A stretch of 64,000 nucleotides of DNA from Candidatus Fermentibacterota bacterium (GTDB lineage: Bacteria > Fermentibacterota > Fermentibacteria > Fermentibacterales > JCC-6): assembly GCA_963845085.1 (NCBI GenBank), contig CAWJQI010000001.1, positions 288,001-352,000 of the forward strand, read 5' to 3'. Numbering within the stretch: position 1 is the stretch's first letter; every line of letters begins with the position of its first letter. Positions 1 through 64,000 of the stretch are shown piece after piece. A program made the translations under genes and the position numbers. The notes under the pieces were generated by a model. That model was not told the DNA's origin and did no database searches. It was given only the letters and a program-made list of their open reading frames with translations.

Positions 1-987
1 CTCCAGTGTCTCCACGAAGGCCTGAAGCCTGACCCTGGTGCGCTCCCTCTCGCCCGGGGAGTTGTCTCCGTTCAGAACGAGCACCGGGATCGAAAGGCAT
101 TCCTTGAAACGCTGCTTCTCGGTATGCCACAGGTCGCAGAAGGACAGGCTTTTAAGAACAAGCCCGTGGCACCCGCCAAGTGCCGTTGTCTCATTGATCC
201 ATCTGAAGGTGTCAGAGTTGGGGCGGTTCCGGATGCAGAGCGTGTCGGCGAACGAGGCCAGAGCAAGGTCTTCCGGTGAACCGCTCCCGGGATGCGTTGA
301 CGGAAGGCCGGAAAGCCCTGTGCAGCCCAGCGGAAGGTAACCCGCCCCAAGGCCCTGAAGGGTCGCGGGAACGGTGTCATCCCCAAGCGTGACAACGCTT
401 CCGGTCACGGCGACTCGAACCCCCGGAGAAAAACCCACGGTGCCGTCCGCCGGCAAAAGGGCGTGTTCCGTATGAAAGCCGAGGAAGAGCCTGTGAAGAT
501 CGAGCGGCGGTACGGACCAGGAAAGGGCGGCCTTACGAAGACGTTCGGCCGAGTCGATCCTTGCAAGCTCCCATGCAAGAGCGGCTGCGGGGTCGTAGCG
601 GGATGCCAGCCCGGCATCGATCAGCCGATCCACCAGGTGGGCGATCGATGACGCGAACCACGCCGCAGACTCACGGGAACGGGTGGCGGGAAGCTGGAAC
701 TGGAATACCGGCTTCCCGCTGATCCGCTCCAGCTCCTGGAACAGCCTCCTTGTCATGTCGCAGGTGTACATGCCGGCCCACGCATCAACCGAGCCGGCCG
801 CACCGAAGCCCGATACCGCCTCTCCGAGAATCGACTTCACGAAGGGGCACAGGTCGGGCCTTACAAGGGCTTCACCCGCCCTTTCGTCCTCTCCCCGCCA
901 GCCGGAGACGGCCCGCACCGGACGCATGCCGAGACCGCTTGCGACGGCCGGGGGAAATGCCCGGCAAAGGTAACCCAGGGAGTTTAT
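1..987 (-). CDS. 2-hydroxyacyl-CoA dehydratase family (HgdB/FldBC/double-cubane-type) subunit, runs off the left edge
   Basis: Absent from the ORF track because there is no stop in the window. Manual translation: NSLGYLCRAFPP...DLCPFVKS...MYTCDMTRR...RVAVTGS...KSLSFCDLWHTE...IPVLVL...RVRLQAFVETLE, the family Cys motifs and C-terminal signature. Start proposed at ATA 987 (see findings). Confidence 0.8.
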   Translation of the reverse strand, partial: MNSLGYLCRAFPPAVASGLGMRPVRAVSGWRGEDERAGEALVRPDLCPFVKSILGEAVSGFGAAGSVDAWAGMYTCDMTRRLFQELERISGKPVFQFQLPATRSRESAAWFASSIAHLVDRLIDAGLASRYDPAAALAWELARIDSAERLRKAALSWSVPPLDLHRLFLGFHTEHALLPADGTVGFSPGVRVAVTGSVVTLGDDTVPATLQGLGAGYLPLGCTGLSGLPSTHPGSGSPEDLALASFADTLCIRNRPNSDTFRWINETTALGGCHGLVLKSLSFCDLWHTEKQRFKECLSIPVLVLNGDNSPGERERTRVRLQAFVETLE

Positions 988-1790
988 ACGTCCTCCTTGA
1001 CCGCCACGAACCTGCCCCTTCCGAAGGCGCCCTCACGGGCCTTTTCGAGCATGAAGCCGAACTCCGAACCCAGGAAGTTGAACACATCGGTGTTCCAGCC
1101 GAGGATCTGCATGGCGTCGAAATGCCTCTGGCCGGCGAGCTGCCCGAGGTAGTTGCCGATGTGGTCGGCGAAGTCGGCCGTGAGGTCGGACGATTCAATG
1201 ACCCTGAACCCGTTCTTTCTGAGCAGACTGCTGTAACATTCCATGCAGAGCATGTCGGGGAATTTCATCGTTGTACAGATCCGCCGGGCCGATTCGTCGT
1301 CCATTCCGGCCGGACCAATGAGCCAGTCGGTGAACGCGATCGTGCCACCGGGCTTCAGCACCCTTGCGGCCTCTTCGATGAGCCTGCCCTTGTCAACCAC
1401 GTAGCACCAGGCGTCCTCGCCCCAGACTCCGTCGAAACGGCAGTCGGGGTAGGGTATGGCCGTGACGTCCCCCAGTTTGACCTCGGTGCTTTCCCCGAGG
1501 CCGGCCTCGGAAAGCCTCCTCTTCGATTCCTCGACCATGTGCGGGGTGGCGTCCACACCGTACGCCCGCACACCGTATGTTCTTGCAAGGAAATGCATGC
1601 CCGCACCCAGCGCCGAGCACAGGTCTACCACCTCGTCACCCGGCTTCCAGCCGGCGGCGTCGCCGAGGGCCTTCGAGCTGGCGTATCCACCGATGTGGAT
1701 CTGCTCGCCCATAATGAGTTCCCAAAGCCTTCCCTCGAAGCCGCTGTAAACCTGCTTCACCTCTTCAAGGGTCATTCCTGTCTTCTTCAT
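984..1790 (-). CDS. Class I SAM-dependent methyltransferase (sarcosine/sterol/tocopherol MT-like)
   Basis: Motif I variant VVDLCSALGAG, GVDAT, GDVTAIPYPDCRFDGVW, RVLKPGG. ATG 1790 follows AAGGAG. Confidence 0.85.
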   Translation of the reverse strand: MKKTGMTLEEVKQVYSGFEGRLWELIMGEQIHIGGYASSKALGDAAGWKPGDEVVDLCSALGAGMHFLARTYGVRAYGVDATPHMVEESKRRLSEAGLGESTEVKLGDVTAIPYPDCRFDGVWGEDAWCYVVDKGRLIEEAARVLKPGGTIAFTDWLIGPAGMDDESARRICTTMKFPDMLCMECYSSLLRKNGFRVIESSDLTADFADHIGNYLGQLAGQRHFDAMQILGWNTDVFNFLGSEFGFMLEKAREGAFGRGRFVAVKEDV

Positions 1791-1972
1791 TCCGCTCTCC
1801 TTCCACATTGCCGGGTTTCCGGCGTTTTGTGGAGAGCGGGAAACGGATCAGGGAGATTCGGCCCGCGCTCCACCTGACGAGTGGCTCCCACGGAGCCTGA
1901 GTGGGGCGCTTCAGGTACGGTTGACGATTGAACGTGGCATCTGCCGATTCCCTTCGTTTCTTATCGGGCTAT
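1791..1972 (-). ncRNA. Candidate cis-regulatory leader RNA (riboswitch-like translational switch)
   Basis: Long interrupted outer stem, internal hairpins, anti-SD helix CCGCUCUCC/GGAGAGCGG and a competing 11/12-bp helix. No known family recognised by eye. Confidence 0.55.
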
Positions 1973-1978
1973 TCATGA

Positions 1979-2007
1979 AACTTACCCCGGGGAAACTTCC
2001 GGGTCAA
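1979..2007 (-). promoter_or_regulatory. sigma70-type promoter of the methyltransferase operon
   Basis: TTGACC-17 nt-TAAGTT on the minus strand. Confidence 0.6.
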
Positions 2008-2093
2008 GTGGACTATCTAACTTGACAAACACCTTTCGAGTTAGAATAACTGCATTGCTTCCGAAACATATCTCGATCAATTAGGAGGGGTTT

Positions 2094-2933
2094 ATGCAGT
2101 TAATCATGATTGCACTTTGTCTTGTCGGGTTCTCGGATGACGGGAACCTGAACAGCCCGGCTATCAACGACTGGTCGCCGGTCGACGCAAGCATCTCGTT
2201 CACGGTCCTTGACACCTGGAACATCACCTGGGCCGACCAGGTCCTCGGCCTGGCCACCTGGGAAACCGGCTCTTCGGTTAACATCCTCTACAGCGAGAGC
2301 TCGGGCATGGAGATCGGAAGCCTCAACCCCGCCACCGGCGCAACAGCGGGTTCCGCGCCCAAGCCGGCGGCCGCCGGGATGGGGTTCGGCATCGCCTTCA
2401 ACGACAACCTCACCACCCCCATCTATCACATCAACAGCTGGCAGTACAGCAACCTCTGGTACACCTCCGACAACTTCTCCACCTGGCAGACCGTTGCCAA
2501 CCCCTGCGCCACCGGCGGCCGCGGCATGTCCTACGACGGCGAGAACTACTGGCAGAGCAACAGCACAAGCCTTGTCCGCTTCGTTCCCAACGTGGGCGCC
2601 CAGACGTTCACGAACGCAGCCCCCACACAGATCTCCGGTGTGGCAGTGGTGCCGGGTGACAACCCCTCCTACACCTACGTCCTGATTACCACCTACAACA
2701 CCGACACCTTCATCCTTTACTCCTTCGACGGCACGAACCTCACGCAGGTCGCCACCGGAACACAGCCCTCCGGGCTGGGCAACTCGGCCCGCTACGGGCT
2801 CACCTGGAGCTACGACCGCGAATCCCTCTTCTTCGGCTACCCGATCAGCGGCGGTTATGCCATCAGCGAACTCGAGTTCGATGTGGTCTCCCTCACCCGC
2901 GACACCTGGGCGGGCATCAAGAGCGCTTTCTAG
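2094..2933 (+). CDS. Exported beta-rich (propeller-like) protein with C-terminal TWxxIKxxF tail
   Basis: AGGAGG RBS, short hydrophobic N-terminus, repeats such as GRGMSYDGENYW and YGLTWSYD; ends VVSLTRDTWAGIKSAF. Confidence 0.8.
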   Translation: MQLIMIALCLVGFSDDGNLNSPAINDWSPVDASISFTVLDTWNITWADQVLGLATWETGSSVNILYSESSGMEIGSLNPATGATAGSAPKPAAAGMGFGIAFNDNLTTPIYHINSWQYSNLWYTSDNFSTWQTVANPCATGGRGMSYDGENYWQSNSTSLVRFVPNVGAQTFTNAAPTQISGVAVVPGDNPSYTYVLITTYNTDTFILYSFDGTNLTQVATGTQPSGLGNSARYGLTWSYDRESLFFGYPISGGYAISELEFDVVSLTRDTWAGIKSAF

Positions 2934-2951
2934 ACTGCATCGGTGAATGAC

Positions 2952-2985
2952 GAGGGGCGGGTTTCATGCCCGCCCCTCTCTTATT
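2952..2985. terminator. Intrinsic terminator between convergent genes
   Basis: GAGGGGCGGG-tttcatg-CCCGCCCCTC followed by TCTTATT. Confidence 0.7.
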
Positions 2986-3000
2986 GCACTAAGGAACCTG

Positions 3001-3612
3001 CTACTTGGAGTAGAACTCCACGACGGCGCGTTCCTGTACTTCGATGGGCACATCCTCGCGCGCGGGGATGGCCTTTACGGTGATTTTTCTGTCCTGCGGG
3101 GCAGCTTCGAGGAACGAGGGCACCCCGATGCCGCTTCCGCCCGTTATGTGATCGACGACTATCTTGAGGTCACGGCTCTTCTGCTGAAGGGTGACCTGGT
3201 CGCCCACCTTCAGAAGGTAGCTGGCGATGTCCACGCGCTTTCCGTTGACCTGCACATGGCCGTGGTTGACAAGCTGCCTGGCCGCGGCGATCGTGGGGCT
3301 GAAGCCTCCGCGGGCGACGACGTTGTCAAGGCGGCGCTCGATCAGCTGAAGCAGGTTGACGCCTGTTTCTCCGGCCATCCTGCTGGCCTCCTGGTAGTAT
3401 GCCCGCAGCTGCTTCTCACTGAGGCCGTAGTTGAAGCGGATCTTCTGCTTCTCCTGAAGCTGGAGGCGGAATGTGGATACCCGCCTTCTCTTCTTCATGG
3501 CGCCCTGTTCGCCGGGTGTGTTCTGGTTCCTGGGCTCCTTGCGGACAAGACCAGGAAGCGGGGTTCCGAGAGCCCTGACCTTCTTCAGGCGGGCGCTTCT
3601 GAACCTTCCCAT
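3001..3612 (-). CDS. rpsD: 30S ribosomal protein S4
   Basis: LQEKQKIRFNYGLSEKQL, ERRLDNVV, ARQLVNHGHVQVNGKRVDIASY, VVEFYSK. Confidence 0.97.
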   Translation of the reverse strand: MGRFRSARLKKVRALGTPLPGLVRKEPRNQNTPGEQGAMKKRRRVSTFRLQLQEKQKIRFNYGLSEKQLRAYYQEASRMAGETGVNLLQLIERRLDNVVARGGFSPTIAAARQLVNHGHVQVNGKRVDIASYLLKVGDQVTLQQKSRDLKIVVDHITGGSGIGVPSFLEAAPQDRKITVKAIPAREDVPIEVQERAVVEFYSK

Positions 3613-3697
3613 TCTGTTGCTCCTTCTGTTTCAGGTTCTTCTGCGGCAGCATCAGCTCAAATATCTGCCGCAAGCTGCTTACTGGAAACGAGCCCGT

Positions 3698-3726
3698 AAC
3701 TTACATCAAAAGAAGGGGGCGGTCAA
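3698..3726 (-). promoter_or_regulatory. rpsD promoter overlapping the upstream terminator
   Basis: TTGACC-17 nt-(TG)TAAGTT. Confidence 0.6.
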
Positions 3727-3740
3727 GGTTGACCGCCCCC
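3708..3740 (-). terminator. Intrinsic terminator of the C25 peptidase gene
   Basis: GGGGGCGGTCAA-cc-TTGACCGCCCCC then TTCTTTT on the minus strand. Confidence 0.8.
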
Positions 3741-3755
3741 AATGGTGGGAAAGTG

Positions 3756-6005
3756 TCAGCGAACGACCACGCAGGAACGGGTGGCCGTGCCCTCGGGGGT
3801 CGAGAGCCTGTAGAAGTAGACCCCGCCGGGAACCTGTGTGCCCCTGGCATCGGTTCCGTCCCAGATGACGCTGTGGCTGCCCGCCGGAAGATCACCCTGC
3901 TGAAGGGTTCTCACAATCCTTCCGGACAGGTCGAACACCTGAAGGGAAACATGCCCGCCCGTGGTGGTGCCGAAGGCGATCGTGGTACCGGCTGCGATCG
4001 GGTTGGGGCTTGCCGTTGAAAGATGGAAGCCGGGAACGGTTGCTCCGGCTTCACCCTCGGTGCCGACGCCGGTGGGGACCATGACCTGGAGGGGGTAGAG
4101 GTTGTGGGCGGTCACGGTGAAGGTCACGTCATCCGAGCCGGGTGTTGTTGGGATGTTGAGCGTAATGAGACCCGAGGCGTCGGTGCGGCCGCTGGCGAGA
4201 ACAGTCGTGCCCTGGCAGAGCCCCACCATTGCGTTGCTCACGGGAGAGCCGCCGGCGGTGACGGTGACAGGGAATGCGCCGGTGCCGACCTCGGACGGGT
4301 GAGTTGCGCTGAGGTGGACCAGGGGGCCGGTGGTGGTGAAGATGTCATGCTCGGGCTCGCCCATGATCATGTGCATGTTGCTGTTGCTGGCGTTGCCCGT
4401 GTATTCGTAGGCCTTGATCTTGCCGTAGTCAAAAGCCTGCCCCATGTGGTACATGTCAAGCTGGAAGTAGCCCTTGAACTGGTAAAGCGCAAGGGAGTCG
4501 GTCGGGCCGACCGGGCTGTTCACCGTGGCGCCCATGAAGCCCACGGCACCCCTCGGGGTGGCGATGGAACCGCTCTTCAGCCAGGCCTCGCCGAAGCAGT
4601 CACTGCTTCCGCCGTCAGCGAACTGGCAGTTCACGCAGGCGATTGAGCTTACCCAGGGGAGCATCCTGCCGTTGGTCAGGGCGGCAACGTTGCTGTTGTT
4701 GAAGCCGGTGGTTCCCCAGCTGGTTCGGGAGCCGTGGCCGATGTAGCTGAACAGCGAAAGACCGCTGTTGATCTCGGCGGAAAGGAGGGCCACCGTGGGG
4801 TTGATGCCGCCGTAGGTGCCGGTGGGGCAGTACAGGGTGACGTCCATGTTGCCGTCGGTGGCCATGATCTGCATGTAGCGCCAGGACATGAGCGGATCCT
4901 GAAAGTCGCTCGAACCCACGCTTACCGCATACTGGAACCAGCTGGCGGCCGGCTCGTAGGGATCCGTCTCGTATGACCAGACCTTCCAGGAGACGTAGTT
5001 CAGTGTTGCGGTGTCGGCGCAGAGCCTTCCGACATGGATGCTGGGATCAACACCGGTGCCGATGACACCGTACTGGTTGTCGGAGGCGATGCTGCCGGCC
5101 CAGTAGGCGGGAACACCGGCCTCGTCACCGAGAAGCAGCACCCACTCGGGGGGGTTGCTCCAGGTGTTGAAGGCGTTCTCGATATACGTATTCACCGCGG
5201 CGGAAGTGTTGCCGATGTTTTCCATCAGGCCGATCTGGACATCGTAGCCCTTTTCCCGCTTCCACTGGATGAGGTCGGCGCAGAGGTCTACCGCAGACTG
5301 CGAACCTATGACCAGGTATGAGCCTTCAACGATCGCGTCGGTTTCCTGGAAGCCGAGGACCTCGCGGTAATAGGGAAGAAAACTGCGGGTGATGCCGGCA
5401 GGGACACGGAAGAGCTCGTTCTCGCCGGGTGTGCCGTCGCTCACGAGCCTGGCTGTGACGCTGGTGGTGACGATTGTCTGGCCGGTCACGGGGTTGACCT
5501 GCACCGGATTGAAGCAAACCCAGGCAACCCTGATGTCGCGCAGAATGCTTATGCTGTGAAGGGTGACAGGGCTGGCGGGGTAGAATTCACTTGTGCCGTA
5601 AACTTCAGCGTCAACCCTGAGGGGCTGCTCTGCACCGTTTCTCTCCTGGAAGGGCTGGAAGGGAAGAACGTTGTAGTTGCCCAGGGTGCTTGTCTCTGCG
5701 CTCACTATCTCGATGCTGATGCCGCCGGTAGCGGGGATCTGGACCATTTTTCTGATCACCGGCAGATCGGGGGTTCCGATCTCCGTGCCGTAACCGCCCT
5801 CGGGAACCCTGAACACCACACCCGAGCCATAGCCCTCGAGGCTGGCGTCGGTCGTGGTCAGGGCCTGCAGGTTGAAACGAACGAGCTGGCCGGAATCGGT
5901 GCCAAGGTACTCGGCGGCCTCAACGGGCTGGGGTGCGCGGTAAACAGTACCCCCCGATGCGAGAAACGCCAGCAGAAATACTGTAACGAGAAACAGTTTC
6001 ACCAC
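3756..6005 (-). CDS. Gingipain-like C25 cysteine peptidase: signal peptide, propeptide, catalytic domain, Ig-like domain, FlgD/T9SS-type CTD
   Basis: Propeptide GTPDLPVIRK; WKREKGY, LLLGD, SDNQY, VGRL; His in YIGHGS and Cys in SIACVN; CTD PNP...VFDLSGR...WDGTD...GVYFYRL. Confidence 0.9.
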   Translation of the reverse strand: MVKLFLVTVFLLAFLASGGTVYRAPQPVEAAEYLGTDSGQLVRFNLQALTTTDASLEGYGSGVVFRVPEGGYGTEIGTPDLPVIRKMVQIPATGGISIEIVSAETSTLGNYNVLPFQPFQERNGAEQPLRVDAEVYGTSEFYPASPVTLHSISILRDIRVAWVCFNPVQVNPVTGQTIVTTSVTARLVSDGTPGENELFRVPAGITRSFLPYYREVLGFQETDAIVEGSYLVIGSQSAVDLCADLIQWKREKGYDVQIGLMENIGNTSAAVNTYIENAFNTWSNPPEWVLLLGDEAGVPAYWAGSIASDNQYGVIGTGVDPSIHVGRLCADTATLNYVSWKVWSYETDPYEPAASWFQYAVSVGSSDFQDPLMSWRYMQIMATDGNMDVTLYCPTGTYGGINPTVALLSAEINSGLSLFSYIGHGSRTSWGTTGFNNSNVAALTNGRMLPWVSSIACVNCQFADGGSSDCFGEAWLKSGSIATPRGAVGFMGATVNSPVGPTDSLALYQFKGYFQLDMYHMGQAFDYGKIKAYEYTGNASNSNMHMIMGEPEHDIFTTTGPLVHLSATHPSEVGTGAFPVTVTAGGSPVSNAMVGLCQGTTVLASGRTDASGLITLNIPTTPGSDDVTFTVTAHNLYPLQVMVPTGVGTEGEAGATVPGFHLSTASPNPIAAGTTIAFGTTTGGHVSLQVFDLSGRIVRTLQQGDLPAGSHSVIWDGTDARGTQVPGGVYFYRLSTPEGTATRSCVVVR

Positions 6006-6058
6006 TTACCTCCGATTCGAGAATACCGATGAACAGGATTAAGACTCACCTTATGCAA

Positions 6059-6087
6059 AAGTTACAAACCTTTTACCCGCAAGTCAA
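6059..6087 (-). promoter_or_regulatory. Promoter of the C25 peptidase gene
   Basis: TTGACT-17 nt-(TG)TAACTT. Confidence 0.6.
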
Positions 6088-6135
6088 TAAGAAGTTTCAG
6101 GAACTCCCCGGCCGCGCATCCCAACGCAAAGCGCT

Positions 6136-9126
6136 CTACCGGATGAGTTCGAGCGCCGCATCCACCGCACCCTGAAGCTGTCTGTCCTCTCTTTCCGCAG
6201 CGTCTGCGGGCAGAACCGCGATGGGAACATCCGGAGCAACCCCTCCGTTTTCGAGATTGGCTCCGGAAAGGGTGAACCATCCGGTTCCCGGAAGCCTGAA
6301 CGAGGTGCCGTCGGCAAGGTTCACATCAACCGTGCCTATCACGGCCCCGTACGTGGTGGTGCCAACCACGGGACCGAGCCCGAGTTCCTTCCAGGCGGCT
6401 GCGAAGATCTCGGCGTCGGAGTAGCAGGTCTGATCGATGACGAGAACCAGCGGCCCCCTCCAGACGCCCAGCGGCTCGATGGTGCTTCTGCCTGCGCGTG
6501 CGCGGCTTTCGGCGTAAGCCGGTCTGCCGAGGCACTCGAGGATCTGGTCATGCGTGCTGCCGCCACCGTTGCCGCGAATGTCGATTATCATGGCCTCACG
6601 GTCCAGCCCCTCGGCGTAGAGGTCGCGCCGGAAATCCTCGACCGACTCCTGGTTCATGGCGGGTATGTGCAGGTATCCCACCCTGTCGCCCGACAACCTG
6701 CTGACAAGCCTTCGGTTTCCCGCCACCCATTCCCGGTACTCGAGCTGCCACATCGCCCAGGTCGAAGTGGGTTCGATGGCCACCAGACGTGTACGGCCGC
6801 CGCTCTCCACTTCAAGCTGTACGGTCCGACCCGTCGTGAGCTGAAGCGGTGCGTAGATGTTCCCGGTCTCCCCGACGGGGAACCCGTCAATGGAAAGGAT
6901 AATGTCTCCGGGAAAAAGCCTGTCCTCGGACATGAAAGCCGGTGAGCCCGGGACGACGCTGTCAACGGATATCCCACCGCCCGGGGGGAAGGTGCCGGGC
7001 AGGATCCCGAGTTCGCCGGTGAACGCAGTCTGCTCGTAACTCCAGGGACCCCAGATGCCGAGATGGGATGCGCTGAGTTCCCCCAGCATGCGGCTCACCA
7101 CATCGTTGAAATCCCGGTTGACCAGGCACTGCACCGCGCGGGGGCGGTATTTCTCCCTGAGAGCATCCCAATCGGCGCCATGCATGTTTTCGTCGTAGAA
7201 GTTGTCGCGCAGGAGCCTCCAGGCGTTGTCGAACTTGGCTGCCTGGAGGGCGGCAAGATCGACGGGAAACGGGCACGTCCACCCGAACACCCCGCCAACA
7301 CCGCCTTCCGGCTGCGTTGATCTGATCGTGTTTCCATAGCTCAGAAAGAAGACACCGCCCGATTCCACGGGCTGGATCCTCGTTGGCTGCTGCCCCCCGA
7401 ACGTAAGTCTGGTGAGCTCCTCGCCCTTCCATGTGACCGACCAGAGGTCCATCTGCTCATCCTGGTCGTGGCCGGGAAGGAACACGGTCCGCCCGTCGCT
7501 GGAAACCCCGTAGAAGTCGTACCATCCCCTGACGGTGCAAAGCGTTTCGACCCTTCGGACCAGGTCGGTGAAGTCAATTTCGGTTTCGCCGTCCGCTTCG
7601 TCGAGGATCTCCTCACGCTTCTCCGCCTCGGTGTTCCAGTCATCTTCCCTGAGCCATGCCTGCATGATGGAGTAGTAACCGTCATCGGTGCGGCTGGCCC
7701 AGAACAGCCTTCTGCCGTCAGAAGGCCAGATCGGCTGGAAATCATCGTTGGGGTGCCTGCTTACATTCACCGGAACGCCACCGGAGGAACTGACAACGAA
7801 AACGTCTTCGCGATGGGCCTCCCAGGGCGCGCTGAATGCAAGCCACTCCCCGTCGGGAGACCAGGAATGGTGAATGACGCCCCGGGTCTCGCAGACGGTG
7901 CGCGTTGCACCCGTTGCGAGCTCATGCGTGTGAAGCTGTTCGTTCTGGTCGATGAACGAGATCATGGCTCCGTCAGGGCTCCATTCACCCGCCCTCGCCA
8001 CGAGAGTCCCCGTATCGAGAACAGTGGCGGTGTAGCCTGAATCCGGGTTGCCCGATGCGACAACAAGGCTCACACCCATGCCGTCTTCCCTCTGGTAGAG
8101 CAGCATCGATCCGTCGGGGCTCCACCTTGGCCTTTCCTCGAGGGCTGCATCAGCGGTGATCCTTCTCACATCATCGCCGATGGCGTCTTCCTCGAACCTT
8201 CCGGCAAAGATGCCTCCGGTGGCCTGCATCGCCACCAGCGCGCCGTCAGCCGAGACCGAGAAGTCGTCGGTATATGTTCCCGCCATTTCAACTGCTGCGA
8301 TCGGGAAGGGATGGTCCACCGATGCGTTCACTGAAACGGTGTCGGGAGACCAGTCGGGCGGGGATGCTGAAAGCAGCAGGCCCGCGCTCTCGAATGTTAC
8401 CAGGCCTCCGCCTGCGCCAGGAAACGTAATGCCTCCGGGAAATGCCTGTGAGACAGCGATCGCCGAATCACCGCGCACAGTCCAGAAGCGGTCGAGACCC
8501 TGTTCGTCCTCCATGACGAAATAGATTGCCCCGTCGAGCACGAGGGGCCACCGCTGGTCTCTGGTGCTGTGGGACAGGGGAGCCCATTGCGAGCCGTCGC
8601 CAACCCACAGGCAAGACGAGGCGCTGCCTCTGTAATGCCTGAGCCACCATGGTGTTGAACCTGTCTCGATCACGAAGCCGTCTTCAAGCGGTGTGATGCC
8701 GAGCACGGAGGCGTCTACCCTGAGGACCGGTGTACCGCCTTCGGAGGAAACCGAATAGACGCGGTTCTCCCCTCCATCCCTGGAACTCAGGAAGAGGATC
8801 CTGTCGTTCTCCCATGCAGCCACGAGGTCTTCACCGCTGTGGAAGGTGAGCCTTTTGGAGGCGCCGCCCGACGAGGGCATGACGTAGACGTCACCCCCAC
8901 CGGTCGCGGAACTCGTGAAGGCAAGCATTGAGCCGTCGGGGCTCCAGCGGGGATTTGCCACATAACCCTCCCCGGGGGTGAGGCAGCGGGGATCGCCCCC
9001 CCCGGCGGGGACGAGAAAGAGCATTCCCCGCCAGGTGAAGGCGATCCGTGAAGCGTCGGGCGATGGAACGGGATACCTGGCATCGGAGACAAGGGACGAC
9101 AGCACGGCAAGAACAAGTAAAAGCAT
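6136..9126 (-). CDS. Tricorn-like S41 protease with PD40 propellers and PDZ domain
   Basis: Repeated PxWSPDG, MHGADW, GELSASH, GYLHIPAM, IDIRGNGGG, YSDAEIF, LENGGVAPD. Confidence 0.92.
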   Translation of the reverse strand: MLLLVLAVLSSLVSDARYPVPSPDASRIAFTWRGMLFLVPAGGGDPRCLTPGEGYVANPRWSPDGSMLAFTSSATGGGDVYVMPSSGGASKRLTFHSGEDLVAAWENDRILFLSSRDGGENRVYSVSSEGGTPVLRVDASVLGITPLEDGFVIETGSTPWWLRHYRGSASSCLWVGDGSQWAPLSHSTRDQRWPLVLDGAIYFVMEDEQGLDRFWTVRGDSAIAVSQAFPGGITFPGAGGGLVTFESAGLLLSASPPDWSPDTVSVNASVDHPFPIAAVEMAGTYTDDFSVSADGALVAMQATGGIFAGRFEEDAIGDDVRRITADAALEERPRWSPDGSMLLYQREDGMGVSLVVASGNPDSGYTATVLDTGTLVARAGEWSPDGAMISFIDQNEQLHTHELATGATRTVCETRGVIHHSWSPDGEWLAFSAPWEAHREDVFVVSSSGGVPVNVSRHPNDDFQPIWPSDGRRLFWASRTDDGYYSIMQAWLREDDWNTEAEKREEILDEADGETEIDFTDLVRRVETLCTVRGWYDFYGVSSDGRTVFLPGHDQDEQMDLWSVTWKGEELTRLTFGGQQPTRIQPVESGGVFFLSYGNTIRSTQPEGGVGGVFGWTCPFPVDLAALQAAKFDNAWRLLRDNFYDENMHGADWDALREKYRPRAVQCLVNRDFNDVVSRMLGELSASHLGIWGPWSYEQTAFTGELGILPGTFPPGGGISVDSVVPGSPAFMSEDRLFPGDIILSIDGFPVGETGNIYAPLQLTTGRTVQLEVESGGRTRLVAIEPTSTWAMWQLEYREWVAGNRRLVSRLSGDRVGYLHIPAMNQESVEDFRRDLYAEGLDREAMIIDIRGNGGGSTHDQILECLGRPAYAESRARAGRSTIEPLGVWRGPLVLVIDQTCYSDAEIFAAAWKELGLGPVVGTTTYGAVIGTVDVNLADGTSFRLPGTGWFTLSGANLENGGVAPDVPIAVLPADAAEREDRQLQGAVDAALELIR

Positions 9127-9129
9127 GCC

Positions 9130-9906
9130 TTACTCCTTCATGGCAGGAACGAGAAGCCTCGGGGACATCTCTGGGTCGAACGGGGTTTCATCGTAATCGC
9201 CCCAGAGGCGTTCCACCGAGAACCCGGCTTTTCGGGCATCATCGACCGCCTCGAGAACGTTGAACGCCGCAAGCTCGAGGACCACCCTTCGTGAATCACA
9301 TGCGCCGTTCTGATACTCCGATGAATAGATCATATCGTAAACAACGCTGTTCCGGCATTCCGGGCGATTGACTTCCTCGTCGAGCGACAGGATTCCGCCG
9401 TCGGGCAGCTCGACGCTGTACCTTCTCGTTCTCTGTTCGGGCGGCCTTCTGGCGAAAGCCGGGCTGATCTCGAACAGGAAAATGCCTCCCGCGGCAAGGA
9501 CCCTGTGCGCCTCCCGGAACACTGAACGCCTCCCATCCCTCTCAAGAATGCATTGAAGCCCGTTGTATGGAAAGCATGCGAACCCGAAGCAACCGTCTTT
9601 GAAGGGAAGATCCTGACCGATCCCCCTGACCCTGTGTGCCAGTTTCATCTGAGCCCTGGTCCAGGAGGCAATCATGGCCCGGCTTGGCTCGAGGGCGGCC
9701 ATGAAACCCCCGTTGAAGAGGCTTCTGGAAAGCCTTCCGGCCCCGGCACCGATCTCGATGCAAGCGCCCGGGTGGCGAAGCCTCAGAAGCCTGTAGAATT
9801 CCATCTCCCGGAGATCATGGGAGAAGACTGTGCCCTCCTCGGCATTGAAAAAGGGGGCATACTCGTCCCAGGTGTCAGGCTGTGAAGGCCGCAAGGACCT
9901 TTTCAA
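9130..9906 (-). CDS. Class I SAM-dependent methyltransferase
   Basis: IEIGAGAGR, LEPSRAM, HRVLAAGG, LWGDYDETPF. Start uncertain (TTG at 9906 or 9894); the longer track ORF overlaps the next gene. Confidence 0.8.
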   Translation of the reverse strand: MKRSLRPSQPDTWDEYAPFFNAEEGTVFSHDLREMEFYRLLRLRHPGACIEIGAGAGRLSRSLFNGGFMAALEPSRAMIASWTRAQMKLAHRVRGIGQDLPFKDGCFGFACFPYNGLQCILERDGRRSVFREAHRVLAAGGIFLFEISPAFARRPPEQRTRRYSVELPDGGILSLDEEVNRPECRNSVVYDMIYSSEYQNGACDSRRVVLELAAFNVLEAVDDARKAGFSVERLWGDYDETPFDPEMSPRLLVPAMKE

Positions 9907-10789
9907 CTCCCCTCCGACACTCCTTCTCCATGCTCCTGAGATGACCCAGGGTGGTCCGCATGTCCGGAGGTGGCATGGATCCTGACAGGCTCGAAAGCCC
10001 CGTTGAGATCTCCAGGAACGCTTCCGCCAGTGAAAGTGCCGCCCCTGCGGCCTGCGGTCTGTGCTTCGCAGCCTCGCGCAGGAACAGCGAAGCATTGAAC
10101 CTGCATTCGGCCATGACCAGCGCCACCGCCATCCCCGGCCTGCGGGTGGAGCCTTCCCTGGAAAGGGCGGCGATCCAACGGTCGTAGACTCGGCTGCCAC
10201 TGACAAAGCCGTTCATGCCCTGCCCGGCGGCGGGCACGCGGGTGTTCAAAAAATGCATGAGGCTGTCCGCAAACACTTTATCAACGGGTGCAGGGCTGCT
10301 TTTCTTGAACCCGTGGAAGGATATCGGGGAATGCTCGTAAAGCTGCTCCCACGAACCGAAATCCAACCTGTCCGGGAAGAGCTCGCCCTCGAGGGAGGGT
10401 GGAGAATCAAGAAGGAACCCCTTCTCGTCATAACCGGTTATCAGCTGGTGCTCAAGCCCTTTGACCGAACACGGGACCCCGCGGGAGACGAGGCTTCTAA
10501 TCCCCCTCTCCAGGCGGTTCCTCTCCGAAACCGTGACATCGGGGCCGAAGTGCCCGATGTCTTCGTGGGTGATGCCGAGGTTTGCGAGCAGCCTGTTGAA
10601 CTCGGAATGGCTCCAGTTGTGAAGGGATGAGCGGCTCAGCGCCCTGTCGGCATGGAGAAGGAAGGCGTGCCCCGAGCCCCCGAACAGCATGTGATCGGGC
10701 AGGGGTACATCGAGCAGGTCTGCCGCGCCCCCGGCCGACCCCATGAGCGAAGAGCGCAGTGGACGCTGCCGTACGACTCCATCGCTCAT
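9875..10789 (-). CDS. Hypothetical protein, possibly with a BtrH-N/papain-like fold
   Basis: GGAGG RBS, co-oriented in the operon; LFGGSGHAF and HQLITGYD segments. Confidence 0.65.
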   Translation of the reverse strand: MSDGVVRQRPLRSSLMGSAGGAADLLDVPLPDHMLFGGSGHAFLLHADRALSRSSLHNWSHSEFNRLLANLGITHEDIGHFGPDVTVSERNRLERGIRSLVSRGVPCSVKGLEHQLITGYDEKGFLLDSPPSLEGELFPDRLDFGSWEQLYEHSPISFHGFKKSSPAPVDKVFADSLMHFLNTRVPAAGQGMNGFVSGSRVYDRWIAALSREGSTRRPGMAVALVMAECRFNASLFLREAAKHRPQAAGAALSLAEAFLEISTGLSSLSGSMPPPDMRTTLGHLRSMEKECRRGVEKVLAAFTA

Positions 10790-10816
10790 TCCGGGAAGAC
10801 CTCCATTTGATGGCGC

Positions 10817-11713
10817 CTAGAAAGCCGAAGCCCTTGGCCCGGCACTGATGATGAAATTCTCGGGATCGATCTGCGCCCCGTGCCTCAGGACCTCGTAGTG
10901 AAGATGCGGACCGACGGCGCGCCCCGTTGACCCGACCCTTGCGATGATGTCGCCCCTTTGGACGGCCTGCCCGACAGCGACCTCGAGCCTTGAACAATGT
11001 GCATAACGGGTCGAGATGTCATCGGTGTGCTTGATGACCATGTTGAGCCCCCAACCGCCGCTCCAGCCGCAGAACGTTACCACACCGTCGGCGGGGGCGT
11101 GTATCGGGGTTCCCGTATCGTCGGCAATGTCGATTCCCTGGTGATATCTCACGGCCCCGGTGAACGGGTCTATCCTGGCGCCGAAATCGCTGACGAATAT
11201 GCCGTTGACGGGCCAGATGGAAGGGGTCTTGCGAAGAAGATCGGACTTCTCGACAAGAAGCCTCGCGAGGGAATCGTAAGCCGCAATCTCAGCGCCCGCA
11301 AGGCGTTCGCACAGGAAAAGCTCGAACTCCATGTCGTCGATGTACTGGAACATGTTGAGGGGTTCCGCAACCACACCCCCGGATTCAAGGCTGCTGAAAT
11401 CGAGATTGAGGTCGGCTGCGGCCATGAAGACCCTCTCCTCGCGTTGAGAGATCTCCATGAGGCTCTGCTGCAGGTTCTCGACCCTGGCGCCGAGCTGGAG
11501 GAGCTCGCCCTGAAGTATCGCATAGTCGCTCGATTGAGAGCCTTCGGCGGGCGTGTTCACACGTCTGCCAAGGGCGAATGCACCGCCGAGAAGCAGGCTC
11601 ATGACCCCGGCGAACAGGAAGACGAACAGCCTCAGCCTGTTGGCGTCGATCCGCAAAGGCCGGCGACGCCCGGAAGGGTCTTCCGGAATCCAGTCAAGAG
11701 AGCCCCTGAGCAA
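10817..11713 (-). CDS. M23 family metallopeptidase with N-terminal TM and coiled coil
   Basis: PSIWPV, RIDPFTG, HQGIDIA, YAHCS, GPHLHYEV. Confidence 0.93.
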   Translation of the reverse strand: MLRGSLDWIPEDPSGRRRPLRIDANRLRLFVFLFAGVMSLLLGGAFALGRRVNTPAEGSQSSDYAILQGELLQLGARVENLQQSLMEISQREERVFMAAADLNLDFSSLESGGVVAEPLNMFQYIDDMEFELFLCERLAGAEIAAYDSLARLLVEKSDLLRKTPSIWPVNGIFVSDFGARIDPFTGAVRYHQGIDIADDTGTPIHAPADGVVTFCGWSGGWGLNMVIKHTDDISTRYAHCSRLEVAVGQAVQRGDIIARVGSTGRAVGPHLHYEVLRHGAQIDPENFIISAGPRASAF

Positions 11714-11728
11714 GACCCGCCGCTTCCG

Positions 11729-12571
11729 CTACTTGAGAAAGTGAAGCAGGGACCCGCTCTCGCCGCACTCATGAAGCTTGACGATGGCCCTGTTCTTGAG
11801 CTGTCTGACGCGCTCGCGGCTGATGCCCATGGTGCGTCCGATCTCGGCCAGTGTGTGCCTCCTGTCGGTGTGGATGCCGAAGAACAGCTGGATGATCGTG
11901 CGCTCCCTGTGATCGAGTATGTCGAGCATGTCGCCCACGCTGCGCTTGAGGGCCTCGTGGAGCACTGCTTCGTTGGGGGCGATGCCGTCGTCGGCGGCGA
12001 TCATCTCCTGAAAGGTCTTGTCGCTTCCTTCGTACACGGGGCTGTCGAGGGAGAGATGCGTGCTGTGAATCGACATCATTCCCTCGATCTCGTCACGGCT
12101 GAGGTCGAGCTCCCGCGCAATTTCCTCGGTTGAGGGATCGCGGCCGAGGGCATGACCCAGTTCGCGGGTGGCGCGGCCCATTTTGTAGAGCTCGCCGACC
12201 CTGTTGAGTGGAAGCCTGACGATCCGTGACTGTTCGGCAAGCGCCTGGAGTATCGCCTGCCTGATCCACCACACGGCGTAGGTGATGAAACGGCAGCCTT
12301 TGCCTTCGTCAAAACCCTTGGCTGCCCGGATCAGGCCGACATTTCCCTCGTTGATAAGGTCTTCGAGGGCGACGCCCTGGTTCGCATACTGCTTTGCGAT
12401 GCTGACAACGAACCTGAGATTGGCCTCGGTGAGCTCGTTCAGGGCTTCCTGGTCGCCCTCGCGTATGCGCCTCGCGAGGGAGGCCTCCTCTTCGGATGTG
12501 AGTGTGTCACGGGTGCCGATCTCGCGCAGGTAAAGCTCAAGGGATCGGCCTTCAGTTCTTCTGGTAGCCAT
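11729..12571 (-). CDS. RNA polymerase sigma-70 factor, short RpoD/RpoS-like (no region 1.1)
   Basis: LYLREIG, ANLRFVVSIAKQY, DLINEGNVGL, FITYAVWWIRQAI, SRERVRQ. Confidence 0.95.
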   Translation of the reverse strand: MATRRTEGRSLELYLREIGTRDTLTSEEEASLARRIREGDQEALNELTEANLRFVVSIAKQYANQGVALEDLINEGNVGLIRAAKGFDEGKGCRFITYAVWWIRQAILQALAEQSRIVRLPLNRVGELYKMGRATRELGHALGRDPSTEEIARELDLSRDEIEGMMSIHSTHLSLDSPVYEGSDKTFQEMIAADDGIAPNEAVLHEALKRSVGDMLDILDHRERTIIQLFFGIHTDRRHTLAEIGRTMGISRERVRQLKNRAIVKLHECGESGSLLHFLK

Positions 12572-12680
12572 GACGCCGCCTTTCAGCATACCGTATATTC
12601 AAAGCGATATGAACTTGTTCCATGCAAACCGGATAGGGCTGTAATTTTGTCAAGTCTTGACGGATTGTCAAGGGGTTGAC

Positions 12681-13619
12681 GTGGATTGGTCTGCAATACC
12701 CCGTGAAAGGGCGGTTTGCGCCATATGCGGGTATGACAGCCCCGGTCTTCTCAAGGTCTCGCGGGGGTGGCCGGTATCGAAATGTCCGGTCTGCGGTTTG
12801 ATCTACCTTTCCGAACGGCCCACAGAGGCCTCGCTCGCCACCATGTACTCCGACGAATACTACGACCGCATCGAAGTGGGCTACGGCGGCTACGTTGACA
12901 ACTTCTCAAGGTACAGGAGTGTTTTCGAAGGGCTCTTCGAACAGAGGGCGGTCAGACTCGAGCGGTACCGCGGGAGTGGCCGGCTTCTTGAGTTGGGCTG
13001 CGCGCACGGTTTTCTCCTCGACCATCTCCGGAAAAAAGGTTACACGGTCTCGGGGGTCGAGGTCAGCCCTGTCGCATCGCGCTACGCCAGGGATGTTCTG
13101 AACCTTGACGTTCATACCGGCACTCTTGAAGATGGCAGCTTCAGCGACGGCGAGTTCGACGTGGTCATGATGCTCGACGTTCTTGAGCATCTCCACCGCC
13201 CGCAGGAAACCCTCAGGGAGGTGGGAAGGGTGCTCGGAAAGGGAGGGGTGCTTCTGGTTCAGTGCCCCTGGGAGCTGACCCACTGGGAGGAGGTTCTCGA
13301 GACCTTCGCAAGGGGCAGGAAAACGGGCCGAATGGATCCCGATGCGGTTCCTGCGCACCTTTACTTTTTCTGCCCCCGCACACTCGAGGCCATGCTCGGG
13401 TCGGGCGGCTTCAGGGTTGTCGGCCGGGAAAGCGGCAACTACGGCGCGGTCAGAAGAAAGGTGAGCCCGCCCCTGCTGAACACGGGCTCCCCCCTCGAAC
13501 GGGCTTTCAGGCTTTTCTACTTCAAACTGGGCTTTCAGCGTGCACTGTACGCAGCGGCCAAAACCGTCGGGTGGGGCAACGGGCTGATACGCTACGCCCG
13601 TTTCGAGGCCCGACCTTGA
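12681..13619 (+). CDS. Class I SAM methyltransferase with N-terminal Zn-binding motif (glycan-modification type)
   Basis: CAICG...CPVCGL, LLELGCAHG, DVLEHL, HLYFF. GTG 12681 follows AGGGG. Confidence 0.85.
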   Translation: MDWSAIPRERAVCAICGYDSPGLLKVSRGWPVSKCPVCGLIYLSERPTEASLATMYSDEYYDRIEVGYGGYVDNFSRYRSVFEGLFEQRAVRLERYRGSGRLLELGCAHGFLLDHLRKKGYTVSGVEVSPVASRYARDVLNLDVHTGTLEDGSFSDGEFDVVMMLDVLEHLHRPQETLREVGRVLGKGGVLLVQCPWELTHWEEVLETFARGRKTGRMDPDAVPAHLYFFCPRTLEAMLGSGGFRVVGRESGNYGAVRRKVSPPLLNTGSPLERAFRLFYFKLGFQRALYAAAKTVGWGNGLIRYARFEARP

Positions 13620-14380
13620 GGGTTGCATCATTCCGGGGCAGCGGGCCGGAAAGAAGGGTTTGCGGCGTCCTGCCCGCTTCGGACCTCGCCCTTCACCTTG
13701 AATCAAGGGGCATCGGCAGTCTGCCGGGAGTCATCGCAGTCAGATCTGACCTGCTCTCAAGGCAGCCGCTCGAGCAGCTCTGCGACAGCAGCGTCGACGG
13801 GGCGGCCGCACTTGCCTGCACCGGAAAACCATGGGGCTCCATGTGCGTTTTCACTGATCCACACGGCCTCATTACCGGTTTTGAAAGAAATCCGGCACCC
13901 GAGCTGGCGCGAACCAATGTCGTTCTTGCAGGGGCCTGCTGGTTCCGTGAAGAGCCGGAACCGGGGCAGTCCCTCGAAGATACGGTCGAAACGGCATTGA
14001 ACAGCGGCGCCGTGCTGAAGGGGGTGCTTCTCAGAGGCCGCGCATTCATCGTATGTTCCGGCGAGGAGCAGCTCAGGGCAAGCCATGCCCTCCTGTCGGG
14101 TCTTGTCGTGCCGGGGGTGCATGGGTGTGTCGCCGTGAACCGCGCGTTCATCCAGGGCAGACTCGATCCGTCGGTGCGGGTGAGCGGAACACTCTGGACG
14201 GCTCCCGGATCGGTTGTAGAGCCGGGGTGTGAGCTCGAGAACTGCGTTATCCTTGAAGACACCCTGATTGGTCGGGGCTGCAAATTGAAAAACACGCTGG
14301 TGGAAGCCGGAACACGGGTCCCGCCTGGCACAGTGATGGAAGACAAGTACCCGAGCTTCCTTGGAGAAACGACATGCTAG
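13616..14380 (+). CDS. Degenerate NDP-sugar nucleotidyltransferase-like protein with C-terminal left-handed beta-helix
   Basis: PWGSMCVFTD..ITGFERNP...NVVLAGACWF and hexapeptide repeats (VVEPGCELENCVILEDTLIGRGCKL). TTG start overlaps the upstream TGA. Confidence 0.65.
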   Translation: MRVASFRGSGPERRVCGVLPASDLALHLESRGIGSLPGVIAVRSDLLSRQPLEQLCDSSVDGAAALACTGKPWGSMCVFTDPHGLITGFERNPAPELARTNVVLAGACWFREEPEPGQSLEDTVETALNSGAVLKGVLLRGRAFIVCSGEEQLRASHALLSGLVVPGVHGCVAVNRAFIQGRLDPSVRVSGTLWTAPGSVVEPGCELENCVILEDTLIGRGCKLKNTLVEAGTRVPPGTVMEDKYPSFLGETTC

Positions 14381-14943
14381 AGAACATCCGCACCTACCTT
14401 GACCAGGTCAGCAGCCTCGTGCTGGAAATCCCCCCGGACGGTATCGAACGGATAACGGGCATAATCCTTGCTGCCTACCGGTCCGGCAACAGGGTATTCG
14501 TTTTCGGCAACGGAGGCGGCAGCGCCACCAGTGCGCACTTCGTGTGCGATCTCGCAAAGGGCACGGCGATGCCGGGCAAACCCCGCCTGAAGGCGGTGTC
14601 GCTCGCCGAGAACATCCCGCTTCTCACCGCCTGGGCCAACGATACGGATTACACCAACACCTTCGGCGAGCAGCTTCGAAACCTGGTCGAAGCCGGCGAC
14701 GTGGTCATCGGCCTGAGCGGAAGCGGAATGAGCCCGAACGTCATCAACGCCTTCAAGGTCGCGAACGAGGCCGGGGCTGTTTCAATCCTTCTTTCCGGCT
14801 ATTCCGGAGGCGAGGCTGTAAGGGTTGCTTCAGAGGCCCTTGTGGTTCCCTCCGAAGACATGCAGCAGATAGAGGACGTGCACCTGATACTGGCGCACAT
14901 CATCTTCAGGTGCCTGAAGCATGAAATGGCGAAACCGGACTAG
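14374..14943 (+). CDS. gmhA: Phosphoheptose isomerase (SIS domain)
   Basis: FGNGGGSATSAHF, TAWAND, LSGSGMSPNV, QQIEDVH. Confidence 0.9.
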   Translation: MLENIRTYLDQVSSLVLEIPPDGIERITGIILAAYRSGNRVFVFGNGGGSATSAHFVCDLAKGTAMPGKPRLKAVSLAENIPLLTAWANDTDYTNTFGEQLRNLVEAGDVVIGLSGSGMSPNVINAFKVANEAGAVSILLSGYSGGEAVRVASEALVVPSEDMQQIEDVHLILAHIIFRCLKHEMAKPD

Positions 14944-15377
14944 TCTTCGGGGGTCCACTCGTCGAAATCGGGGCCGCAGGCAGCAAGAATTTTCCTGAGG
15001 GCATCGCGGAATATCTCTATCCCGCCGCTCTGGGCGGCTTCGGGGAACCTCGACTTCCAAAGCTCCCACGATCTCTTGAGGTCGCCGGCCATCACGACTG
15101 CAAGGTTACCGTCGATTCTGGCTTTCTCGACCATGTCCTGGTTGTAGACAAGCATGTCGCTGGCCAGCACCCGTGCAAACCTTGCCGCCCTTTCGTCGGT
15201 GTGCAGCCCGGGATCGGGAGCTGGCGGCTCTGCAACGGGTTCTTCCGGTTTCCGCTTTGGGGGGTGTACGATGAATATCTCGGTGCAGTTCCTGCATCGA
15301 ATGCGCTTGGCCTTGCCTCCCAGTTTCTCCTCGGAGATCTGGTAACTCTTACCGCAACTGGGACATGTGACGACCAT
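14940..15377 (-). CDS. MJ0042-type zinc-ribbon protein with helical C-terminal domain
   Basis: MVVTCPSC...RIRCRNC, Pro-rich linker, ARFARVLASDMLVYN. Confidence 0.8.
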   Translation of the reverse strand: MVVTCPSCGKSYQISEEKLGGKAKRIRCRNCTEIFIVHPPKRKPEEPVAEPPAPDPGLHTDERAARFARVLASDMLVYNQDMVEKARIDGNLAVVMAGDLKRSWELWKSRFPEAAQSGGIEIFRDALRKILAACGPDFDEWTPED

Positions 15378-15378
15378 T

Positions 15379-16548
15379 TCACACCCTCCTGGAGATGAAA
15401 TCGCGGAGGCGCTTCACACCTTTCTGAATATCGCTGTTCGATGCGGCAAAGGAAAGCCTGATGTACCCCTCTGATCCAAAGGCGCTTCCCGGTATGACGG
15501 CAAGGCCCTCCTCCTCCAGTAGACTAATACAGAAGGATGCGGTGTCAAGTTTTCCAAGGGATGGTTCAAGGTTCACGAACACATAGAATGCACCGAGCGG
15601 TTCGGGGAAGACGAGTTTCTCATCCTGTCCGAGAAGCGAGCACATGAGGTCGCGGCGCTGATGGAAGGATTCAAGCATGGTGAGCCTGTCCTGCTCGGCC
15701 CTTCCCTCGACCACGGCAACCGCCCCGTACTGGCACATCGTCGGTGCGTTGGATGTGGTATGGGACTGCACCCTGCCGGCCAAGGCTATCCATGCGGGAT
15801 CGGCCAGTGCGAACCCTATGCGCCAGCCGGTCATGCTCCAGGTCTTTGAGACACCTGTGACAACGGCAAGCCGTGGCGCGATGTCGGGCCTCGCCCTGAG
15901 CAGGTGGGGCACGACTCCTTCACCGTAGTAGAGGAATTCGTAGATGTCGTCGGAGATCACCCACATGCCTGAATCGGCAATCGCATCGGCGATCTGGGCA
16001 ATCTCGTCTTCGCTGTGAACCCTTCCGGTCGGGTTGTTGGGGGAGTTGAACACAAGGCCTGTCGCGCCTTCTGATGCAGCTTTTCTCACATCGTCCGCTG
16101 TAAGGTGGTGCCCCTCCCCCGCCACGGGAACACCGCCCAGACGCTTCACCATTTCAGGGTAGCTCACCCACCAGGGGCGCGGGATGAGAACGCGGTCGCC
16201 ATCCCTGATCACGGCTTCCATGAGGTTGGCGATGCTGTGCTTTGCGCCGCACGAAACGAGCACCCGTGCAGGGTCTGCAGGCATTCCGTGAAGGGCGCCC
16301 CACTTCTCGGCAACAGCCCTGCGCAGCTCGGGAAGCCCGGCGTTTGCCGTGTAACCGGTCCTTCCATCACGCATGGCCTTCTCGGCGGCTTCGATGGCCG
16401 CCGGGGGGGACGGGAAATCCGGCTGACCCGCGGAAAGTGAAACGATGTCACGGCCGGCGGCTTTGAGCTCCGCTGCCTTGGCGGTTATCTGAAGTGTCGC
16501 GGAACCGAGAAGGGATTCCGCCCTTGGGGCAAACCTGATGTCAGCCAT
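15379..16548 (-). CDS. PLP-dependent class I/II aminotransferase (aspartate aminotransferase-like)
   Basis: GQPDF, NSPNNPTG, SDDIY, GVSKTWSMTGWRIG, IRLSFA. Confidence 0.93.
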   Translation of the reverse strand: MADIRFAPRAESLLGSATLQITAKAAELKAAGRDIVSLSAGQPDFPSPPAAIEAAEKAMRDGRTGYTANAGLPELRRAVAEKWGALHGMPADPARVLVSCGAKHSIANLMEAVIRDGDRVLIPRPWWVSYPEMVKRLGGVPVAGEGHHLTADDVRKAASEGATGLVFNSPNNPTGRVHSEDEIAQIADAIADSGMWVISDDIYEFLYYGEGVVPHLLRARPDIAPRLAVVTGVSKTWSMTGWRIGFALADPAWIALAGRVQSHTTSNAPTMCQYGAVAVVEGRAEQDRLTMLESFHQRRDLMCSLLGQDEKLVFPEPLGAFYVFVNLEPSLGKLDTASFCISLLEEEGLAVIPGSAFGSEGYIRLSFAASNSDIQKGVKRLRDFISRRV

Positions 16549-17029
16549 TCTTTCCACGCTCCTCCAGTGCCTTGCGGACGCAGGGCAGTACAAGGCTTGA
16601 AATGTCTCCGCCGTGCCTGGCAATTTCCTTGACCAGTGTTGACGAAAGGTAGATGTTGCTCTCCGATGGCATCATGTACACGCCTGTGATCTCCGGGGAA
16701 AACCGCCTGTTCATGAGCTGAAGCTGGAATTCGTACTCAAAGTCTGACATGGCCCGGAGACCCCTGATGAAGACCGTCGAGCCGATCTCACGCATGTGGT
16801 TCACCAGCAGCCCCCGGAAGGAAGCCACTGTAATGCTGCCGGGCAGCCCGGCTTCCTCGATCGAGCACCTGACAAGCTCAACCCTCTGTGCGGTGGTGAA
16901 CAGCGTCTGTTTCGGCGTGGAGTCGGCCACCCCGACATGAAGGCTGCCGAATACGGAGACAGCCCTTTTTATTATGTCGATGTGCCCCAGAGTGATGGGA
17001 TCGAAGGTGCCGGGGTAGAGCACTTTCAT
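16541..17029 (-). CDS. coaD: Pantetheine-phosphate adenylyltransferase
   Basis: YPGTFDPITLGHIDII, RGLRAMSDFEYE, LSSTLVKEIA. Confidence 0.97.
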   Translation of the reverse strand: MKVLYPGTFDPITLGHIDIIKRAVSVFGSLHVGVADSTPKQTLFTTAQRVELVRCSIEEAGLPGSITVASFRGLLVNHMREIGSTVFIRGLRAMSDFEYEFQLQLMNRRFSPEITGVYMMPSESNIYLSSTLVKEIARHGGDISSLVLPCVRKALEERGKNG

Positions 17030-17039
17030 GCCGCCCCGG

Positions 17040-17558
17040 TCACACTCTGGTGATGAACAGCCAGGAACTTCCATACCTTCTCTTCTCCCATCCGGGCAGT
17101 GCCTGCGATGATCCGGATTCGGCCATGATCACCGCTCCCGGGGCGGCCAGTTCACCCCAGGGAACCGACCCGATCCAGGAATATATGCCCGATTCCCTGT
17201 AGGGAGGGTCAATGAAAACCACATCGGGAGGCCCGGACAGACCGGTCAGATCACCTGGAAGGGTTTTCCGCACAAGCTCGGCCTTAAAGGCGGAGTTGCG
17301 GTCCTTCAGAAACTGGTGGATCGAATGAAGGTTCCCCTGGCTCGAGTCGACGAAAACGCTCTTTGAGGCGCCGCAGCTCAGGGCTTCGAGACCGAATGCG
17401 CCCGTCCCGCAGAAAAGGTCCCAGAACAGGGACCCCTCAAGATCTCCCCCCAGAATGCTGAAAACCGCCTCCCTCATCCTCGATGAGGTGGGGCGAACTC
17501 CGGAAGGGCATGGGCGGAGGACATGGCCTTTCCATGTCCCCCGCCCGATTCTCGTCAA
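17040..17558 (-). CDS. rsmD: 16S rRNA m2G966 methyltransferase
   Basis: VRPTSSRMREAVF, DLFCGTGAFGLEALS, FIDPPY; canonical adjacency to coaD. Confidence 0.92.
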   Translation of the reverse strand: MTRIGRGTWKGHVLRPCPSGVRPTSSRMREAVFSILGGDLEGSLFWDLFCGTGAFGLEALSCGASKSVFVDSSQGNLHSIHQFLKDRNSAFKAELVRKTLPGDLTGLSGPPDVVFIDPPYRESGIYSWIGSVPWGELAAPGAVIMAESGSSQALPGWEKRRYGSSWLFITRV

Positions 17559-17568
17559 CGTCTCCCGC

Positions 17569-19317
17569 CTAGTAGGGCCTGATGATGTGCGGGGTTACGA
17601 ATATCACAAGCTCGGTGCTGTCCACGTTGTCGGAGGAGTAGCTGAACAGAAGGTCACCGAGGAAGGGTATGTGGCCAAGGATGGGAACCCTTCTCCGAAC
17701 CGTGGTGGTCTTGCTTCTCATGATGCCGCCGATGACCGCTGTGGCGCCGTCGTCGATCATGAGCGTGGTGTTCGCCTCCTGGGTGAGGATGATGGGCTGG
17801 TCGGATGCCGTGGACTCACCGGAAAGGTCGCTCACCACCGGCCTGAGCTCAAGGGTCACATTGTTGTTGGCGTTGATGTGCGGCGTCACCTCGAGGCTCA
17901 CGCCAACGCTGTAGAGCTGCACGTAGGTGTTGCCGGAGGCGTCCATCAGGGTGAGTGGCACCTGCTTGCCGCTCATCACAAACCCGGTCATGTTGTCGCA
18001 GATGGCTATCCGGGGTTCGGACAGGATGTGCGCCATGTTCTCCGACTCGAGGTAACTGAGAGTCGCCTCGATGTTGAACATGTCCGTGACGGTTCCGAAT
18101 GCGATGTTGCCGGTCGGGTCGCCGACCGAGAGATCGGTGTTCATTCCGGCCCTCGTGAGCTGGTCGCTGCGGGTGAGGTTGCCTATCGACCAGTCAATGC
18201 CGAATTCGCGGCGAACCGTTGCATCGATCTCGACAAGCTTGGCTTCGATCATCACCTGCGCGGTCGGGCTGTCGAGAATGGGCAGCATGCGCCCTATCTC
18301 ATTCAGCTTCCTGGGGATGTCGGTGACGATGAGCGAGTTTGTGCGGTTGTCGACGCTGATCTCGCCCCGGCTCGAAAGAACGCCCTGGGTTGCGGCCTGA
18401 ATATCCTCCGCCTTGGCGTAACGGATGATGAACACCTCGGTGTGAAGGTCCTGCAGGTTTTCCCGCTGGGCCTGGGTGCTCGCCATTTCGTTCACCTGGG
18501 AATAGAAGTCAGAACGAAGGGCAACCCTGAGCGTGTTGTGACCGCTCTGGGTGGCCACGAGGTCCTGGCTTGCGAGGATGGCCGTAAGGGCGTCGCACCA
18601 GCCGACGTTGCGAAGCCTTGCGGTAACCGTTCCCTGGTACGTCTCCGGGATGATGATGTTCATGCCGCTGACGTCGCTTATCGAGCGCATGACGGTTCTG
18701 ATGTCAGCCTCGACCACATCGATCGTTATGCGGCGTCCGCCCGTGCCGCTCCAGGTTACCGGGAAGCCGTCCTCGACCTGGCGGCCGGGTTCGGAGACCC
18801 TGACCCCGGATACCGATCCGGTCATGGATGAAGTCGTGCTGCCGCCCACCGGCGTAGAAAGGGGAGGAACGCTCCCACCGGTGACGACCGGTCCAACCGT
18901 CTGGGAAGTGGCCGACCATGCGGTAAATGGAGTGCCCGCGGGGTCGGTGAACAGGGTGAGCACGAGGCGGTTGCCATCCTGGAGGTCGGTGCTGTAGTTG
19001 AGCAGCTCGCCGTTCACGTCGACGATGACCCTGACTATTCCCTCCGGTGGAGCCTTGTACTGGCTGGTGCGGATGGCACCCACACCACCCCTGTCAACCG
19101 CGAAATCGGTCGAGGGAAGTGCGTGAACCGCATCGCCGAGGTCGATCACCACCCTCATGGGGTCAGTGAGCAGGAACTTCTCATAGGTGATGGCGCCGTC
19201 GGTGACGATCGTCACCTGGGTTCTGTCACCGCTGGGAACAACTGAAATGTCTGTCACCCTGTAGGCCATCAATGGAACCCACAGGAGCAATAGAAGCAAA
19301 GGGCTGATTCTTCGCAT
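17569..19317 (-). CDS. pilQ: Type IV pilus secretin with AMIN domain
   Basis: PMRVVIDL (AMIN), DNRTNSLIVTD, QVMIEAKLVE, LEVTPHI, VPILGHIPFLG, ELVIFVTPHII. Confidence 0.93.
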   Translation of the reverse strand: MRRISPLLLLLLWVPLMAYRVTDISVVPSGDRTQVTIVTDGAITYEKFLLTDPMRVVIDLGDAVHALPSTDFAVDRGGVGAIRTSQYKAPPEGIVRVIVDVNGELLNYSTDLQDGNRLVLTLFTDPAGTPFTAWSATSQTVGPVVTGGSVPPLSTPVGGSTTSSMTGSVSGVRVSEPGRQVEDGFPVTWSGTGGRRITIDVVEADIRTVMRSISDVSGMNIIIPETYQGTVTARLRNVGWCDALTAILASQDLVATQSGHNTLRVALRSDFYSQVNEMASTQAQRENLQDLHTEVFIIRYAKAEDIQAATQGVLSSRGEISVDNRTNSLIVTDIPRKLNEIGRMLPILDSPTAQVMIEAKLVEIDATVRREFGIDWSIGNLTRSDQLTRAGMNTDLSVGDPTGNIAFGTVTDMFNIEATLSYLESENMAHILSEPRIAICDNMTGFVMSGKQVPLTLMDASGNTYVQLYSVGVSLEVTPHINANNNVTLELRPVVSDLSGESTASDQPIILTQEANTTLMIDDGATAVIGGIMRSKTTTVRRRVPILGHIPFLGDLLFSYSSDNVDSTELVIFVTPHIIRPY

Positions 19318-20702
19318 CAGAAACCACCTTCTTCATGCAGCCGCATCGAATAGATGGTCGGGATGGACGTTACGGCCCCGCCCTCCACCGACGACCCGAC
19401 TGTTACTTCCTGTACGACTATGACCTCATTGCTCGTGATCTCCGCAATGTGGGTGTTGTTGGCCAGCATGGTGCCCGCCTGGAGGATGTAGGCAACCCCG
19501 TTGGCATCCTCGACCATCGCCTGATCCCCGCCGGACGGATCCAGTGTGATACCCACCAGATGAAGCTCCTCGATGCTCAGATCGGCCAGAGGCCGTCTGA
19601 GATCACGCCTCGAGGCGGGAAACTCGGTGAATGGATCCGGCCTGCTGGAAACGGATTCGTAGATCCTGAACACCCCGCTTATGGAAACGCTTGAAGATGA
19701 TACTCCGGAAACCCCCGCAGCCGTCTGCCCGCCGGTCTGCCCGGCAAGGCTGCACTCAATCCTGGCGAGATCGTAGGTGGGCAGGCTTGTCTCGACCTGG
19801 TCAAGCTCGCTCCAGACGGATAGACCGGAGTCAGTGAGGAGCCATATCGGAGCTGTGCCGCTGGCGCAGATCTCCCTTGGTTTCTCCGAGAAATCGCGTG
19901 CGAGCAGTTCGCCGTCGTCAAGCGAGACGACGCCTGCGTTGTTCATCACGAGCCCTGAAGCGTGGAGGCTTCCCGGGCAGTGGATGGCCCACTCACCAGG
20001 GGCGGTTCTGAGATAAACGGTCGAGCCGTCACCCGCGAACAACCCCTCTTCGCCCCGGGCGATGACAGTGGTTCCCTCGGGAAGGGTTTCAGTTCTGTTG
20101 AGCCCCACGGAGGTATCGAGCAGTGAGAGGGTTCCGTCGGTATTGATCCAGGCCCAGTCCTCACCGTACCTGATCAGCCCGCCCGAAGGTTCGACCCCCG
20201 AAGATGGCAGGGGCTCGGCGGATTCGGTGTGCGGATTGACAAGGATTGAACCGTCCTGGAAGAGAACTACCAGTTCATCCCCGCTTGCCGCGATGTCGAG
20301 GGGGACGGAGGCGTGCTCGTAGGGGTGCGCTTCTGCAGCCCCCTCGGAAACGATGATCACTTCGTCCGGTGTCAGCAGGACGGGCTCACCGTTCAGAAGG
20401 GCGATGTCGAAGGCATCTTCGGCTCCCTCGATCCAGGCCGGATTCCAGACGCCGGTCTCCCTCGACCAGACAAGAAGCAAACCGGAGGCGCCCAGCAGAT
20501 GCACACCGTTTTGATCCGCCTGCATTGCCGTGACCGGCCCCGGTGTTTCCACGGAGAGCCAGCCGGCGACAGCATCCGGCTGCACGATCGTGATCGCGCC
20601 GCCCGAGGTGTCAGTTCTTTCCGACTCTCCCCCGGAGCCGCAGGCCGGCGCAAGGAGAAGGAGGGTGACCGCAGCCGCAAGAACCGTAACGGTCTTCAGC
20701 AT
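19317..20702 (-). CDS. Large lipoprotein with C-terminal PilP-like domain
   Basis: Lipobox LAPAC; C-terminal RPDPF...PL....IEELHLVGI...AMVED..G..Y.L..G; lies between pilO and pilQ. Confidence 0.75.
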   Translation of the reverse strand: MLKTVTVLAAAVTLLLLAPACGSGGESERTDTSGGAITIVQPDAVAGWLSVETPGPVTAMQADQNGVHLLGASGLLLVWSRETGVWNPAWIEGAEDAFDIALLNGEPVLLTPDEVIIVSEGAAEAHPYEHASVPLDIAASGDELVVLFQDGSILVNPHTESAEPLPSSGVEPSGGLIRYGEDWAWINTDGTLSLLDTSVGLNRTETLPEGTTVIARGEEGLFAGDGSTVYLRTAPGEWAIHCPGSLHASGLVMNNAGVVSLDDGELLARDFSEKPREICASGTAPIWLLTDSGLSVWSELDQVETSLPTYDLARIECSLAGQTGGQTAAGVSGVSSSSVSISGVFRIYESVSSRPDPFTEFPASRRDLRRPLADLSIEELHLVGITLDPSGGDQAMVEDANGVAYILQAGTMLANNTHIAEITSNEVIVVQEVTVGSSVEGGAVTSIPTIYSMRLHEEGGF

Positions 20703-20724
20703 GATTTCCTTACCTCCTTCCCGT

Positions 20725-21282
20725 TCAGGGCTGTACGAAGGCGCTGAAGGTGAACGACGCCTCGATGTTGTCGAACTTGCCCTCGGCGGCCTTCTGCTGG
20801 TGGATCTCAAGGTTTGATACAGCGCTCATCAGCATTTCCTGGGTGAGCTGGTCGAGGAAAACGCCCAGCCTGTGGAAGCGGCCGGTGAGCCTGACCTGCC
20901 AGTCATAGATAACGTACTCGCCCTCGGTGACGTACTGCATCGGAGTGAGGGACACAATGGAGAGACCGCTTCTCGCGGCCCCCTCCGTCAGCATCCCCAT
21001 CACCGCTTCCTGGTCGTAGACCCTGGGAAGCAGCCGGTCGAGGGTGTTCAGTTCCTGAGTGTACATCTCGATTCTCTGCGCCATCACAGCAAGGTCCTCG
21101 GAGGTTCTGCTTCTGAGGCTCTGATGCTCGATCCTCCGCATGTCGAGATTCTGCTGCTCGACGGCGATCTCCCCCTGAAGGCCCTTGGCGAGGAACATGA
21201 AGTAGCCGAGCAAAATGGCTGCGAGGAGGAGTATTCCCACGATGAACCTCAGGACCCGCGCATCGCGAAAGTCTATCGCCAT
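20725..21282 (-). CDS. pilO: Type IV pilus assembly protein PilO
   Basis: N-terminal TM, coiled coil, RLLP, SGL, GRFHRLGVFLDQL; operon position. Confidence 0.85.
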   Translation of the reverse strand: MAIDFRDARVLRFIVGILLLAAILLGYFMFLAKGLQGEIAVEQQNLDMRRIEHQSLRSRTSEDLAVMAQRIEMYTQELNTLDRLLPRVYDQEAVMGMLTEGAARSGLSIVSLTPMQYVTEGEYVIYDWQVRLTGRFHRLGVFLDQLTQEMLMSAVSNLEIHQQKAAEGKFDNIEASFTFSAFVQP

Positions 21283-21326
21283 GGTGAATCCTTTCCGTGA
21301 GTGCAAGCGCCCAGGTTCAGGTGCAT

Positions 21327-21773
21327 CTACTCACCGCCCCCGCCCGAGGGTGGTTTGAACGCTGTGACGGGCACATCCCACACCGTGAGTGTATCGCCTG
21401 CCGTGATGGTGAACGGGTCCTCATCAAAGCTGCGGTATTCGTATTCCATGCCCATGGCGTACGCCATCAGTCCCACGCGACCCGTTCCGGTGAAGCCGAA
21501 CCCTTCAACGCCCTCACCGCTCGTGCCGGGGTAGAAGGGCACTTCAAGGAAAAAGTATCCATCGGCGTTGGTGACTGCGGAGACCGTGGGCATGACCACG
21601 CTGTCGGGATCCACCTGAACCACGACCGTGGCGCCCTCGTAGGGCTCCGTCATGGTCGAGTCGGTGTAGATCCGGCCCGTGATGTAGGCCTTGGTCTCAC
21701 TGGTGCCGAAGGGATCGCAGCCGGCAAGTAGAACCGCTGCGATCACGACGAAGAACAACATCTTTCTTTTCAT
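21327..21773 (-). CDS. Hypothetical lipoprotein (transthyretin/carboxypeptidase-regulatory-like) inside the pil operon
   Basis: AGGAG RBS, lipobox LLAGC, ITGRIY...GATVVV...TNADGYF. Confidence 0.8.
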   Translation of the reverse strand: MKRKMLFFVVIAAVLLAGCDPFGTSETKAYITGRIYTDSTMTEPYEGATVVVQVDPDSVVMPTVSAVTNADGYFFLEVPFYPGTSGEGVEGFGFTGTGRVGLMAYAMGMEYEYRSFDEDPFTITAGDTLTVWDVPVTAFKPPSGGGGE

Positions 21774-21783
21774 GACTCCTCCG

Positions 21784-23529
21784 TCACATTCCGGCGTAGT
21801 CGCCCACCAGAGGTTCAAGGGACGACAGGTTTATTACAACACTCATTGAGAAACGATATCTTGTCTCATTGCCCGCCCCCTCGCCGGATCCGTCGAGGAC
21901 AGGCGCAACATCGTAGCTTTGACCGAAGTCGCCGGTTTGGAAAAGAGTCTGCGTTCCATCGGGCGCGATTTCGGAAAGCCGGCGCTGGAATTCGATGATG
22001 TCACCCCAGGAGCGCGCGATTCCGGTGATCTGGAGGTCGGTGCCCATGAGAGTGAGGTCGGTCAGGTAGATGTTCTTCCCCGTCTCCTCGGCAAGCTCAG
22101 ACTGCTGGGGGTACAACGCCCTGCAGAGGTACTCGAGAACGTACACCGTGCTTTTCTGCTTCAGCGAGAGGCTCGCGATCGCCGCACGCTTCGCGTTCAC
22201 GGTCTGCTCAAGGTCGGTGACCTCCTGCTGTCTGGAGAGCTGCTCCTGCATCTGGGCGATCTCGGCGTCGACCGTGGCTATTTCCTCCCTGATGCTGTCC
22301 CGGGTTTTCTGCAGATGCATGTAGTGAAGCCCGAGCAGCACAACGGTGACGAGAACGAGACCGAGGGGCAGCCAGCTGACGACCGCAGCGAGAGGCGAGG
22401 CTTCGGCAGCGGCCGCAGAGCTCTTGGCCTTCTGCTTCTCCTCCTCGGGGAGGATGTTGATGTCCATGTCGCCCGGAACGAATCCCCTCAGGGCGAGACC
22501 GGTGGCGACGGAAAGGAGCGCGTCGAGCCCGGGCTGCTCTTCCTCGGATACAAGCCCCGGTTCGACCTGGATGCTCTTGAACGGGCTGAACCTCTCAACG
22601 GGAAGGCCGTGCTGCTCCGAGAGTATTGCAGCCAGATCAGGCATGAGCGAGCACCCGCCGCTTATGTACATCTTGTCGATCCTGGTGCTCTCACCGGAGG
22701 CCTGGAAGCTGATGAACGACCTTCTGACGCTTGTAGAGAGTTCCTGGACAACGCTGCTGACAGCGTTCTTCACGTCTTCGGCGCTCACTCCCTCCGGAAG
22801 GTTGCCCCTGAGGACTCCCTCCGCGGTTTCGTAGTCGAAGCCGAGGAACCTCTGGACGGCCTCGACAAACCGTGTTCCCCCGATCGCGAGGTCACGGTTG
22901 AAACTGGGCACCCCGCTCTTCGCTATGACCAGGTTCGTGTTGTCGGCGCCGATGTTGAGGATGGTTACGCATTCATCTTCCGATGGGTTGTAGGCGTACT
23001 GGTAAGCCCTGAGGAGGGCGAACTGCTCGAGGTCCACACTTGCCGTTCGAAGGCCGGCCGCCTGTATGAGGCCCCGGTGGAGGTGAATGACCTCCTTCTT
23101 CGCCGCGACGAGCAGGACTTCCATCTGGCCGGGCCCGGCCTCTTCGTTGATGATCTTGAAGTCAATGCTGACCTCGTCCACCCTGAAGGGGATGTGCTGC
23201 TCGGCCTCCCAGTGGATGGCCTGCCTGGCCTGGGCTTCGGTCATCTTTTCCATGGGAATGCGCCGCACGATGACGCTTCTGCCGGAGACCGCGGAATTCA
23301 CCGCTTTGGGCTTTATGCCCGCCTTGGTGATGGCGTCCCCGATCGAGGAAACCAGATGGTCCCTGTTGACCACTTCACCGTCGACCACGGTGCCGGGAGC
23401 GAGTTCCACTACCGCATACCTGCTGAGCTTCATTGTTTTGCCGGACCGCGTGAGCTCAACAACCTTGACGGAGTGACTACCGATATCGAGGCCGACGGTG
23501 GTTTTTCCCGAACCTCCCAAGATCAGCAT
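21784..23529 (-). CDS. pilM: PilM-PilN fusion protein
   Basis: VGLDIGSHSVK, WEAEQHIPF, VLLVAAKKE, LNIGA, VATGLALR, then in frame DINILP + TM + coiled coil + YLTDL...ITGIA (PilN-like). Confidence 0.88.
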   Translation of the reverse strand: MLILGGSGKTTVGLDIGSHSVKVVELTRSGKTMKLSRYAVVELAPGTVVDGEVVNRDHLVSSIGDAITKAGIKPKAVNSAVSGRSVIVRRIPMEKMTEAQARQAIHWEAEQHIPFRVDEVSIDFKIINEEAGPGQMEVLLVAAKKEVIHLHRGLIQAAGLRTASVDLEQFALLRAYQYAYNPSEDECVTILNIGADNTNLVIAKSGVPSFNRDLAIGGTRFVEAVQRFLGFDYETAEGVLRGNLPEGVSAEDVKNAVSSVVQELSTSVRRSFISFQASGESTRIDKMYISGGCSLMPDLAAILSEQHGLPVERFSPFKSIQVEPGLVSEEEQPGLDALLSVATGLALRGFVPGDMDINILPEEEKQKAKSSAAAAEASPLAAVVSWLPLGLVLVTVVLLGLHYMHLQKTRDSIREEIATVDAEIAQMQEQLSRQQEVTDLEQTVNAKRAAIASLSLKQKSTVYVLEYLCRALYPQQSELAEETGKNIYLTDLTLMGTDLQITGIARSWGDIIEFQRRLSEIAPDGTQTLFQTGDFGQSYDVAPVLDGSGEGAGNETRYRFSMSVVINLSSLEPLVGDYAGM

Positions 23530-23618
23530 CTTCTCCCTCCCGGGAACCGATCCGGACCCTGCCGGATCCATTAACGGCCGCAAGATGTTTGCGACACATT
23601 TACAATAACTCCAGCCGG

Positions 23619-23712
23619 AGTTTAGCACATCAAAAACCCAGCGTCAATACCCCAATTTCATAAGTGTCGAATTTCATATTTCCCTTGACACGCAACCACC
23701 ATTCCGTATCTT
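23619..23712. promoter_or_regulatory. Divergent promoters (pil operon / RHH-like gene)
   Basis: Minus: TTGACG-17-TAAACT (23647-23619). Plus: TTGACA-16-TATCTT (23685-23712). Confidence 0.6.
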
Positions 23713-23731
23713 TCCCGCACGGGAGGCTGAA

Positions 23732-24043
23732 ATGGCAAAAACTGACGGTAACGGCCCTGTTGTGAGGTTCAACGACATCGAGATCCACAGCGAACCATCG
23801 GTACGGCTCACGGTGCCTGTAAGACCGGACCAGGAAGAGGTGCTCTCAAGGATGGTGCGCTCCATCTCGCAGAACCGTTCAAGGCAGAACCGCAGCCAGC
23901 GCATTACAAAAGCAACCCTGATGAGGGCTTACATTGATGCACTGGCGTCGCTGTCCGTTGATCTGGAAGAAATACCCGACGAGGCAACACTGCTGGACAG
24001 GCTTCTTGAAGCCATGCACCAACGACCTCGGTCACTGACCTGA
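23732..24043 (+). CDS. Small ribbon-helix-helix-like putative DNA-binding protein
   Basis: GGAGG RBS; RLTVPVRPDQ strand followed by helices with RITKATLMRAYID. Confidence 0.6.
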   Translation: MAKTDGNGPVVRFNDIEIHSEPSVRLTVPVRPDQEEVLSRMVRSISQNRSRQNRSQRITKATLMRAYIDALASLSVDLEEIPDEATLLDRLLEAMHQRPRSLT

Positions 24044-24063
24044 CAACAAGCATCACCCAATCG

Positions 24064-24083
24064 CCGCAAATTGTTGCGGTTTT
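24064..24083 (+). terminator. Possible short intrinsic terminator
   Basis: CCGCAA-attg-TTGCGG then TTTT. Confidence 0.4.
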
Positions 24084-25346
24084 CTAAACAACAGTTCCGT
24101 CGGGAATGACCGCACCTTTCGGGATAACGATGATCCCATCCCTGATGAACCAGGAATCCCCGTCGGCCTCTTCAAGGCCGGCTTCGTTCAGGAGCCTTAC
24201 TTCCGATCCTATCCTGGCGTTCTTGTCGATTATGGCCCTGCGGATATGTGAGCCATCGCCGACGCCCATCGGCGGAAGGGAGGGGTCGAGAACCGCGGGA
24301 TCCTGCGGGTGTCCCCGCCAGAAGTCGGCGCCCATCAGAACGGTCTCGTCGAGCACGCAGCCCTTTCCCAGGTAGCTGCGGATCCCAACTATCGAGTTCC
24401 TCACCACCGCGCCGTTGAGGTCGGAGGCATCGCATACGATGGCGTTGTCCATGCTGCAGTTGCGAAGCCTGGCGCCGGGAAGGGCGCGGGCCCTGGTGTA
24501 GAGGGGGGAGAACTGGCTGTACATGTCGAACTCGGGGTTTGGCATGGCGAGATCGATGTTGGCCTTGAAGAAGCTCTTTATCGTTCCTATGTCCGACCAG
24601 TAGCCGCTGAACGGGAAGGCTGTCATCCTGTAACGGCCCAGGGCGCACGGGATTATTTCCTTGCCGAAATCGTCGTGTTCCGGGTTCTGTGTCAAAAGAT
24701 CGCTCAAAACCCCTGGCTTGAACAGGTAGATGCCCATGCTGCCGAGGAACGGGCGGTCTTCGGTAACACAGGAGAACGAGCTCTCAAGCCCGGAGAGCCG
24801 CTCGGGAGCGGGCTTCTCATGAAATCCCTGAATGGCGCCCCGTGAATCGACCTGTATGATGCCCAACCCTGACGCCTCGTCCCTGCAAACGGGCTTGGCG
24901 GCAATGCAGATGTCTGAGGAAGTGTCGTTGAAGTGCTGGATGAAATCGAGGAAGTTCATCCTGTAGAGCTGATCGCCTGAAAGTATCAGCACCAGGTCCG
25001 GCTGGAGGGACAGGATGTGTATCATGCTTTTCCTGACGGCATCCGCGGTTCCCTGGAACCAGTCCACGCTGTCGTAGGTCTGCTCGGCGGCAAGTATCGA
25101 GACGAAGCCGTTCGTGAACCTGTCGAACCGGTAGGTCTGCGCGATGTGCCGGTTCAGGCTTTCGCTGTTGTACTGGCTCAGCACGAGAATCTGCCTGATT
25201 CCGTCGTTCACGCAGTTAGAGATGGGTATGTCGATGAGCCTGTACTTCCCCCCGATCGGGACTGCCGGCTTGCACCGGAGCTTTGTGAGCGGGTACAGCC
25301 GGGTGCCCCTTCCACCTCCGAGAATAACAGCGACAACACTTCTCAT
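24084..25346 (-). CDS. glgC: Glucose-1-phosphate adenylyltransferase
   Basis: ILGGGRGTRLYPLT, KPAVPIGGKYRLIDIPISN, WFQGTADAVR, AIIDKNARIG. Confidence 0.97.
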   Translation of the reverse strand: MRSVVAVILGGGRGTRLYPLTKLRCKPAVPIGGKYRLIDIPISNCVNDGIRQILVLSQYNSESLNRHIAQTYRFDRFTNGFVSILAAEQTYDSVDWFQGTADAVRKSMIHILSLQPDLVLILSGDQLYRMNFLDFIQHFNDTSSDICIAAKPVCRDEASGLGIIQVDSRGAIQGFHEKPAPERLSGLESSFSCVTEDRPFLGSMGIYLFKPGVLSDLLTQNPEHDDFGKEIIPCALGRYRMTAFPFSGYWSDIGTIKSFFKANIDLAMPNPEFDMYSQFSPLYTRARALPGARLRNCSMDNAIVCDASDLNGAVVRNSIVGIRSYLGKGCVLDETVLMGADFWRGHPQDPAVLDPSLPPMGVGDGSHIRRAIIDKNARIGSEVRLLNEAGLEEADGDSWFIRDGIIVIPKGAVIPDGTVV

Positions 25347-25494
25347 TCCGGTTCCCCCTCCGCTTTTGGCCGCAGCAACGATTATTTCCCATCCCGGATT
25401 GAAGTCAACCCGGAGGCTGCGGTTCAGAGAAAACCCCAATACTTGACAATCCTAAAGCTGACCTTATGTTTTCTTAAAGAATGGAGGTGCAAAA

Positions 25495-25842
25495 ATGGAT
25501 ATTGGTGAGATCAGATGCCCATCCTGCAGAAAACTGATGACCCCGGTCAAGCTCACCTGTCCCGAGTGCGAGATCTCGATCGAGGGTTCCTTCAGCTCAT
25601 CCCCCCTGGCACAGCTCCACCCCGAGGATCAGGCGATTGCAATGGCCTTCATCCGAAGCTACGGGTCGATCAAGCAGCTGCAGGACACACTGGGCGTGAG
25701 CTATCCGACCGCAAGGGCACGGCTGGACAGGCTCGTCGGCGCGCTGAACCGCACGATGGAAATGGATGTCAACCCCGATCAAACCCTGAACAGGCTGGCC
25801 AAAGGTGAGATATCCTTTGAAGAGGCCATGAGGTCGCTCTGA
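25495..25842 (+). CDS. DUF2089 family protein (Zn ribbon + HTH + SHOCT-like tail)
   Basis: CPSC...CPEC.I.IEG.F, GSIK, LGVSYPTARARLD, L.KGEISFEEA. Confidence 0.88.
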   Translation: MDIGEIRCPSCRKLMTPVKLTCPECEISIEGSFSSSPLAQLHPEDQAIAMAFIRSYGSIKQLQDTLGVSYPTARARLDRLVGALNRTMEMDVNPDQTLNRLAKGEISFEEAMRSL

Positions 25843-26108
25843 TGCCCGCGCTGCTGCTGGTGCTGAGGTTTGGCAGGATGCCCTTTCCCCTGCCGCTTCC
25901 CTGGTTTCCCGTATGGCTTGTTCTGCTTCCGCTGGCCATCCTCGGTCAATTCGTCGGATCGGTTTCCGCCGTCCTGGCCCGGAAGCGGAGCGACACCCTG
26001 GTGCTGCTTTCCGCATCGATGGCTGCCTGGAGCCTCATCACGAGGCTTCATGGGCTTGAGATCACGGTCCGGTCGGAAAAAGAGAATCTGCAGTTCATGT
26101 TCATCTAG
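25842..26108 (+). CDS. Small membrane protein
   Basis: TGATG overlap with the DUF2089 gene; PLPLPWFPVWLVLLPL hydrophobic segment. Confidence 0.7.
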   Translation: MPALLLVLRFGRMPFPLPLPWFPVWLVLLPLAILGQFVGSVSAVLARKRSDTLVLLSASMAAWSLITRLHGLEITVRSEKENLQFMFI

Positions 26109-26129
26109 CGGAGATGTGGAGGTAGAGAA

Positions 26130-26549
26130 ATGAACGAAGCGAGAATGAAGATCCTTGAAATGCTCAGCAAGGGCAAGATCACAGTTGAAGAGGCTTCTGC
26201 ACTTCTTGAAAAGGTTATAGTAAGGGAGCAGGTTCCGGAGACGGATGCGGCCCCCGAGGAAGCGGGCGGGGCGCCCGCCAAAAAGGGAGTGCCGAAGTAC
26301 CTCAGGGTCATGGTGGACAGCTCCGACGGCGACAAGGTCAACATCAGGGTTCCCATGAGCCTGATCCGTACCGGGCTGAAACTCAGTTCGCTGATGCCCG
26401 CCGATGCGGCATCGGCGGTTCAGGAGCATGGCATCGACCTCTCCGCCCTCAAGAACCTCGAAGGCGAAGAGCTTGTCGATGCTCTCAGGGAGTTGACCGT
26501 CGACGTCGACAGCGCAGACGGCGACAAGGTGAGGATTTTCACAGAATAG
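26130..26549 (+). CDS. SHOCT-like domain protein
   Basis: MNEARMKILEMLSKGKITVEEASALL; two copies of VDSxDGDKVxI. Confidence 0.85.
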   Translation: MNEARMKILEMLSKGKITVEEASALLEKVIVREQVPETDAAPEEAGGAPAKKGVPKYLRVMVDSSDGDKVNIRVPMSLIRTGLKLSSLMPADAASAVQEHGIDLSALKNLEGEELVDALRELTVDVDSADGDKVRIFTE

Positions 26550-26561
26550 AACGGGGTTTGA

Positions 26562-27551
26562 ATGAAAATTGCCCTTGCCGGCTCACCATCATGCGGCCGC
26601 TCCACACTGTTCCGAGCCATGGCGGGCTCGTCCAGGGCGGATACCGCAAAACCTCTGACGGTCAGGGTGCCCGACCCGAGGATTGATTTCCTCGTCGAAC
26701 ACTGGCATCCGAAAAGCGTGGTCCACGCCACGGTATCATTCACCGACCTGCCCTCCCCCGCCTTCGGAACCAGAAGCATGGCCCTGCTTCGCGAAGCGTC
26801 AGCCGTTGCGCTTGTTCTCGACAATTATGCCCTGGGAAACCTCGAGGAGAGTTTCAGGAACGCCGAGGCCGAGATGATGCTCGGTGATTTCGCCATCCTC
26901 GAGAAACGGAGGGACAGGCTCAGGAAGGAGAGCAAGGCCGGTTGCCAGGAATTCGCGCTCGTCGACCGCGCTCTCTCCGCCCTCGACTCTGAACTCCCGC
27001 TCCGAAAAGCCGGCTTCACCGCCCACGAGCAGGAGGTCTTCTCCGCCTACGCTCCCGTCTCGATGAAACCCCTCATGGTGATTTCGAACCGCTCGGGTGA
27101 CGGAGTCTCGGACGAATCGGCAGTGAAGGCGGCTGCAGAGGCCGCCGGTGCAGCCTTCCTCACGATAGATGCCGGCCTTGAGCTCGAACTCTGCGAGCTT
27201 CCGGAGGAGGAACGGTTCGAGTACCGAAGCAGCATGGGCTACAGCGAATCGGGGCTTTCACTGATCATCAGGTCGGCCAGTTCGCTGCTCGACCTTGTAA
27301 ACTTTCTGACCATGGGTCCCGACGAGGTGAGGGCATGGCCCATTCCGGCAGGCAGCACCGCGCTCGCCGCGGCTGCCACCATACACTCCGACCTTGCCAG
27401 GGGCTTCATCAGGGCCCAGGTAATCCCCTTCAATGTGTTCAGGGAAACCCCGGACGAGGCTCTCCTCAAGAAAAAGGGCGCCGTGGGGCTTGAGGGAAAG
27501 GATTACATCGTGAAGGACGGCGACATCATCGAGATCAGGTTCTCGGTATAG
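26562..27551 (+). CDS. YchF-like (Obg family) protein with TGS/DUF933 domain and divergent G motifs
   Basis: VPDPRID, FLTMGPDEVRAW, IHSDLARGFIRA, LEGKDYIVKDGDII; P-loop reads GSPSCGRST. Confidence 0.85.
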   Translation: MKIALAGSPSCGRSTLFRAMAGSSRADTAKPLTVRVPDPRIDFLVEHWHPKSVVHATVSFTDLPSPAFGTRSMALLREASAVALVLDNYALGNLEESFRNAEAEMMLGDFAILEKRRDRLRKESKAGCQEFALVDRALSALDSELPLRKAGFTAHEQEVFSAYAPVSMKPLMVISNRSGDGVSDESAVKAAAEAAGAAFLTIDAGLELELCELPEEERFEYRSSMGYSESGLSLIIRSASSLLDLVNFLTMGPDEVRAWPIPAGSTALAAAATIHSDLARGFIRAQVIPFNVFRETPDEALLKKKGAVGLEGKDYIVKDGDIIEIRFSV

Positions 27552-28371
27552 AACGCGCCATCCCGTTGACAATGCTGGCCACCTCGGCGGCCGCGAGGAA
27601 GATCACGCACAGCCAGTAGACCCAGAGCAGCGTGGCCATGACCCCGATAAACGAACCGTACACGAATCCCCAGCTCGGGCGGGAGATCGACCACATGTAA
27701 AGGCTCGTCCCGGCGGTTGTGAGTACGGTCGCAGCGAGGGACGTCGGTACTGCGAGCTTGAGCGGGATTCTCCTGTTGGGTCCGGCCCAGTACAGCAGGA
27801 AAAAAACAAGGAATGCAAAGGTGAAGCTGAGCACCCTTCCCAGGAACCCGCTCAGGGCAGGACCCACAAGCGGAGTGCCCGCGATCACCCTGCCGGCTTC
27901 GGACTCGACCGCAACCCTCGCGCCCACGGTGGAAAGCACTGCGAGCATGAAGCAGAGTGCGACAAGGATGGCCAGGACAAAGTCGAAGAGCTTGCCCAGG
28001 ACCATGTGCCGTCCGGGTGCGTCAAAAATCCTGTCCAGTGCGGTCCGTATTGTTCCGAACAGCCTGCTCACCATCCACAGCAGCGTGAAGAACCCGATGA
28101 AGCCGACTGCGGCTGACTGATCCAGCACGGCGTGCTGAAGATCCAGGATCACGCTCTCCGCGACAAAAGGTTTCAGCTCGGACAGCCAGCCCAGGAAACC
28201 CTCCCGAAGCGTTGAATCCCCCATGGCGACATCGCTGCTGAGCGCGAAGATCAGGACTGCGAGGGGTATGGCCGTGACGAGGATGTTGAAGGCAACCGCT
28301 GCGGCACTGAAGTATATGCCGTGTTTGTCCCAGCTGTTGTAGAGTGTGCGCAGGAACCTTCGGGCAGCCAC
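27535..28371 (-). CDS. YihY/BrkB family membrane protein
   Basis: SAAAVAF, ALDRIF, LYWAGPN, VYGSF...LLWVYW. GTG 28371 follows GAGG. Confidence 0.88.
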   Translation of the reverse strand: MAARRFLRTLYNSWDKHGIYFSAAAVAFNILVTAIPLAVLIFALSSDVAMGDSTLREGFLGWLSELKPFVAESVILDLQHAVLDQSAAVGFIGFFTLLWMVSRLFGTIRTALDRIFDAPGRHMVLGKLFDFVLAILVALCFMLAVLSTVGARVAVESEAGRVIAGTPLVGPALSGFLGRVLSFTFAFLVFFLLYWAGPNRRIPLKLAVPTSLAATVLTTAGTSLYMWSISRPSWGFVYGSFIGVMATLLWVYWLCVIFLAAAEVASIVNGMARSIPRT

Positions 28372-28399
28372 AGAAAAGCCTCTGAGGGAGTGTGAAAGC

Positions 28400-30235
28400 C
28401 TACTCCACCGTGACGCTTTTCGCAAGATTCCTCGGTTTGTCCACATCACATCCCCTTGCCACCGCAACGTAGTACGCCAGAAGCTGGAGGGGGATCACCG
28501 TAAGAAGCGGCGTGAGCTGATCGGCAACGGCCGGAACCTCGATGACCCACTGGGCGTGATTGCGGATGTCGGTGTCACCCTCGGTGGCGACAGCCAGTAT
28601 CCTGCCCTTCCTGGCCTTCACTTCCTGGATGTTGCTCATGATCTTGTCGTAGGCGGCATCACGGACCGCAATGACGGCGACCGGCATGAGGTCGTCGATA
28701 AGTGCTATGGGGCCGTGCTTCATCTCCGCTGCGGGGTACCCCTCGGCATGGATGTAGCTGATCTCCTTGAGCTTGAGGGCCCCCTCGAGCGCGACGGGGT
28801 AGTTGACACCCCTGCCCAGGTAGAGGAAGTTGGATGCGTATGTGAACTCCCTCGCAAGGCTCTTGATCTCATCCGCCCTGCCGAGGATCGTCTCGACCTT
28901 GCCCGGCACTTCCCTGATGCTGTTGGCGAGAAGAAGCCCCTCGGAAAGACTGATGCAGCCCCTGGCCCTTCCAAGCGCCAGACCAATGAGGGACAGGATC
29001 ATCACCTGGCTGGTGAACGCCTTCGTCGAGGCCACACCGATCTCGGGTCCGGCATGAATGTAGACCCCGGCATCGGTCTCACGGGCAATGGTCGAGCCCA
29101 CGACGTTCACGATCCCGTAGCATGCGGCGCCCTTTTCACGGGCGAGCTTGAGGGCGGCCAGTGTATCGGCGGTCTCACCGCTCTGGCTTATGACGAGCAC
29201 CATCGTGCCTTCGCCGATAACCGGATCCCGGTAGCGGAATTCGCTTGCGTATTCAACGTCGACGGGGATGCGCGCCATTGATTCGAGGACGTATTTGCCT
29301 ATGAGGGCGGCGTGCCAGGAAGTGCCGCAGGCGGTGATGATGATCCGCCTGATCGCCATCATGTCTTCCGGGGTCATGTTCAGCCCGCCCAGGTGCGCGG
29401 TGCCCTCGGCCATGTCCAGCCTTCCCCTGAAGGCGTTGCGAAGGGATTCAGGCTGGGAGTGGATCTCTTTCAGCATGTAGTGCTGGAAACCGTCCTTCTC
29501 GATCTCGGAAAGGTCCCAGTCAACGTGGGTCATGCGGTCCCTTATCATCCTGGGGTCGCTTCCGTGGCTCTGGACACCCCTCGTGGTTATCTCGACCAGC
29601 TCACCTTCCTCGAGGTACACCACATCCCTGGTGTGTGCCACTATTGCGGCAACATCGCTTGCCACGATGTTCTCGCCGTCGCCGATCCCCACCACCAGGG
29701 GGCTTCCATACCGTGCTGCGACAAGCGTCGAAGGCTGGTCGGCAGAAACCACGGCAATGCCGTAAGCGCCCCTGACAACGGTCAGGGCCTTCTTGACCGC
29801 CGAAAGCAGGTCACCGGTGGCTTTCATCTCCCTGCCGATGAGTTTTGTCAGCACCTCGGTGTCGGTCTCCGACTCGAACACTTCGCCCAAAGCTTCAAGC
29901 CTGTCCTTGAGGGATTTGTAGTTCTCTATGATGCCGTTGTGGACAAGGGCCACCCTGCCCGAGGAATCGGTATGGGGGTGAGCGTTCTCGGTCGAAGGCT
30001 CTCCGTGGGTGGCCCACCTGGTGTGGGCTATTCCGGCAGTGGCGGCCCTTCCCGGGCCGGGATCGAGCGCCATCAGGTCGGAAACCCTGCCCACGCACTT
30101 CCTGATCACGAGTGAATCGTTGTACTGCAGGGCGTACCCGGCGGAATCGTACCCCCTGTACTCAAGGCGTTTCAGACCGCTTATAAGGATGTCAAGCGCG
30201 GGTCTTGCACCCACATATCCGACTATTCCGCACAT
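28400..30235 (-). CDS. glmS: Glutamine-fructose-6-phosphate aminotransferase
   Basis: MCGIVG, LEYRGYDSAG, HTRWATHG, SQSGETADT, PRNLAKSVTVE. Confidence 0.99.
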   Translation of the reverse strand: MCGIVGYVGARPALDILISGLKRLEYRGYDSAGYALQYNDSLVIRKCVGRVSDLMALDPGPGRAATAGIAHTRWATHGEPSTENAHPHTDSSGRVALVHNGIIENYKSLKDRLEALGEVFESETDTEVLTKLIGREMKATGDLLSAVKKALTVVRGAYGIAVVSADQPSTLVAARYGSPLVVGIGDGENIVASDVAAIVAHTRDVVYLEEGELVEITTRGVQSHGSDPRMIRDRMTHVDWDLSEIEKDGFQHYMLKEIHSQPESLRNAFRGRLDMAEGTAHLGGLNMTPEDMMAIRRIIITACGTSWHAALIGKYVLESMARIPVDVEYASEFRYRDPVIGEGTMVLVISQSGETADTLAALKLAREKGAACYGIVNVVGSTIARETDAGVYIHAGPEIGVASTKAFTSQVMILSLIGLALGRARGCISLSEGLLLANSIREVPGKVETILGRADEIKSLAREFTYASNFLYLGRGVNYPVALEGALKLKEISYIHAEGYPAAEMKHGPIALIDDLMPVAVIAVRDAAYDKIMSNIQEVKARKGRILAVATEGDTDIRNHAQWVIEVPAVADQLTPLLTVIPLQLLAYYVAVARGCDVDKPRNLAKSVTVE

Positions 30236-31569
30236 GAGAGCACCTTTCGAAAGATCCCGAAGCAGGCTTCAAGCGGCCCGGGGGATTCGCTTTCGCCGAT
30301 GAAGCGCACCACCGGCTCGGTTCCGCTTGGTCTGATGTGAAACCACCCCCAGTCCGTACGATACCAGAATCCGTCGCGTGAATCGGTCGGCGGGCCGAAC
30401 CCGCGCGTGAGGGCTTCCCCGAGGCGTCCGAACGCGCCCTGGAAGGGGACCTTCCTCTTTACCATGACGAAACGTGGCAACCCCCCCGCCCATCGTGAAA
30501 GCGACATGCCGGGATCATCCCGGAGGAACGACACCACCATGGCCATGGCCACTGCGCTGTCCCTTCCAGGATGGCAGAGCGGGTAGATCACGCCGCCGTT
30601 GCCTTCGCCGCCCAGCGGGGAACCAAGCCTTTCCATCTCCTCCACAACGTTGACCTCACCAACCGGGCTTCGGAATACGGGGCAGCCATGCCGGGTCGCA
30701 ACCACCTCGGAGAGCATTGAAGTGGACAGGTTTATCACAACCGGCCCGGGCGTGTGGCGCAGAATGTGGTCAAAAGCCAATGCCAGGGTGTACTCCTCAC
30801 CGATCAGAAGGCCGCCGTCGGCGACAAGGGCCAGCCTGTCACCGTCAGGGTCGAAACCGAAGCCAACGTCGGCGCCGCTCTCCCTCACGGCTTCCGCAAG
30901 CCCGGAAAGGCTTTCCACCGTTGGTTCGGCGACCCGCGGAAACTCGCCCTCCGCCGTCATGGAGGGGTTGATCATGGTCCACTCCACGCCGAGGGCATCC
31001 ATCAGGGCGGGGCCAAGGGTGGCGGCCGTTCCTCCAGTGACGTCGAGAACGACCCGGAGGGGTCTGCCCGACTTCCTTACGACCGGGAGGGACATGACCA
31101 GTTCAACATGTCTTGCCACCGAGCCGGCGAGCCTTTCGGGAAGGCCGCATGTATCGAACCCGCTGTATCTGCGCGGTTTCTCAAGGAGGGAGAGAAGCCT
31201 CTCCCTCATTTCAGCCCTCAGGAACACGCCGTCAGGACCAACAAGCTTGAGGGCGTTCCAGCATCCAGGGTTGTGGCTGCTCGTGACGGCGATCCCGCCC
31301 GCTGCCGAATCGTTCATGGCTTCAAGCTGGACCGTCGGGGTCGGCACGACCCCGAGAAGGACCGGGGAACACCCGACGGCCATGAGACCTGCGCAGACCG
31401 CTGCTTCAACGGCCTCTCCGCTGCGCCTGGTATCCCGTCCCACTACGACGCGCCCCGGACCGACGAGTTCACCGAATGCTGCGGCGAAACTCATCGCATC
31501 GAATACGGTGAAACTGCCGCCGAATACGCCGCGGATCCCGGAACCGCTCACAATAGGTTTTTCACCCAT
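30223..31569 (-). CDS. glmM: Phosphoglucosamine mutase / phosphohexomutase
   Basis: SGIRG, GRDTR, TSSHNP, DPDGDR, GGEGNGG, RPSGTEP; directly upstream of glmS. Confidence 0.88.
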   Translation of the reverse strand: MGEKPIVSGSGIRGVFGGSFTVFDAMSFAAAFGELVGPGRVVVGRDTRRSGEAVEAAVCAGLMAVGCSPVLLGVVPTPTVQLEAMNDSAAGGIAVTSSHNPGCWNALKLVGPDGVFLRAEMRERLLSLLEKPRRYSGFDTCGLPERLAGSVARHVELVMSLPVVRKSGRPLRVVLDVTGGTAATLGPALMDALGVEWTMINPSMTAEGEFPRVAEPTVESLSGLAEAVRESGADVGFGFDPDGDRLALVADGGLLIGEEYTLALAFDHILRHTPGPVVINLSTSMLSEVVATRHGCPVFRSPVGEVNVVEEMERLGSPLGGEGNGGVIYPLCHPGRDSAVAMAMVVSFLRDDPGMSLSRWAGGLPRFVMVKRKVPFQGAFGRLGEALTRGFGPPTDSRDGFWYRTDWGWFHIRPSGTEPVVRFIGESESPGPLEACFGIFRKVLSCAE

Positions 31570-31591
31570 CGAAGTCCTTTTCAAAAAGGAA

Positions 31592-31667
31592 TGGAGCCGG
31601 CGAACGGAGTCGAACCGTTGACCTGCGCATTACGAGTGCGCTGCTCTGCCAACTGAGCTACGCCGGC
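31592..31667 (-). tRNA. tRNA-Thr(CGT)
   Basis: GCCGGCGTAGCTCAGTTGGCAGAGCAGCGCACT-CGT-AATGCGCAGGTCAACGGTTCGACTCCGTTCGCCGGCTCCA; 76 nt, CCA encoded. Confidence 0.97.
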
Positions 31668-31683
31668 CCCGGAAGGGTTCGTA

Positions 31684-31712
31684 ATTCTAAGGCGGGAAAA
31701 CCGGCAGGTCAA
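31684..31712 (-). promoter_or_regulatory. Promoter of tRNA-Thr (and probably glmM-glmS)
   Basis: TTGACC-17 nt-TAGAAT. Confidence 0.7.
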
Positions 31713-32320
31713 CGCCAGACCGAATTTCCGCCTCCGGCCAGCGAAACCGACAACCCGAGGAAGTACCCCTTGAATCCAAGGTCCGTCTCCGCGGCGGGAT
31801 AAATGTAGCTGGGTTCGCCGTCGATGGTTACCTCGTCGGTTTTCATGTCCATCCAGACCGAGCGGTACTGCATCCTTCCAGAAAGCGGGCCCCAGAGCAG
31901 CACTTCCGCGCCGCACGTAAAGCCGTATCCCACACTGCCGCCCGATGCCTCGACATGGCTCCCGAAGTCATCCGTTCCCGCGTATTCGCCCGTGCACCCG
32001 GAAACCCCCGGGCCTGCAAAAAGTGTAAGCCCGGTGAAGGGATCGAAGCCGGCCACGGGGAAAACCCATCCCACGAAAGCCTTCAGGTCGCCGTCCCAGC
32101 CCCGGCCTCCCTGCTTCTGGAAGTAACCTCCGCCAAGCAGGAGATCAACCGGACCCGGCGATGAGAGCGTGATTTCCCCGCCCAGGGAAAGCCCCGGCGT
32201 CAGGAAACGCTGCTGATAGAAATCCTCGAACGGGTCGAGGCTGCCGACCATGGGTCCGACTTCCAACTCGAGGCCGCCCGGAAGCCCGGAAAGAAGGATG
32301 ATCACCGCAAGGCAGCTCAT
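31709..32320 (-). CDS. Outer-membrane beta-barrel (OmpA/OMP_b-brl-like) protein
   Basis: GGAGG RBS, hydrophobic N-terminus, alternating Gly/aromatic strands (LFAGPGVS, GYGFTCGAEV, YFLGLSVSL). Confidence 0.7.
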   Translation of the reverse strand: MSCLAVIILLSGLPGGLELEVGPMVGSLDPFEDFYQQRFLTPGLSLGGEITLSSPGPVDLLLGGGYFQKQGGRGWDGDLKAFVGWVFPVAGFDPFTGLTLFAGPGVSGCTGEYAGTDDFGSHVEASGGSVGYGFTCGAEVLLWGPLSGRMQYRSVWMDMKTDEVTIDGEPSYIYPAAETDLGFKGYFLGLSVSLAGGGNSVWR

Positions 32321-32362
32321 CGATGGTTCCTCCGGGTTGAATTGACCCTGTCCCTGAACAAA

Positions 32363-33598
32363 TCAGACCTCCCTCGGGTCCGTGATAATTCCTGTCACAG
32401 CCGTTGCAGCGGCGGTTTCCGGGCCGGCGATGTAAATCTCGGCACCGCTTTCACCCGTGGTTCCCGGCCCGTCGATCCCCGCAGTTGAGAGACACCTCTC
32501 TCCCGGTGCCGGAACGCATCTGCCGCGGAACAAACCTCCCCCGGGAGGAAGCACGACCGCCCCCGCCACAACAAGCTCCTCCAACAAACCATTCCTGAGC
32601 GCCTTGAGATACACCTGCCTCGAAGCCGGGCAGACAATGAAGCGAACCCCCGGCGCGACCTTCCTTCCCTTCATCACGGCGACAGCCGCCTCAATGTCTT
32701 CCGTCCTGCCGTTTACGCAGGTTCCCAGATAGACGACATCCACGGGCTCATGCGGAAGGTCCCTCACGGGAACGACGATATGATCGGGCCCCGGAAGTGC
32801 GGTCATGGGCGGGATCGAATCTAGATCGAAGGCGGCCACCCCGTCGAAGACGGCATCGGAGTCGCTCCAGAGTGCATTTCTGCAGACTTCGTGGGAGCAG
32901 AAAAAGCCTTCCGTGAGGCCGTCGGCCGGAAAGACCGACACGACAGCGCCCAGTTCGGCGCCCATGGCGGAAAGGGTCATGCGTTCGTACATCCTGAGGC
33001 CGCTGATGGCGCTACCGTGAAACTCCACTGCCTTCCCCCCGGAATCAACGGCGCTTCCCATGATTGCAAGGGCAAGGTCCTTGGCGCCGACCCGCTCACG
33101 GAAACCTCCCGAAAGACGGATGTCGATGGTCGCGGGAACCCTGACGTCTGCCGAACCTTCCTTCCAGATCATGGCGGCGCCGGCCGCTCCGACAGTGAAG
33201 GCATAGCAGTTGAACGCTCCGTAGGTGCAGGTGCGGCGATCAGTGCCGGCGATGATGCTGCCCGGAAAAACATGAGCGCTCTCCGAAAGAACCTGGTTGC
33301 ATGAGCCAGATCCGGGTTCGAAAAACCTCGAAATCCCCCTTGCGGCTGCGAATGAGCGGATCGCCTTCTGGTCGATGGCTTCGGCAACTACAGGCGGAAA
33401 ATCACCGTCAAGCACCACAAGGAGCCTGTCCGGGTGCAGAACATCGCTTCCGGGGCTGGCATCGGTAAAAACTCCGAGGACCTCGCCGGTGTCACCGCCG
33501 GTCAGAACCAGATCGGGAGCAACCCTGACCTCGTCCCCCTCGGTAACAGCGTGGCCCGCAGCCCTGCCCAGTATCTTCCGGGCGAAGGTTTCCCCCAT
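32363..33598 (-). CDS. 3-isopropylmalate dehydratase/homoaconitase large-subunit homologue, degenerate
   Basis: FARKIL, VGAKDLAL, VEFHG, ERMTLSAM, YLGTCVNGRTED, AAATAVTGIITDPR; second Cys motif lost. Confidence 0.85.
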   Translation of the reverse strand: MGETFARKILGRAAGHAVTEGDEVRVAPDLVLTGGDTGEVLGVFTDASPGSDVLHPDRLLVVLDGDFPPVVAEAIDQKAIRSFAAARGISRFFEPGSGSCNQVLSESAHVFPGSIIAGTDRRTCTYGAFNCYAFTVGAAGAAMIWKEGSADVRVPATIDIRLSGGFRERVGAKDLALAIMGSAVDSGGKAVEFHGSAISGLRMYERMTLSAMGAELGAVVSVFPADGLTEGFFCSHEVCRNALWSDSDAVFDGVAAFDLDSIPPMTALPGPDHIVVPVRDLPHEPVDVVYLGTCVNGRTEDIEAAVAVMKGRKVAPGVRFIVCPASRQVYLKALRNGLLEELVVAGAVVLPPGGGLFRGRCVPAPGERCLSTAGIDGPGTTGESGAEIYIAGPETAAATAVTGIITDPREV

Positions 33599-33668
33599 TG
33601 TTTCCTCTCTGAACCGGCAACTCAACATGGATAGTATGAAGCCGTGCGAAGGTTCCTCGCAAGGCGCG

Positions 33669-34349
33669 CTAACGGGGAGCGGACCCCTCCCATGAGGGCA
33701 GTTCCGACATGCCCCTCGGTGAAAGCGAGTAGACGCCCCTCGATGCCCTATCGAACCAGCCGTAAACGTTGCGGTACAGGATGGCTCTCGCATCGGGCAG
33801 ACAGAGTTCCCTTGCAACGTCGGACGCCTTCGAAGGCCCCTGCGAGCGGAGATGAACGGCAACTGCAACGGCCTTCCCGCGGTAGAACGTCATCAGACCC
33901 CTCTTTCTGCCGCACCCTCCGGGGTTCGGGTCGCCTGTCAGTGAGGCGTGTTCACGCAGCAGCATGCCCTTCCGAGCCCTGTTGCTCCTGGGCCTGTACT
34001 CGCCGGGGTCGAGTTCGGCCTGCACCGCGGCCCTTGCCGGATCGACGAGCAGAAGCCCGACGCCAAGCATCCGAAGGAGCCTGCGGAGCCCTCTGCCCTC
34101 GGTCTTCAAGGTGCGGCAGTCATGCGGCACCGCAATGTAGACGGCATCGGCGGTGCCCACCCGGTCAACCGCCTGAAGCAGAAGACGGACGTTGAGAGTG
34201 AGTTTCATCTCGACCGCAACCATCATGCCTTCACGTACGCCAACCACGTCGCAGGGTCCCACCTCCCCCCTGACGGAATAGCCCTGGGATTCAAGGAACC
34301 CCTTTACGGGGGGGTAGAGATCGGTTTCCTTCACAGGCTTTCCAGCCAT
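33669..34349 (-). CDS. DUF2161 family putative PD-(D/E)XK phosphodiesterase
   Basis: KETDLYPPVKGFLE..GY.V.GEV..CDVV, VEMK, LLLQAVDR, GDPNPGG, ILYRNVYGWF. Confidence 0.88.
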   Translation of the reverse strand: MAGKPVKETDLYPPVKGFLESQGYSVRGEVGPCDVVGVREGMMVAVEMKLTLNVRLLLQAVDRVGTADAVYIAVPHDCRTLKTEGRGLRRLLRMLGVGLLLVDPARAAVQAELDPGEYRPRSNRARKGMLLREHASLTGDPNPGGCGRKRGLMTFYRGKAVAVAVHLRSQGPSKASDVARELCLPDARAILYRNVYGWFDRASRGVYSLSPRGMSELPSWEGSAPR

Positions 34350-35449
34350 GACCGGAGGTCGATGACCACGACACTGTCGGAGGATGTGACGCCGTAGAGC
34401 CTGTTGCCGTTCCCGATGACCATGTCGTCGATGGAATGCCCGGGCTGGAACGAACCGAGGTAAAGGCCATCCCCGTCAAAGACGAGCAGCCTGCCAAAAT
34501 CGCTCACCCACAGGTTTCCCTGGTCGTCCGCGGCGATTGCGGACGGCGAGACGAACTGACCCGGTCTGCTCCCGGCGCTTCCGAAACGCGTCACGAATAC
34601 CCCGTCATGCCCGAATTTGAAGACGCTTCCGTTGAAGCTGCCGTACGCGAAGATATTCCCCAGGCCGTCGACCGCAACGATCGTGTTCAGTTCGGGATCG
34701 CCCGTGCAGCCGCTTATTGCGCCCGAAAGCAGCAGGTCCACCGCGCTGTTCCCGTCGAACCGGATGATATCGTCCCTGTTTCTGTACCAGGATGCAACCA
34801 CCGTTCCGGAGGGACCCGCCGTCACATCATGGAAACCCCACCCCTCCGGATGCGCAAGGGTGTCGGAAGGGCCGCCCGATCCGTCGGATACGATGATGTG
34901 CCCCCCCGCTGCCAGGTACAGGGTGCCTTCCGGCGAGACAGCCATCGATGTGAGCGCTGCGGGATGTTCGAAGTTCAGCTGTCTCTCATAAACACCGGAG
35001 GAATCGAAGAGCTGGACCCGGCCCGTTTCCCGCTCGGCAACGTATATGTTTCCGCTGCCGTCGACCCCTATCTGTGAGGCATCGGTGAAAAGGCCCGGCC
35101 CCGTCCCCGAACCGCCGAACCCATGAAGGACCGTTGAAGGGGCGGCACCCGCGCCCTGTCGTTCAACAAGACCGTCCAGTTCATCGCGGGCCAGGCCGAC
35201 AAGCCGGAACGCGATCACAACGGCCCCGACCACAAGAATCAAAGCCAGCCCGACGACGAGCATGCAGGAGCGCCGAAGGAGCGGAGCGTTCACATTGACG
35301 ACGGCCGGAGAACCTTCCGGGCCTGGATCCTCTTCGGAAGGATCGTTTCCAGCCGTGATACAGTTTCCGCAGTATTCACAGGTCGCAAACCCGTCGCCGG
35401 GATCGACCCGGATCGATGCACCGCAGGACGTGCAACGCATTTCCCTCAT
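34331..35449 (-). CDS. Zinc-ribbon + TM + NHL-repeat beta-propeller protein
   Basis: CTSCGA...CEYCG, one TM helix, GxGPGxF..IxVDxxGNIYVA repeats. Confidence 0.85.
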   Translation of the reverse strand: MREMRCTSCGASIRVDPGDGFATCEYCGNCITAGNDPSEEDPGPEGSPAVVNVNAPLLRRSCMLVVGLALILVVGAVVIAFRLVGLARDELDGLVERQGAGAAPSTVLHGFGGSGTGPGLFTDASQIGVDGSGNIYVAERETGRVQLFDSSGVYERQLNFEHPAALTSMAVSPEGTLYLAAGGHIIVSDGSGGPSDTLAHPEGWGFHDVTAGPSGTVVASWYRNRDDIIRFDGNSAVDLLLSGAISGCTGDPELNTIVAVDGLGNIFAYGSFNGSVFKFGHDGVFVTRFGSAGSRPGQFVSPSAIAADDQGNLWVSDFGRLLVFDGDGLYLGSFQPGHSIDDMVIGNGNRLYGVTSSDSVVVIDLRSWLESL

Positions 35450-35584
35450 GTCGCCGTTCTCCCTGGTGAATGGCCCGGTCCCTTTGCCTTCATTCGGGGG
35501 TATCCTATGCTCCCGGCCGGATAAAACAACCCTTGCCCCTGCCGGAACGATCCCCGGGATGTCGGCCCGGACCCACGAACGCAG

Positions 35585-36215
35585 CTATCCGTTCGCCGCA
35601 AACACACCCCAGAAAACGGGAACACACATGCTTCCCACGGCATCGCCATCACCGAGCTGCATCCTTGCGAACCCGGGGTCGGTCTCCTCTCGAAGCGGCT
35701 CCACGACCCCCCATTCGAGGGTCTTGTAACCTGCCTCCGAGAACACATCGGCAAGACGCGAGCCGAACAGCAGGGTCGAATCCCTCTTTTCCAAGCGAGG
35801 CAGCGATTGCTGCGACGGCGGGGTCATCCCCGGAGTAGGCGAACTCCCCGGCAACGGCATAGAAGCCGCTTCCACCGAGCGCCCTGCGGACTTTCTTGAG
35901 GTAGGCCACCGGATCGCCAAGCTGGTAGAGAAAGAACGAGCTGACATAGATGTCGGCGCTGGGGATAATGCGTGTGGCGTCGCCGGGAATGAAGACACAC
36001 CCCTGCGGGGGGGAGGTTCTTTCAACGCGGTCGATGCAGACAAGGCGGGCCGGGGTGAGGACGGAAAGCTCCCGGGCGACAAGAAAGCCGCCGCATCCCG
36101 GTTCCACGATGCACGCGGCCCTCCTCAGCGGGAGAAGCGAATAGATATGGCGCCGGGTGTCGGTCAGGTTGCGGAACTGCCTTTCAAGAAGGCTCGCCGG
36201 CGTTCCGGGGCTCAT
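35585..36215 (-). pseudogene. Class I SAM methyltransferase split by a frameshift near 35770
   Basis: Frame 1: VEPGCGG...FFLYQLGDP...RALGGSG...KEGFDP. Continuation LFGSRLADVFSEAGY... lies in the +1 frame to the stop at 35585. Confidence 0.65.
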
Positions 36216-36493
36216 TCCCTGATGTGTTCCAGACCGAGCAGAAGAAGCTGCCGCACATGATCGTCGGCGAGGCTGTAGTGGATGTGCCTGCCCTCCCTGC
36301 GTCTGCTTACAAGCCCGGAGAGCCGCAGCTTCTTCATCTGGTGGGATACGGCCGAAACCGAAAGCCCCATCTCCACGGCCAGTTCACAGACGCACCTGCT
36401 GCGAACGTTGAGGTGGAGGAGGATGGAAAGGCGCGTCGGATCGGAGGCCTGGAAGAAAAGGTCCCCCATGGATTCGATCTCGCCCGGAGTCAC
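36212..36493 (-). CDS. ArsR/SmtB metalloregulator
   Basis: SDPTRLSIL, CVCELA, SAVSHQM, RREGRHIHYSLADDHV...EHIRE. Start uncertain (36541, 36493 or 36469). Confidence 0.9.
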   Translation of the reverse strand: MTPGEIESMGDLFFQASDPTRLSILLHLNVRSRCVCELAVEMGLSVSAVSHQMKKLRLSGLVSRRREGRHIHYSLADDHVRQLLLLGLEHIRE

Positions 36494-36497
36494 CCCT

Positions 36498-37745
36498 TCA
36501 GGTGTTGCAGCCACAACCGCCCCCGCGCAGGCCGGCCTCATACCCGCTCTCGCGGACCGCTGCCAGGGCTGCACAGGCGTTGAAGCCGTCGCCAACCTCC
36601 ATCACCGCCGTGCCGGTGTTCAGTGTGACCGTCACGGCATGAACGCCCGCGAGGCTCTCGAGAGCCTTCGTGACATGCCTGACGCAGTTGCCGCAGGTCA
36701 TGCCCTTCACGTCCAGCGTTACACTTGCATTTCCCGTGCGTGCAGCCATTTGTCGAACCCTCCCCTTCAGCCGGTTGAATGCGTGATATCCGATCGCAGC
36801 AAAGAGCAACCCTGCCGAAACATCCTTCCAGAGGGGCACCTGGTCTGTGTGAGAGATGCCGGGCAGTGCCGCCGCCGGAATGGAAATGTTGTTCAGAAGC
36901 AGCCCCGAAAGCATGCTCACCACTACGAGTGTGACAAGATAACTTGCGAACGCGTTCTTTCCCAGTGTTTTTCTTACCGCGCCCATCGTGGCGGCATTGG
37001 TGGCCGGGCCGGCCATGAGAAATACAAGGGCGGCGCCGACAGGAAAGCCGGCATACACCATGGCTGCGGCCACAGGTACTGAAGCGACCGAGCAGACGTA
37101 CAGCGGAATCCCCACGAGCAGGGCGGCGAGGAGGCCAAGCGGTCCGTCCAGAAAAGGGTTCCCGGCAAGGCTTCCGGGGGAAACGAACGTGATCAGAAGC
37201 GCGCTCACGACAACACCTATCAAAAGCCAGCCCCAGATGTCACCCATGATGGAGTGGAACGCATACCGGAACACCCGCGCAGGAACGGTTCCCCTCTCCA
37301 CATCCGCGCATTCCTGCCGAAAAGCAAGACGAGGTTCGTCATTTTTTGCGTGATCAACGATGGTTCCGCTGACAACCCCCGCCACGAGGGCCGCAACCAT
37401 CTTCGCGAGTGCGACAGGCCAGCCCAGCATCCCCCAGGTTGCCGCTATCGAATCGACACCCGTCTGCGGCGTGCTGGCAAGGAAAGCAACGGTTGCGCCC
37501 CTGCTGGCTCCGTCCTTGCGAAGCGCGAGGGCGGCGGGCAGAACCCCGCATGAGCACAGCGGAAGGGGCACTCCCAGCGCGGCAGCCTTGAGGGTGCTTG
37601 CGAACCCGGGCCTGCCGATGTGCCGCAGAATGTTCTCACGCCTTACGAAAACATGCAGAAGGCCCGCAACGAACAAACCAAGAAACAGCGAGGGTGCAAG
37701 GTCCACCGCGGTGGTCCAGAGGTGTGAGAGAAACGTGGCGAGCAT
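36498..37745 (-). CDS. SO_0444/ArsP-type permease fused to a C-terminal HMA domain
   Basis: GVPLPLCSCGVLP, STPQTGVDS, PLYVCS, FLMAGPATN; HMA motif GMTCGNC. Confidence 0.9.
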   Translation of the reverse strand: MLATFLSHLWTTAVDLAPSLFLGLFVAGLLHVFVRRENILRHIGRPGFASTLKAAALGVPLPLCSCGVLPAALALRKDGASRGATVAFLASTPQTGVDSIAATWGMLGWPVALAKMVAALVAGVVSGTIVDHAKNDEPRLAFRQECADVERGTVPARVFRYAFHSIMGDIWGWLLIGVVVSALLITFVSPGSLAGNPFLDGPLGLLAALLVGIPLYVCSVASVPVAAAMVYAGFPVGAALVFLMAGPATNAATMGAVRKTLGKNAFASYLVTLVVVSMLSGLLLNNISIPAAALPGISHTDQVPLWKDVSAGLLFAAIGYHAFNRLKGRVRQMAARTGNASVTLDVKGMTCGNCVRHVTKALESLAGVHAVTVTLNTGTAVMEVGDGFNACAALAAVRESGYEAGLRGGGCGCNT

Positions 37746-37755
37746 ATGCCCTTTC

Positions 37756-37781
37756 TATTGTTGAGCAACTGTGCAAGTATT
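37756..37781. promoter_or_regulatory. ArsR/SmtB-type 12-2-12 operator
   Basis: Minus strand AATACTTGCACA-GT-TGCTCAACAATA, overlapping the end of a TATAAT box and 10 nt before the permease ATG. Confidence 0.65.
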
Positions 37782-37812
37782 ATATGCCGGAATCCCGTCA
37801 AAGGCAAGCCCG

Positions 37813-38778
37813 TCAGAAACCGAGCATCGATTCGATGGAGGGCAGGTTTGTGAACTGTGTGGCGGCGAAAACTCCGTAGAACGCGAGAAGCCCGAGCGCC
37901 TCGATCCTGTTCAGCTTCATGCCGCTGGTCACGAAAAGCTGTATCACAACGGCTGCGAGAACAAGCAACGGCATGGCGAAGGCCGTAAGCCCATGGGATA
38001 CCGGGATGGGTGCGATCAGGCAGCACACGCCCAGGACCACGAGCTGGGTGAAAATGTTTGAGGCGTACACCTCGCCGATCGTGATGTCCGCCTTTCTCTT
38101 CATCGTTGCGGACAGGCTGATGGCGAGTTCGGGCAGGCTCGTGCCGAAGGCGAAGACCACAACGCCCAGCGCGACTGCGGGAATTCCGGCGATTCTTCCC
38201 AGTTCGGTCCCCGAATCGAGGGCGACCTTCGAGCCGCCGATCACCGCAGCAATGCCGAGAAGCGTGAACAGCACGGCAACAGGCACGCGCAGCCTGCCCG
38301 GGGCGGCAGGCTCTTCGGAGACCTCGACGCCCTCGCGGGCGGACCGCAGAACGCTGAGGATGTACGGAACGTACATCACGATCAGAATGAGCCCGTCCGA
38401 GCGGCTGAGCCTTCCGTCCATCGCAAGAATGAGCACGAGGGCTGAACTGAGGATCATCCAGCTCGATTCGCGCGACTGCACCTCCCGGTGGATGTCGATG
38501 GGCCTGATCAGGGCGCATACGGCGGTAACGAACGTCAGCGTGACGAAATTTGAGCCTATCACGTTTCCCACCGAAATGTCGCCGGCGCCGCGGATTATCG
38601 CAAGGGCCGACACCGTGAGTTCGGGCATGCTGGATAGAACGCTGACACCCACGATGGTAACGACAAGTTCCTTGACTCCCATCGCCCTCGCGATGGGACC
38701 GATGCTTCTGATGATGACCTCGGAACCGCCCCAGAGCAGCCCGATGCCAAGCACCAGCAGAACTATGGATTCGGTCAG
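37813..38778 (-). CDS. Ca2+/Na+ antiporter (YrbG/CaCA family)
   Basis: SSMPEL, GNVIGSN, GTSLPELA, VYASNIF alpha repeats. Start CTG 38778 or GTG 38754. Confidence 0.9.
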   Translation of the reverse strand: MTESIVLLVLGIGLLWGGSEVIIRSIGPIARAMGVKELVVTIVGVSVLSSMPELTVSALAIIRGAGDISVGNVIGSNFVTLTFVTAVCALIRPIDIHREVQSRESSWMILSSALVLILAMDGRLSRSDGLILIVMYVPYILSVLRSAREGVEVSEEPAAPGRLRVPVAVLFTLLGIAAVIGGSKVALDSGTELGRIAGIPAVALGVVVFAFGTSLPELAISLSATMKRKADITIGEVYASNIFTQLVVLGVCCLIAPIPVSHGLTAFAMPLLVLAAVVIQLFVTSGMKLNRIEALGLLAFYGVFAATQFTNLPSIESMLGF

Positions 38779-38847
38779 AACAAACCCCCCGCGGTATGAC
38801 GTTGAACCGTGACGCGATGCAGACAGCTGCCCCGCGACCGGGAAAGG

Positions 38848-40488
38848 TCAGGCATTTTCACGCAGACGGCCGAGCCTGAGTCTCAAATCCCTGATGTGCG
38901 TTTCCAGGTCGCGCATGAAGATGTCGTCTTCGGCGGGCGGCCTTACCCCGGCGTAGTCTTCGATCACCGATCGACCCCGTACGAGGTCCTTTTCCCGTGA
39001 TCCCGACACCCCGCTCAAGAGAACTTCGAGTATTTCGTCGAGCCTTTCTGCCGGCCCGCTTTCAAGCCCGCCCGAAGTCAGCCTTGAAAAGAGGTCGGCG
39101 CCTTCAAGAAGCGTTTCGTAGGCCTCTATCCCCCCCAGCCTGTCCTCTTCAAGGATGAAGTTCTTCCCCCTGCCCGGCATCTCCCCGCACGAGTGATTCG
39201 CAAGCCTTTCCAGGGCACTGCGTGTCAATCCGACAACTTCGTCCGACAGGATCGAGGTGTCGACCACGGTATGCATCGCCCTGGACCGGTTTCTGTACTT
39301 CCAGGCGTTGCGGACCAGGGCGTAAAGATTCTCGCGGATCATCCAGCCGGGGATGAGCCGGTTGTACCCTTCCGGCACCCCGTCGGGCCTTACTGCCGGC
39401 TGGCAGATCAGGGAAAAGGGAAAGGCGACCCTCTGCGGCAGCGCGACAAGCCCGGTGGCGAGAATCGAATGCGGGCTGCCCGAGTAATCGGCGGGAAACT
39501 TGATCGATGTTCCGAGGCCGATGAAAAAACCCTCCCCCATCCTCAGTTCCTGGTCGGGCAGCCGCGAGGTGTGGTTGCTGCCCGCATTCGCCCCGTACCC
39601 GACATTTCCCTTGCCTCCGGGCCATAGCGTTGCAATGAGAAGCGACTGGTGATGCATGCCGGTCAGGGGGCCCACAAGCGAGGCCGTCATTTCGCCCCCG
39701 CCGAGAACACTGTCCGCCCCGAGGAACGAGCCGGCCAGCATCCCGTGCCTCTCGACGACGGAACCCTCGCCGACGATGGAATCCGTCACGAGTGCCATCG
39801 TGTCCGCCCTCGCCCGCCACTGAAGAACGCCGGAATGAAGCTGGGCGCCGTTTCCCGCGTAAGCCCCGGGCAGGAGTACGCTGCCGCGCACCGGACCCGG
39901 GCAATCGAGCACCGAGCCCTGCATGATGATGGTGTTCTCGACCAGTATTGCGTTTTTTACCGTGGCATCGGGGCCGATGGTCCCGCAAACCGGGAAGGCC
40001 GAAGCCTTTCCCGCCGCAGCGAGCGCTTCCGCCCTTCCGCCTGCAGTGGCCATTCGGAAGGCATCGGAATGGCTCATGGTGGGCAGTATTGGAACACTCC
40101 TCAGACCTGTCTCCTCGCCAAGCTGCATCATCGACGCCAGGGCGGAGGGTGGCCCGCTCCAGCAGAGAGTTCCGCAGTGTTCGAGAACCGAGCCGCCAAG
40201 CACGGCGTATCCGCTTAACAGCCCGCAGTGCCTGATGACGGCAGGCCCTTCGATCGTGCAGCCGGAGAGCACCGAGTGAGTGATCTCGCCCTCTTTCAGG
40301 TGGACCTTCACGTCACCCCTGAAGACGGTGTCTCTAATCAGTGAAGGGTCGGTCGAGGCGGAAAAGCACACCCGGCTCCAGTCCGCGGACGAGTTGCCGC
40401 CCTCGATGAGGATCGACTTTGTCTCGCTGTCAACGGGACTTGAGGCAAAATCAGGCATTCCCCTTAGCAGGGCGGCGAACCGTTCCAT
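38848..40488 (-). CDS. DUF4954-like left-handed beta-helix protein
   Basis: GNSSADWS, SLVGPLTGMHHQSLLIA, GYGANAGSNHTSR, PFSLI; TGATG overlap with pepD. Confidence 0.75.
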   Translation of the reverse strand: MERFAALLRGMPDFASSPVDSETKSILIEGGNSSADWSRVCFSASTDPSLIRDTVFRGDVKVHLKEGEITHSVLSGCTIEGPAVIRHCGLLSGYAVLGGSVLEHCGTLCWSGPPSALASMMQLGEETGLRSVPILPTMSHSDAFRMATAGGRAEALAAAGKASAFPVCGTIGPDATVKNAILVENTIIMQGSVLDCPGPVRGSVLLPGAYAGNGAQLHSGVLQWRARADTMALVTDSIVGEGSVVERHGMLAGSFLGADSVLGGGEMTASLVGPLTGMHHQSLLIATLWPGGKGNVGYGANAGSNHTSRLPDQELRMGEGFFIGLGTSIKFPADYSGSPHSILATGLVALPQRVAFPFSLICQPAVRPDGVPEGYNRLIPGWMIRENLYALVRNAWKYRNRSRAMHTVVDTSILSDEVVGLTRSALERLANHSCGEMPGRGKNFILEEDRLGGIEAYETLLEGADLFSRLTSGGLESGPAERLDEILEVLLSGVSGSREKDLVRGRSVIEDYAGVRPPAEDDIFMRDLETHIRDLRLRLGRLRENA

Positions 40489-41891
40489 CAGGCGAGGCTT
40501 TCCAGAAGAAGGACCAGCATTTCCATGAAGGAGGCGACTGAGGCAACCCTGACCCGCTCGCCCGGGATGTGGACATCCCGTATCTCGGGACCCATGCTGA
40601 TCATATCCATTCCCCCCACTCTCCTCCCGATGATGCCGCATTCAAGCCCTGCATGAATGGCGTTCACCACAGGTTCTGCGCCGTAGGTGCGCACGCAGGC
40701 GTTCCTGGCCGCGGCAAGCAGCCTTGAACCGGGGTCGGGCGTCCAGCCGGGGTACCCCTCCTCGGAATGCAGGGCACACCCGGCCAGCGCAGCAACAGCC
40801 CCGATCCGGTCGACAAGAGCGTCTCGGGAAGAGTCGATGGAACTCCTGACACTGATGTTTATCTCGGCCCCAGAACCGGATGTACGGATGATCGCAAGGT
40901 TGCACGAAGTCTGCACAAGGCCCGGGACTGCGGCGCTCATGGCTGAGACGCCGTGTGGAAGCGCAAGGACGAGGTTCAGAAGAAGGTCGGAAGAGGCTTT
41001 CTCAAAAGGGGCGCACTCGCCGGCGGCTTCACAGGTGACCTCCATGCCGGGCTCAATGCCGGCAAACTCGGCGCTGAGATCGCGAAGGACCTTCTGGAGG
41101 GCGGCGGGGGATGCAGTGCCTGCAAACAGAACCCCGGCCGTTCTGGGAATTGCGTTGTGCTTCGTTCCTCCGTTGAATTCCGCCACCACAAGACCGAGAC
41201 TGCGGCAGACCCTTGCGGCAAGGGTAATGGCATTCGCCCTTCCACGGTTTATCTCCATGCCCGAGTGACCGCCGGAGAGACCCCCAACTGTCAATCTGGA
41301 AACCGGGACTGCCCGGGGCTGCCTTTTGAGCGCGGCCGTGATGACGGCATCACGACCTCCGGCACAGCCGATGCAGATGCTGTTCTCCTCTTCCGAATCG
41401 AGGTTGATCAACCTTCTGTGGCTGAGCCACTCCGCGGGAAACACCCTTGCACCGAGAAGCCCCCGTTCCTCATCCACCGTGAACAGGCATTCGAGGGGCG
41501 GCAGGGTGTCGAGGGGCGATTCCAGAAGGGCAAGCATGATGGCAACACCCATGCCGTTGTCGGCGCCGAGCGTTGTTTTTTCTGCGATGAGCCACCCATC
41601 CCTCAGCACTGCCGTGATGGGGTCGGTGGCAGGATCGGACGGGGAGTCGGGAAGCTTCTCGGCGACGATGTCGGTGTGGGCCTGAAGAACCACCCCCACG
41701 CCCCTGCCGGGCCTGGTCACCAGCACATTGCCCGCGCTGTCGCGCTTCCACGAAAGCCCGAGGTCACCGGCAACGCTCACAATGTAATCGGCGGCGGCCA
41801 TCTCCGAACCGCTTGGCCTCGGGATGGAAAGCAGCTTTCCGAAGTGCTTCCATACGCTCACGGGCTCAAGGTCACGGATTGTTCCGGTCAT
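40488..41891 (-). CDS. pepD: Aminoacyl-histidine dipeptidase (M20)
   Basis: IPRPSG, LQAHTD, TTLGADNG, TVDEE, NLDSEE, GGHSG, IHAGLECG. Confidence 0.93.
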   Translation of the reverse strand: MTGTIRDLEPVSVWKHFGKLLSIPRPSGSEMAAADYIVSVAGDLGLSWKRDSAGNVLVTRPGRGVGVVLQAHTDIVAEKLPDSPSDPATDPITAVLRDGWLIAEKTTLGADNGMGVAIMLALLESPLDTLPPLECLFTVDEERGLLGARVFPAEWLSHRRLINLDSEEENSICIGCAGGRDAVITAALKRQPRAVPVSRLTVGGLSGGHSGMEINRGRANAITLAARVCRSLGLVVAEFNGGTKHNAIPRTAGVLFAGTASPAALQKVLRDLSAEFAGIEPGMEVTCEAAGECAPFEKASSDLLLNLVLALPHGVSAMSAAVPGLVQTSCNLAIIRTSGSGAEINISVRSSIDSSRDALVDRIGAVAALAGCALHSEEGYPGWTPDPGSRLLAAARNACVRTYGAEPVVNAIHAGLECGIIGRRVGGMDMISMGPEIRDVHIPGERVRVASVASFMEMLVLLLESLA

Positions 41892-42577
41892 ACTGCCTCC
41901 CCCCTGGTCATTGCGAGAAAATAGCCAAGAAAAACAGCTCCCGCATCCCTGTCGGGAGCGGAGGCAAGAACCCCGTCCAGGTTGATGCCGTGCTTCCGGA
42001 AAAGGTCGGAGTCGCGCAGATACTGACTGTTCCCGGTGACGCTTGCGAACTCGGGGTGGAACTGGGTCCCCAGAAGCCTTCTGTCGCGGTCGAGGAAGGC
42101 CTGGATGGCGGTGTGAGGGTTCCGGGCGAGGATCCCGGCTCCGGACGGTATCTCGGTCACCCTGTCGTAATGCGATTGCCAGACCGTCTCGACAGGAAGC
42201 GCGCCCGGAATGCCCGGAGGAACGAGTTCCACCGGCAGCCAGCCTACCTCGGGACCCGCGGGCGCCTTCCCCACTGCACCAGGGCCAAGGTGGGCCAGGC
42301 AGAGCAGCTGATGGCCGTAACAGATCCCGAGCTGTGGAACGCCCTTCTCCGAACAGCGCCTTATCAGGGCGCAGGCGTCGGGGGTGAACGTCTCCCCATG
42401 CGTTATCGAAAGGGCGCTTCCGGAATGCACCAATCCCGAAAAGTCGCAGGGGTCGATCTTTGGAAATGGATGCCCCGGCCTGACTCTCGCAATGGCCGTC
42501 GGGTGATCGAACCTTCGTGCAATTGTGTCTCCGGAAAGACCGTCAACGGAATAATCCACGATCAGAATGGCTTTCAA
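41888..42577 (-). CDS. Type 1 glutamine amidotransferase (GMP-synthase-like, YfeJ type)
   Basis: LGICYGHQL, QSHYD, QFHPE. TTG 42577 follows GGAGG. Confidence 0.85.
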   Translation of the reverse strand: MKAILIVDYSVDGLSGDTIARRFDHPTAIARVRPGHPFPKIDPCDFSGLVHSGSALSITHGETFTPDACALIRRCSEKGVPQLGICYGHQLLCLAHLGPGAVGKAPAGPEVGWLPVELVPPGIPGALPVETVWQSHYDRVTEIPSGAGILARNPHTAIQAFLDRDRRLLGTQFHPEFASVTGNSQYLRDSDLFRKHGINLDGVLASAPDRDAGAVFLGYFLAMTRGEAV

Positions 42578-42641
42578 GACCCCTCCCCCACGGTTTGGAA
42601 GCCTTAACATACAAAGCGGACGCCCAGCTATAATAACCCGC

Positions 42642-43634
42642 ATGAGAAGACTTCTGTCCAGATACCTTAGAAGAACCCACCGCTTCCCCGGAGTCGCATT
42701 CCGCGACCGGCGCCGTTTTCTCACGGTTCGGATGGACACGACCAATCACTGCAACCTGAGGTGCTCCATGTGCCCGATGCGCTTTTCCGATTCCGATCCG
42801 GACCGGAAATGGCTGCACATGGACGATGGCCTGTTCCGCCGCATTCTTTTACAGGTATTCCCCCTCGCCTCCACCGTGGGGCTGTCCTGCGGTGCCGAGC
42901 CCTTCTGCAATCCGCGGATCGGCCATTATCTGAAAGCCCTGTGTGATTCCGGCGTACCCGCCCGTGAACTGGTCACCAACGGGACGCTTCTCGACGAGAA
43001 GAACGCTGCGCTGCTTGTCCGGCATCCGCCCACCACCCTGTTCGTGTCGGTCGACGGGGCTCGCCCTGAAACCCATGGTGCGATCAGGGGCGGAGCGGAC
43101 CTCGACAGGGTGATCGGAAACCTCTGCAGACTTTCCTCACTCAGGGGGCGCCGCAGGTTCCCCATGATCGCCCTGAGCACAACCCTCCAGCGTGACAACC
43201 TTCATGAGATCCCGGGAATCGTTGAACTTGCAGCAAGGGTGGGAGCATGCGCGGTGGGCATGACCCCGCTCGTTCCGTACCTGGGGCTGGACACGCTCGA
43301 CAGGGTTGTTGATCCGGGGTCCCCCGAAGTCTCGGCCGTTCTCCGCGACGCTTCGGCAAGGGCGCGTGAACTCGGAATATCCCTCAGCGTTTCTTCCGGC
43401 TCGGCAAGGGAAACCGGCGCCGGATGCCCGTTCCTTGTTTCTACCGTTTACCTGGCGCCGGACGGCGCGGTGTTTCCCTGCCCGTACTGGAATACGGGCA
43501 ACCCGATAGGAAACATGGCGGAAGAGGATTTTCACCCGATTTGGAGCCGCAGGCACCTTGCCGTGTCCGATGCGACATGCCGGGACTGTCCGGAGATCAC
43601 TTCAAGAAGCCGTGAGGTTCGAAAGGACCATTGA
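42642..43634 (+). CDS. Radical SAM protein with SPASM/twitch domain
   Basis: CNLRCSMC, GAEP, TNGTLL, SVDGA, CPF...DGAVFPC...IGN...CRDC. Confidence 0.92.
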   Translation: MRRLLSRYLRRTHRFPGVAFRDRRRFLTVRMDTTNHCNLRCSMCPMRFSDSDPDRKWLHMDDGLFRRILLQVFPLASTVGLSCGAEPFCNPRIGHYLKALCDSGVPARELVTNGTLLDEKNAALLVRHPPTTLFVSVDGARPETHGAIRGGADLDRVIGNLCRLSSLRGRRRFPMIALSTTLQRDNLHEIPGIVELAARVGACAVGMTPLVPYLGLDTLDRVVDPGSPEVSAVLRDASARARELGISLSVSSGSARETGAGCPFLVSTVYLAPDGAVFPCPYWNTGNPIGNMAEEDFHPIWSRRHLAVSDATCRDCPEITSRSREVRKDH

Positions 43635-44159
43635 TCAGGGGAAAGACGTCATCCCCATGAAGCTTTCAACCAGCCATGCATCGTCTTCTCTGACCATTGT
43701 CGCCTGCTGTTCGATCACCGTGCCGAAGGCGTTCTCGAACCTCAGCAGGATGGTGGCCCTTCTGTCCTGGATGGATATGGAATCCACCTGCATGGAAAAC
43801 GGAGTGTAGCGCCCGAACATTATGGGAAGCGAAAGCGTTCTGGCAAGGTACTCGCGGGTTGTCCAGCCGCGGATCTCCTGCGGCTCGGCCTGGTACCCGG
43901 CGGACTGAAGGCGGAGGATCACCGATTCATCGTTCCTTCTGATGCCTTCAAGGATGGACTGGAAAGTTATCTCCACCTGTTCCATGGCGATGGTGGAATA
44001 CAGGGCGGCGGCATCTTCGCCTCTTGCTTCCCTGAGGGCCGCAAAGAAACCTTCAATGGTTCCCAGAACGACTGATTCTTCCTCGGTCTGACCCGAAGCC
44101 GCTGCGCACACTGTCAGAAGCACTGCAACGAGCATCGCCTTCAAGGGGCACCCCCTCAC
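43635..44159 (-). CDS. Hypothetical exported protein (NTF2-like/DUF4878-like)
   Basis: Signal-like N-terminus, FFAAL...AAALY, MVREDDAWLV. Start GTG 44159 or ATG 44135. Confidence 0.65.
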   Translation of the reverse strand: MRGCPLKAMLVAVLLTVCAAASGQTEEESVVLGTIEGFFAALREARGEDAAALYSTIAMEQVEITFQSILEGIRRNDESVILRLQSAGYQAEPQEIRGWTTREYLARTLSLPIMFGRYTPFSMQVDSISIQDRRATILLRFENAFGTVIEQQATMVREDDAWLVESFMGMTSFP

Positions 44160-44217
44160 CGGTTTCGCTTCTCGTCAAAGGATAATAGACACAGACGCCC
44201 CCTGCAGCAACCCCGGC

Positions 44218-45444
44218 TCAATCCGATGATTCGCCCCAGACCTCGAGGGTTGAAAGCACGATCTGAAGTGCATTCTCAATACCCCTGACGGCCAGCCACT
44301 CCCTTCTCGAGTGGAAGAGCCCCCCGCCTGTCGGAAGGTTCACCGTGGGCACTCCCATGAAGCTCAGCCTCGAACCGTCCGTTCCTCCGCGAATGCTGGT
44401 CTCGGATGGGTTCAGTCCCGCCCTCTCCGTGCCCTTCATTGCGTATTCGACCAGCCTCCTGTCCCTGGACAGAAGTTCCGCGGGGTTTGCGTACTGGTTC
44501 CGAACATCAAGTTCAATGACGGACCTGGGATGCTTTTCGGAAAGGTAGCCCTGAAGCGCCCGCATTCTGTTGATCCGTGCACTCATCCCCCCGGTCGAAA
44601 AATCGCGGAGGATCATGCTGACGGTTGCCGACTCCGAGTTGCCAGAGATCTCCATCGGATAGTCGAATCCCTGTACTCCGCAGCTGTTCTCCGGCATTTC
44701 CTCGGGCTTCAGCATGGAAACCAGCTCGGAAGCTATCCGGACGGGGTTCACCAGCCGGCCGAAAGCGCTTCCGGGGTGCACTTCGACCCCTGAAATCTTC
44801 CAGTCCGCCCTGCAGGCGTTGAACGTTGCGCTGTCGACAGCACCCGGCTGTTCTCCGTCTATCGTGTAAGCGAAATCGGCGCCGAACCTCTTCGTGTCGA
44901 AGTTGTCCATCCCCCTGCCGATCTCCTCATCAGTCGTGAAGGCCGCCACGAGCCGGGGACGATTCGCACCGGGATGGGCCATCACCCACTGAAGAACCTC
45001 CATTATTATCGCAACCCCGGCCTTGTCATCGGCGCCCAGCAGGGTTGATCCATCCGACGTTACGATTGCGCCGCCCTTGTAGCGCTCGAGTTCCGGGCAC
45101 TCCGAGGGATCGAGAAAGACTCCCTCCGATATCCTTATGGGACCGCCGTCCCAGTTCTCATGCACGACGGGCTTTACACCCCTCCCGGGAACCGCGGGCG
45201 AGGTATCCACATGGGCGATGAGCCCGATGGTCGTGTTTCCCTTCCCGCCGGGAACCCTGCAGTAGAGAACGCCCTTTGGATCGAGGTGCACCTGTTCCAT
45301 GCCCATGGACCGAAGCTCGTTCCGGAGCAGGTTCAACAGGTTCATCTGCCCTTCGGTGGAGGGCGCAGTGGTGCTGGCCGGATCGCTGCGGGTATCGATT
45401 CCTGCGTATCTTGTGAATCGGCTTATCGCCCCGTTCATCATCAT
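44218..45444 (-). CDS. pepT: Peptidase T (tripeptidase)
   Basis: PSTEGQ, AHVDT, LLGADDKAG, DEEIG, IRGGTDG. Confidence 0.95.
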   Translation of the reverse strand: MMMNGAISRFTRYAGIDTRSDPASTTAPSTEGQMNLLNLLRNELRSMGMEQVHLDPKGVLYCRVPGGKGNTTIGLIAHVDTSPAVPGRGVKPVVHENWDGGPIRISEGVFLDPSECPELERYKGGAIVTSDGSTLLGADDKAGVAIIMEVLQWVMAHPGANRPRLVAAFTTDEEIGRGMDNFDTKRFGADFAYTIDGEQPGAVDSATFNACRADWKISGVEVHPGSAFGRLVNPVRIASELVSMLKPEEMPENSCGVQGFDYPMEISGNSESATVSMILRDFSTGGMSARINRMRALQGYLSEKHPRSVIELDVRNQYANPAELLSRDRRLVEYAMKGTERAGLNPSETSIRGGTDGSRLSFMGVPTVNLPTGGGLFHSRREWLAVRGIENALQIVLSTLEVWGESSD

Positions 45445-45507
45445 CCTCCCTGTGATTCGTGCGCATGGAATGAATCACTATAATACGCCCAGCAAAACGG
45501 AGAGAGA

Positions 45508-46236
45508 ATGAAAACCTTCCTAACGCTTACAGACACCGCCAAGTGCCTTGGAATGAGCCTTCAGGAGGTCTCCAGGGAGATAAGCCGGGCGGGGCTCAAA
45601 ACGGTGCTCTTCCAGGGGCAGAAATGCTACCTTCGGGCAGATATCCTCGACTGGCTGACCAGGGAGTTCGGAGGCCTTGCAGCGGACAGGCTGGCCCTTG
45701 CCGAACAGTCCAACGCCGAAACGGCCGGGATCGACTCAAAGGCTCTTCTCGTAACCGAAATGCTTTCAGGCAACATCATCGCACCCGACCGTGTCGGCAC
45801 CCGCAGCAGCATGCTGAGGCTTATCGCCTCGGAAGCCTGCGGAACGGGAGCCCTTTACGACGAGGTCGCACTTCTTGAACAGATCACTCTGCGCGAAGAG
45901 GCGGCATCGACGGCACTCAGGTGCGGCGCTGCGCTTGTCCACCCGCTCGACGTGAGGAAGCTGTTCGTCGAGCACAGCCTGCTCATGCTTTTCCGTCCGC
46001 CGCACCCTCTTCCCTTCGGGGAGGAAACGGGCAGGCTTACATCGCTTTTCTTTCTTCTTGTTTTTCCCTCGGCAAACGAGCACCTTCACATGCTGGCAAG
46101 GCTCAACAGAATGCTGAGATTACAGGGTTTCGTTGACGATCTTCTCACCGCCGGCGGACCGGCGGAGATGCTGGACATAGTCAGGGAACGCGAGCGAGAG
46201 CTTCGCGAACCGGTGAGGAAGGGGGATTCCCGTTGA
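45508..46236 (+). CDS. Excisionase-like HTH fused to PTS EIIA (Ntr/Fru type)
   Basis: LTLTDTAKCLGMS...CYLRADILDWL; REEAASTA...AALVHP, PLPFG, HLHMLARL. Confidence 0.82.
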   Translation: MKTFLTLTDTAKCLGMSLQEVSREISRAGLKTVLFQGQKCYLRADILDWLTREFGGLAADRLALAEQSNAETAGIDSKALLVTEMLSGNIIAPDRVGTRSSMLRLIASEACGTGALYDEVALLEQITLREEAASTALRCGAALVHPLDVRKLFVEHSLLMLFRPPHPLPFGEETGRLTSLFFLLVFPSANEHLHMLARLNRMLRLQGFVDDLLTAGGPAEMLDIVRERERELREPVRKGDSR

Positions 46237-47156
46237 GTTCCTTTTCAGGCAGAAGCATCATCTCCCTGAGGGACATGACGGTTTCGGAGCTGTGGCGAAT
46301 TGTCGAGGCCTCCGGTGAGGTGAAGTCCGGAAAGCACTCCGGTCTTCTTACGGGTCTCAGCGTAGCCTCGCTCTTCTTCGAGCCGTCAACCCGCACAAGG
46401 CTCAGTTTTGAATCCGCGGTTCTCAAGGGCGGAGGGACGGTGTTCGGCTTCGCCGACCCGGGGGCTTCCTCCCAGAAAAAGGGGGAATCTTTCGCTGACA
46501 GCGTGAGAACGGTCACCGGCTACTGCGACGCGATGGTCATAAGGCACCCGGTCGAGGGGGCAGCCAGGCTGGCTTCCGAACTCTCCTCGGTTCCTGTGAT
46601 CAACGCCGGGGACGGGGCCAACCAGCACCCCACCCAGACATTCCTCGACCTTTTCACCATCTTCGAAAGCATCGGCCGGCTGGAGGGGCTCTGCGTCGGC
46701 CTCATGGGCGACCTCAAATACGGCAGAACTGTTCACTCCCTCGCCCACGCCATGGCGCTCTTCGGAGCCAGGATGGTCTTCATCTCCCCTGCATCGCTCG
46801 CCATGCCTCCGCATGTTCTTTCCGAGCTGGCGGACGCGGGTGTTTCGTTCAGGGTGGTCTCGTCACCTGAAGAGGCCAGGGATTCGGAAATGGATGTGCT
46901 TTACGTGACCAGGATCCAGAAGGAGCGGTTCGGCGACCCCCAGGAGTACGAAAGCGTCGCTCACAGCTACAGGGTCACAGCCGAGACGGTGAGCGTCCTC
47001 GGAGATTCGATAAGGCTGATGCATCCGCTGCCCAGGGTGGATGAAATAGCCGAGGAGGTCGACGCTCTGCCGAACGCCATCTACTTCCGCCAGGCCCACA
47101 ACGGGATACCGACAAGGCAGGCGCTGCTGGGACTGGTGACGGGAGGCATATCATGA
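46233..47156 (+). CDS. pyrB: Aspartate carbamoyltransferase catalytic subunit
   Basis: FFEPSTRTRLSF, NAGDG, HPTQ, GDLKYGRTVHSL, MHPLPR. Confidence 0.98.
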   Translation: MSSFSGRSIISLRDMTVSELWRIVEASGEVKSGKHSGLLTGLSVASLFFEPSTRTRLSFESAVLKGGGTVFGFADPGASSQKKGESFADSVRTVTGYCDAMVIRHPVEGAARLASELSSVPVINAGDGANQHPTQTFLDLFTIFESIGRLEGLCVGLMGDLKYGRTVHSLAHAMALFGARMVFISPASLAMPPHVLSELADAGVSFRVVSSPEEARDSEMDVLYVTRIQKERFGDPQEYESVAHSYRVTAETVSVLGDSIRLMHPLPRVDEIAEEVDALPNAIYFRQAHNGIPTRQALLGLVTGGIS

Positions 47157-47620
47157 GCGACAGGGTTTACAAGGTATACGCCATCGAGAACGGAACGGTC
47201 ATAGACCACATCCCCACCCCGATGGCACTGAAGGTCGTTGAAATACTCGGCATCGGCAATGGCGGCATATTCACGCTCGGCGTCGGCTTCCAGTCCAAAA
47301 GGCTCCCCGGCGGGAAGGACATCCTGAAAATCGAGAACAAGGTGCTGTCACCGAACGAGACCGACATCATCTCGCTCATCGCCCCCAATGCGACCATCAA
47401 CATCATCAGGGAGGGAAGGGTTCAGGAGAAGCGCCGCATCTCCCTGCCCGAATCGATAACGGGGGTCATGCTGTGCCCGAATCCGAACTGCGCAACGAAC
47501 AAGCTGGGCGCACCCCGCAAATTCCGCCTCGAGAACCGCAGCCTGGTTACTTACAGATGCCGGTACTGCGAGAGGGTCACGGGGATAATAAGCGAGAACC
47601 TGGTCAGCCCGGAAAAATGA
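47153..47620 (+). CDS. pyrI: Aspartate carbamoyltransferase regulatory subunit
   Basis: IENGTVIDHI, KDILKIE, CPNPNC...CRYCE. Confidence 0.97.
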   Translation: MSDRVYKVYAIENGTVIDHIPTPMALKVVEILGIGNGGIFTLGVGFQSKRLPGGKDILKIENKVLSPNETDIISLIAPNATINIIREGRVQEKRRISLPESITGVMLCPNPNCATNKLGAPRKFRLENRSLVTYRCRYCERVTGIISENLVSPEK

Positions 47621-49104
47621 GCGCTGCAAAAGCACTTCCCTGGATCATCGGCTTCCTTCTGGCCACAGGGCTCACACTGGCATGGTTCGGCAATACGCCC
47701 CTCTTCGGTGACGAGCTGGGGTACAGCTACTCCGCCGCGAGCTGGATCGAACGAAACTCACTGGCGCCGGTGCCCTCGGGGGACGGCAAAGGAGAGCAGG
47801 GAATGGGCCATCCCGCCCTTTACTTCTGGCTCTGGGCCGTTCTGATGCGGGTTTTCGGCGACACGATCACAACTGCGCGCATTCTGCCCACCATCTCAGC
47901 CGGCTTTTCCATTGTGGGAGTCTGGATGCTGGGCAAACAGCTGTCGGGATCGGCCAAAACCGGCCTGATGGCCGTGACCGGACTTCTGGCAAGCCCGTTG
48001 TTCCTTGCTCAGGGCTTCAGGGCAATACCCGAATGCTCCCATCTTGCATGCGTTGCATGGTCACTGTACTTCTTCACCAGGGAAGACAGGCTGAAGGCGG
48101 CAATCTTTGCAGTACTGGCGACCATTTTCAGACAGCAGGGTGTATTCCTCGGAGCGGCATTCCTGCTGGCTGATATCCTGAAGAACAGAAGGTTTCGTCC
48201 GGGAATGCTTCTCTGGTTGTCCCCCCTGCTCGTGCCCCTGGTGAACGGGCTAATCCAGATGAAGGTCAACGGGTACTTCTTCTTCCCAACCTATATGGGC
48301 CATGCTTCACCCGATCTGCCGACGGGCTGGTTTCCCGCCCGGATAGGACTTTTCGCGGGTCATCTTATGGGAGAGGATTTCAGATGGTTCCCCCTCGCAA
48401 TCGCGCTCGCCTGGGCTTTCATTCACAGGGATTCAAAACCCGGTATTCTATTCCTGGCGGCACTGGCGCTTCCGGCGTTGTTTCACCCTCCGACGCGCCT
48501 CATCGTAATCGTTGGCTTTCTTACGCTGTTCGCGGTGCTGCTCTTAAAACGAAAGCGTATGCCCTCTCCGCCTGTGACGGCCATGCTGGCCTTCATCGGT
48601 ATGCTGGTAGCCTTTCATGTCCTCATTGTCGCTGTTGCGCCTGATCCGCAGCTTGACCTTTTCAGGTACATCTTCGGTGGCTATGCCCCTTTGATGGTTC
48701 TGCTTGCCATCGGCGTGCGCAGAACCGGAAAACGGATCTCCGCCTTCGCATGGGCCGTGTTCTGCCTGGCTTCCTTCTCATGCATCACAGTGGTCAGATA
48801 CACATGGCAGCCTGATGCCAGCGTCGCGGGCCTTCTTGAGGCGCGTGCCGTCCGCAGCGCCATGTCGGCGGTGACAAACCCCTGTTACCCTGATGATAGA
48901 ATTGCAGCCCTTCCCGCACTCGGATACGTCTCAACTCCCGTTCCGTTCGAGGGTGGGGCGGTGTTGAACCTCGTTCTTACCACAGCTGACATAGCCAGCG
49001 CGGAATCTCTGCTGCCTGAAGGCTATCGCTTCACCGGCAGGACCACCTACAACTGGACTCTTGAAGGACTTTCCGTAGTTGCGCTGGAAGCGGAACGCCG
49101 TTGA
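47617..49104 (+). CDS. GT-C fold membrane glycosyltransferase (PMT/ArnT-like)
   Basis: GDE..Y, HPALYFWL, many TM helices, late RY motif; ATGA overlap with pyrI. Confidence 0.8.
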   Translation: MSAAKALPWIIGFLLATGLTLAWFGNTPLFGDELGYSYSAASWIERNSLAPVPSGDGKGEQGMGHPALYFWLWAVLMRVFGDTITTARILPTISAGFSIVGVWMLGKQLSGSAKTGLMAVTGLLASPLFLAQGFRAIPECSHLACVAWSLYFFTREDRLKAAIFAVLATIFRQQGVFLGAAFLLADILKNRRFRPGMLLWLSPLLVPLVNGLIQMKVNGYFFFPTYMGHASPDLPTGWFPARIGLFAGHLMGEDFRWFPLAIALAWAFIHRDSKPGILFLAALALPALFHPPTRLIVIVGFLTLFAVLLLKRKRMPSPPVTAMLAFIGMLVAFHVLIVAVAPDPQLDLFRYIFGGYAPLMVLLAIGVRRTGKRISAFAWAVFCLASFSCITVVRYTWQPDASVAGLLEARAVRSAMSAVTNPCYPDDRIAALPALGYVSTPVPFEGGAVLNLVLTTADIASAESLLPEGYRFTGRTTYNWTLEGLSVVALEAERR

Positions 49105-49197
49105 GGTGAATCCACTTCAGTCCCAAGGATCACCATCAGAAGGTACCAGCACCCGATTCATGCGCCAGCGGCGGGGGGCATGCCCTCCGGATGACCG

Positions 49198-49226
49198 TTG
49201 ACCGCTTCGGCCGGCGAAAGTAGCTT
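49198..49226 (+). promoter_or_regulatory. Promoter of the GT2 gene, probably leaderless
   Basis: TTGACC-17-TAGCTT, ATG 6 nt downstream. Confidence 0.6.
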
Positions 49227-49232
49227 CGTGGG

Positions 49233-49931
49233 ATGATTCAAGGCAGAACGATCTCTCTTGTCATCCCGGCACACAATGAGGAAGAGGGACTTCCTGCGGT
49301 GCTGACCGCCGTTCCTGATTGTGTCGACGACGTCATTGTCGTTGACAACTGCTCCACAGATAAAACTAAAGATGTGGCGAAAAGCTATGGATGCAGGGTG
49401 GTGTTCCAGCCTGAGAAGGGCTATGGAAGTGCTTACCAGGCCGGTTTCGCTTCAGTGGCCACCGAGCTTGTCGCAACAGCCGATGCGGACGGTACATACC
49501 CTGTACACATGATTCCCGGCCTTGCTGACAGCCTTCTCAGAGAAGGGTACGACTTCATCAGCGCAAGACGAATGCCCGATGACCACGCTGGAACCTTCAA
49601 CAACGCGCTCAGATTCTCGGGAAATTTCGTTCTTTCCGCCGCGACCGTTCTTCTTTTCGCGAGAATGATACGGGACAGCCAGTCCGGCATGTGGGTGTTC
49701 AAACGTGGCATCCTTGACAGGATCACTCTGACCAGCCGGGGCATGGCGATGTCGGAGGAACTCAAAATCAAGGCCTGGACAACGAAGGGCCTCCGCTGCG
49801 GGGAATTTGCCATCCCGTTCAGTTACTCTGAGCGCATGGGAAAACCGAAACTGAACCTCTGGAGGGACGGGGTGAGAAACCTGCTGTTCCTCTTCGCTCT
49901 CAGGCTCGGTATACCTATGACAAAGGCCTAA
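49233..49931 (+). CDS. GT2 glycosyltransferase (polyprenol-phosphate sugar synthase-like)
   Basis: VIPAHNEE, VVDNCSTD, GYG, DADGTY, DSQSG, ERMG..KL..WRDG. Confidence 0.92.
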   Translation: MIQGRTISLVIPAHNEEEGLPAVLTAVPDCVDDVIVVDNCSTDKTKDVAKSYGCRVVFQPEKGYGSAYQAGFASVATELVATADADGTYPVHMIPGLADSLLREGYDFISARRMPDDHAGTFNNALRFSGNFVLSAATVLLFARMIRDSQSGMWVFKRGILDRITLTSRGMAMSEELKIKAWTTKGLRCGEFAIPFSYSERMGKPKLNLWRDGVRNLLFLFALRLGIPMTKA

Positions 49932-51757
49932 TCGTTCAGAACGGTGACCCTCCTTGCCGCAATTCCGTCCGGACCCGTCATGACGACAGCGTACACACCG
50001 GCGGGCAGGCTGCCGACCAGAGCCGAGTAATCCCCGGGTTCGATTTCGCCCTGCTGCAGGACCGCCACCGAGCGCCCCGCCGTATCATAAACGGACACAC
50101 TGACAGGGCCGCCGGTCTGAACGGTCCAGGAGACGGTGAACGCCCCGTGGGCCGGATTGCCCTGCGGAAGGCGGATCAGCATTCCGCCCGTTGCTTCGAC
50201 CGATCCTTCTTCGATGCCGTACATGTTGTAAAGGATGGTCACATCCTTGAGCGAGGGTGTTACGTTGGGATTGCCGGTTGAAAGCCTTGTCTGGTACTGA
50301 ACGTACCGCCCGCCCTGCGTGACCACCGAACCGAGGCTTCCGGGGCTCGCGAACCAGCCGCTCCAGGGACCCATGTCGCTTGAGTTGTAGGAGGTTCTCA
50401 TGCGGAACTGGATCATGGTCTGCGGTGGCGTGACCTGGCTGAAGTGAACGTAATCCCACGTAAGGGCGCCGGGATTGACGGGATCAACATCGAGTATCGA
50501 CGAGGTGAGCACCGCCGGGGAGTTGAAACCGCTCACCCTCCACCAGCTGACCCTGCCTGCGTACAGCCCGCAGGAGGCGGCATCGGGCACGCCATCTCCG
50601 TTCATGTCACCCGAGGCCACACAGTATGCCCCGGCGAAGCCCTCAACGATCGTGTACCTTTCCCAGGGCTGGCTGAGTTTCAGGAAGTTCTTGAACCAGT
50701 ACACGCAGTTGCCGCTGGTTGACGAGGCCAGAACATCCGGAGAACCGTCCCCGTCCATGTCGACCGCACTGATGGACGAAAGCCCGGGAGCGCTGCCGTC
50801 AATGAGGTTGGTGTTCCAGGTGGAGCCCGACACATGGTTGTACCAGCGGAGGCTTCCGCCGCCGGCAGAGCTTCCGGCAACTATGTCATTCTTGCCGTCG
50901 TCGTTCACATCGGCAAGAACCACGACCCTGACCCCTGGGAAAGTGCCCACTTCCTGATGGGTCCAGTTGTATCCCCAGGGGCTCTGGGAGATGTAGGCTA
51001 CGATCCTGCCCGTGCTGTAGCTGACCGCAACGACATCGGGGTGGATGTCGCCGTTCAGGTCACCGGTGTGGCATGCGTACGCGCCCATCAGGGATCCGTC
51101 GATGTAGTTGATCGTCCAGTTGTTCCCTGAACCGCCGTTCCTCCACCACACGACATCACCGCTGTCCCAGGAGACTCCGACAACATCAATTGCGCCGTCG
51201 CCGTCTACATCACCCACCCTGATCTGCTGTGCGTCGAAGTTCTGCGCGATGGTTGTCGGCGCCGACCAGCTGCTTCCACCGGAATTGTTCCGGAACCAGA
51301 CAACGGAGTTCTGTGTTGCACTCGAAGCAGCGATGTCCCTCAGGCCGTCGCCGTCAAAATCACCTGCTGCAATGAACTGGGGCTGTGGGACGTTGCCGAC
51401 CAGGTGCTGCGACCAGGTTGTGCCCTGGCCGTTCTGGTTGCGCGCCCACATGACCGTACCGCTTCCGTAGCTGGAATAGGCGATGTCGTTGTTGCCGTCC
51501 TGGTCCATGTCCATTACGACCAGGAACGGTGGAAGCGACACGACCGCTGCGGCAACGTTTTCCGAGCGGTTGACGATGAGCTTGAGCTGGCCGGGTTCGG
51601 TGTCCCAGTCCATCGCGTCGGCAATGAAGAAGGTGTCCCCCCATGTGGCGACCGGCCCGTAAACCCCCGGACCGCCGCTCCAGTCGGTCTGCAGCGCGCT
51701 CTCTGCAAGAAGTGGCCCGACGGGCAGAAGAAGCAGCGGCAGAAGATTGATTCTCAT
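49928..51757 (-). CDS. FG-GAP/VCBS-repeat exported protein with T9SS-type CTD (paralogue A)
   Basis: Signal peptide, seven DxDGDGxxD-type repeats, CTD GNP...VYDTAGR...GVY. Confidence 0.9.
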   Translation of the reverse strand: MRINLLPLLLLPVGPLLAESALQTDWSGGPGVYGPVATWGDTFFIADAMDWDTEPGQLKLIVNRSENVAAAVVSLPPFLVVMDMDQDGNNDIAYSSYGSGTVMWARNQNGQGTTWSQHLVGNVPQPQFIAAGDFDGDGLRDIAASSATQNSVVWFRNNSGGSSWSAPTTIAQNFDAQQIRVGDVDGDGAIDVVGVSWDSGDVVWWRNGGSGNNWTINYIDGSLMGAYACHTGDLNGDIHPDVVAVSYSTGRIVAYISQSPWGYNWTHQEVGTFPGVRVVVLADVNDDGKNDIVAGSSAGGGSLRWYNHVSGSTWNTNLIDGSAPGLSSISAVDMDGDGSPDVLASSTSGNCVYWFKNFLKLSQPWERYTIVEGFAGAYCVASGDMNGDGVPDAASCGLYAGRVSWWRVSGFNSPAVLTSSILDVDPVNPGALTWDYVHFSQVTPPQTMIQFRMRTSYNSSDMGPWSGWFASPGSLGSVVTQGGRYVQYQTRLSTGNPNVTPSLKDVTILYNMYGIEEGSVEATGGMLIRLPQGNPAHGAFTVSWTVQTGGPVSVSVYDTAGRSVAVLQQGEIEPGDYSALVGSLPAGVYAVVMTGPDGIAARRVTVLND

Positions 51758-51837
51758 AACCTTGCCTCCCCTCTGGCTTTACCCTTCGGCAATTTTTAAC
51801 ATGACAGACTTTAATTGTCAATGGAGGGGGCTGCAAT

Positions 51838-51868
51838 AAAAAGTGGGGCAGGCCGAAGCCTGCCCCAC
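51838..51868 (-). terminator. Intrinsic terminator between the FG-GAP paralogues
   Basis: GTGGGGCAGGC-TTCG-GCCTGCCCCAC-TTTTT on the minus strand. Confidence 0.9.
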
Positions 51869-51885
51869 CATGAGACGGATGAGCG

Positions 51886-53715
51886 TCAGTTGATGACTGT
51901 CAGCCTCTGGGCCGCCATGCCTTCAGGTCCGCTCATGACCACGGAGTAAACACCCGCAGGCAGGCTGCCCACCACTGCTGAGTAGGTTCCGGCGGCAAGC
52001 TCGCCGTTCTGCAGTATGCTGACCGCTCTGCCGGCTGTGTCGAAAAGCGTGACCGAAACGTTGCCTCCCACGGGAACGTTCCAGGAGACTGTGAACGCAC
52101 CGCTGGCAGGGTTGCCCTGCGGCAGCCAGATCTGCCTGTTGTCGCCGACACCCGAGTAACCCTCACCGATGCTGTAGGGATCCCACACCACCGAAATGTC
52201 CTTCAGGGAAGGCGTAACGTTGGGGTTGGAGGTGTGCAGCTGGGCCTGGTACTGAATGTAGCGGCCACCCTGTGCGACAAGCTGCGCAAGGCTGCCCGGG
52301 GATGTGATCCAGGCGCTCCAGTTTCCCATGTTGGTGTAGTTGTATGAGGTTCTCAGTCTGATGTTTATACCCGTGCCGCTCGGAACCGTCATGCTCCAGT
52401 GGACGTAGTCCCACCTGTTGTTGCCCGGAACCGGCGGATTCACATCAAGGATCGAGGAAGTGAGGATGGCGGGCGTGTTGAAGCCGCCGATCCTCCACCA
52501 GCTGATCTTGTTGCCTGTTTCGGCGCAGCCGATAACGTCGGGAACGTTGTCACCGTTCAGGTCGCCGGTGGAGACGCCCCTCGCCCCGGCAAAGTAGGTG
52601 GAGACGTCGTACCTCACCCAGGGCTGGCTGAGCTTGATGAAGTTCTTGAACCAGTAAATGCGATTGGCATCACGGCAGGCGACGATGATGTCGGGCGATG
52701 CGTCGCCGTCCATGTCGGCCGCCTCGATGGATCGAAGACCCGGGGCCGTTCCGTCGACCGTGTTCATCGTCCAGCTTGTACCGCTGACCCAGTTGTACCA
52801 GCGGAGGCTTCCGCTGCCCGAACCGCTGCCGACAACGATGTCGAGCTTGCCGTCGTCGTTGATATCGGAGAGGGCGACGGACCTTGCGCCTGCGAATGTT
52901 CCGACCTCATGCTGCCCCCAGCTGAACCCGTACGGGTTCTGGGAGAAGTACGCGACCACCCTGCCCGTGCTGAGGCTTACCGCGGCCACATCGGGATGGC
53001 CGTCGTTGTTGAGGTCGCCGACCGCGCAGGCGTATCCGCCGAGGAGAGCGCCGTCGATGTAGTTGATCGTCCAGGTGTTGCCGGAGTTGGTGTTTCTCCA
53101 CCAGACCACGTCGCCGCTTTCGTAGGAGACGCCGACCACGTCCTGATTGCCGTCGCCGTCGACGTCGCTGCAAATCACCTGGCGTGCGTCGAAGTTCTGC
53201 ATGACCGTGATGGGCATCGACCATGCACCGCCCCCGCCGTTGTTCCTGAACCAGACCACCTTGTTCTGGTCGGCGCTGGAGGCTGCAATGTCACGATAGC
53301 CGTCGTTGTTGATGTCGCCGACGGCGATGAACTGGGCCTGGCTCAGCGTGCCCACGTTGTTGGTCGTCCAGGTGGTTCCCAGCCCGTTCGAGTTCCGGGA
53401 CCAGTAAACGGCACCGGTTCCGTAGCTGCAGTACGCAACGTCACGGTCGCCGTCGATGTCCATGTCGACGGACACCACGTAGTACGGCGTGGTGATGGGA
53501 GATGCGATGGTATTCTCGCCGCGGTTGACGATAAGCTTGAGCTGACCGGGTTCGGTGTCCCAGTCCATTGCGTCTGCGATAAAGAATGTGTCTCCCCAGG
53601 TTGCCGCGGGGCCGTATACACCGGGACCCCCGCTCCAGTCGGTCTGGGTGGCGCTTTCAGCAAGCGCCATTGGGGCAAGTGCAAGAATGACAATAAGGAA
53701 TATGAATCTATTCAT
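51886..53715 (-). CDS. FG-GAP/VCBS-repeat exported protein with T9SS-type CTD (paralogue B)
   Basis: Same architecture and collinear with paralogue A; ATG 53715 follows GGAGG. Confidence 0.9.
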   Translation of the reverse strand: MNRFIFLIVILALAPMALAESATQTDWSGGPGVYGPAATWGDTFFIADAMDWDTEPGQLKLIVNRGENTIASPITTPYYVVSVDMDIDGDRDVAYCSYGTGAVYWSRNSNGLGTTWTTNNVGTLSQAQFIAVGDINNDGYRDIAASSADQNKVVWFRNNGGGGAWSMPITVMQNFDARQVICSDVDGDGNQDVVGVSYESGDVVWWRNTNSGNTWTINYIDGALLGGYACAVGDLNNDGHPDVAAVSLSTGRVVAYFSQNPYGFSWGQHEVGTFAGARSVALSDINDDGKLDIVVGSGSGSGSLRWYNWVSGTSWTMNTVDGTAPGLRSIEAADMDGDASPDIIVACRDANRIYWFKNFIKLSQPWVRYDVSTYFAGARGVSTGDLNGDNVPDVIGCAETGNKISWWRIGGFNTPAILTSSILDVNPPVPGNNRWDYVHWSMTVPSGTGINIRLRTSYNYTNMGNWSAWITSPGSLAQLVAQGGRYIQYQAQLHTSNPNVTPSLKDISVVWDPYSIGEGYSGVGDNRQIWLPQGNPASGAFTVSWNVPVGGNVSVTLFDTAGRAVSILQNGELAAGTYSAVVGSLPAGVYSVVMSGPEGMAAQRLTVIN

Positions 53716-53769
53716 CCCGGAATCCCTCCCGCATCTTGAGTAAACCACTACGGAAAACAACTAACCTTT

Positions 53770-54342
53770 TTATGGAACAGTGTCAATACCCATCCGGACA
53801 TACTTTTGACGCCCTGAAAGGTACCTGTCCCGCTCGCTGAAGACGCATCCGCAATACGGTTGCCGGTACAACTCGAGGGCGCGCGAGATGTCGATTGAAT
53901 CCCTGTAACGGCGCCGGCAATCAAGGTATGCGAACTTCACTCCGAAGCGCCCCTCCGCCTCCCCTCCGGCTTGAATGATGTACTCATGATTCTGATAGGG
54001 GCTTACCGACAAAGTTGTTCCAAAGAACCCGCACCCGTTCGCGGCAGCAATTTCGGCGGCAGCCGAGAGCCTTTGTCTTGCGCACCCGAGACATCGCGGA
54101 CTGGAGGCGAGAAGCATGGTCACATTTGCCTCAAGGGGATAGTCCCTGTCCACGATGAGCGGAAACCCGGCCGAGGCTGCCCATTTCTCGATTGTCTCGA
54201 GCCTGCGAACGAACTCCCTGTAAGGATGGATGTTGGGATTGTGGAAATAAAGGACCGGCTCAAACCCGGCCTTTGCATACTCCTCCACCGTCACCGTTGC
54301 GCACGGGGCGCAGCAAGCGTGGAGAAGTATCCTCGTGCTCAC
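53770..54342 (-). CDS. queH: Epoxyqueuosine reductase QueH
   Basis: LLHACCAPC, NPNIHP, RCLGC, TTLSVSP, YRQPYCGCVFS. Confidence 0.93.
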   Translation of the reverse strand: MSTRILLHACCAPCATVTVEEYAKAGFEPVLYFHNPNIHPYREFVRRLETIEKWAASAGFPLIVDRDYPLEANVTMLLASSPRCLGCARQRLSAAAEIAAANGCGFFGTTLSVSPYQNHEYIIQAGGEAEGRFGVKFAYLDCRRRYRDSIDISRALELYRQPYCGCVFSERDRYLSGRQKYVRMGIDTVP

Positions 54343-55355
54343 AATGGAAGCTGTTCCCCGGACGGGCCGGGAAAGCCGAGATGCCTGCAGGCCTTGAGCG
54401 TTGCAACCCTGCCCCTGCTGGTACGGTTTACGAAACCTTCGGCGAGAAGGAAGGGCTCCACCATGTCAATCAGGGTGTCCCTCTCCTCGTTGAGTGTGGC
54501 GGCGATTGCGCTGACCCCCACGGGACCTCCGTTGTACTGCCGGATTACCGCGAGGAGGTATTTCCTGTCGAGCGGGTCAAGTCCGGCTTCGTCAACGCCG
54601 TTCAGGTCCATCGCCTCGAGGCTGGTCATCTCGTCGACCAGGCTCCTGCGGGAAACCTGGGCATAGTCGCGTATCCGTCGGAGAAGCCTGTTGGCGATCC
54701 TGGGGGTTCCGCGCGACCTCATCGCGATGGTCCTCGTTGCTTCGGGAGCCAGAGGTATGCCGAGAATGACCGCGGACCTCTCAACGATCCTGGAAAGCTC
54801 ATCAACCCCGTAGAACTCGAGGTGGAGGGACAGGCCGAACCGGTCCCGGAGCGGGCCGGTGAGCAGCCCGGCTCTGGTCGTGGCTCCGACCACGGTGAAC
54901 CTTGCGAGTTCGAGCCTGACAGACCTGGCGTGCGGCCCGGGCTCGATCACGAAATCAATGCCGAAATCCTCCATCCCCGGGTAAAGGTACTCCTCCACGA
55001 TCCTCGGAAGCCTGTGAATCTCGTCGATGAAAAGGATGGTTCCGGGCCGAAGATTGGTAAGGATGCCCACCAGATCGGCCGCCCGTTCGAGTGCGGGTCC
55101 GGAGGTGACCACTATTTCGCAGTTCATCTCCGCGGCGATGATATGGGCCATTGTGGTCTTTCCCAGCCCGGGGGGCCCGTGAAGGAGAATGTGATCGAGG
55201 GGCTCGTTCCGCTCGAGTGCGGCCTGCACGGCTATCCTGAGGTTGTCCACCACCATGCCCTGCCCCACGTAATCGTCGAACCGCAGCGGTCTGAGGCTCG
55301 CGAACTCCCTTTCCTCGCCGGGGGCCGCATCCCCCGTCACGATGGATTCCCTCAT
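54339..55355 (-). CDS. ruvB: Holliday junction helicase RuvB
   Basis: LRP..FDDYVGQ, GPPGLGKTT, FIDEIHRL, RGTPRIANRLL. Confidence 0.99.
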   Translation of the reverse strand: MRESIVTGDAAPGEEREFASLRPLRFDDYVGQGMVVDNLRIAVQAALERNEPLDHILLHGPPGLGKTTMAHIIAAEMNCEIVVTSGPALERAADLVGILTNLRPGTILFIDEIHRLPRIVEEYLYPGMEDFGIDFVIEPGPHARSVRLELARFTVVGATTRAGLLTGPLRDRFGLSLHLEFYGVDELSRIVERSAVILGIPLAPEATRTIAMRSRGTPRIANRLLRRIRDYAQVSRRSLVDEMTSLEAMDLNGVDEAGLDPLDRKYLLAVIRQYNGGPVGVSAIAATLNEERDTLIDMVEPFLLAEGFVNRTSRGRVATLKACRHLGFPGPSGEQLPL

Positions 55356-55951
55356 GATCCGCTCCTGATCCTCATGGCCGTCCTGATGATCTCCTGTGTT
55401 CCCGCGGCTTCGGAGGTATGCTCCACTGCCCTGGCGACAAGGTTGGCCGCCTGTTCCCCGGGAATACCGAGCTGCTTCAGCACGAGAAGGGCTTCAGCCC
55501 TGTTTCTGCCGCATGCCGAATCCCCGCTGAAGTCGGTCGATGACGCCGACATTGTGTCCTGAAGCTTTGCAATGATCTGTTTGGCTCTCGCCGCACCGAT
55601 GCCGGGAAGCGCCTTGAGAAAGTTCATGTCACCCCTCGCGATGGCCGCGGCAACGGTTCGCGGAGGCTGGCAGAGAGCCTTGGCCGCGGCTCTCGCCCCA
55701 ACTCCGGAAACGGAAATGAAGCTTCTGAAAAAGGTCCTGTCCGCAACACATGGAAACGCAACAGCCATGGGTACGGTTCTGGCGCCCTCGTTCACGAATT
55801 GGAAGTGGGTGAAGACCTCGATGCTGTCACCGCTTCTGAGCTCCGGCAGGAAATACGCCGGGACAAGGAATTCAAGGGTGAGAGGGCCGACACTGAGCAG
55901 CAGAACTCCATCCTCGGTTGACTCGACGGTTCCGCGAACAGCGTCAAGCAT
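55352..55951 (-). CDS. ruvA: Holliday junction DNA-binding protein RuvA
   Basis: VSGVGARAA, LPGIGAARAKQI; between ruvC and ruvB. Confidence 0.93.
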   Translation of the reverse strand: MLDAVRGTVESTEDGVLLLSVGPLTLEFLVPAYFLPELRSGDSIEVFTHFQFVNEGARTVPMAVAFPCVADRTFFRSFISVSGVGARAAAKALCQPPRTVAAAIARGDMNFLKALPGIGAARAKQIIAKLQDTMSASSTDFSGDSACGRNRAEALLVLKQLGIPGEQAANLVARAVEHTSEAAGTQEIIRTAMRIRSGS

Positions 55952-56435
55952 CGGAACTCTCCTCACAGTAAGCAATTGCCGCGGCGAGCGCATCGCTGAC
56001 ATCCATGGGGCTCAGCGGGCCGGTGATCCCGAGAAGTCTGCAGACCATGCCGTTGACCTGTTCCTTCCCGGCCCTTCCCCTGCCTGTAACGGCCTTCTTT
56101 ATATGGGTGGAGGGGATGGACTCGACCGGAATGTCCCGCTGGGAGGCGGCAAGGCACAGAACTCCGCGCGCATGGGCCATGATTATGGCAGTCCGGGGGT
56201 GCCTGTAATGGCTGTACACCTCTTCAATGGCCATGGCATGGGGCCTGTGCGCATCCATCACCTCCCCGATGTCCTGGTGAAGTTCGCGAAGGCGCATCGG
56301 TAAAGTGCCCCCCGCAGCCGGCCTCACCACTCCTGCGTCGATGAGCCTGAGAACACCCCCGGTCACGGACACCACGCCGTAGCCTGTGATGTTGAGGCCG
56401 GGGTCCACTCCCAGGACAATGGTCTCACGGGGCAA
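55944..56435 (-). CDS. ruvC: Holliday junction resolvase RuvC
   Basis: LGVDPG..TGYG, ARGV, KKAVTG.G.A.KEQV, DVSDALA. Confidence 0.97.
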   Translation of the reverse strand: MPRETIVLGVDPGLNITGYGVVSVTGGVLRLIDAGVVRPAAGGTLPMRLRELHQDIGEVMDAHRPHAMAIEEVYSHYRHPRTAIIMAHARGVLCLAASQRDIPVESIPSTHIKKAVTGRGRAGKEQVNGMVCRLLGITGPLSPMDVSDALAAAIAYCEESSDA

Positions 56436-57161
56436 TCAGTCCGCCTGGTCGAAGTTCGAGTACACGGCCTGGATGTCCTCGTTCTCTTCAAGGGCGTTGA
56501 GCAGCCTTACGTTCTGCTCCGCCTCGCGCCCCGAAAGAGTGACGGTGTTCGAGGGCACCTTGACTATCTCGGCTGAATCGACCTTGATGCCGGCCTTCTC
56601 AAGCGCATCCTTCACGCTGAACACGTCTTCCGGGGCGGTGGAGAGAACGAGCAGACCCTCTTCAAGGTACACGTCCTCGAGCCCGGCTTCCATGCCGGCC
56701 TCCATCACCTGCTCTTCTGTGCACGCCGAGGCATCAACGGTCAGCTGCCCCTGCTTCGTGAAGAGGTAGGAAACGCTGTTCCTCGAGCCGAGGCTGCCGC
56801 CGCCCTTTGAAAGCGTGTGCCTGACCTCGGCGGCCGAGCGGTTGCGGTTGTCGGTGAGCACCTCGATGAGGATGGCAACTCCTCCCGGACCGTACGCCTC
56901 GTAGGTGATCTCCTCGTAGGTGATCCCCTCAAGCTCGCCCGTGCCTCTCTTGATCGCCCTGTCGATGTTGTCGTTCGGCATGTTCTGGCTCTTCGCGGTA
57001 TCGATGGCCACCCGAAGCCTGGGGTTCATGTCGGCGTCGCCGCCGCCTTCGCGGGCCGCGACCGATATTTCCTTGACGAGACGGCTGAAGATCTTGCCCC
57101 TCTCGGCGTCGGCCTTGCCCTTTTTGTGCTTTATGGTGCTCCATTTATTGTGACCGGACAT
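56436..57161 (-). CDS. yebC: YebC/PmpR family protein
   Basis: MSGHNKWSTIKHKK, YEAYGPGG, TDNRNR, VYSN. Confidence 0.97.
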   Translation of the reverse strand: MSGHNKWSTIKHKKGKADAERGKIFSRLVKEISVAAREGGGDADMNPRLRVAIDTAKSQNMPNDNIDRAIKRGTGELEGITYEEITYEAYGPGGVAILIEVLTDNRNRSAAEVRHTLSKGGGSLGSRNSVSYLFTKQGQLTVDASACTEEQVMEAGMEAGLEDVYLEEGLLVLSTAPEDVFSVKDALEKAGIKVDSAEIVKVPSNTVTLSGREAEQNVRLLNALEENEDIQAVYSNFDQAD

Positions 57162-57199
57162 TCTCTCTCCTCTGCGTGAATCGTTTCTTCATTCCGTTG

Positions 57200-57228
57200 A
57201 TTGTAGAAATATGAAAGCCCCGGGTCAA
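57200..57228 (-). promoter_or_regulatory. Promoter of yebC-ruvCAB-queH
   Basis: TTGACC-17-TACAAT. Confidence 0.7.
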
Positions 57229-57917
57229 CGGGGCGACCCTTCATGGAACGCAAGTATTCTATCAAGGTCCGGCATGTTCCTCTTGAAGAAGGAGAGCCCG
57301 GACCACGGCAGCTGAACCATCTCATCCTTTACGACCGCCGGAAGAACCAGCAGGGTCGTTGACCCGACGTCGACGGAAAGCTTCAGGTCTGCAAGCCAGT
57401 CCTCCGAGGAGGCCTCCTGGCCTGTCGCCACGCCCCTGGCAAGTTCGGCGGCCTCACCCGGATCGGAGAAAACCCCCGCCAGGCGCGGCCATCCGCCCGC
57501 CGTCTCCCCCGGAAATGTTTCCTGCAGGGCGCTCAGTTTTACTCCCAGTTCAAAAACACCGTTCAATGCGAAGGCTGGGATCACAAGCCTGCGCACGCCG
57601 GATGCTCCTCCCGTCTCACGAAGGCCGGGTTCCGACCGGGGTGAGAACACCCTTCCCCGCTGCACGGGAACATGATGGACCCCGCGCCTCGTTATACGGC
57701 TCTCCACCTTCACCATCGCCTCGACAAGCCAGAACGGCAGCGGGATGGACCCGTCGCCCGATGTTGCCCTGACGGATACGGGAAGCCTCGTAAGGCCTCC
57801 GGTTCCTATCCCCCAGCCGCTTCCGCACTCACTGCAGAGAAAGGCGGAATCGGTCGACAGCCCGAAGAGCGGGCTTCTGCAGTTGCCGCATGCCAGAACG
57901 GTGACCGCTTCAGCCAT
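57225..57917 (-). CDS. Zinc-ribbon hypothetical protein (third of three)
   Basis: CGNC...CSEC, LPFWLV, VIPAF. Confidence 0.75.
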   Translation of the reverse strand: MAEAVTVLACGNCRSPLFGLSTDSAFLCSECGSGWGIGTGGLTRLPVSVRATSGDGSIPLPFWLVEAMVKVESRITRRGVHHVPVQRGRVFSPRSEPGLRETGGASGVRRLVIPAFALNGVFELGVKLSALQETFPGETAGGWPRLAGVFSDPGEAAELARGVATGQEASSEDWLADLKLSVDVGSTTLLVLPAVVKDEMVQLPWSGLSFFKRNMPDLDRILAFHEGSPR

Positions 57918-58944
57918 TTCCCACTCCCGCCGATCCCCTCCCACGCAGTCTGAGCATGCCGAAAAACATTGATGTCAGGATGAATGCAGCGACCACGATC
58001 ATGAACCTCAACACCGGTGATCCTGCAACAAGACCGTGCAGAACGGGCGGGATCAGAGATGCCGTCAGTGCACCGAAAGCGGTGAATAGCATTCTCGTCC
58101 TCCCGGGATCGACAGGAAAACGGCCACTCAGTACTGTGCCCGTCCTGCCGTCGACAACTGCGCCATACCGTCTGTCAAAGGCTTTGAAATCAACGATCCA
58201 GAGCGGGTAGTATACCAGCCTTTCCCGCCTCCCGGTTACGGCAAGGTGGAGCGACCGCTGTTCAAGATCGGGCCCCGCGCCGTGGCAGAACCTGTCCACG
58301 ATGCGTGACGCCTCTTCCCTGGCTTCCTCAAGCCCGACGACCGGATCCACAACGATCCCTTCGGGGGGGTTGCCCGAATCGAAGACCCGCAGGTCATCGG
58401 GCAGACGCCCCCTGCCAAGCTCCATGCCATCCAGCGCCAGCTGGGTCTGCTCACCAAGAGATGGGATACCGAGCGGCTCAAGCCTGGCTCCGCTGATGAT
58501 CATGTCGAGGTTGAGCCCCACCCGTTGCTCGACCGCCTCGGAGCCTGTGCGCTGCCTCACCATCTTCGTGGTGATCATGGGCTGGCCGCCCTTGCCTGAA
58601 GGCTCTGCCTCGGTCTCGATCTCCCGTTCGCTGAAGATGCCCCTCGTCCCGAGCACAAAGCCGTCCACCCGGCACGTGATGCTCCAGAACGGCACATGGT
58701 ACAATCTTGCCACGGTGACGGACGAGCCCTCGGGCAGTGAATCCGCACGCTTTCTGACACCCTCCCTCACGGCCCTCACCGCCCCGGTCGAGCCGATCCT
58801 GTCCCCGGACATGAACCTCCGAACGCCCCAGGGCAGCAGAAGGCGGCTCCCGCAATGACGGCAGACAGTGTTCGTGTCACCGTCGGACACCGAGAGCAGC
58901 CCCGCGCAGCTCGGGCATGACAGCGTCAGGAGAAAACCGCTCAT
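57910..58944 (-). CDS. Zinc-ribbon membrane protein, YdjG-like (second of three)
   Basis: CPSC...CRHC, HVPFW, LVYYPLWIV...VVDGRTG, two C-terminal TMs. Confidence 0.78.
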   Translation of the reverse strand: MSGFLLTLSCPSCAGLLSVSDGDTNTVCRHCGSRLLLPWGVRRFMSGDRIGSTGAVRAVREGVRKRADSLPEGSSVTVARLYHVPFWSITCRVDGFVLGTRGIFSEREIETEAEPSGKGGQPMITTKMVRQRTGSEAVEQRVGLNLDMIISGARLEPLGIPSLGEQTQLALDGMELGRGRLPDDLRVFDSGNPPEGIVVDPVVGLEEAREEASRIVDRFCHGAGPDLEQRSLHLAVTGRRERLVYYPLWIVDFKAFDRRYGAVVDGRTGTVLSGRFPVDPGRTRMLFTAFGALTASLIPPVLHGLVAGSPVLRFMIVVAAFILTSMFFGMLRLRGRGSAGVGNG

Positions 58945-59582
58945 CGGCCGTGCCTCCTCTTGTAAAGGCGGTCAGCGACGAAATAGCCCGCAGGCGCTGA
59001 GAGAAGCACGGCAAGCACCGGGGAGAAGCGATGGAACACAAGGTACAGAAGCGCCGAGGGCACAACGGCAACGAGCAGGGAATCGAAGAAGACTCTGCGG
59101 GGCTCCTCCGCGGGTGGTGCGCCTACGGTCCCTTCCGCACCGACCACGCCGCCCGAAACACCGTCAAGAAGCAGGCCTTCACCCGTCGCACCCATGGTGA
59201 CGGCATAGAACGGGTGGTATACGAGCCTGCCGTCGGAGCGGTCCAGCGGAACGATTTCGCCGCCTGCTCCGGCTGATCCGGGCCAGGGTCTCAGATCGCC
59301 GGACGGCGGTTCGTAGGAATCGAGCGCCGGGTAGGGCTGGCTGAATGCCTTCACCAGCCTCGGACCCTCCAGCCTGAACGGAAACCACAATAAAGAGGGT
59401 GGAAGCACGGAGTTGCGGGGGAACAGCCTCACGACCTGCTCCGGGCTGATGGATGGCGGATGGTGAAAAACGCCGTCCTTCCAGGAAAAGCGTGACAGCG
59501 CACCGCACCAGTGGCATCTGGCAAGGGATTCCGGCCCTTTGATCGTCACTGTTCCGCCGCACTGGGTGCATTCGATCCTCAT
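58941..59582 (-). CDS. Zinc-ribbon membrane protein, YdjG-like (first of three)
   Basis: CTQC...CHWC, LWFPF, LVYHPFY...LLDGVSG, two C-terminal TMs. Confidence 0.75.
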   Translation of the reverse strand: MRIECTQCGGTVTIKGPESLARCHWCGALSRFSWKDGVFHHPPSISPEQVVRLFPRNSVLPPSLLWFPFRLEGPRLVKAFSQPYPALDSYEPPSGDLRPWPGSAGAGGEIVPLDRSDGRLVYHPFYAVTMGATGEGLLLDGVSGGVVGAEGTVGAPPAEEPRRVFFDSLLVAVVPSALLYLVFHRFSPVLAVLLSAPAGYFVADRLYKRRHGR

Positions 59583-60607
59583 CGAGGTCTCTGATCGCAA
59601 AGAGTTGTTCTGCAACGGAGAAGCTCAAGGTACCTCTCCATCCAGTCCCTCTTCCATTCCAGCAGGCGTTCCGATTCGGCCCTGATGTCGACACCCTCCA
59701 TCATCGCGAGGAGATCGTCTTCCGGTCTGGCGGAGATGGACCTGAAACCCCATCCGGTGAGCCCCCTGGCGCTGTGCTGCACAAGTATGCCGGGTATCCC
59801 GAGTGAGGCGGCCATGCCGGAACCGTGAACCCTGGGGCCGATCACGAAATCACATGCATCGTAGATACCCTCGTAATCCTCGGCAAGCGCGCTGTACCTG
59901 ATGTCGGCTCCCGGAAATGCCTGCAGGGCGGCCGTGAAGTCAGTTGCCGTATGGCATATCACCCGGCACGACCCATGCCTCTCCATGATCTTGCGGTACT
60001 GTCCGACCAGCTGCGCATGTGTCGCCGGGCTCACGCTGTTGAACCTCTGAGTGCAGTTCTGGAAGACAAGACCCACCACTCCGGGGCCTGTTCTGAGCCT
60101 GTTCGATTTCGCGGCGAACAGGGCCGTGCAGGGCAGGAGCTTCGGACCGTAGGCCCCGAGAGCCAGCCCAGCGTTCTCGTCACGCACCGTCACGAGCTCA
60201 CAGGTGCTCCCCAGCACCCTGCGCAGCAGTTCATGCGAATCGCCGTCCACGCTGAACGCGCCCCCCGATCCCGCTCCCACCGCGAGAAAGGCGCACGGCA
60301 CCGAGTTCTCGAGGACGAAGCGGAACAGGGCTTCCATTCTTCCTCCGATCCGCCATTCCGGAGAACCCGCGATGATCATGTAATCAACGGCCCCCGGGTC
60401 ATCCAGATAGAAGGAATTGTCGGAATGCCAGCTCCTTCTGAAGAGGATCCTCTTCGGAAGCCTGTTGGGGGTTATCATCGGGTGCCTGTTGTAAAGAAGG
60501 CGGTTGTACGAAAGTCCCATTGCGTCCAGAAGGTTCAGGACACCATAAAGGATGATCTCGTCGCCAGGGTTGAACTGCCTGGTGGCAGAGAACAGAATGT
60601 TTTTCAG
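59579..60607 (-). CDS. Polysaccharide pyruvyl transferase family protein
   Basis: NPGDEII (upstream of the first ATG), AVGAG, TVRDE, GPRVHG..A..LGIP. Start proposed at CTG 60607. Confidence 0.85.
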   Translation of the reverse strand: MKNILFSATRQFNPGDEIILYGVLNLLDAMGLSYNRLLYNRHPMITPNRLPKRILFRRSWHSDNSFYLDDPGAVDYMIIAGSPEWRIGGRMEALFRFVLENSVPCAFLAVGAGSGGAFSVDGDSHELLRRVLGSTCELVTVRDENAGLALGAYGPKLLPCTALFAAKSNRLRTGPGVVGLVFQNCTQRFNSVSPATHAQLVGQYRKIMERHGSCRVICHTATDFTAALQAFPGADIRYSALAEDYEGIYDACDFVIGPRVHGSGMAASLGIPGILVQHSARGLTGWGFRSISARPEDDLLAMMEGVDIRAESERLLEWKRDWMERYLELLRCRTTLCDQRPR

Positions 60608-61674
60608 AACCGATCCTCCAATGCTTCCGAAACGGCGTTCACCACTTCAGCGGGCCGGATGGAGTCCATCGTGCCGTCATTGGAAACCAGGCCGCGGAAA
60701 ACTGACCTGCACGGTTTCCAGAGAACAAGCTTCTCGTGCGAAATGTACATTGCGACAACGGGAACTCCAAGCGCGTCGGCTATATGGACCATTGCGGTGT
60801 CGGGCGTTACCAGAACGCTCATCCGTTTCATCACCGCGGCAACGTCGAGGATGTCCGGCGACGGTGCGGGAACCCTCACCCTGCCGTCCGGGAAAAGGTT
60901 TGCCAGCCTGTTCCCCCTGTCATCTCCCGGAGGGGCGAACAGGTACAGTGTCGACCCGGGAAAGCGTTCAAGAAGCAGTTTCAGGGTTTCCGCCCATCTC
61001 TCTGTGCTCCATTCCCTGCATGCGTCTCCGGCGGCGATGTTCACACCGATCGGAATGGCTGAGGGCGGGGTTCCCGAAATCACCCCAGCTGCCCGGGCAA
61101 GCCTTTCCTCTCCCGGGTAGACCGCCGGCGCAGTGTCACGCCCCGACAGGTCACCACCCAGATACTCGAAGACAGACAGAGTCTCCTCCTGCATAGTGCG
61201 CACCGCGCCACCCCAAATCCGGCGTCGGATGTTCACGTTGTAGAAATGGTCCAGTCCGTCTCCGGTGGCCACCCTGACCCGCACGGCCCTTCCGGGTGCG
61301 CCCAGCCTCGAGATGAGAGCTCCGGTGAATGAAGGGTAAAAGACAAGGTTGACGACGGCGTCGAACCTCTCGCGCCTGAGTTCCCGGATCAGCCCCGGCA
61401 GACCCAGCGGTTTCTTCTTCCGGAATACATGGACCCGTTCGACATTGGGGTCGTTACGGATAACGCCGCTGTTCGCGGGGGAGGCCAGCACATGTATCCT
61501 GATCCCGGGAAAGCTTTCCCTGACAAGGCGGAACAGGCCCGTGCTTATCACCATGTCGCCGAGTCTGTCGTAACGCAGAAAGAGAACCGACCCCGCAGTT
61601 GCAAGGTCGGCGCGGGGCATGGGCCTTGCGTTCACAAGAACACGAAGGATCCGGGCGAACAGCCCCTTCGACAC
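60604..61674 (-). CDS. GT9 (ADP-heptose:LPS heptosyltransferase-like) glycosyltransferase
   Basis: RYDRLGDMV, REW...W, VTPDTAMVHIADALGVPVV. Confidence 0.92.
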   Translation of the reverse strand: MSKGLFARILRVLVNARPMPRADLATAGSVLFLRYDRLGDMVISTGLFRLVRESFPGIRIHVLASPANSGVIRNDPNVERVHVFRKKKPLGLPGLIRELRRERFDAVVNLVFYPSFTGALISRLGAPGRAVRVRVATGDGLDHFYNVNIRRRIWGGAVRTMQEETLSVFEYLGGDLSGRDTAPAVYPGEERLARAAGVISGTPPSAIPIGVNIAAGDACREWSTERWAETLKLLLERFPGSTLYLFAPPGDDRGNRLANLFPDGRVRVPAPSPDILDVAAVMKRMSVLVTPDTAMVHIADALGVPVVAMYISHEKLVLWKPCRSVFRGLVSNDGTMDSIRPAEVVNAVSEALEDRF

Positions 61675-61700
61675 CTTTTCCAGCCCCTTGAGCGGTTTGC

Positions 61701-63872
61701 CTATGGGATCACCGTCATTCTGGCGGTACGGATTCCTGGTGGACCCGAGAGCCTGATGAAATACATCCCCGCCCTCAGCTCACCAGTCTCCAGAAGCAGG
61801 TTTGCGGTTCCCGGGGAAAGGCGGGGCGTAAGGTCCTGCACAAGCCTGCCCGCCAGGTCGAGGACCAGAAGCGAGACGCCCTCAACATCGCCCAAGGAAA
61901 CGGGAATACTGGCCGCGGCCCCTGCGGGGCTCGGTGTCACGATCCCGAGCATGAAGGGATCCGTGCCGACCGATGCGGCGGAATCATCTAAACCGACTCC
62001 TTCAACGTCTGCAAAAACGGCTTCGCCGGGCCACCCCGGGCCGAATGAATCATCCACCGCCCAGGCCCTGAACCAGTAGTCACCGGTTGGAAGTCCGCTG
62101 ACGGTATACTCGGAAGACTCGACCCCATCGGCCTGGATCTCGTTGGTCTCCCACACCTCGACCTTTATGTCATCGATGTAAAGCGCGCAGTTCGATGCGC
62201 TGCCGTAGCTTTCCCAGCGGAAGGAGAGGGTCTTGCCCTGCCATTCGTCGAGTTCGTGCCTGTTGAAGCGCCAGTTCATGTCGCTGCGGCCGAAGGTCTG
62301 CAGGTAGTACCAGTTCAGGCCGCCGTCCCAGCTCACGCTGAACGCGCCCTGGTAGTTTTCGGGGCTGATGTTCTGCATGCTCCAGAAACTGATGCGTCCA
62401 CCCCCGCCGGGGGGTATCGTGACGGTCTGCTGCCAGGTCAGGCTTCCGGTGCCGTTCGAACGGTGGCACTGGCTCGGGCTGTGGTACTGGGAACCTGTTA
62501 CGATCCAGTTGACTCTGTCGAATGGCCCACCGTCGCCGGGGTCATCAAGCGGCGTCTGCAAGCCCGAGAGCCGCTGAAGGGCGTACGATGATGCTCCCGC
62601 TGCGTCGCTCCAGTCAACGGTGAAACTTCCCGACACAGTGCCGATCTCATCGATGACGGGAACGCCGGGTTCGGCGGGGTCATACGGGCGGCCGGCGAGA
62701 CAGGCCGTCACAAGGTAGCTTCTGAGGTTCCTCCGGGACAGCTTTACCACCTCCGTTGCGGACGGCCAGAAGCCGGCAAAGGAGGCTCCGGTCTCGTGAT
62801 TCCAGCTCATCGCACCGTACAGGCCGTAGGAGTGGTCCCTTGTGTTGCCCGATGCGTAGTAGAACTGCACGGACGGGTAATGGTCCTCACCCGTACCCCA
62901 GAGTGACATCATCTCGCCCTGTGTCGTGTACTGGGCGGCATGTGTCGTGGGCTCGTCGATCCAGCCCCATGGGTAAATGAGGGCGTTGGCATAGGCGTGG
63001 GTCGAGTGCATCTGGGCGGGGGGATGAAGCTGCCAGAAGGCGTCAATGTTGGCCGCCTCGGGCTCGCTGAGGGGACCGGTGCCCCTGTAGGTCTCGCTCG
63101 ACGGGTCTCCGCTCGAGCCGGCGCCACCCCAGCCCACCGACCAGTTCCTGTTCAGGTCGATCCCCGATCCCCCTGCGGACAGGTTCCTGTTTTTCCTGTG
63201 CATGCCTCCGCCGCCGGGATACATGGTCTGGTTGTAAACCCACCCATCGATGTTGTTCACCGGCAGAAGCCATATCTCCCTGTTGGCGAGGATCCAGTCG
63301 GCCTGGTATCCGCAGTAGCCGTTTCGACCGTGGTTCGAGCACAGCCACATCATCCAGTACCGTATGTTGCGAAGGCTTGCACCCTCGCGGGAGTGGATCA
63401 GGCCGTCGTACCAGGCGTTGGGCATGGCCGGATCGTCGGCGCTGAACGAGCTGTTCTCCGATATCTTCATGACAAGCTGCGGGCGGCCCTCATAGGTGTT
63501 GCCGATGGAGGTCGGTGCGCTGGTGATGTCGGGGTTGGCCGTGTGGAGCGAATCCATCCAGGCCTGGACCTCGGTCCAGGTCAGAAAACCTCCCATACTC
63601 ACAGGCTCCCTGTAACTCGATGAGTAAAGCCCCTCGAGGTCGGGAACCAGGCAGACCGCCAGCAGCCCGCTCTCCAACAGCAGCTCCCTCTCTGCCCCGG
63701 CGGCGACGAAATCGCATGACCCGTCCGGGTACACGACCAGCGCATCAAACCCGAGGTTTCCAAAACGCGCGATGTCTTCGCCGGACAGCGGAGTGAAATG
63801 CATGAGCGACCAGGTGTCGGAGTGCGCGGGGCAGGCAAGTGCAACGACCAAGGTGATCAGAGTTATGCGCAC
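61701..63872 (-). CDS. M14 zinc carboxypeptidase with accessory beta domains and T9SS-type CTD
   Basis: IHSRE, RKNR, DLNRNW, SEPE, THAY, HETG; CTD VLDLAGRLV...GMYFIRL; AGGAGG RBS. Confidence 0.92.
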   Translation of the reverse strand: MRITLITLVVALACPAHSDTWSLMHFTPLSGEDIARFGNLGFDALVVYPDGSCDFVAAGAERELLLESGLLAVCLVPDLEGLYSSSYREPVSMGGFLTWTEVQAWMDSLHTANPDITSAPTSIGNTYEGRPQLVMKISENSSFSADDPAMPNAWYDGLIHSREGASLRNIRYWMMWLCSNHGRNGYCGYQADWILANREIWLLPVNNIDGWVYNQTMYPGGGGMHRKNRNLSAGGSGIDLNRNWSVGWGGAGSSGDPSSETYRGTGPLSEPEAANIDAFWQLHPPAQMHSTHAYANALIYPWGWIDEPTTHAAQYTTQGEMMSLWGTGEDHYPSVQFYYASGNTRDHSYGLYGAMSWNHETGASFAGFWPSATEVVKLSRRNLRSYLVTACLAGRPYDPAEPGVPVIDEIGTVSGSFTVDWSDAAGASSYALQRLSGLQTPLDDPGDGGPFDRVNWIVTGSQYHSPSQCHRSNGTGSLTWQQTVTIPPGGGGRISFWSMQNISPENYQGAFSVSWDGGLNWYYLQTFGRSDMNWRFNRHELDEWQGKTLSFRWESYGSASNCALYIDDIKVEVWETNEIQADGVESSEYTVSGLPTGDYWFRAWAVDDSFGPGWPGEAVFADVEGVGLDDSAASVGTDPFMLGIVTPSPAGAAASIPVSLGDVEGVSLLVLDLAGRLVQDLTPRLSPGTANLLLETGELRAGMYFIRLSGPPGIRTARMTVIP

Positions 63873-63989
63873 CCGGGGCCTCCTGTTTCAATGGAAGTTT
63901 CCGGGGCAAATATAGAAACGTGGGGCATGGGTGTCAGGAATTTTGTATCTTTAAAAAAGTTGAGAACAGACAGAATTCCGGAGGTCTCC

Positions 63990-64000
63990 ATGCAAAGCTT
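63990..64000 (+). CDS. Probable start of a gene running off the right edge
   Basis: GGAGG-6 nt-ATG after an AT-rich divergent promoter region; only 3 codons visible. Confidence 0.35.

Follow-up and report, generated by a model that had tools for sequence, protein, structure and literature searches.

The methyltransferase operon at the start of the window (the whole stretch of 64,000 nucleotides analysed here, from the Candidatus Fermentibacterota genome G000) is preceded by a leader that we interpret as a selenocysteine-sensing translational attenuator. Read-through of a UGA codon in a short upstream open reading frame (uORF) would hide the ribosome-binding site (RBS) of the methyltransferase gene, so that the operon would be ON at low selenium. 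Based on the sequence and on folding models, we give this reading a probability of about 0.7, and a link of some kind between the leader and selenocysteine (Sec) decoding is highly probable. As read from the sequence, the leader carries a Shine-Dalgarno (SD) sequence, an ATG, nine codons and a UGA, followed by a covarying hairpin in SECIS register and by 20 stop-free codons that run over an anti-anti-SD segment, in a genome with selABCD. The features of the leader and operon, numbered from the first letter of the window unless another contig position is given, are as follows.

2002-2007, minus strand: putative -35 box TTGACC, called from sequence, with spacing kept in relatives
1979-1984, minus strand: putative -10 box TAAGTT, called from sequence and conservation, with an inferred start site at about 1972
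1949-1955, minus strand: Shine-Dalgarno sequence of the uORF, GAAGGGA, within the 5' strand of the outer stem of the first-pass annotation
1911-1940, minus strand: uORF MPRSIVNRT, nine codons with the ATG at 1940, followed by TGA (1913-1911), the predicted selenocysteine codon
1883-1897, minus strand: SECIS-like hairpin GGCUCC-GUG-GGAGCC, with the loop G at 1891, +20 after the UGA
1848-1910, minus strand: read-through part of the uORF, 20 codons, closed by a second TGA (1850-1848) that lies shortly upstream of the anti-SD
1862-1873, minus strand: predicted anti-anti-SD GUGGAGCGCGGG, within the read-through frame, called from pairing and a shuffle test
1829-1840, minus strand: anti-SD CCCGCUCUCCAC
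1810-1823, minus strand: small hairpin GCCGG/CCGGC capping the anti-SD:SD stem, its five pairs unchanged in six of six genus members
1792-1803, minus strand: Shine-Dalgarno region of the methyltransferase gene
984-1790, minus strand: class I SAM-dependent methyltransferase, 268 aa (Pfam Methyltransf_11/25/31)
1-927, minus strand: HGD-D-family protein (Pfam), after the methyltransferase in the operon
G000:C1:284699-287993, operon beyond the window: second HGD-D-like protein, double-cubane-cluster reductase and activase

No named family matched the methyltransferase above cut-off, the best being the NCBIfam DVU_1556 family (71.9 bits against a cut-off of 155). Its nearest solved structures are N-methyltransferases (E 1e-17 to 1e-18), and its closest relatives among the best 80 of 525 methyltransferase candidates are from Candidatus Fermentibacteraceae, at 85% identity. 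The reductase and activase were called with NF040772 (428 bits, cut-off 350) and TIGR00241 (208 bits, cut-off 125). RNA data consisted of one run, whose single 169-nt contig inside the methyltransferase gene is uninformative on expression. Elsewhere in the window are a divergent secreted protein without a Pfam match (2094-2933, plus strand), a gingipain-like C25 peptidase with a C-terminal sorting domain (3756-6005, minus strand) and a tRNA gene (31595-31667, minus strand), the last alone reaching the Rfam gathering threshold in a scan of the window.

The first-pass annotation had described the leader as a candidate orphan riboswitch with two alternative folds, and all the elements it named are indeed present at the stated positions on the minus strand. 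The elements TTGACC (2007-2002) and TAAGTT (1984-1979) are separated by 17 nt. The outer stem pairing 1960-1943 with 1862-1840, and the anti-SD pairing of CCGCUCUCC (1839-1831) with GGAGAGCGG (1800-1792), which a single nucleotide separates from the ATG at 1790, are both part of the minimum free energy (MFE) structure. The competing helix of fold B, in which 1873-1862 pairs at 11 of 12 positions with 1840-1829, also exists as proposed. Only one of the two helices said to be enclosed by the outer stem, ACCUGA/UCAGGU, occurs in the full-leader MFE structure; the GGCUCC/GGAGCC hairpin does not, and forms once the 5' part is blocked or absent from pairing.

A TTGAC-17-TAnnnT arrangement is found at the equivalent place in all six genus members and in 10 of 29 orthologues, and a strict sigma-70 consensus scan returned no site at the promoter. 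The 185-nt leader has a folding energy of -72.9 kcal/mol (z -2.72; 2 of 200 shuffles as good). On inspection of the six genus sequences, one pair of the fold B helix runs U-A, U-G and C-G. The minus strand of the window leader has no intrinsic terminator, the only terminator-like site being on the plus strand at 1809-1824.

The uORF and its UGA, which sits within the ACCUGA helix strand, were overlooked in that annotation. The hairpin that follows the UGA falls within all four published constraints on bacterial SECIS (bSECIS) elements in the consensus of PMC13188914. These are a stem-loop with an apical loop of 3-9 nt and a stem of 4-16 bp (here 3 nt and 6 bp), a G in the first two loop positions followed by G or U (here GUG), a UGA-to-loop distance of 16-37 nt (here 19 nt) and an MFE of at most -7.5 kcal/mol (here -10.6 kcal/mol). 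A further criterion of the same source is that the genome encodes Sec machinery. For comparison, a UxxC protein of the same genome has a loop, GGTC, at the same distance from its UGA as the leader hairpin, and in the selD of this genome the loop lies 3 nt farther from the UGA.

Of 70 phylum genomes searched, 37 contained the methyltransferase, and 30 loci were returned, the window's own included; exclusion of L023, which came without upstream DNA, gave 29 orthologous leaders. An SD-like purine run, a start codon and a TGA-ended uORF of 9-13 codons are present in 27 of the 29, and the uORF peptide is conserved on neither side of the UGA. Across the 29 sequences, eight of the nine hairpin pairs show changes on both sides and 89.3% of hairpin cells are paired, compared with 23-55% in slid registers and 69.9 ± 2.0 after shuffling, where none of 500 shuffles reached the observed value, although the orthologues are related and both counts and covariation thus overstate independence. 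The loop G is at +20 after the UGA in 24 of 27 leaders and shifted by 2 nt in the remaining three, and 26 of the 27 hairpins pass the energy limit of -7.5 kcal/mol. The read-through frame is stop-free for 15 codons in every one of the 27 leaders (22 and 22 for the other two frames), and its length across the phylum ranges from 16 to 32 codons. None of the 27 has a U at +4 of the UGA, the genome-wide figure for long-ORF TGA stops being 121 of 504. In L011 and L012, whose contigs stop 406 nt past the gene, the in-frame UGA is lost or out of frame, yet selA and selB are kept in their genomes. At L152 the hairpin loop contains an additional in-frame TGA and the operon looks reduced; here too the genome retains selA and selB, and all three leaders seem to have decayed.

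These patterns bear on the ligand that had been proposed for the leader, a methyl-cycle, corrinoid or amino-acid compound sensed by an orphan riboswitch. The stability of the leader and its alternative anti-SD helices are compatible with a metabolite-binding element, as is a pairing of the uORF SD with a downstream segment that can be seen by eye in several clades and outperforms shuffled sequences in 9 of the 29 (p 0.09 for the window leader). The first-pass failure to match a known class is borne out by Rfam, which gave three chance matches (E 3.5-9.3), all outside the leader, and no match on the leaders in a scan of 12 related loci. Comparison of the orthologous leaders did reveal conservation and hairpin covariation, but the conserved features are the SD, start, UGA, hairpin and open frame, which belong to a translated unit, and the orthologues share no aptamer-like core. 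In the UGA-hairpin alignment of the 29 orthologues only five columns besides the A of the UGA are at least 90% conserved, all in the UGA and hairpin loop region, and leader length and 3' structure vary among clades. A metabolite-binding riboswitch is on these grounds extremely unlikely, and the input is likely to be decoding of the UGA by the ribosome with Sec-tRNA and SelB.

The same arrangement occurs beyond the phylum. From the best 80 of 525 methyltransferase candidates in the genome collection we set aside 24 from the same phylum, and 51 of the remaining 56 loci had 350 nt upstream in which a uORF and hairpin could be sought. An ATG-initiated uORF ending in TGA and followed by the hairpin was found at 21 of these 51 loci, which include members of Caldisericia, Aminicenantes, Calditrichaeota, LCP-89, KSB1, Brocadiia, Victivallales and Verrucomicrobiota. 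The hairpin followed 22 of 54 uORFs that stop at TGA, 0 of 29 at TAA and 0 of 18 at TAG; the antisense-strand control gave 0 of 79, and base shuffling a mean of 0.84 loci (maximum 4). For the frame test 18 of the 21 loci were kept, L056, L060 and L117 being dropped for long or distant uORFs, and the read-through frame was stop-free in all 18 (11 and 9 for the other frames). At four loci (L073, L086, L093 and L101) the uORF has only 4-5 codons, one of which, two positions ahead of the UGA, encodes Cys; these uORFs could sense cysteine and selenocysteine jointly.

A different explanation keeps the uORF and either treats the UGA as a plain RF2 stop behind a metabolite-dependent arrest peptide of the TnaC or SpeFL type, or takes the uORF to encode a functional 30-residue selenopeptide. 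The uORF is short and mostly of fixed length, as such a peptide might be, and the lack of U at +4 in all 27 phylum leaders fits slow termination. An arrest peptide accounts for neither the SECIS register nor the restriction of the hairpin to TGA-ended uORFs, and the peptide sequence drifts on both sides of the UGA. We consider this explanation very unlikely.

The genome of the window encodes selA, selB, selC (tRNA-Sec) and a TGA-containing selD, with selA, selB, selD and tRNA-Sec all above cut-off. Genes for the Sec machinery are also common where the methyltransferase occurs: selA was found in 45 and selB in 40 of 50 other genomes with the gene, and in 19 and 18, respectively, of the 20 leader-positive genomes tested, against a bacterial background figure given as 21.5% in PMC10418091. 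The leader-positive genome G082, for which completeness is not given, shows neither selA nor selB. All 46 good genomes of the phylum carry selA and selB and therefore provide no natural negative control for a correlation between leader and Sec machinery. Among the best 80 of 525 candidates, selA, selB or selD lies within 6 kb of the methyltransferase at 14 loci. In Lentisphaerae and Planctomycetota loci (L072:4349-6004 and related loci) a SelD fused to a C-terminal AhpD/carboxymuconolactone-decarboxylase-like domain is encoded directly upstream of the methyltransferase.

It is conceivable that the hairpin serves simply as a binding site for SelB-GTP-Sec-tRNA, which would repress the mRNA directly or refold it with no read-through. 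The SECIS-type loop would suit such a role. In work ascribed to Thanbichler and Bock in 2002, the E. coli selAB 5' UTR is said to contain a SECIS-like element through which the SelB complex represses directly, with no uORF or read-through. The hairpin of the present leader, however, is about 90 nt from the RBS, and binding alone would require neither a conserved uORF SD and start, nor an in-frame UGA, a fixed distance from UGA to loop or an open frame beyond it. We consider such direct control by SelB, with no read-through, improbable.

Sequence searches with blastn and nhmmer detected no second copy of the leader in the genome of the window. A scan of that genome for the uORF-hairpin pattern returned 10 of 2238 TGA, 4 of 525 TAA and 4 of 840 TAG candidates, a TGA rate no higher than those of the other stops, indicating that the pattern needs context. 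Two further Sec-type leaders were recognised in this genome. The first, MTAVRRT-TGA at G000:C5:268172 (minus strand, locus L159), has an anti-SD layout like that of the window leader and precedes an unassigned exported protein and then a sodium:solute symporter. The other, MLKHLQPAS-TGA at G000:C5:523346 (minus strand), has its hairpin loop at +20 and precedes a Cys-type (CxxC) protein that shares 30% identity with the UxxC protein of the same genome and weakly matches, below cut-off, NF045500, an Omp28-related selenoprotein. Leaders of this latter type are conserved in several genus members (loci L158 and L161-L166) and passed the filter in four of eight parsed loci, own included, with one more recognised by eye and 2 of 10 loci left unparsed. 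On the same contig, exported proteins at C5:499622 and C5:711884 (minus strand; loci L157 and L160) have an in-frame TGA in UxxC or CxxU motifs together with SECIS-like hairpins, and judging from sequence are likely to be unannotated selenoproteins.

A covariance model, R1, trained on 22 leaders, found 34 places in 30 of 70 phylum genomes. It recovered four held-out methyltransferase leaders, gave one clear false match (L150), and missed all five genomes of genus g11 as well as the other two leaders and the selenoprotein SECIS elements of the genome of the window; owing to the false match and the misses it is not a general detector. R1 leaders precede NMT1-like ABC substrate-binding proteins at L148, L151 and L153 (the family search covered L151 only), which are candidate importers of selenium compounds; the L153 uORF has no obvious ATG. 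At L149 (G001:C5:47739) a Sec-type leader stands directly before a stand-alone gene that by eye is double-cubane/HgdB-like.

How the leader may work was addressed by folding simulations. Blocking all RNA 5' of the ribosome, the cost of opening the methyltransferase SD in the window leader was 11.4 kcal/mol in the free state, 5.3 kcal/mol with a ribosome stalled at the UGA and 12.4-12.5 kcal/mol in late read-through, and five genus relatives gave the same order. The upstream-blocked '25 of 29' contrast carries a bias, since competitors are invariably lost when a longer upstream stretch is blocked. When the anti-anti-SD segment of the window leader was shuffled, the stalled cost averaged 11.9 kcal/mol instead of 5.3 kcal/mol, with 0 of 25 shuffles as low, and shuffling likewise abolished the SD-freeing gain in both sister leaders. 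This segment-specific effect was detected in 13 of 29 leaders and is absent in most of genus g2 and family f2. In the plain-footprint simulation the stalled state was below late read-through in 9 of 27 leaders and the reverse held in 6. For the window leader and its close relatives, folding thus supports the first-pass proposal that anti-SD and anti-anti-SD segments control the methyltransferase RBS, probably as an OFF switch.

In each of the five simulated states of the full-length RNA the anti-SD:SD helix had a probability of 0.84-0.96, with fold B 6.8-8.5 kcal/mol higher. The SD is thus closed in every full-length state; folding predicts no switch at equilibrium, which means that switching has to be kinetic. 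In nascent RNA that does not yet include the SD, the probability of fold B was 0.91 when naked, 1.00 when stalled and 0.00-0.03 under a read-through ribosome.

From these simulations we infer a mechanism that is ON at low selenium. A ribosome would translate the uORF and, given enough Sec-tRNA, SelB on the hairpin would allow it to decode the UGA and traverse 1910-1850. This passage would prevent or melt the helix between 1873-1862 and 1840-1829, leaving the anti-SD to capture the SD as it emerges (OFF). With little Sec-tRNA the ribosome would pause or terminate at the UGA, and fold B would form on nascent RNA in which the SD has yet to be made, keeping the SD open long enough for initiation (ON in selenium shortage). 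A long stall would be unnecessary, as RF2 termination would leave fold B too.

A Sec-linked switch could also run with the opposite or a transcriptional logic, in which read-through would either maintain the coupling of ribosome and polymerase or expose the RBS, and the operon would be ON with plentiful selenium, for example to methylate and detoxify it. Treponema primitia fdhF, with its intragenic selenium-dependent translational coupling, works in this direction (PMC3892789), SAM methyltransferases are able to detoxify selenium, and several f2 and g2 leaders are more closed when stalled than when free. Against this, 36-137 nt separate the read-through stop from the gene start, so that the two are not translationally coupled, and the window leader has no minus-strand terminator. 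In the window and its genus the anti-anti-SD is covered by the read-through ribosome, and the sister leaders precede transporters and a Cys-type paralog, in keeping with a starvation response. We therefore regard the opposite logic as unlikely.

If the attenuator is ON in selenium shortage, the methyltransferase and double-cubane operon would likely serve selenium scavenging, perhaps from methylated or organic selenium; this is the weakest step of the proposal. Selenium starvation induces methyltransferase systems in two published cases, Methanococcus sdmABC (PMC11097638) and the type 1 mlp clusters (PMC10418091); like the present operon, they link methyltransferases to selenium supply, with neighbouring genes for dicubane-cluster proteins and sel genes. 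The mlp clusters are defined by the UroD-family methyltransferases Mlp2 and Mlp3 with a corrinoid protein (PMC10418091), and the window operon is not such a cluster, since neither a UroD-family nor a corrinoid gene is among its five genes in G000. It differs from both systems in having a class I SAM methyltransferase. The available portions of PMC11097638 and PMC10418091 yielded no leader mechanism for either system, and the latter terms the link between double-cubane reductases and selenium provisional. PMC8124441 and PMC3834832 provided background only.

Corrinoid genes adjoin the methyltransferase at 9, and MtaA-like genes at 10, of the best 80 of 525 loci. At L061, L069, L070, L073, L086 and L114 the methyltransferase is the first gene of an extended operon that also encodes a corrinoid protein, MtaA/CmuA-like methyltransferases and an EamA transporter and that resembles methyl-selenide utilisation clusters.

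How bacteria sense their selenium supply is poorly known. If the present reading is correct, stop-codon recoding joins the known inputs of attenuation, double-cubane reductases gain a physiological trigger, and the combination of uORF, UGA and SECIS hairpin offers a simple signature for selenium-regulated genes in uncultured anaerobes. In a broader proposal, which we rate somewhat below even odds, Sec-UGA leader attenuators in several anaerobic phyla might together make up a multi-locus regulon for selenium starvation that operates without a protein regulator, the present operon carrying out ATP-driven release of selenium from organic or methylated compounds. A literature search that covered few subscription papers found no published Sec leader peptide or attenuator, and nothing on Fermentibacter together with selenocysteine.

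Known systems share individual elements with the leader. Like the E. coli selAB leader, as that is reportedly organised, it has a SECIS-like leader hairpin that would report Sec-tRNA status. It resembles the E. coli fdhF SECIS in having an in-frame UGA, a loop G at +20 followed by a U at +21, a 3-nt loop and a 6-bp stem, and this shared register makes a reporter test in E. coli feasible. In contrast to the SECIS elements of selenoprotein genes, the hairpin serves an unconserved leader peptide in front of genes that do not encode selenoproteins, which makes a regulatory role likely. In T. primitia fdhF, UGA decoding efficiency likewise feeds back on expression, but there the UGA is inside the selenoprotein ORF and the control is transcriptional and ON with selenium (PMC3892789), whereas here a dedicated leader is predicted to be ON without it.

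The trp and his leader-peptide attenuators also have four segments forming mutually exclusive helices that are set by a ribosome on a leader peptide (PMC3892789); the present leader differs in acting by occluding the RBS, its minus strand being free of terminators, and in having selenocysteine decoding as its signal. The mycobacterial polycysteine attenuators, in which the position of the ribosome on a short ORF senses an amino acid and controls an RBS-sequestering structure (Canestrari et al., 10.1101/834739), have a run of sense codons as sensor, in place of which the present leader has a single recoded UGA with a SECIS-type hairpin and SelB, in a uORF with its own SD. The stalled ribosome is predicted here to let the anti-anti-SD act and not, as in the polycysteine case, to cover the sequestering strand. 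The polycysteine attenuators are like the Sec leaders in placing several loci under one signal (10.1101/834739).
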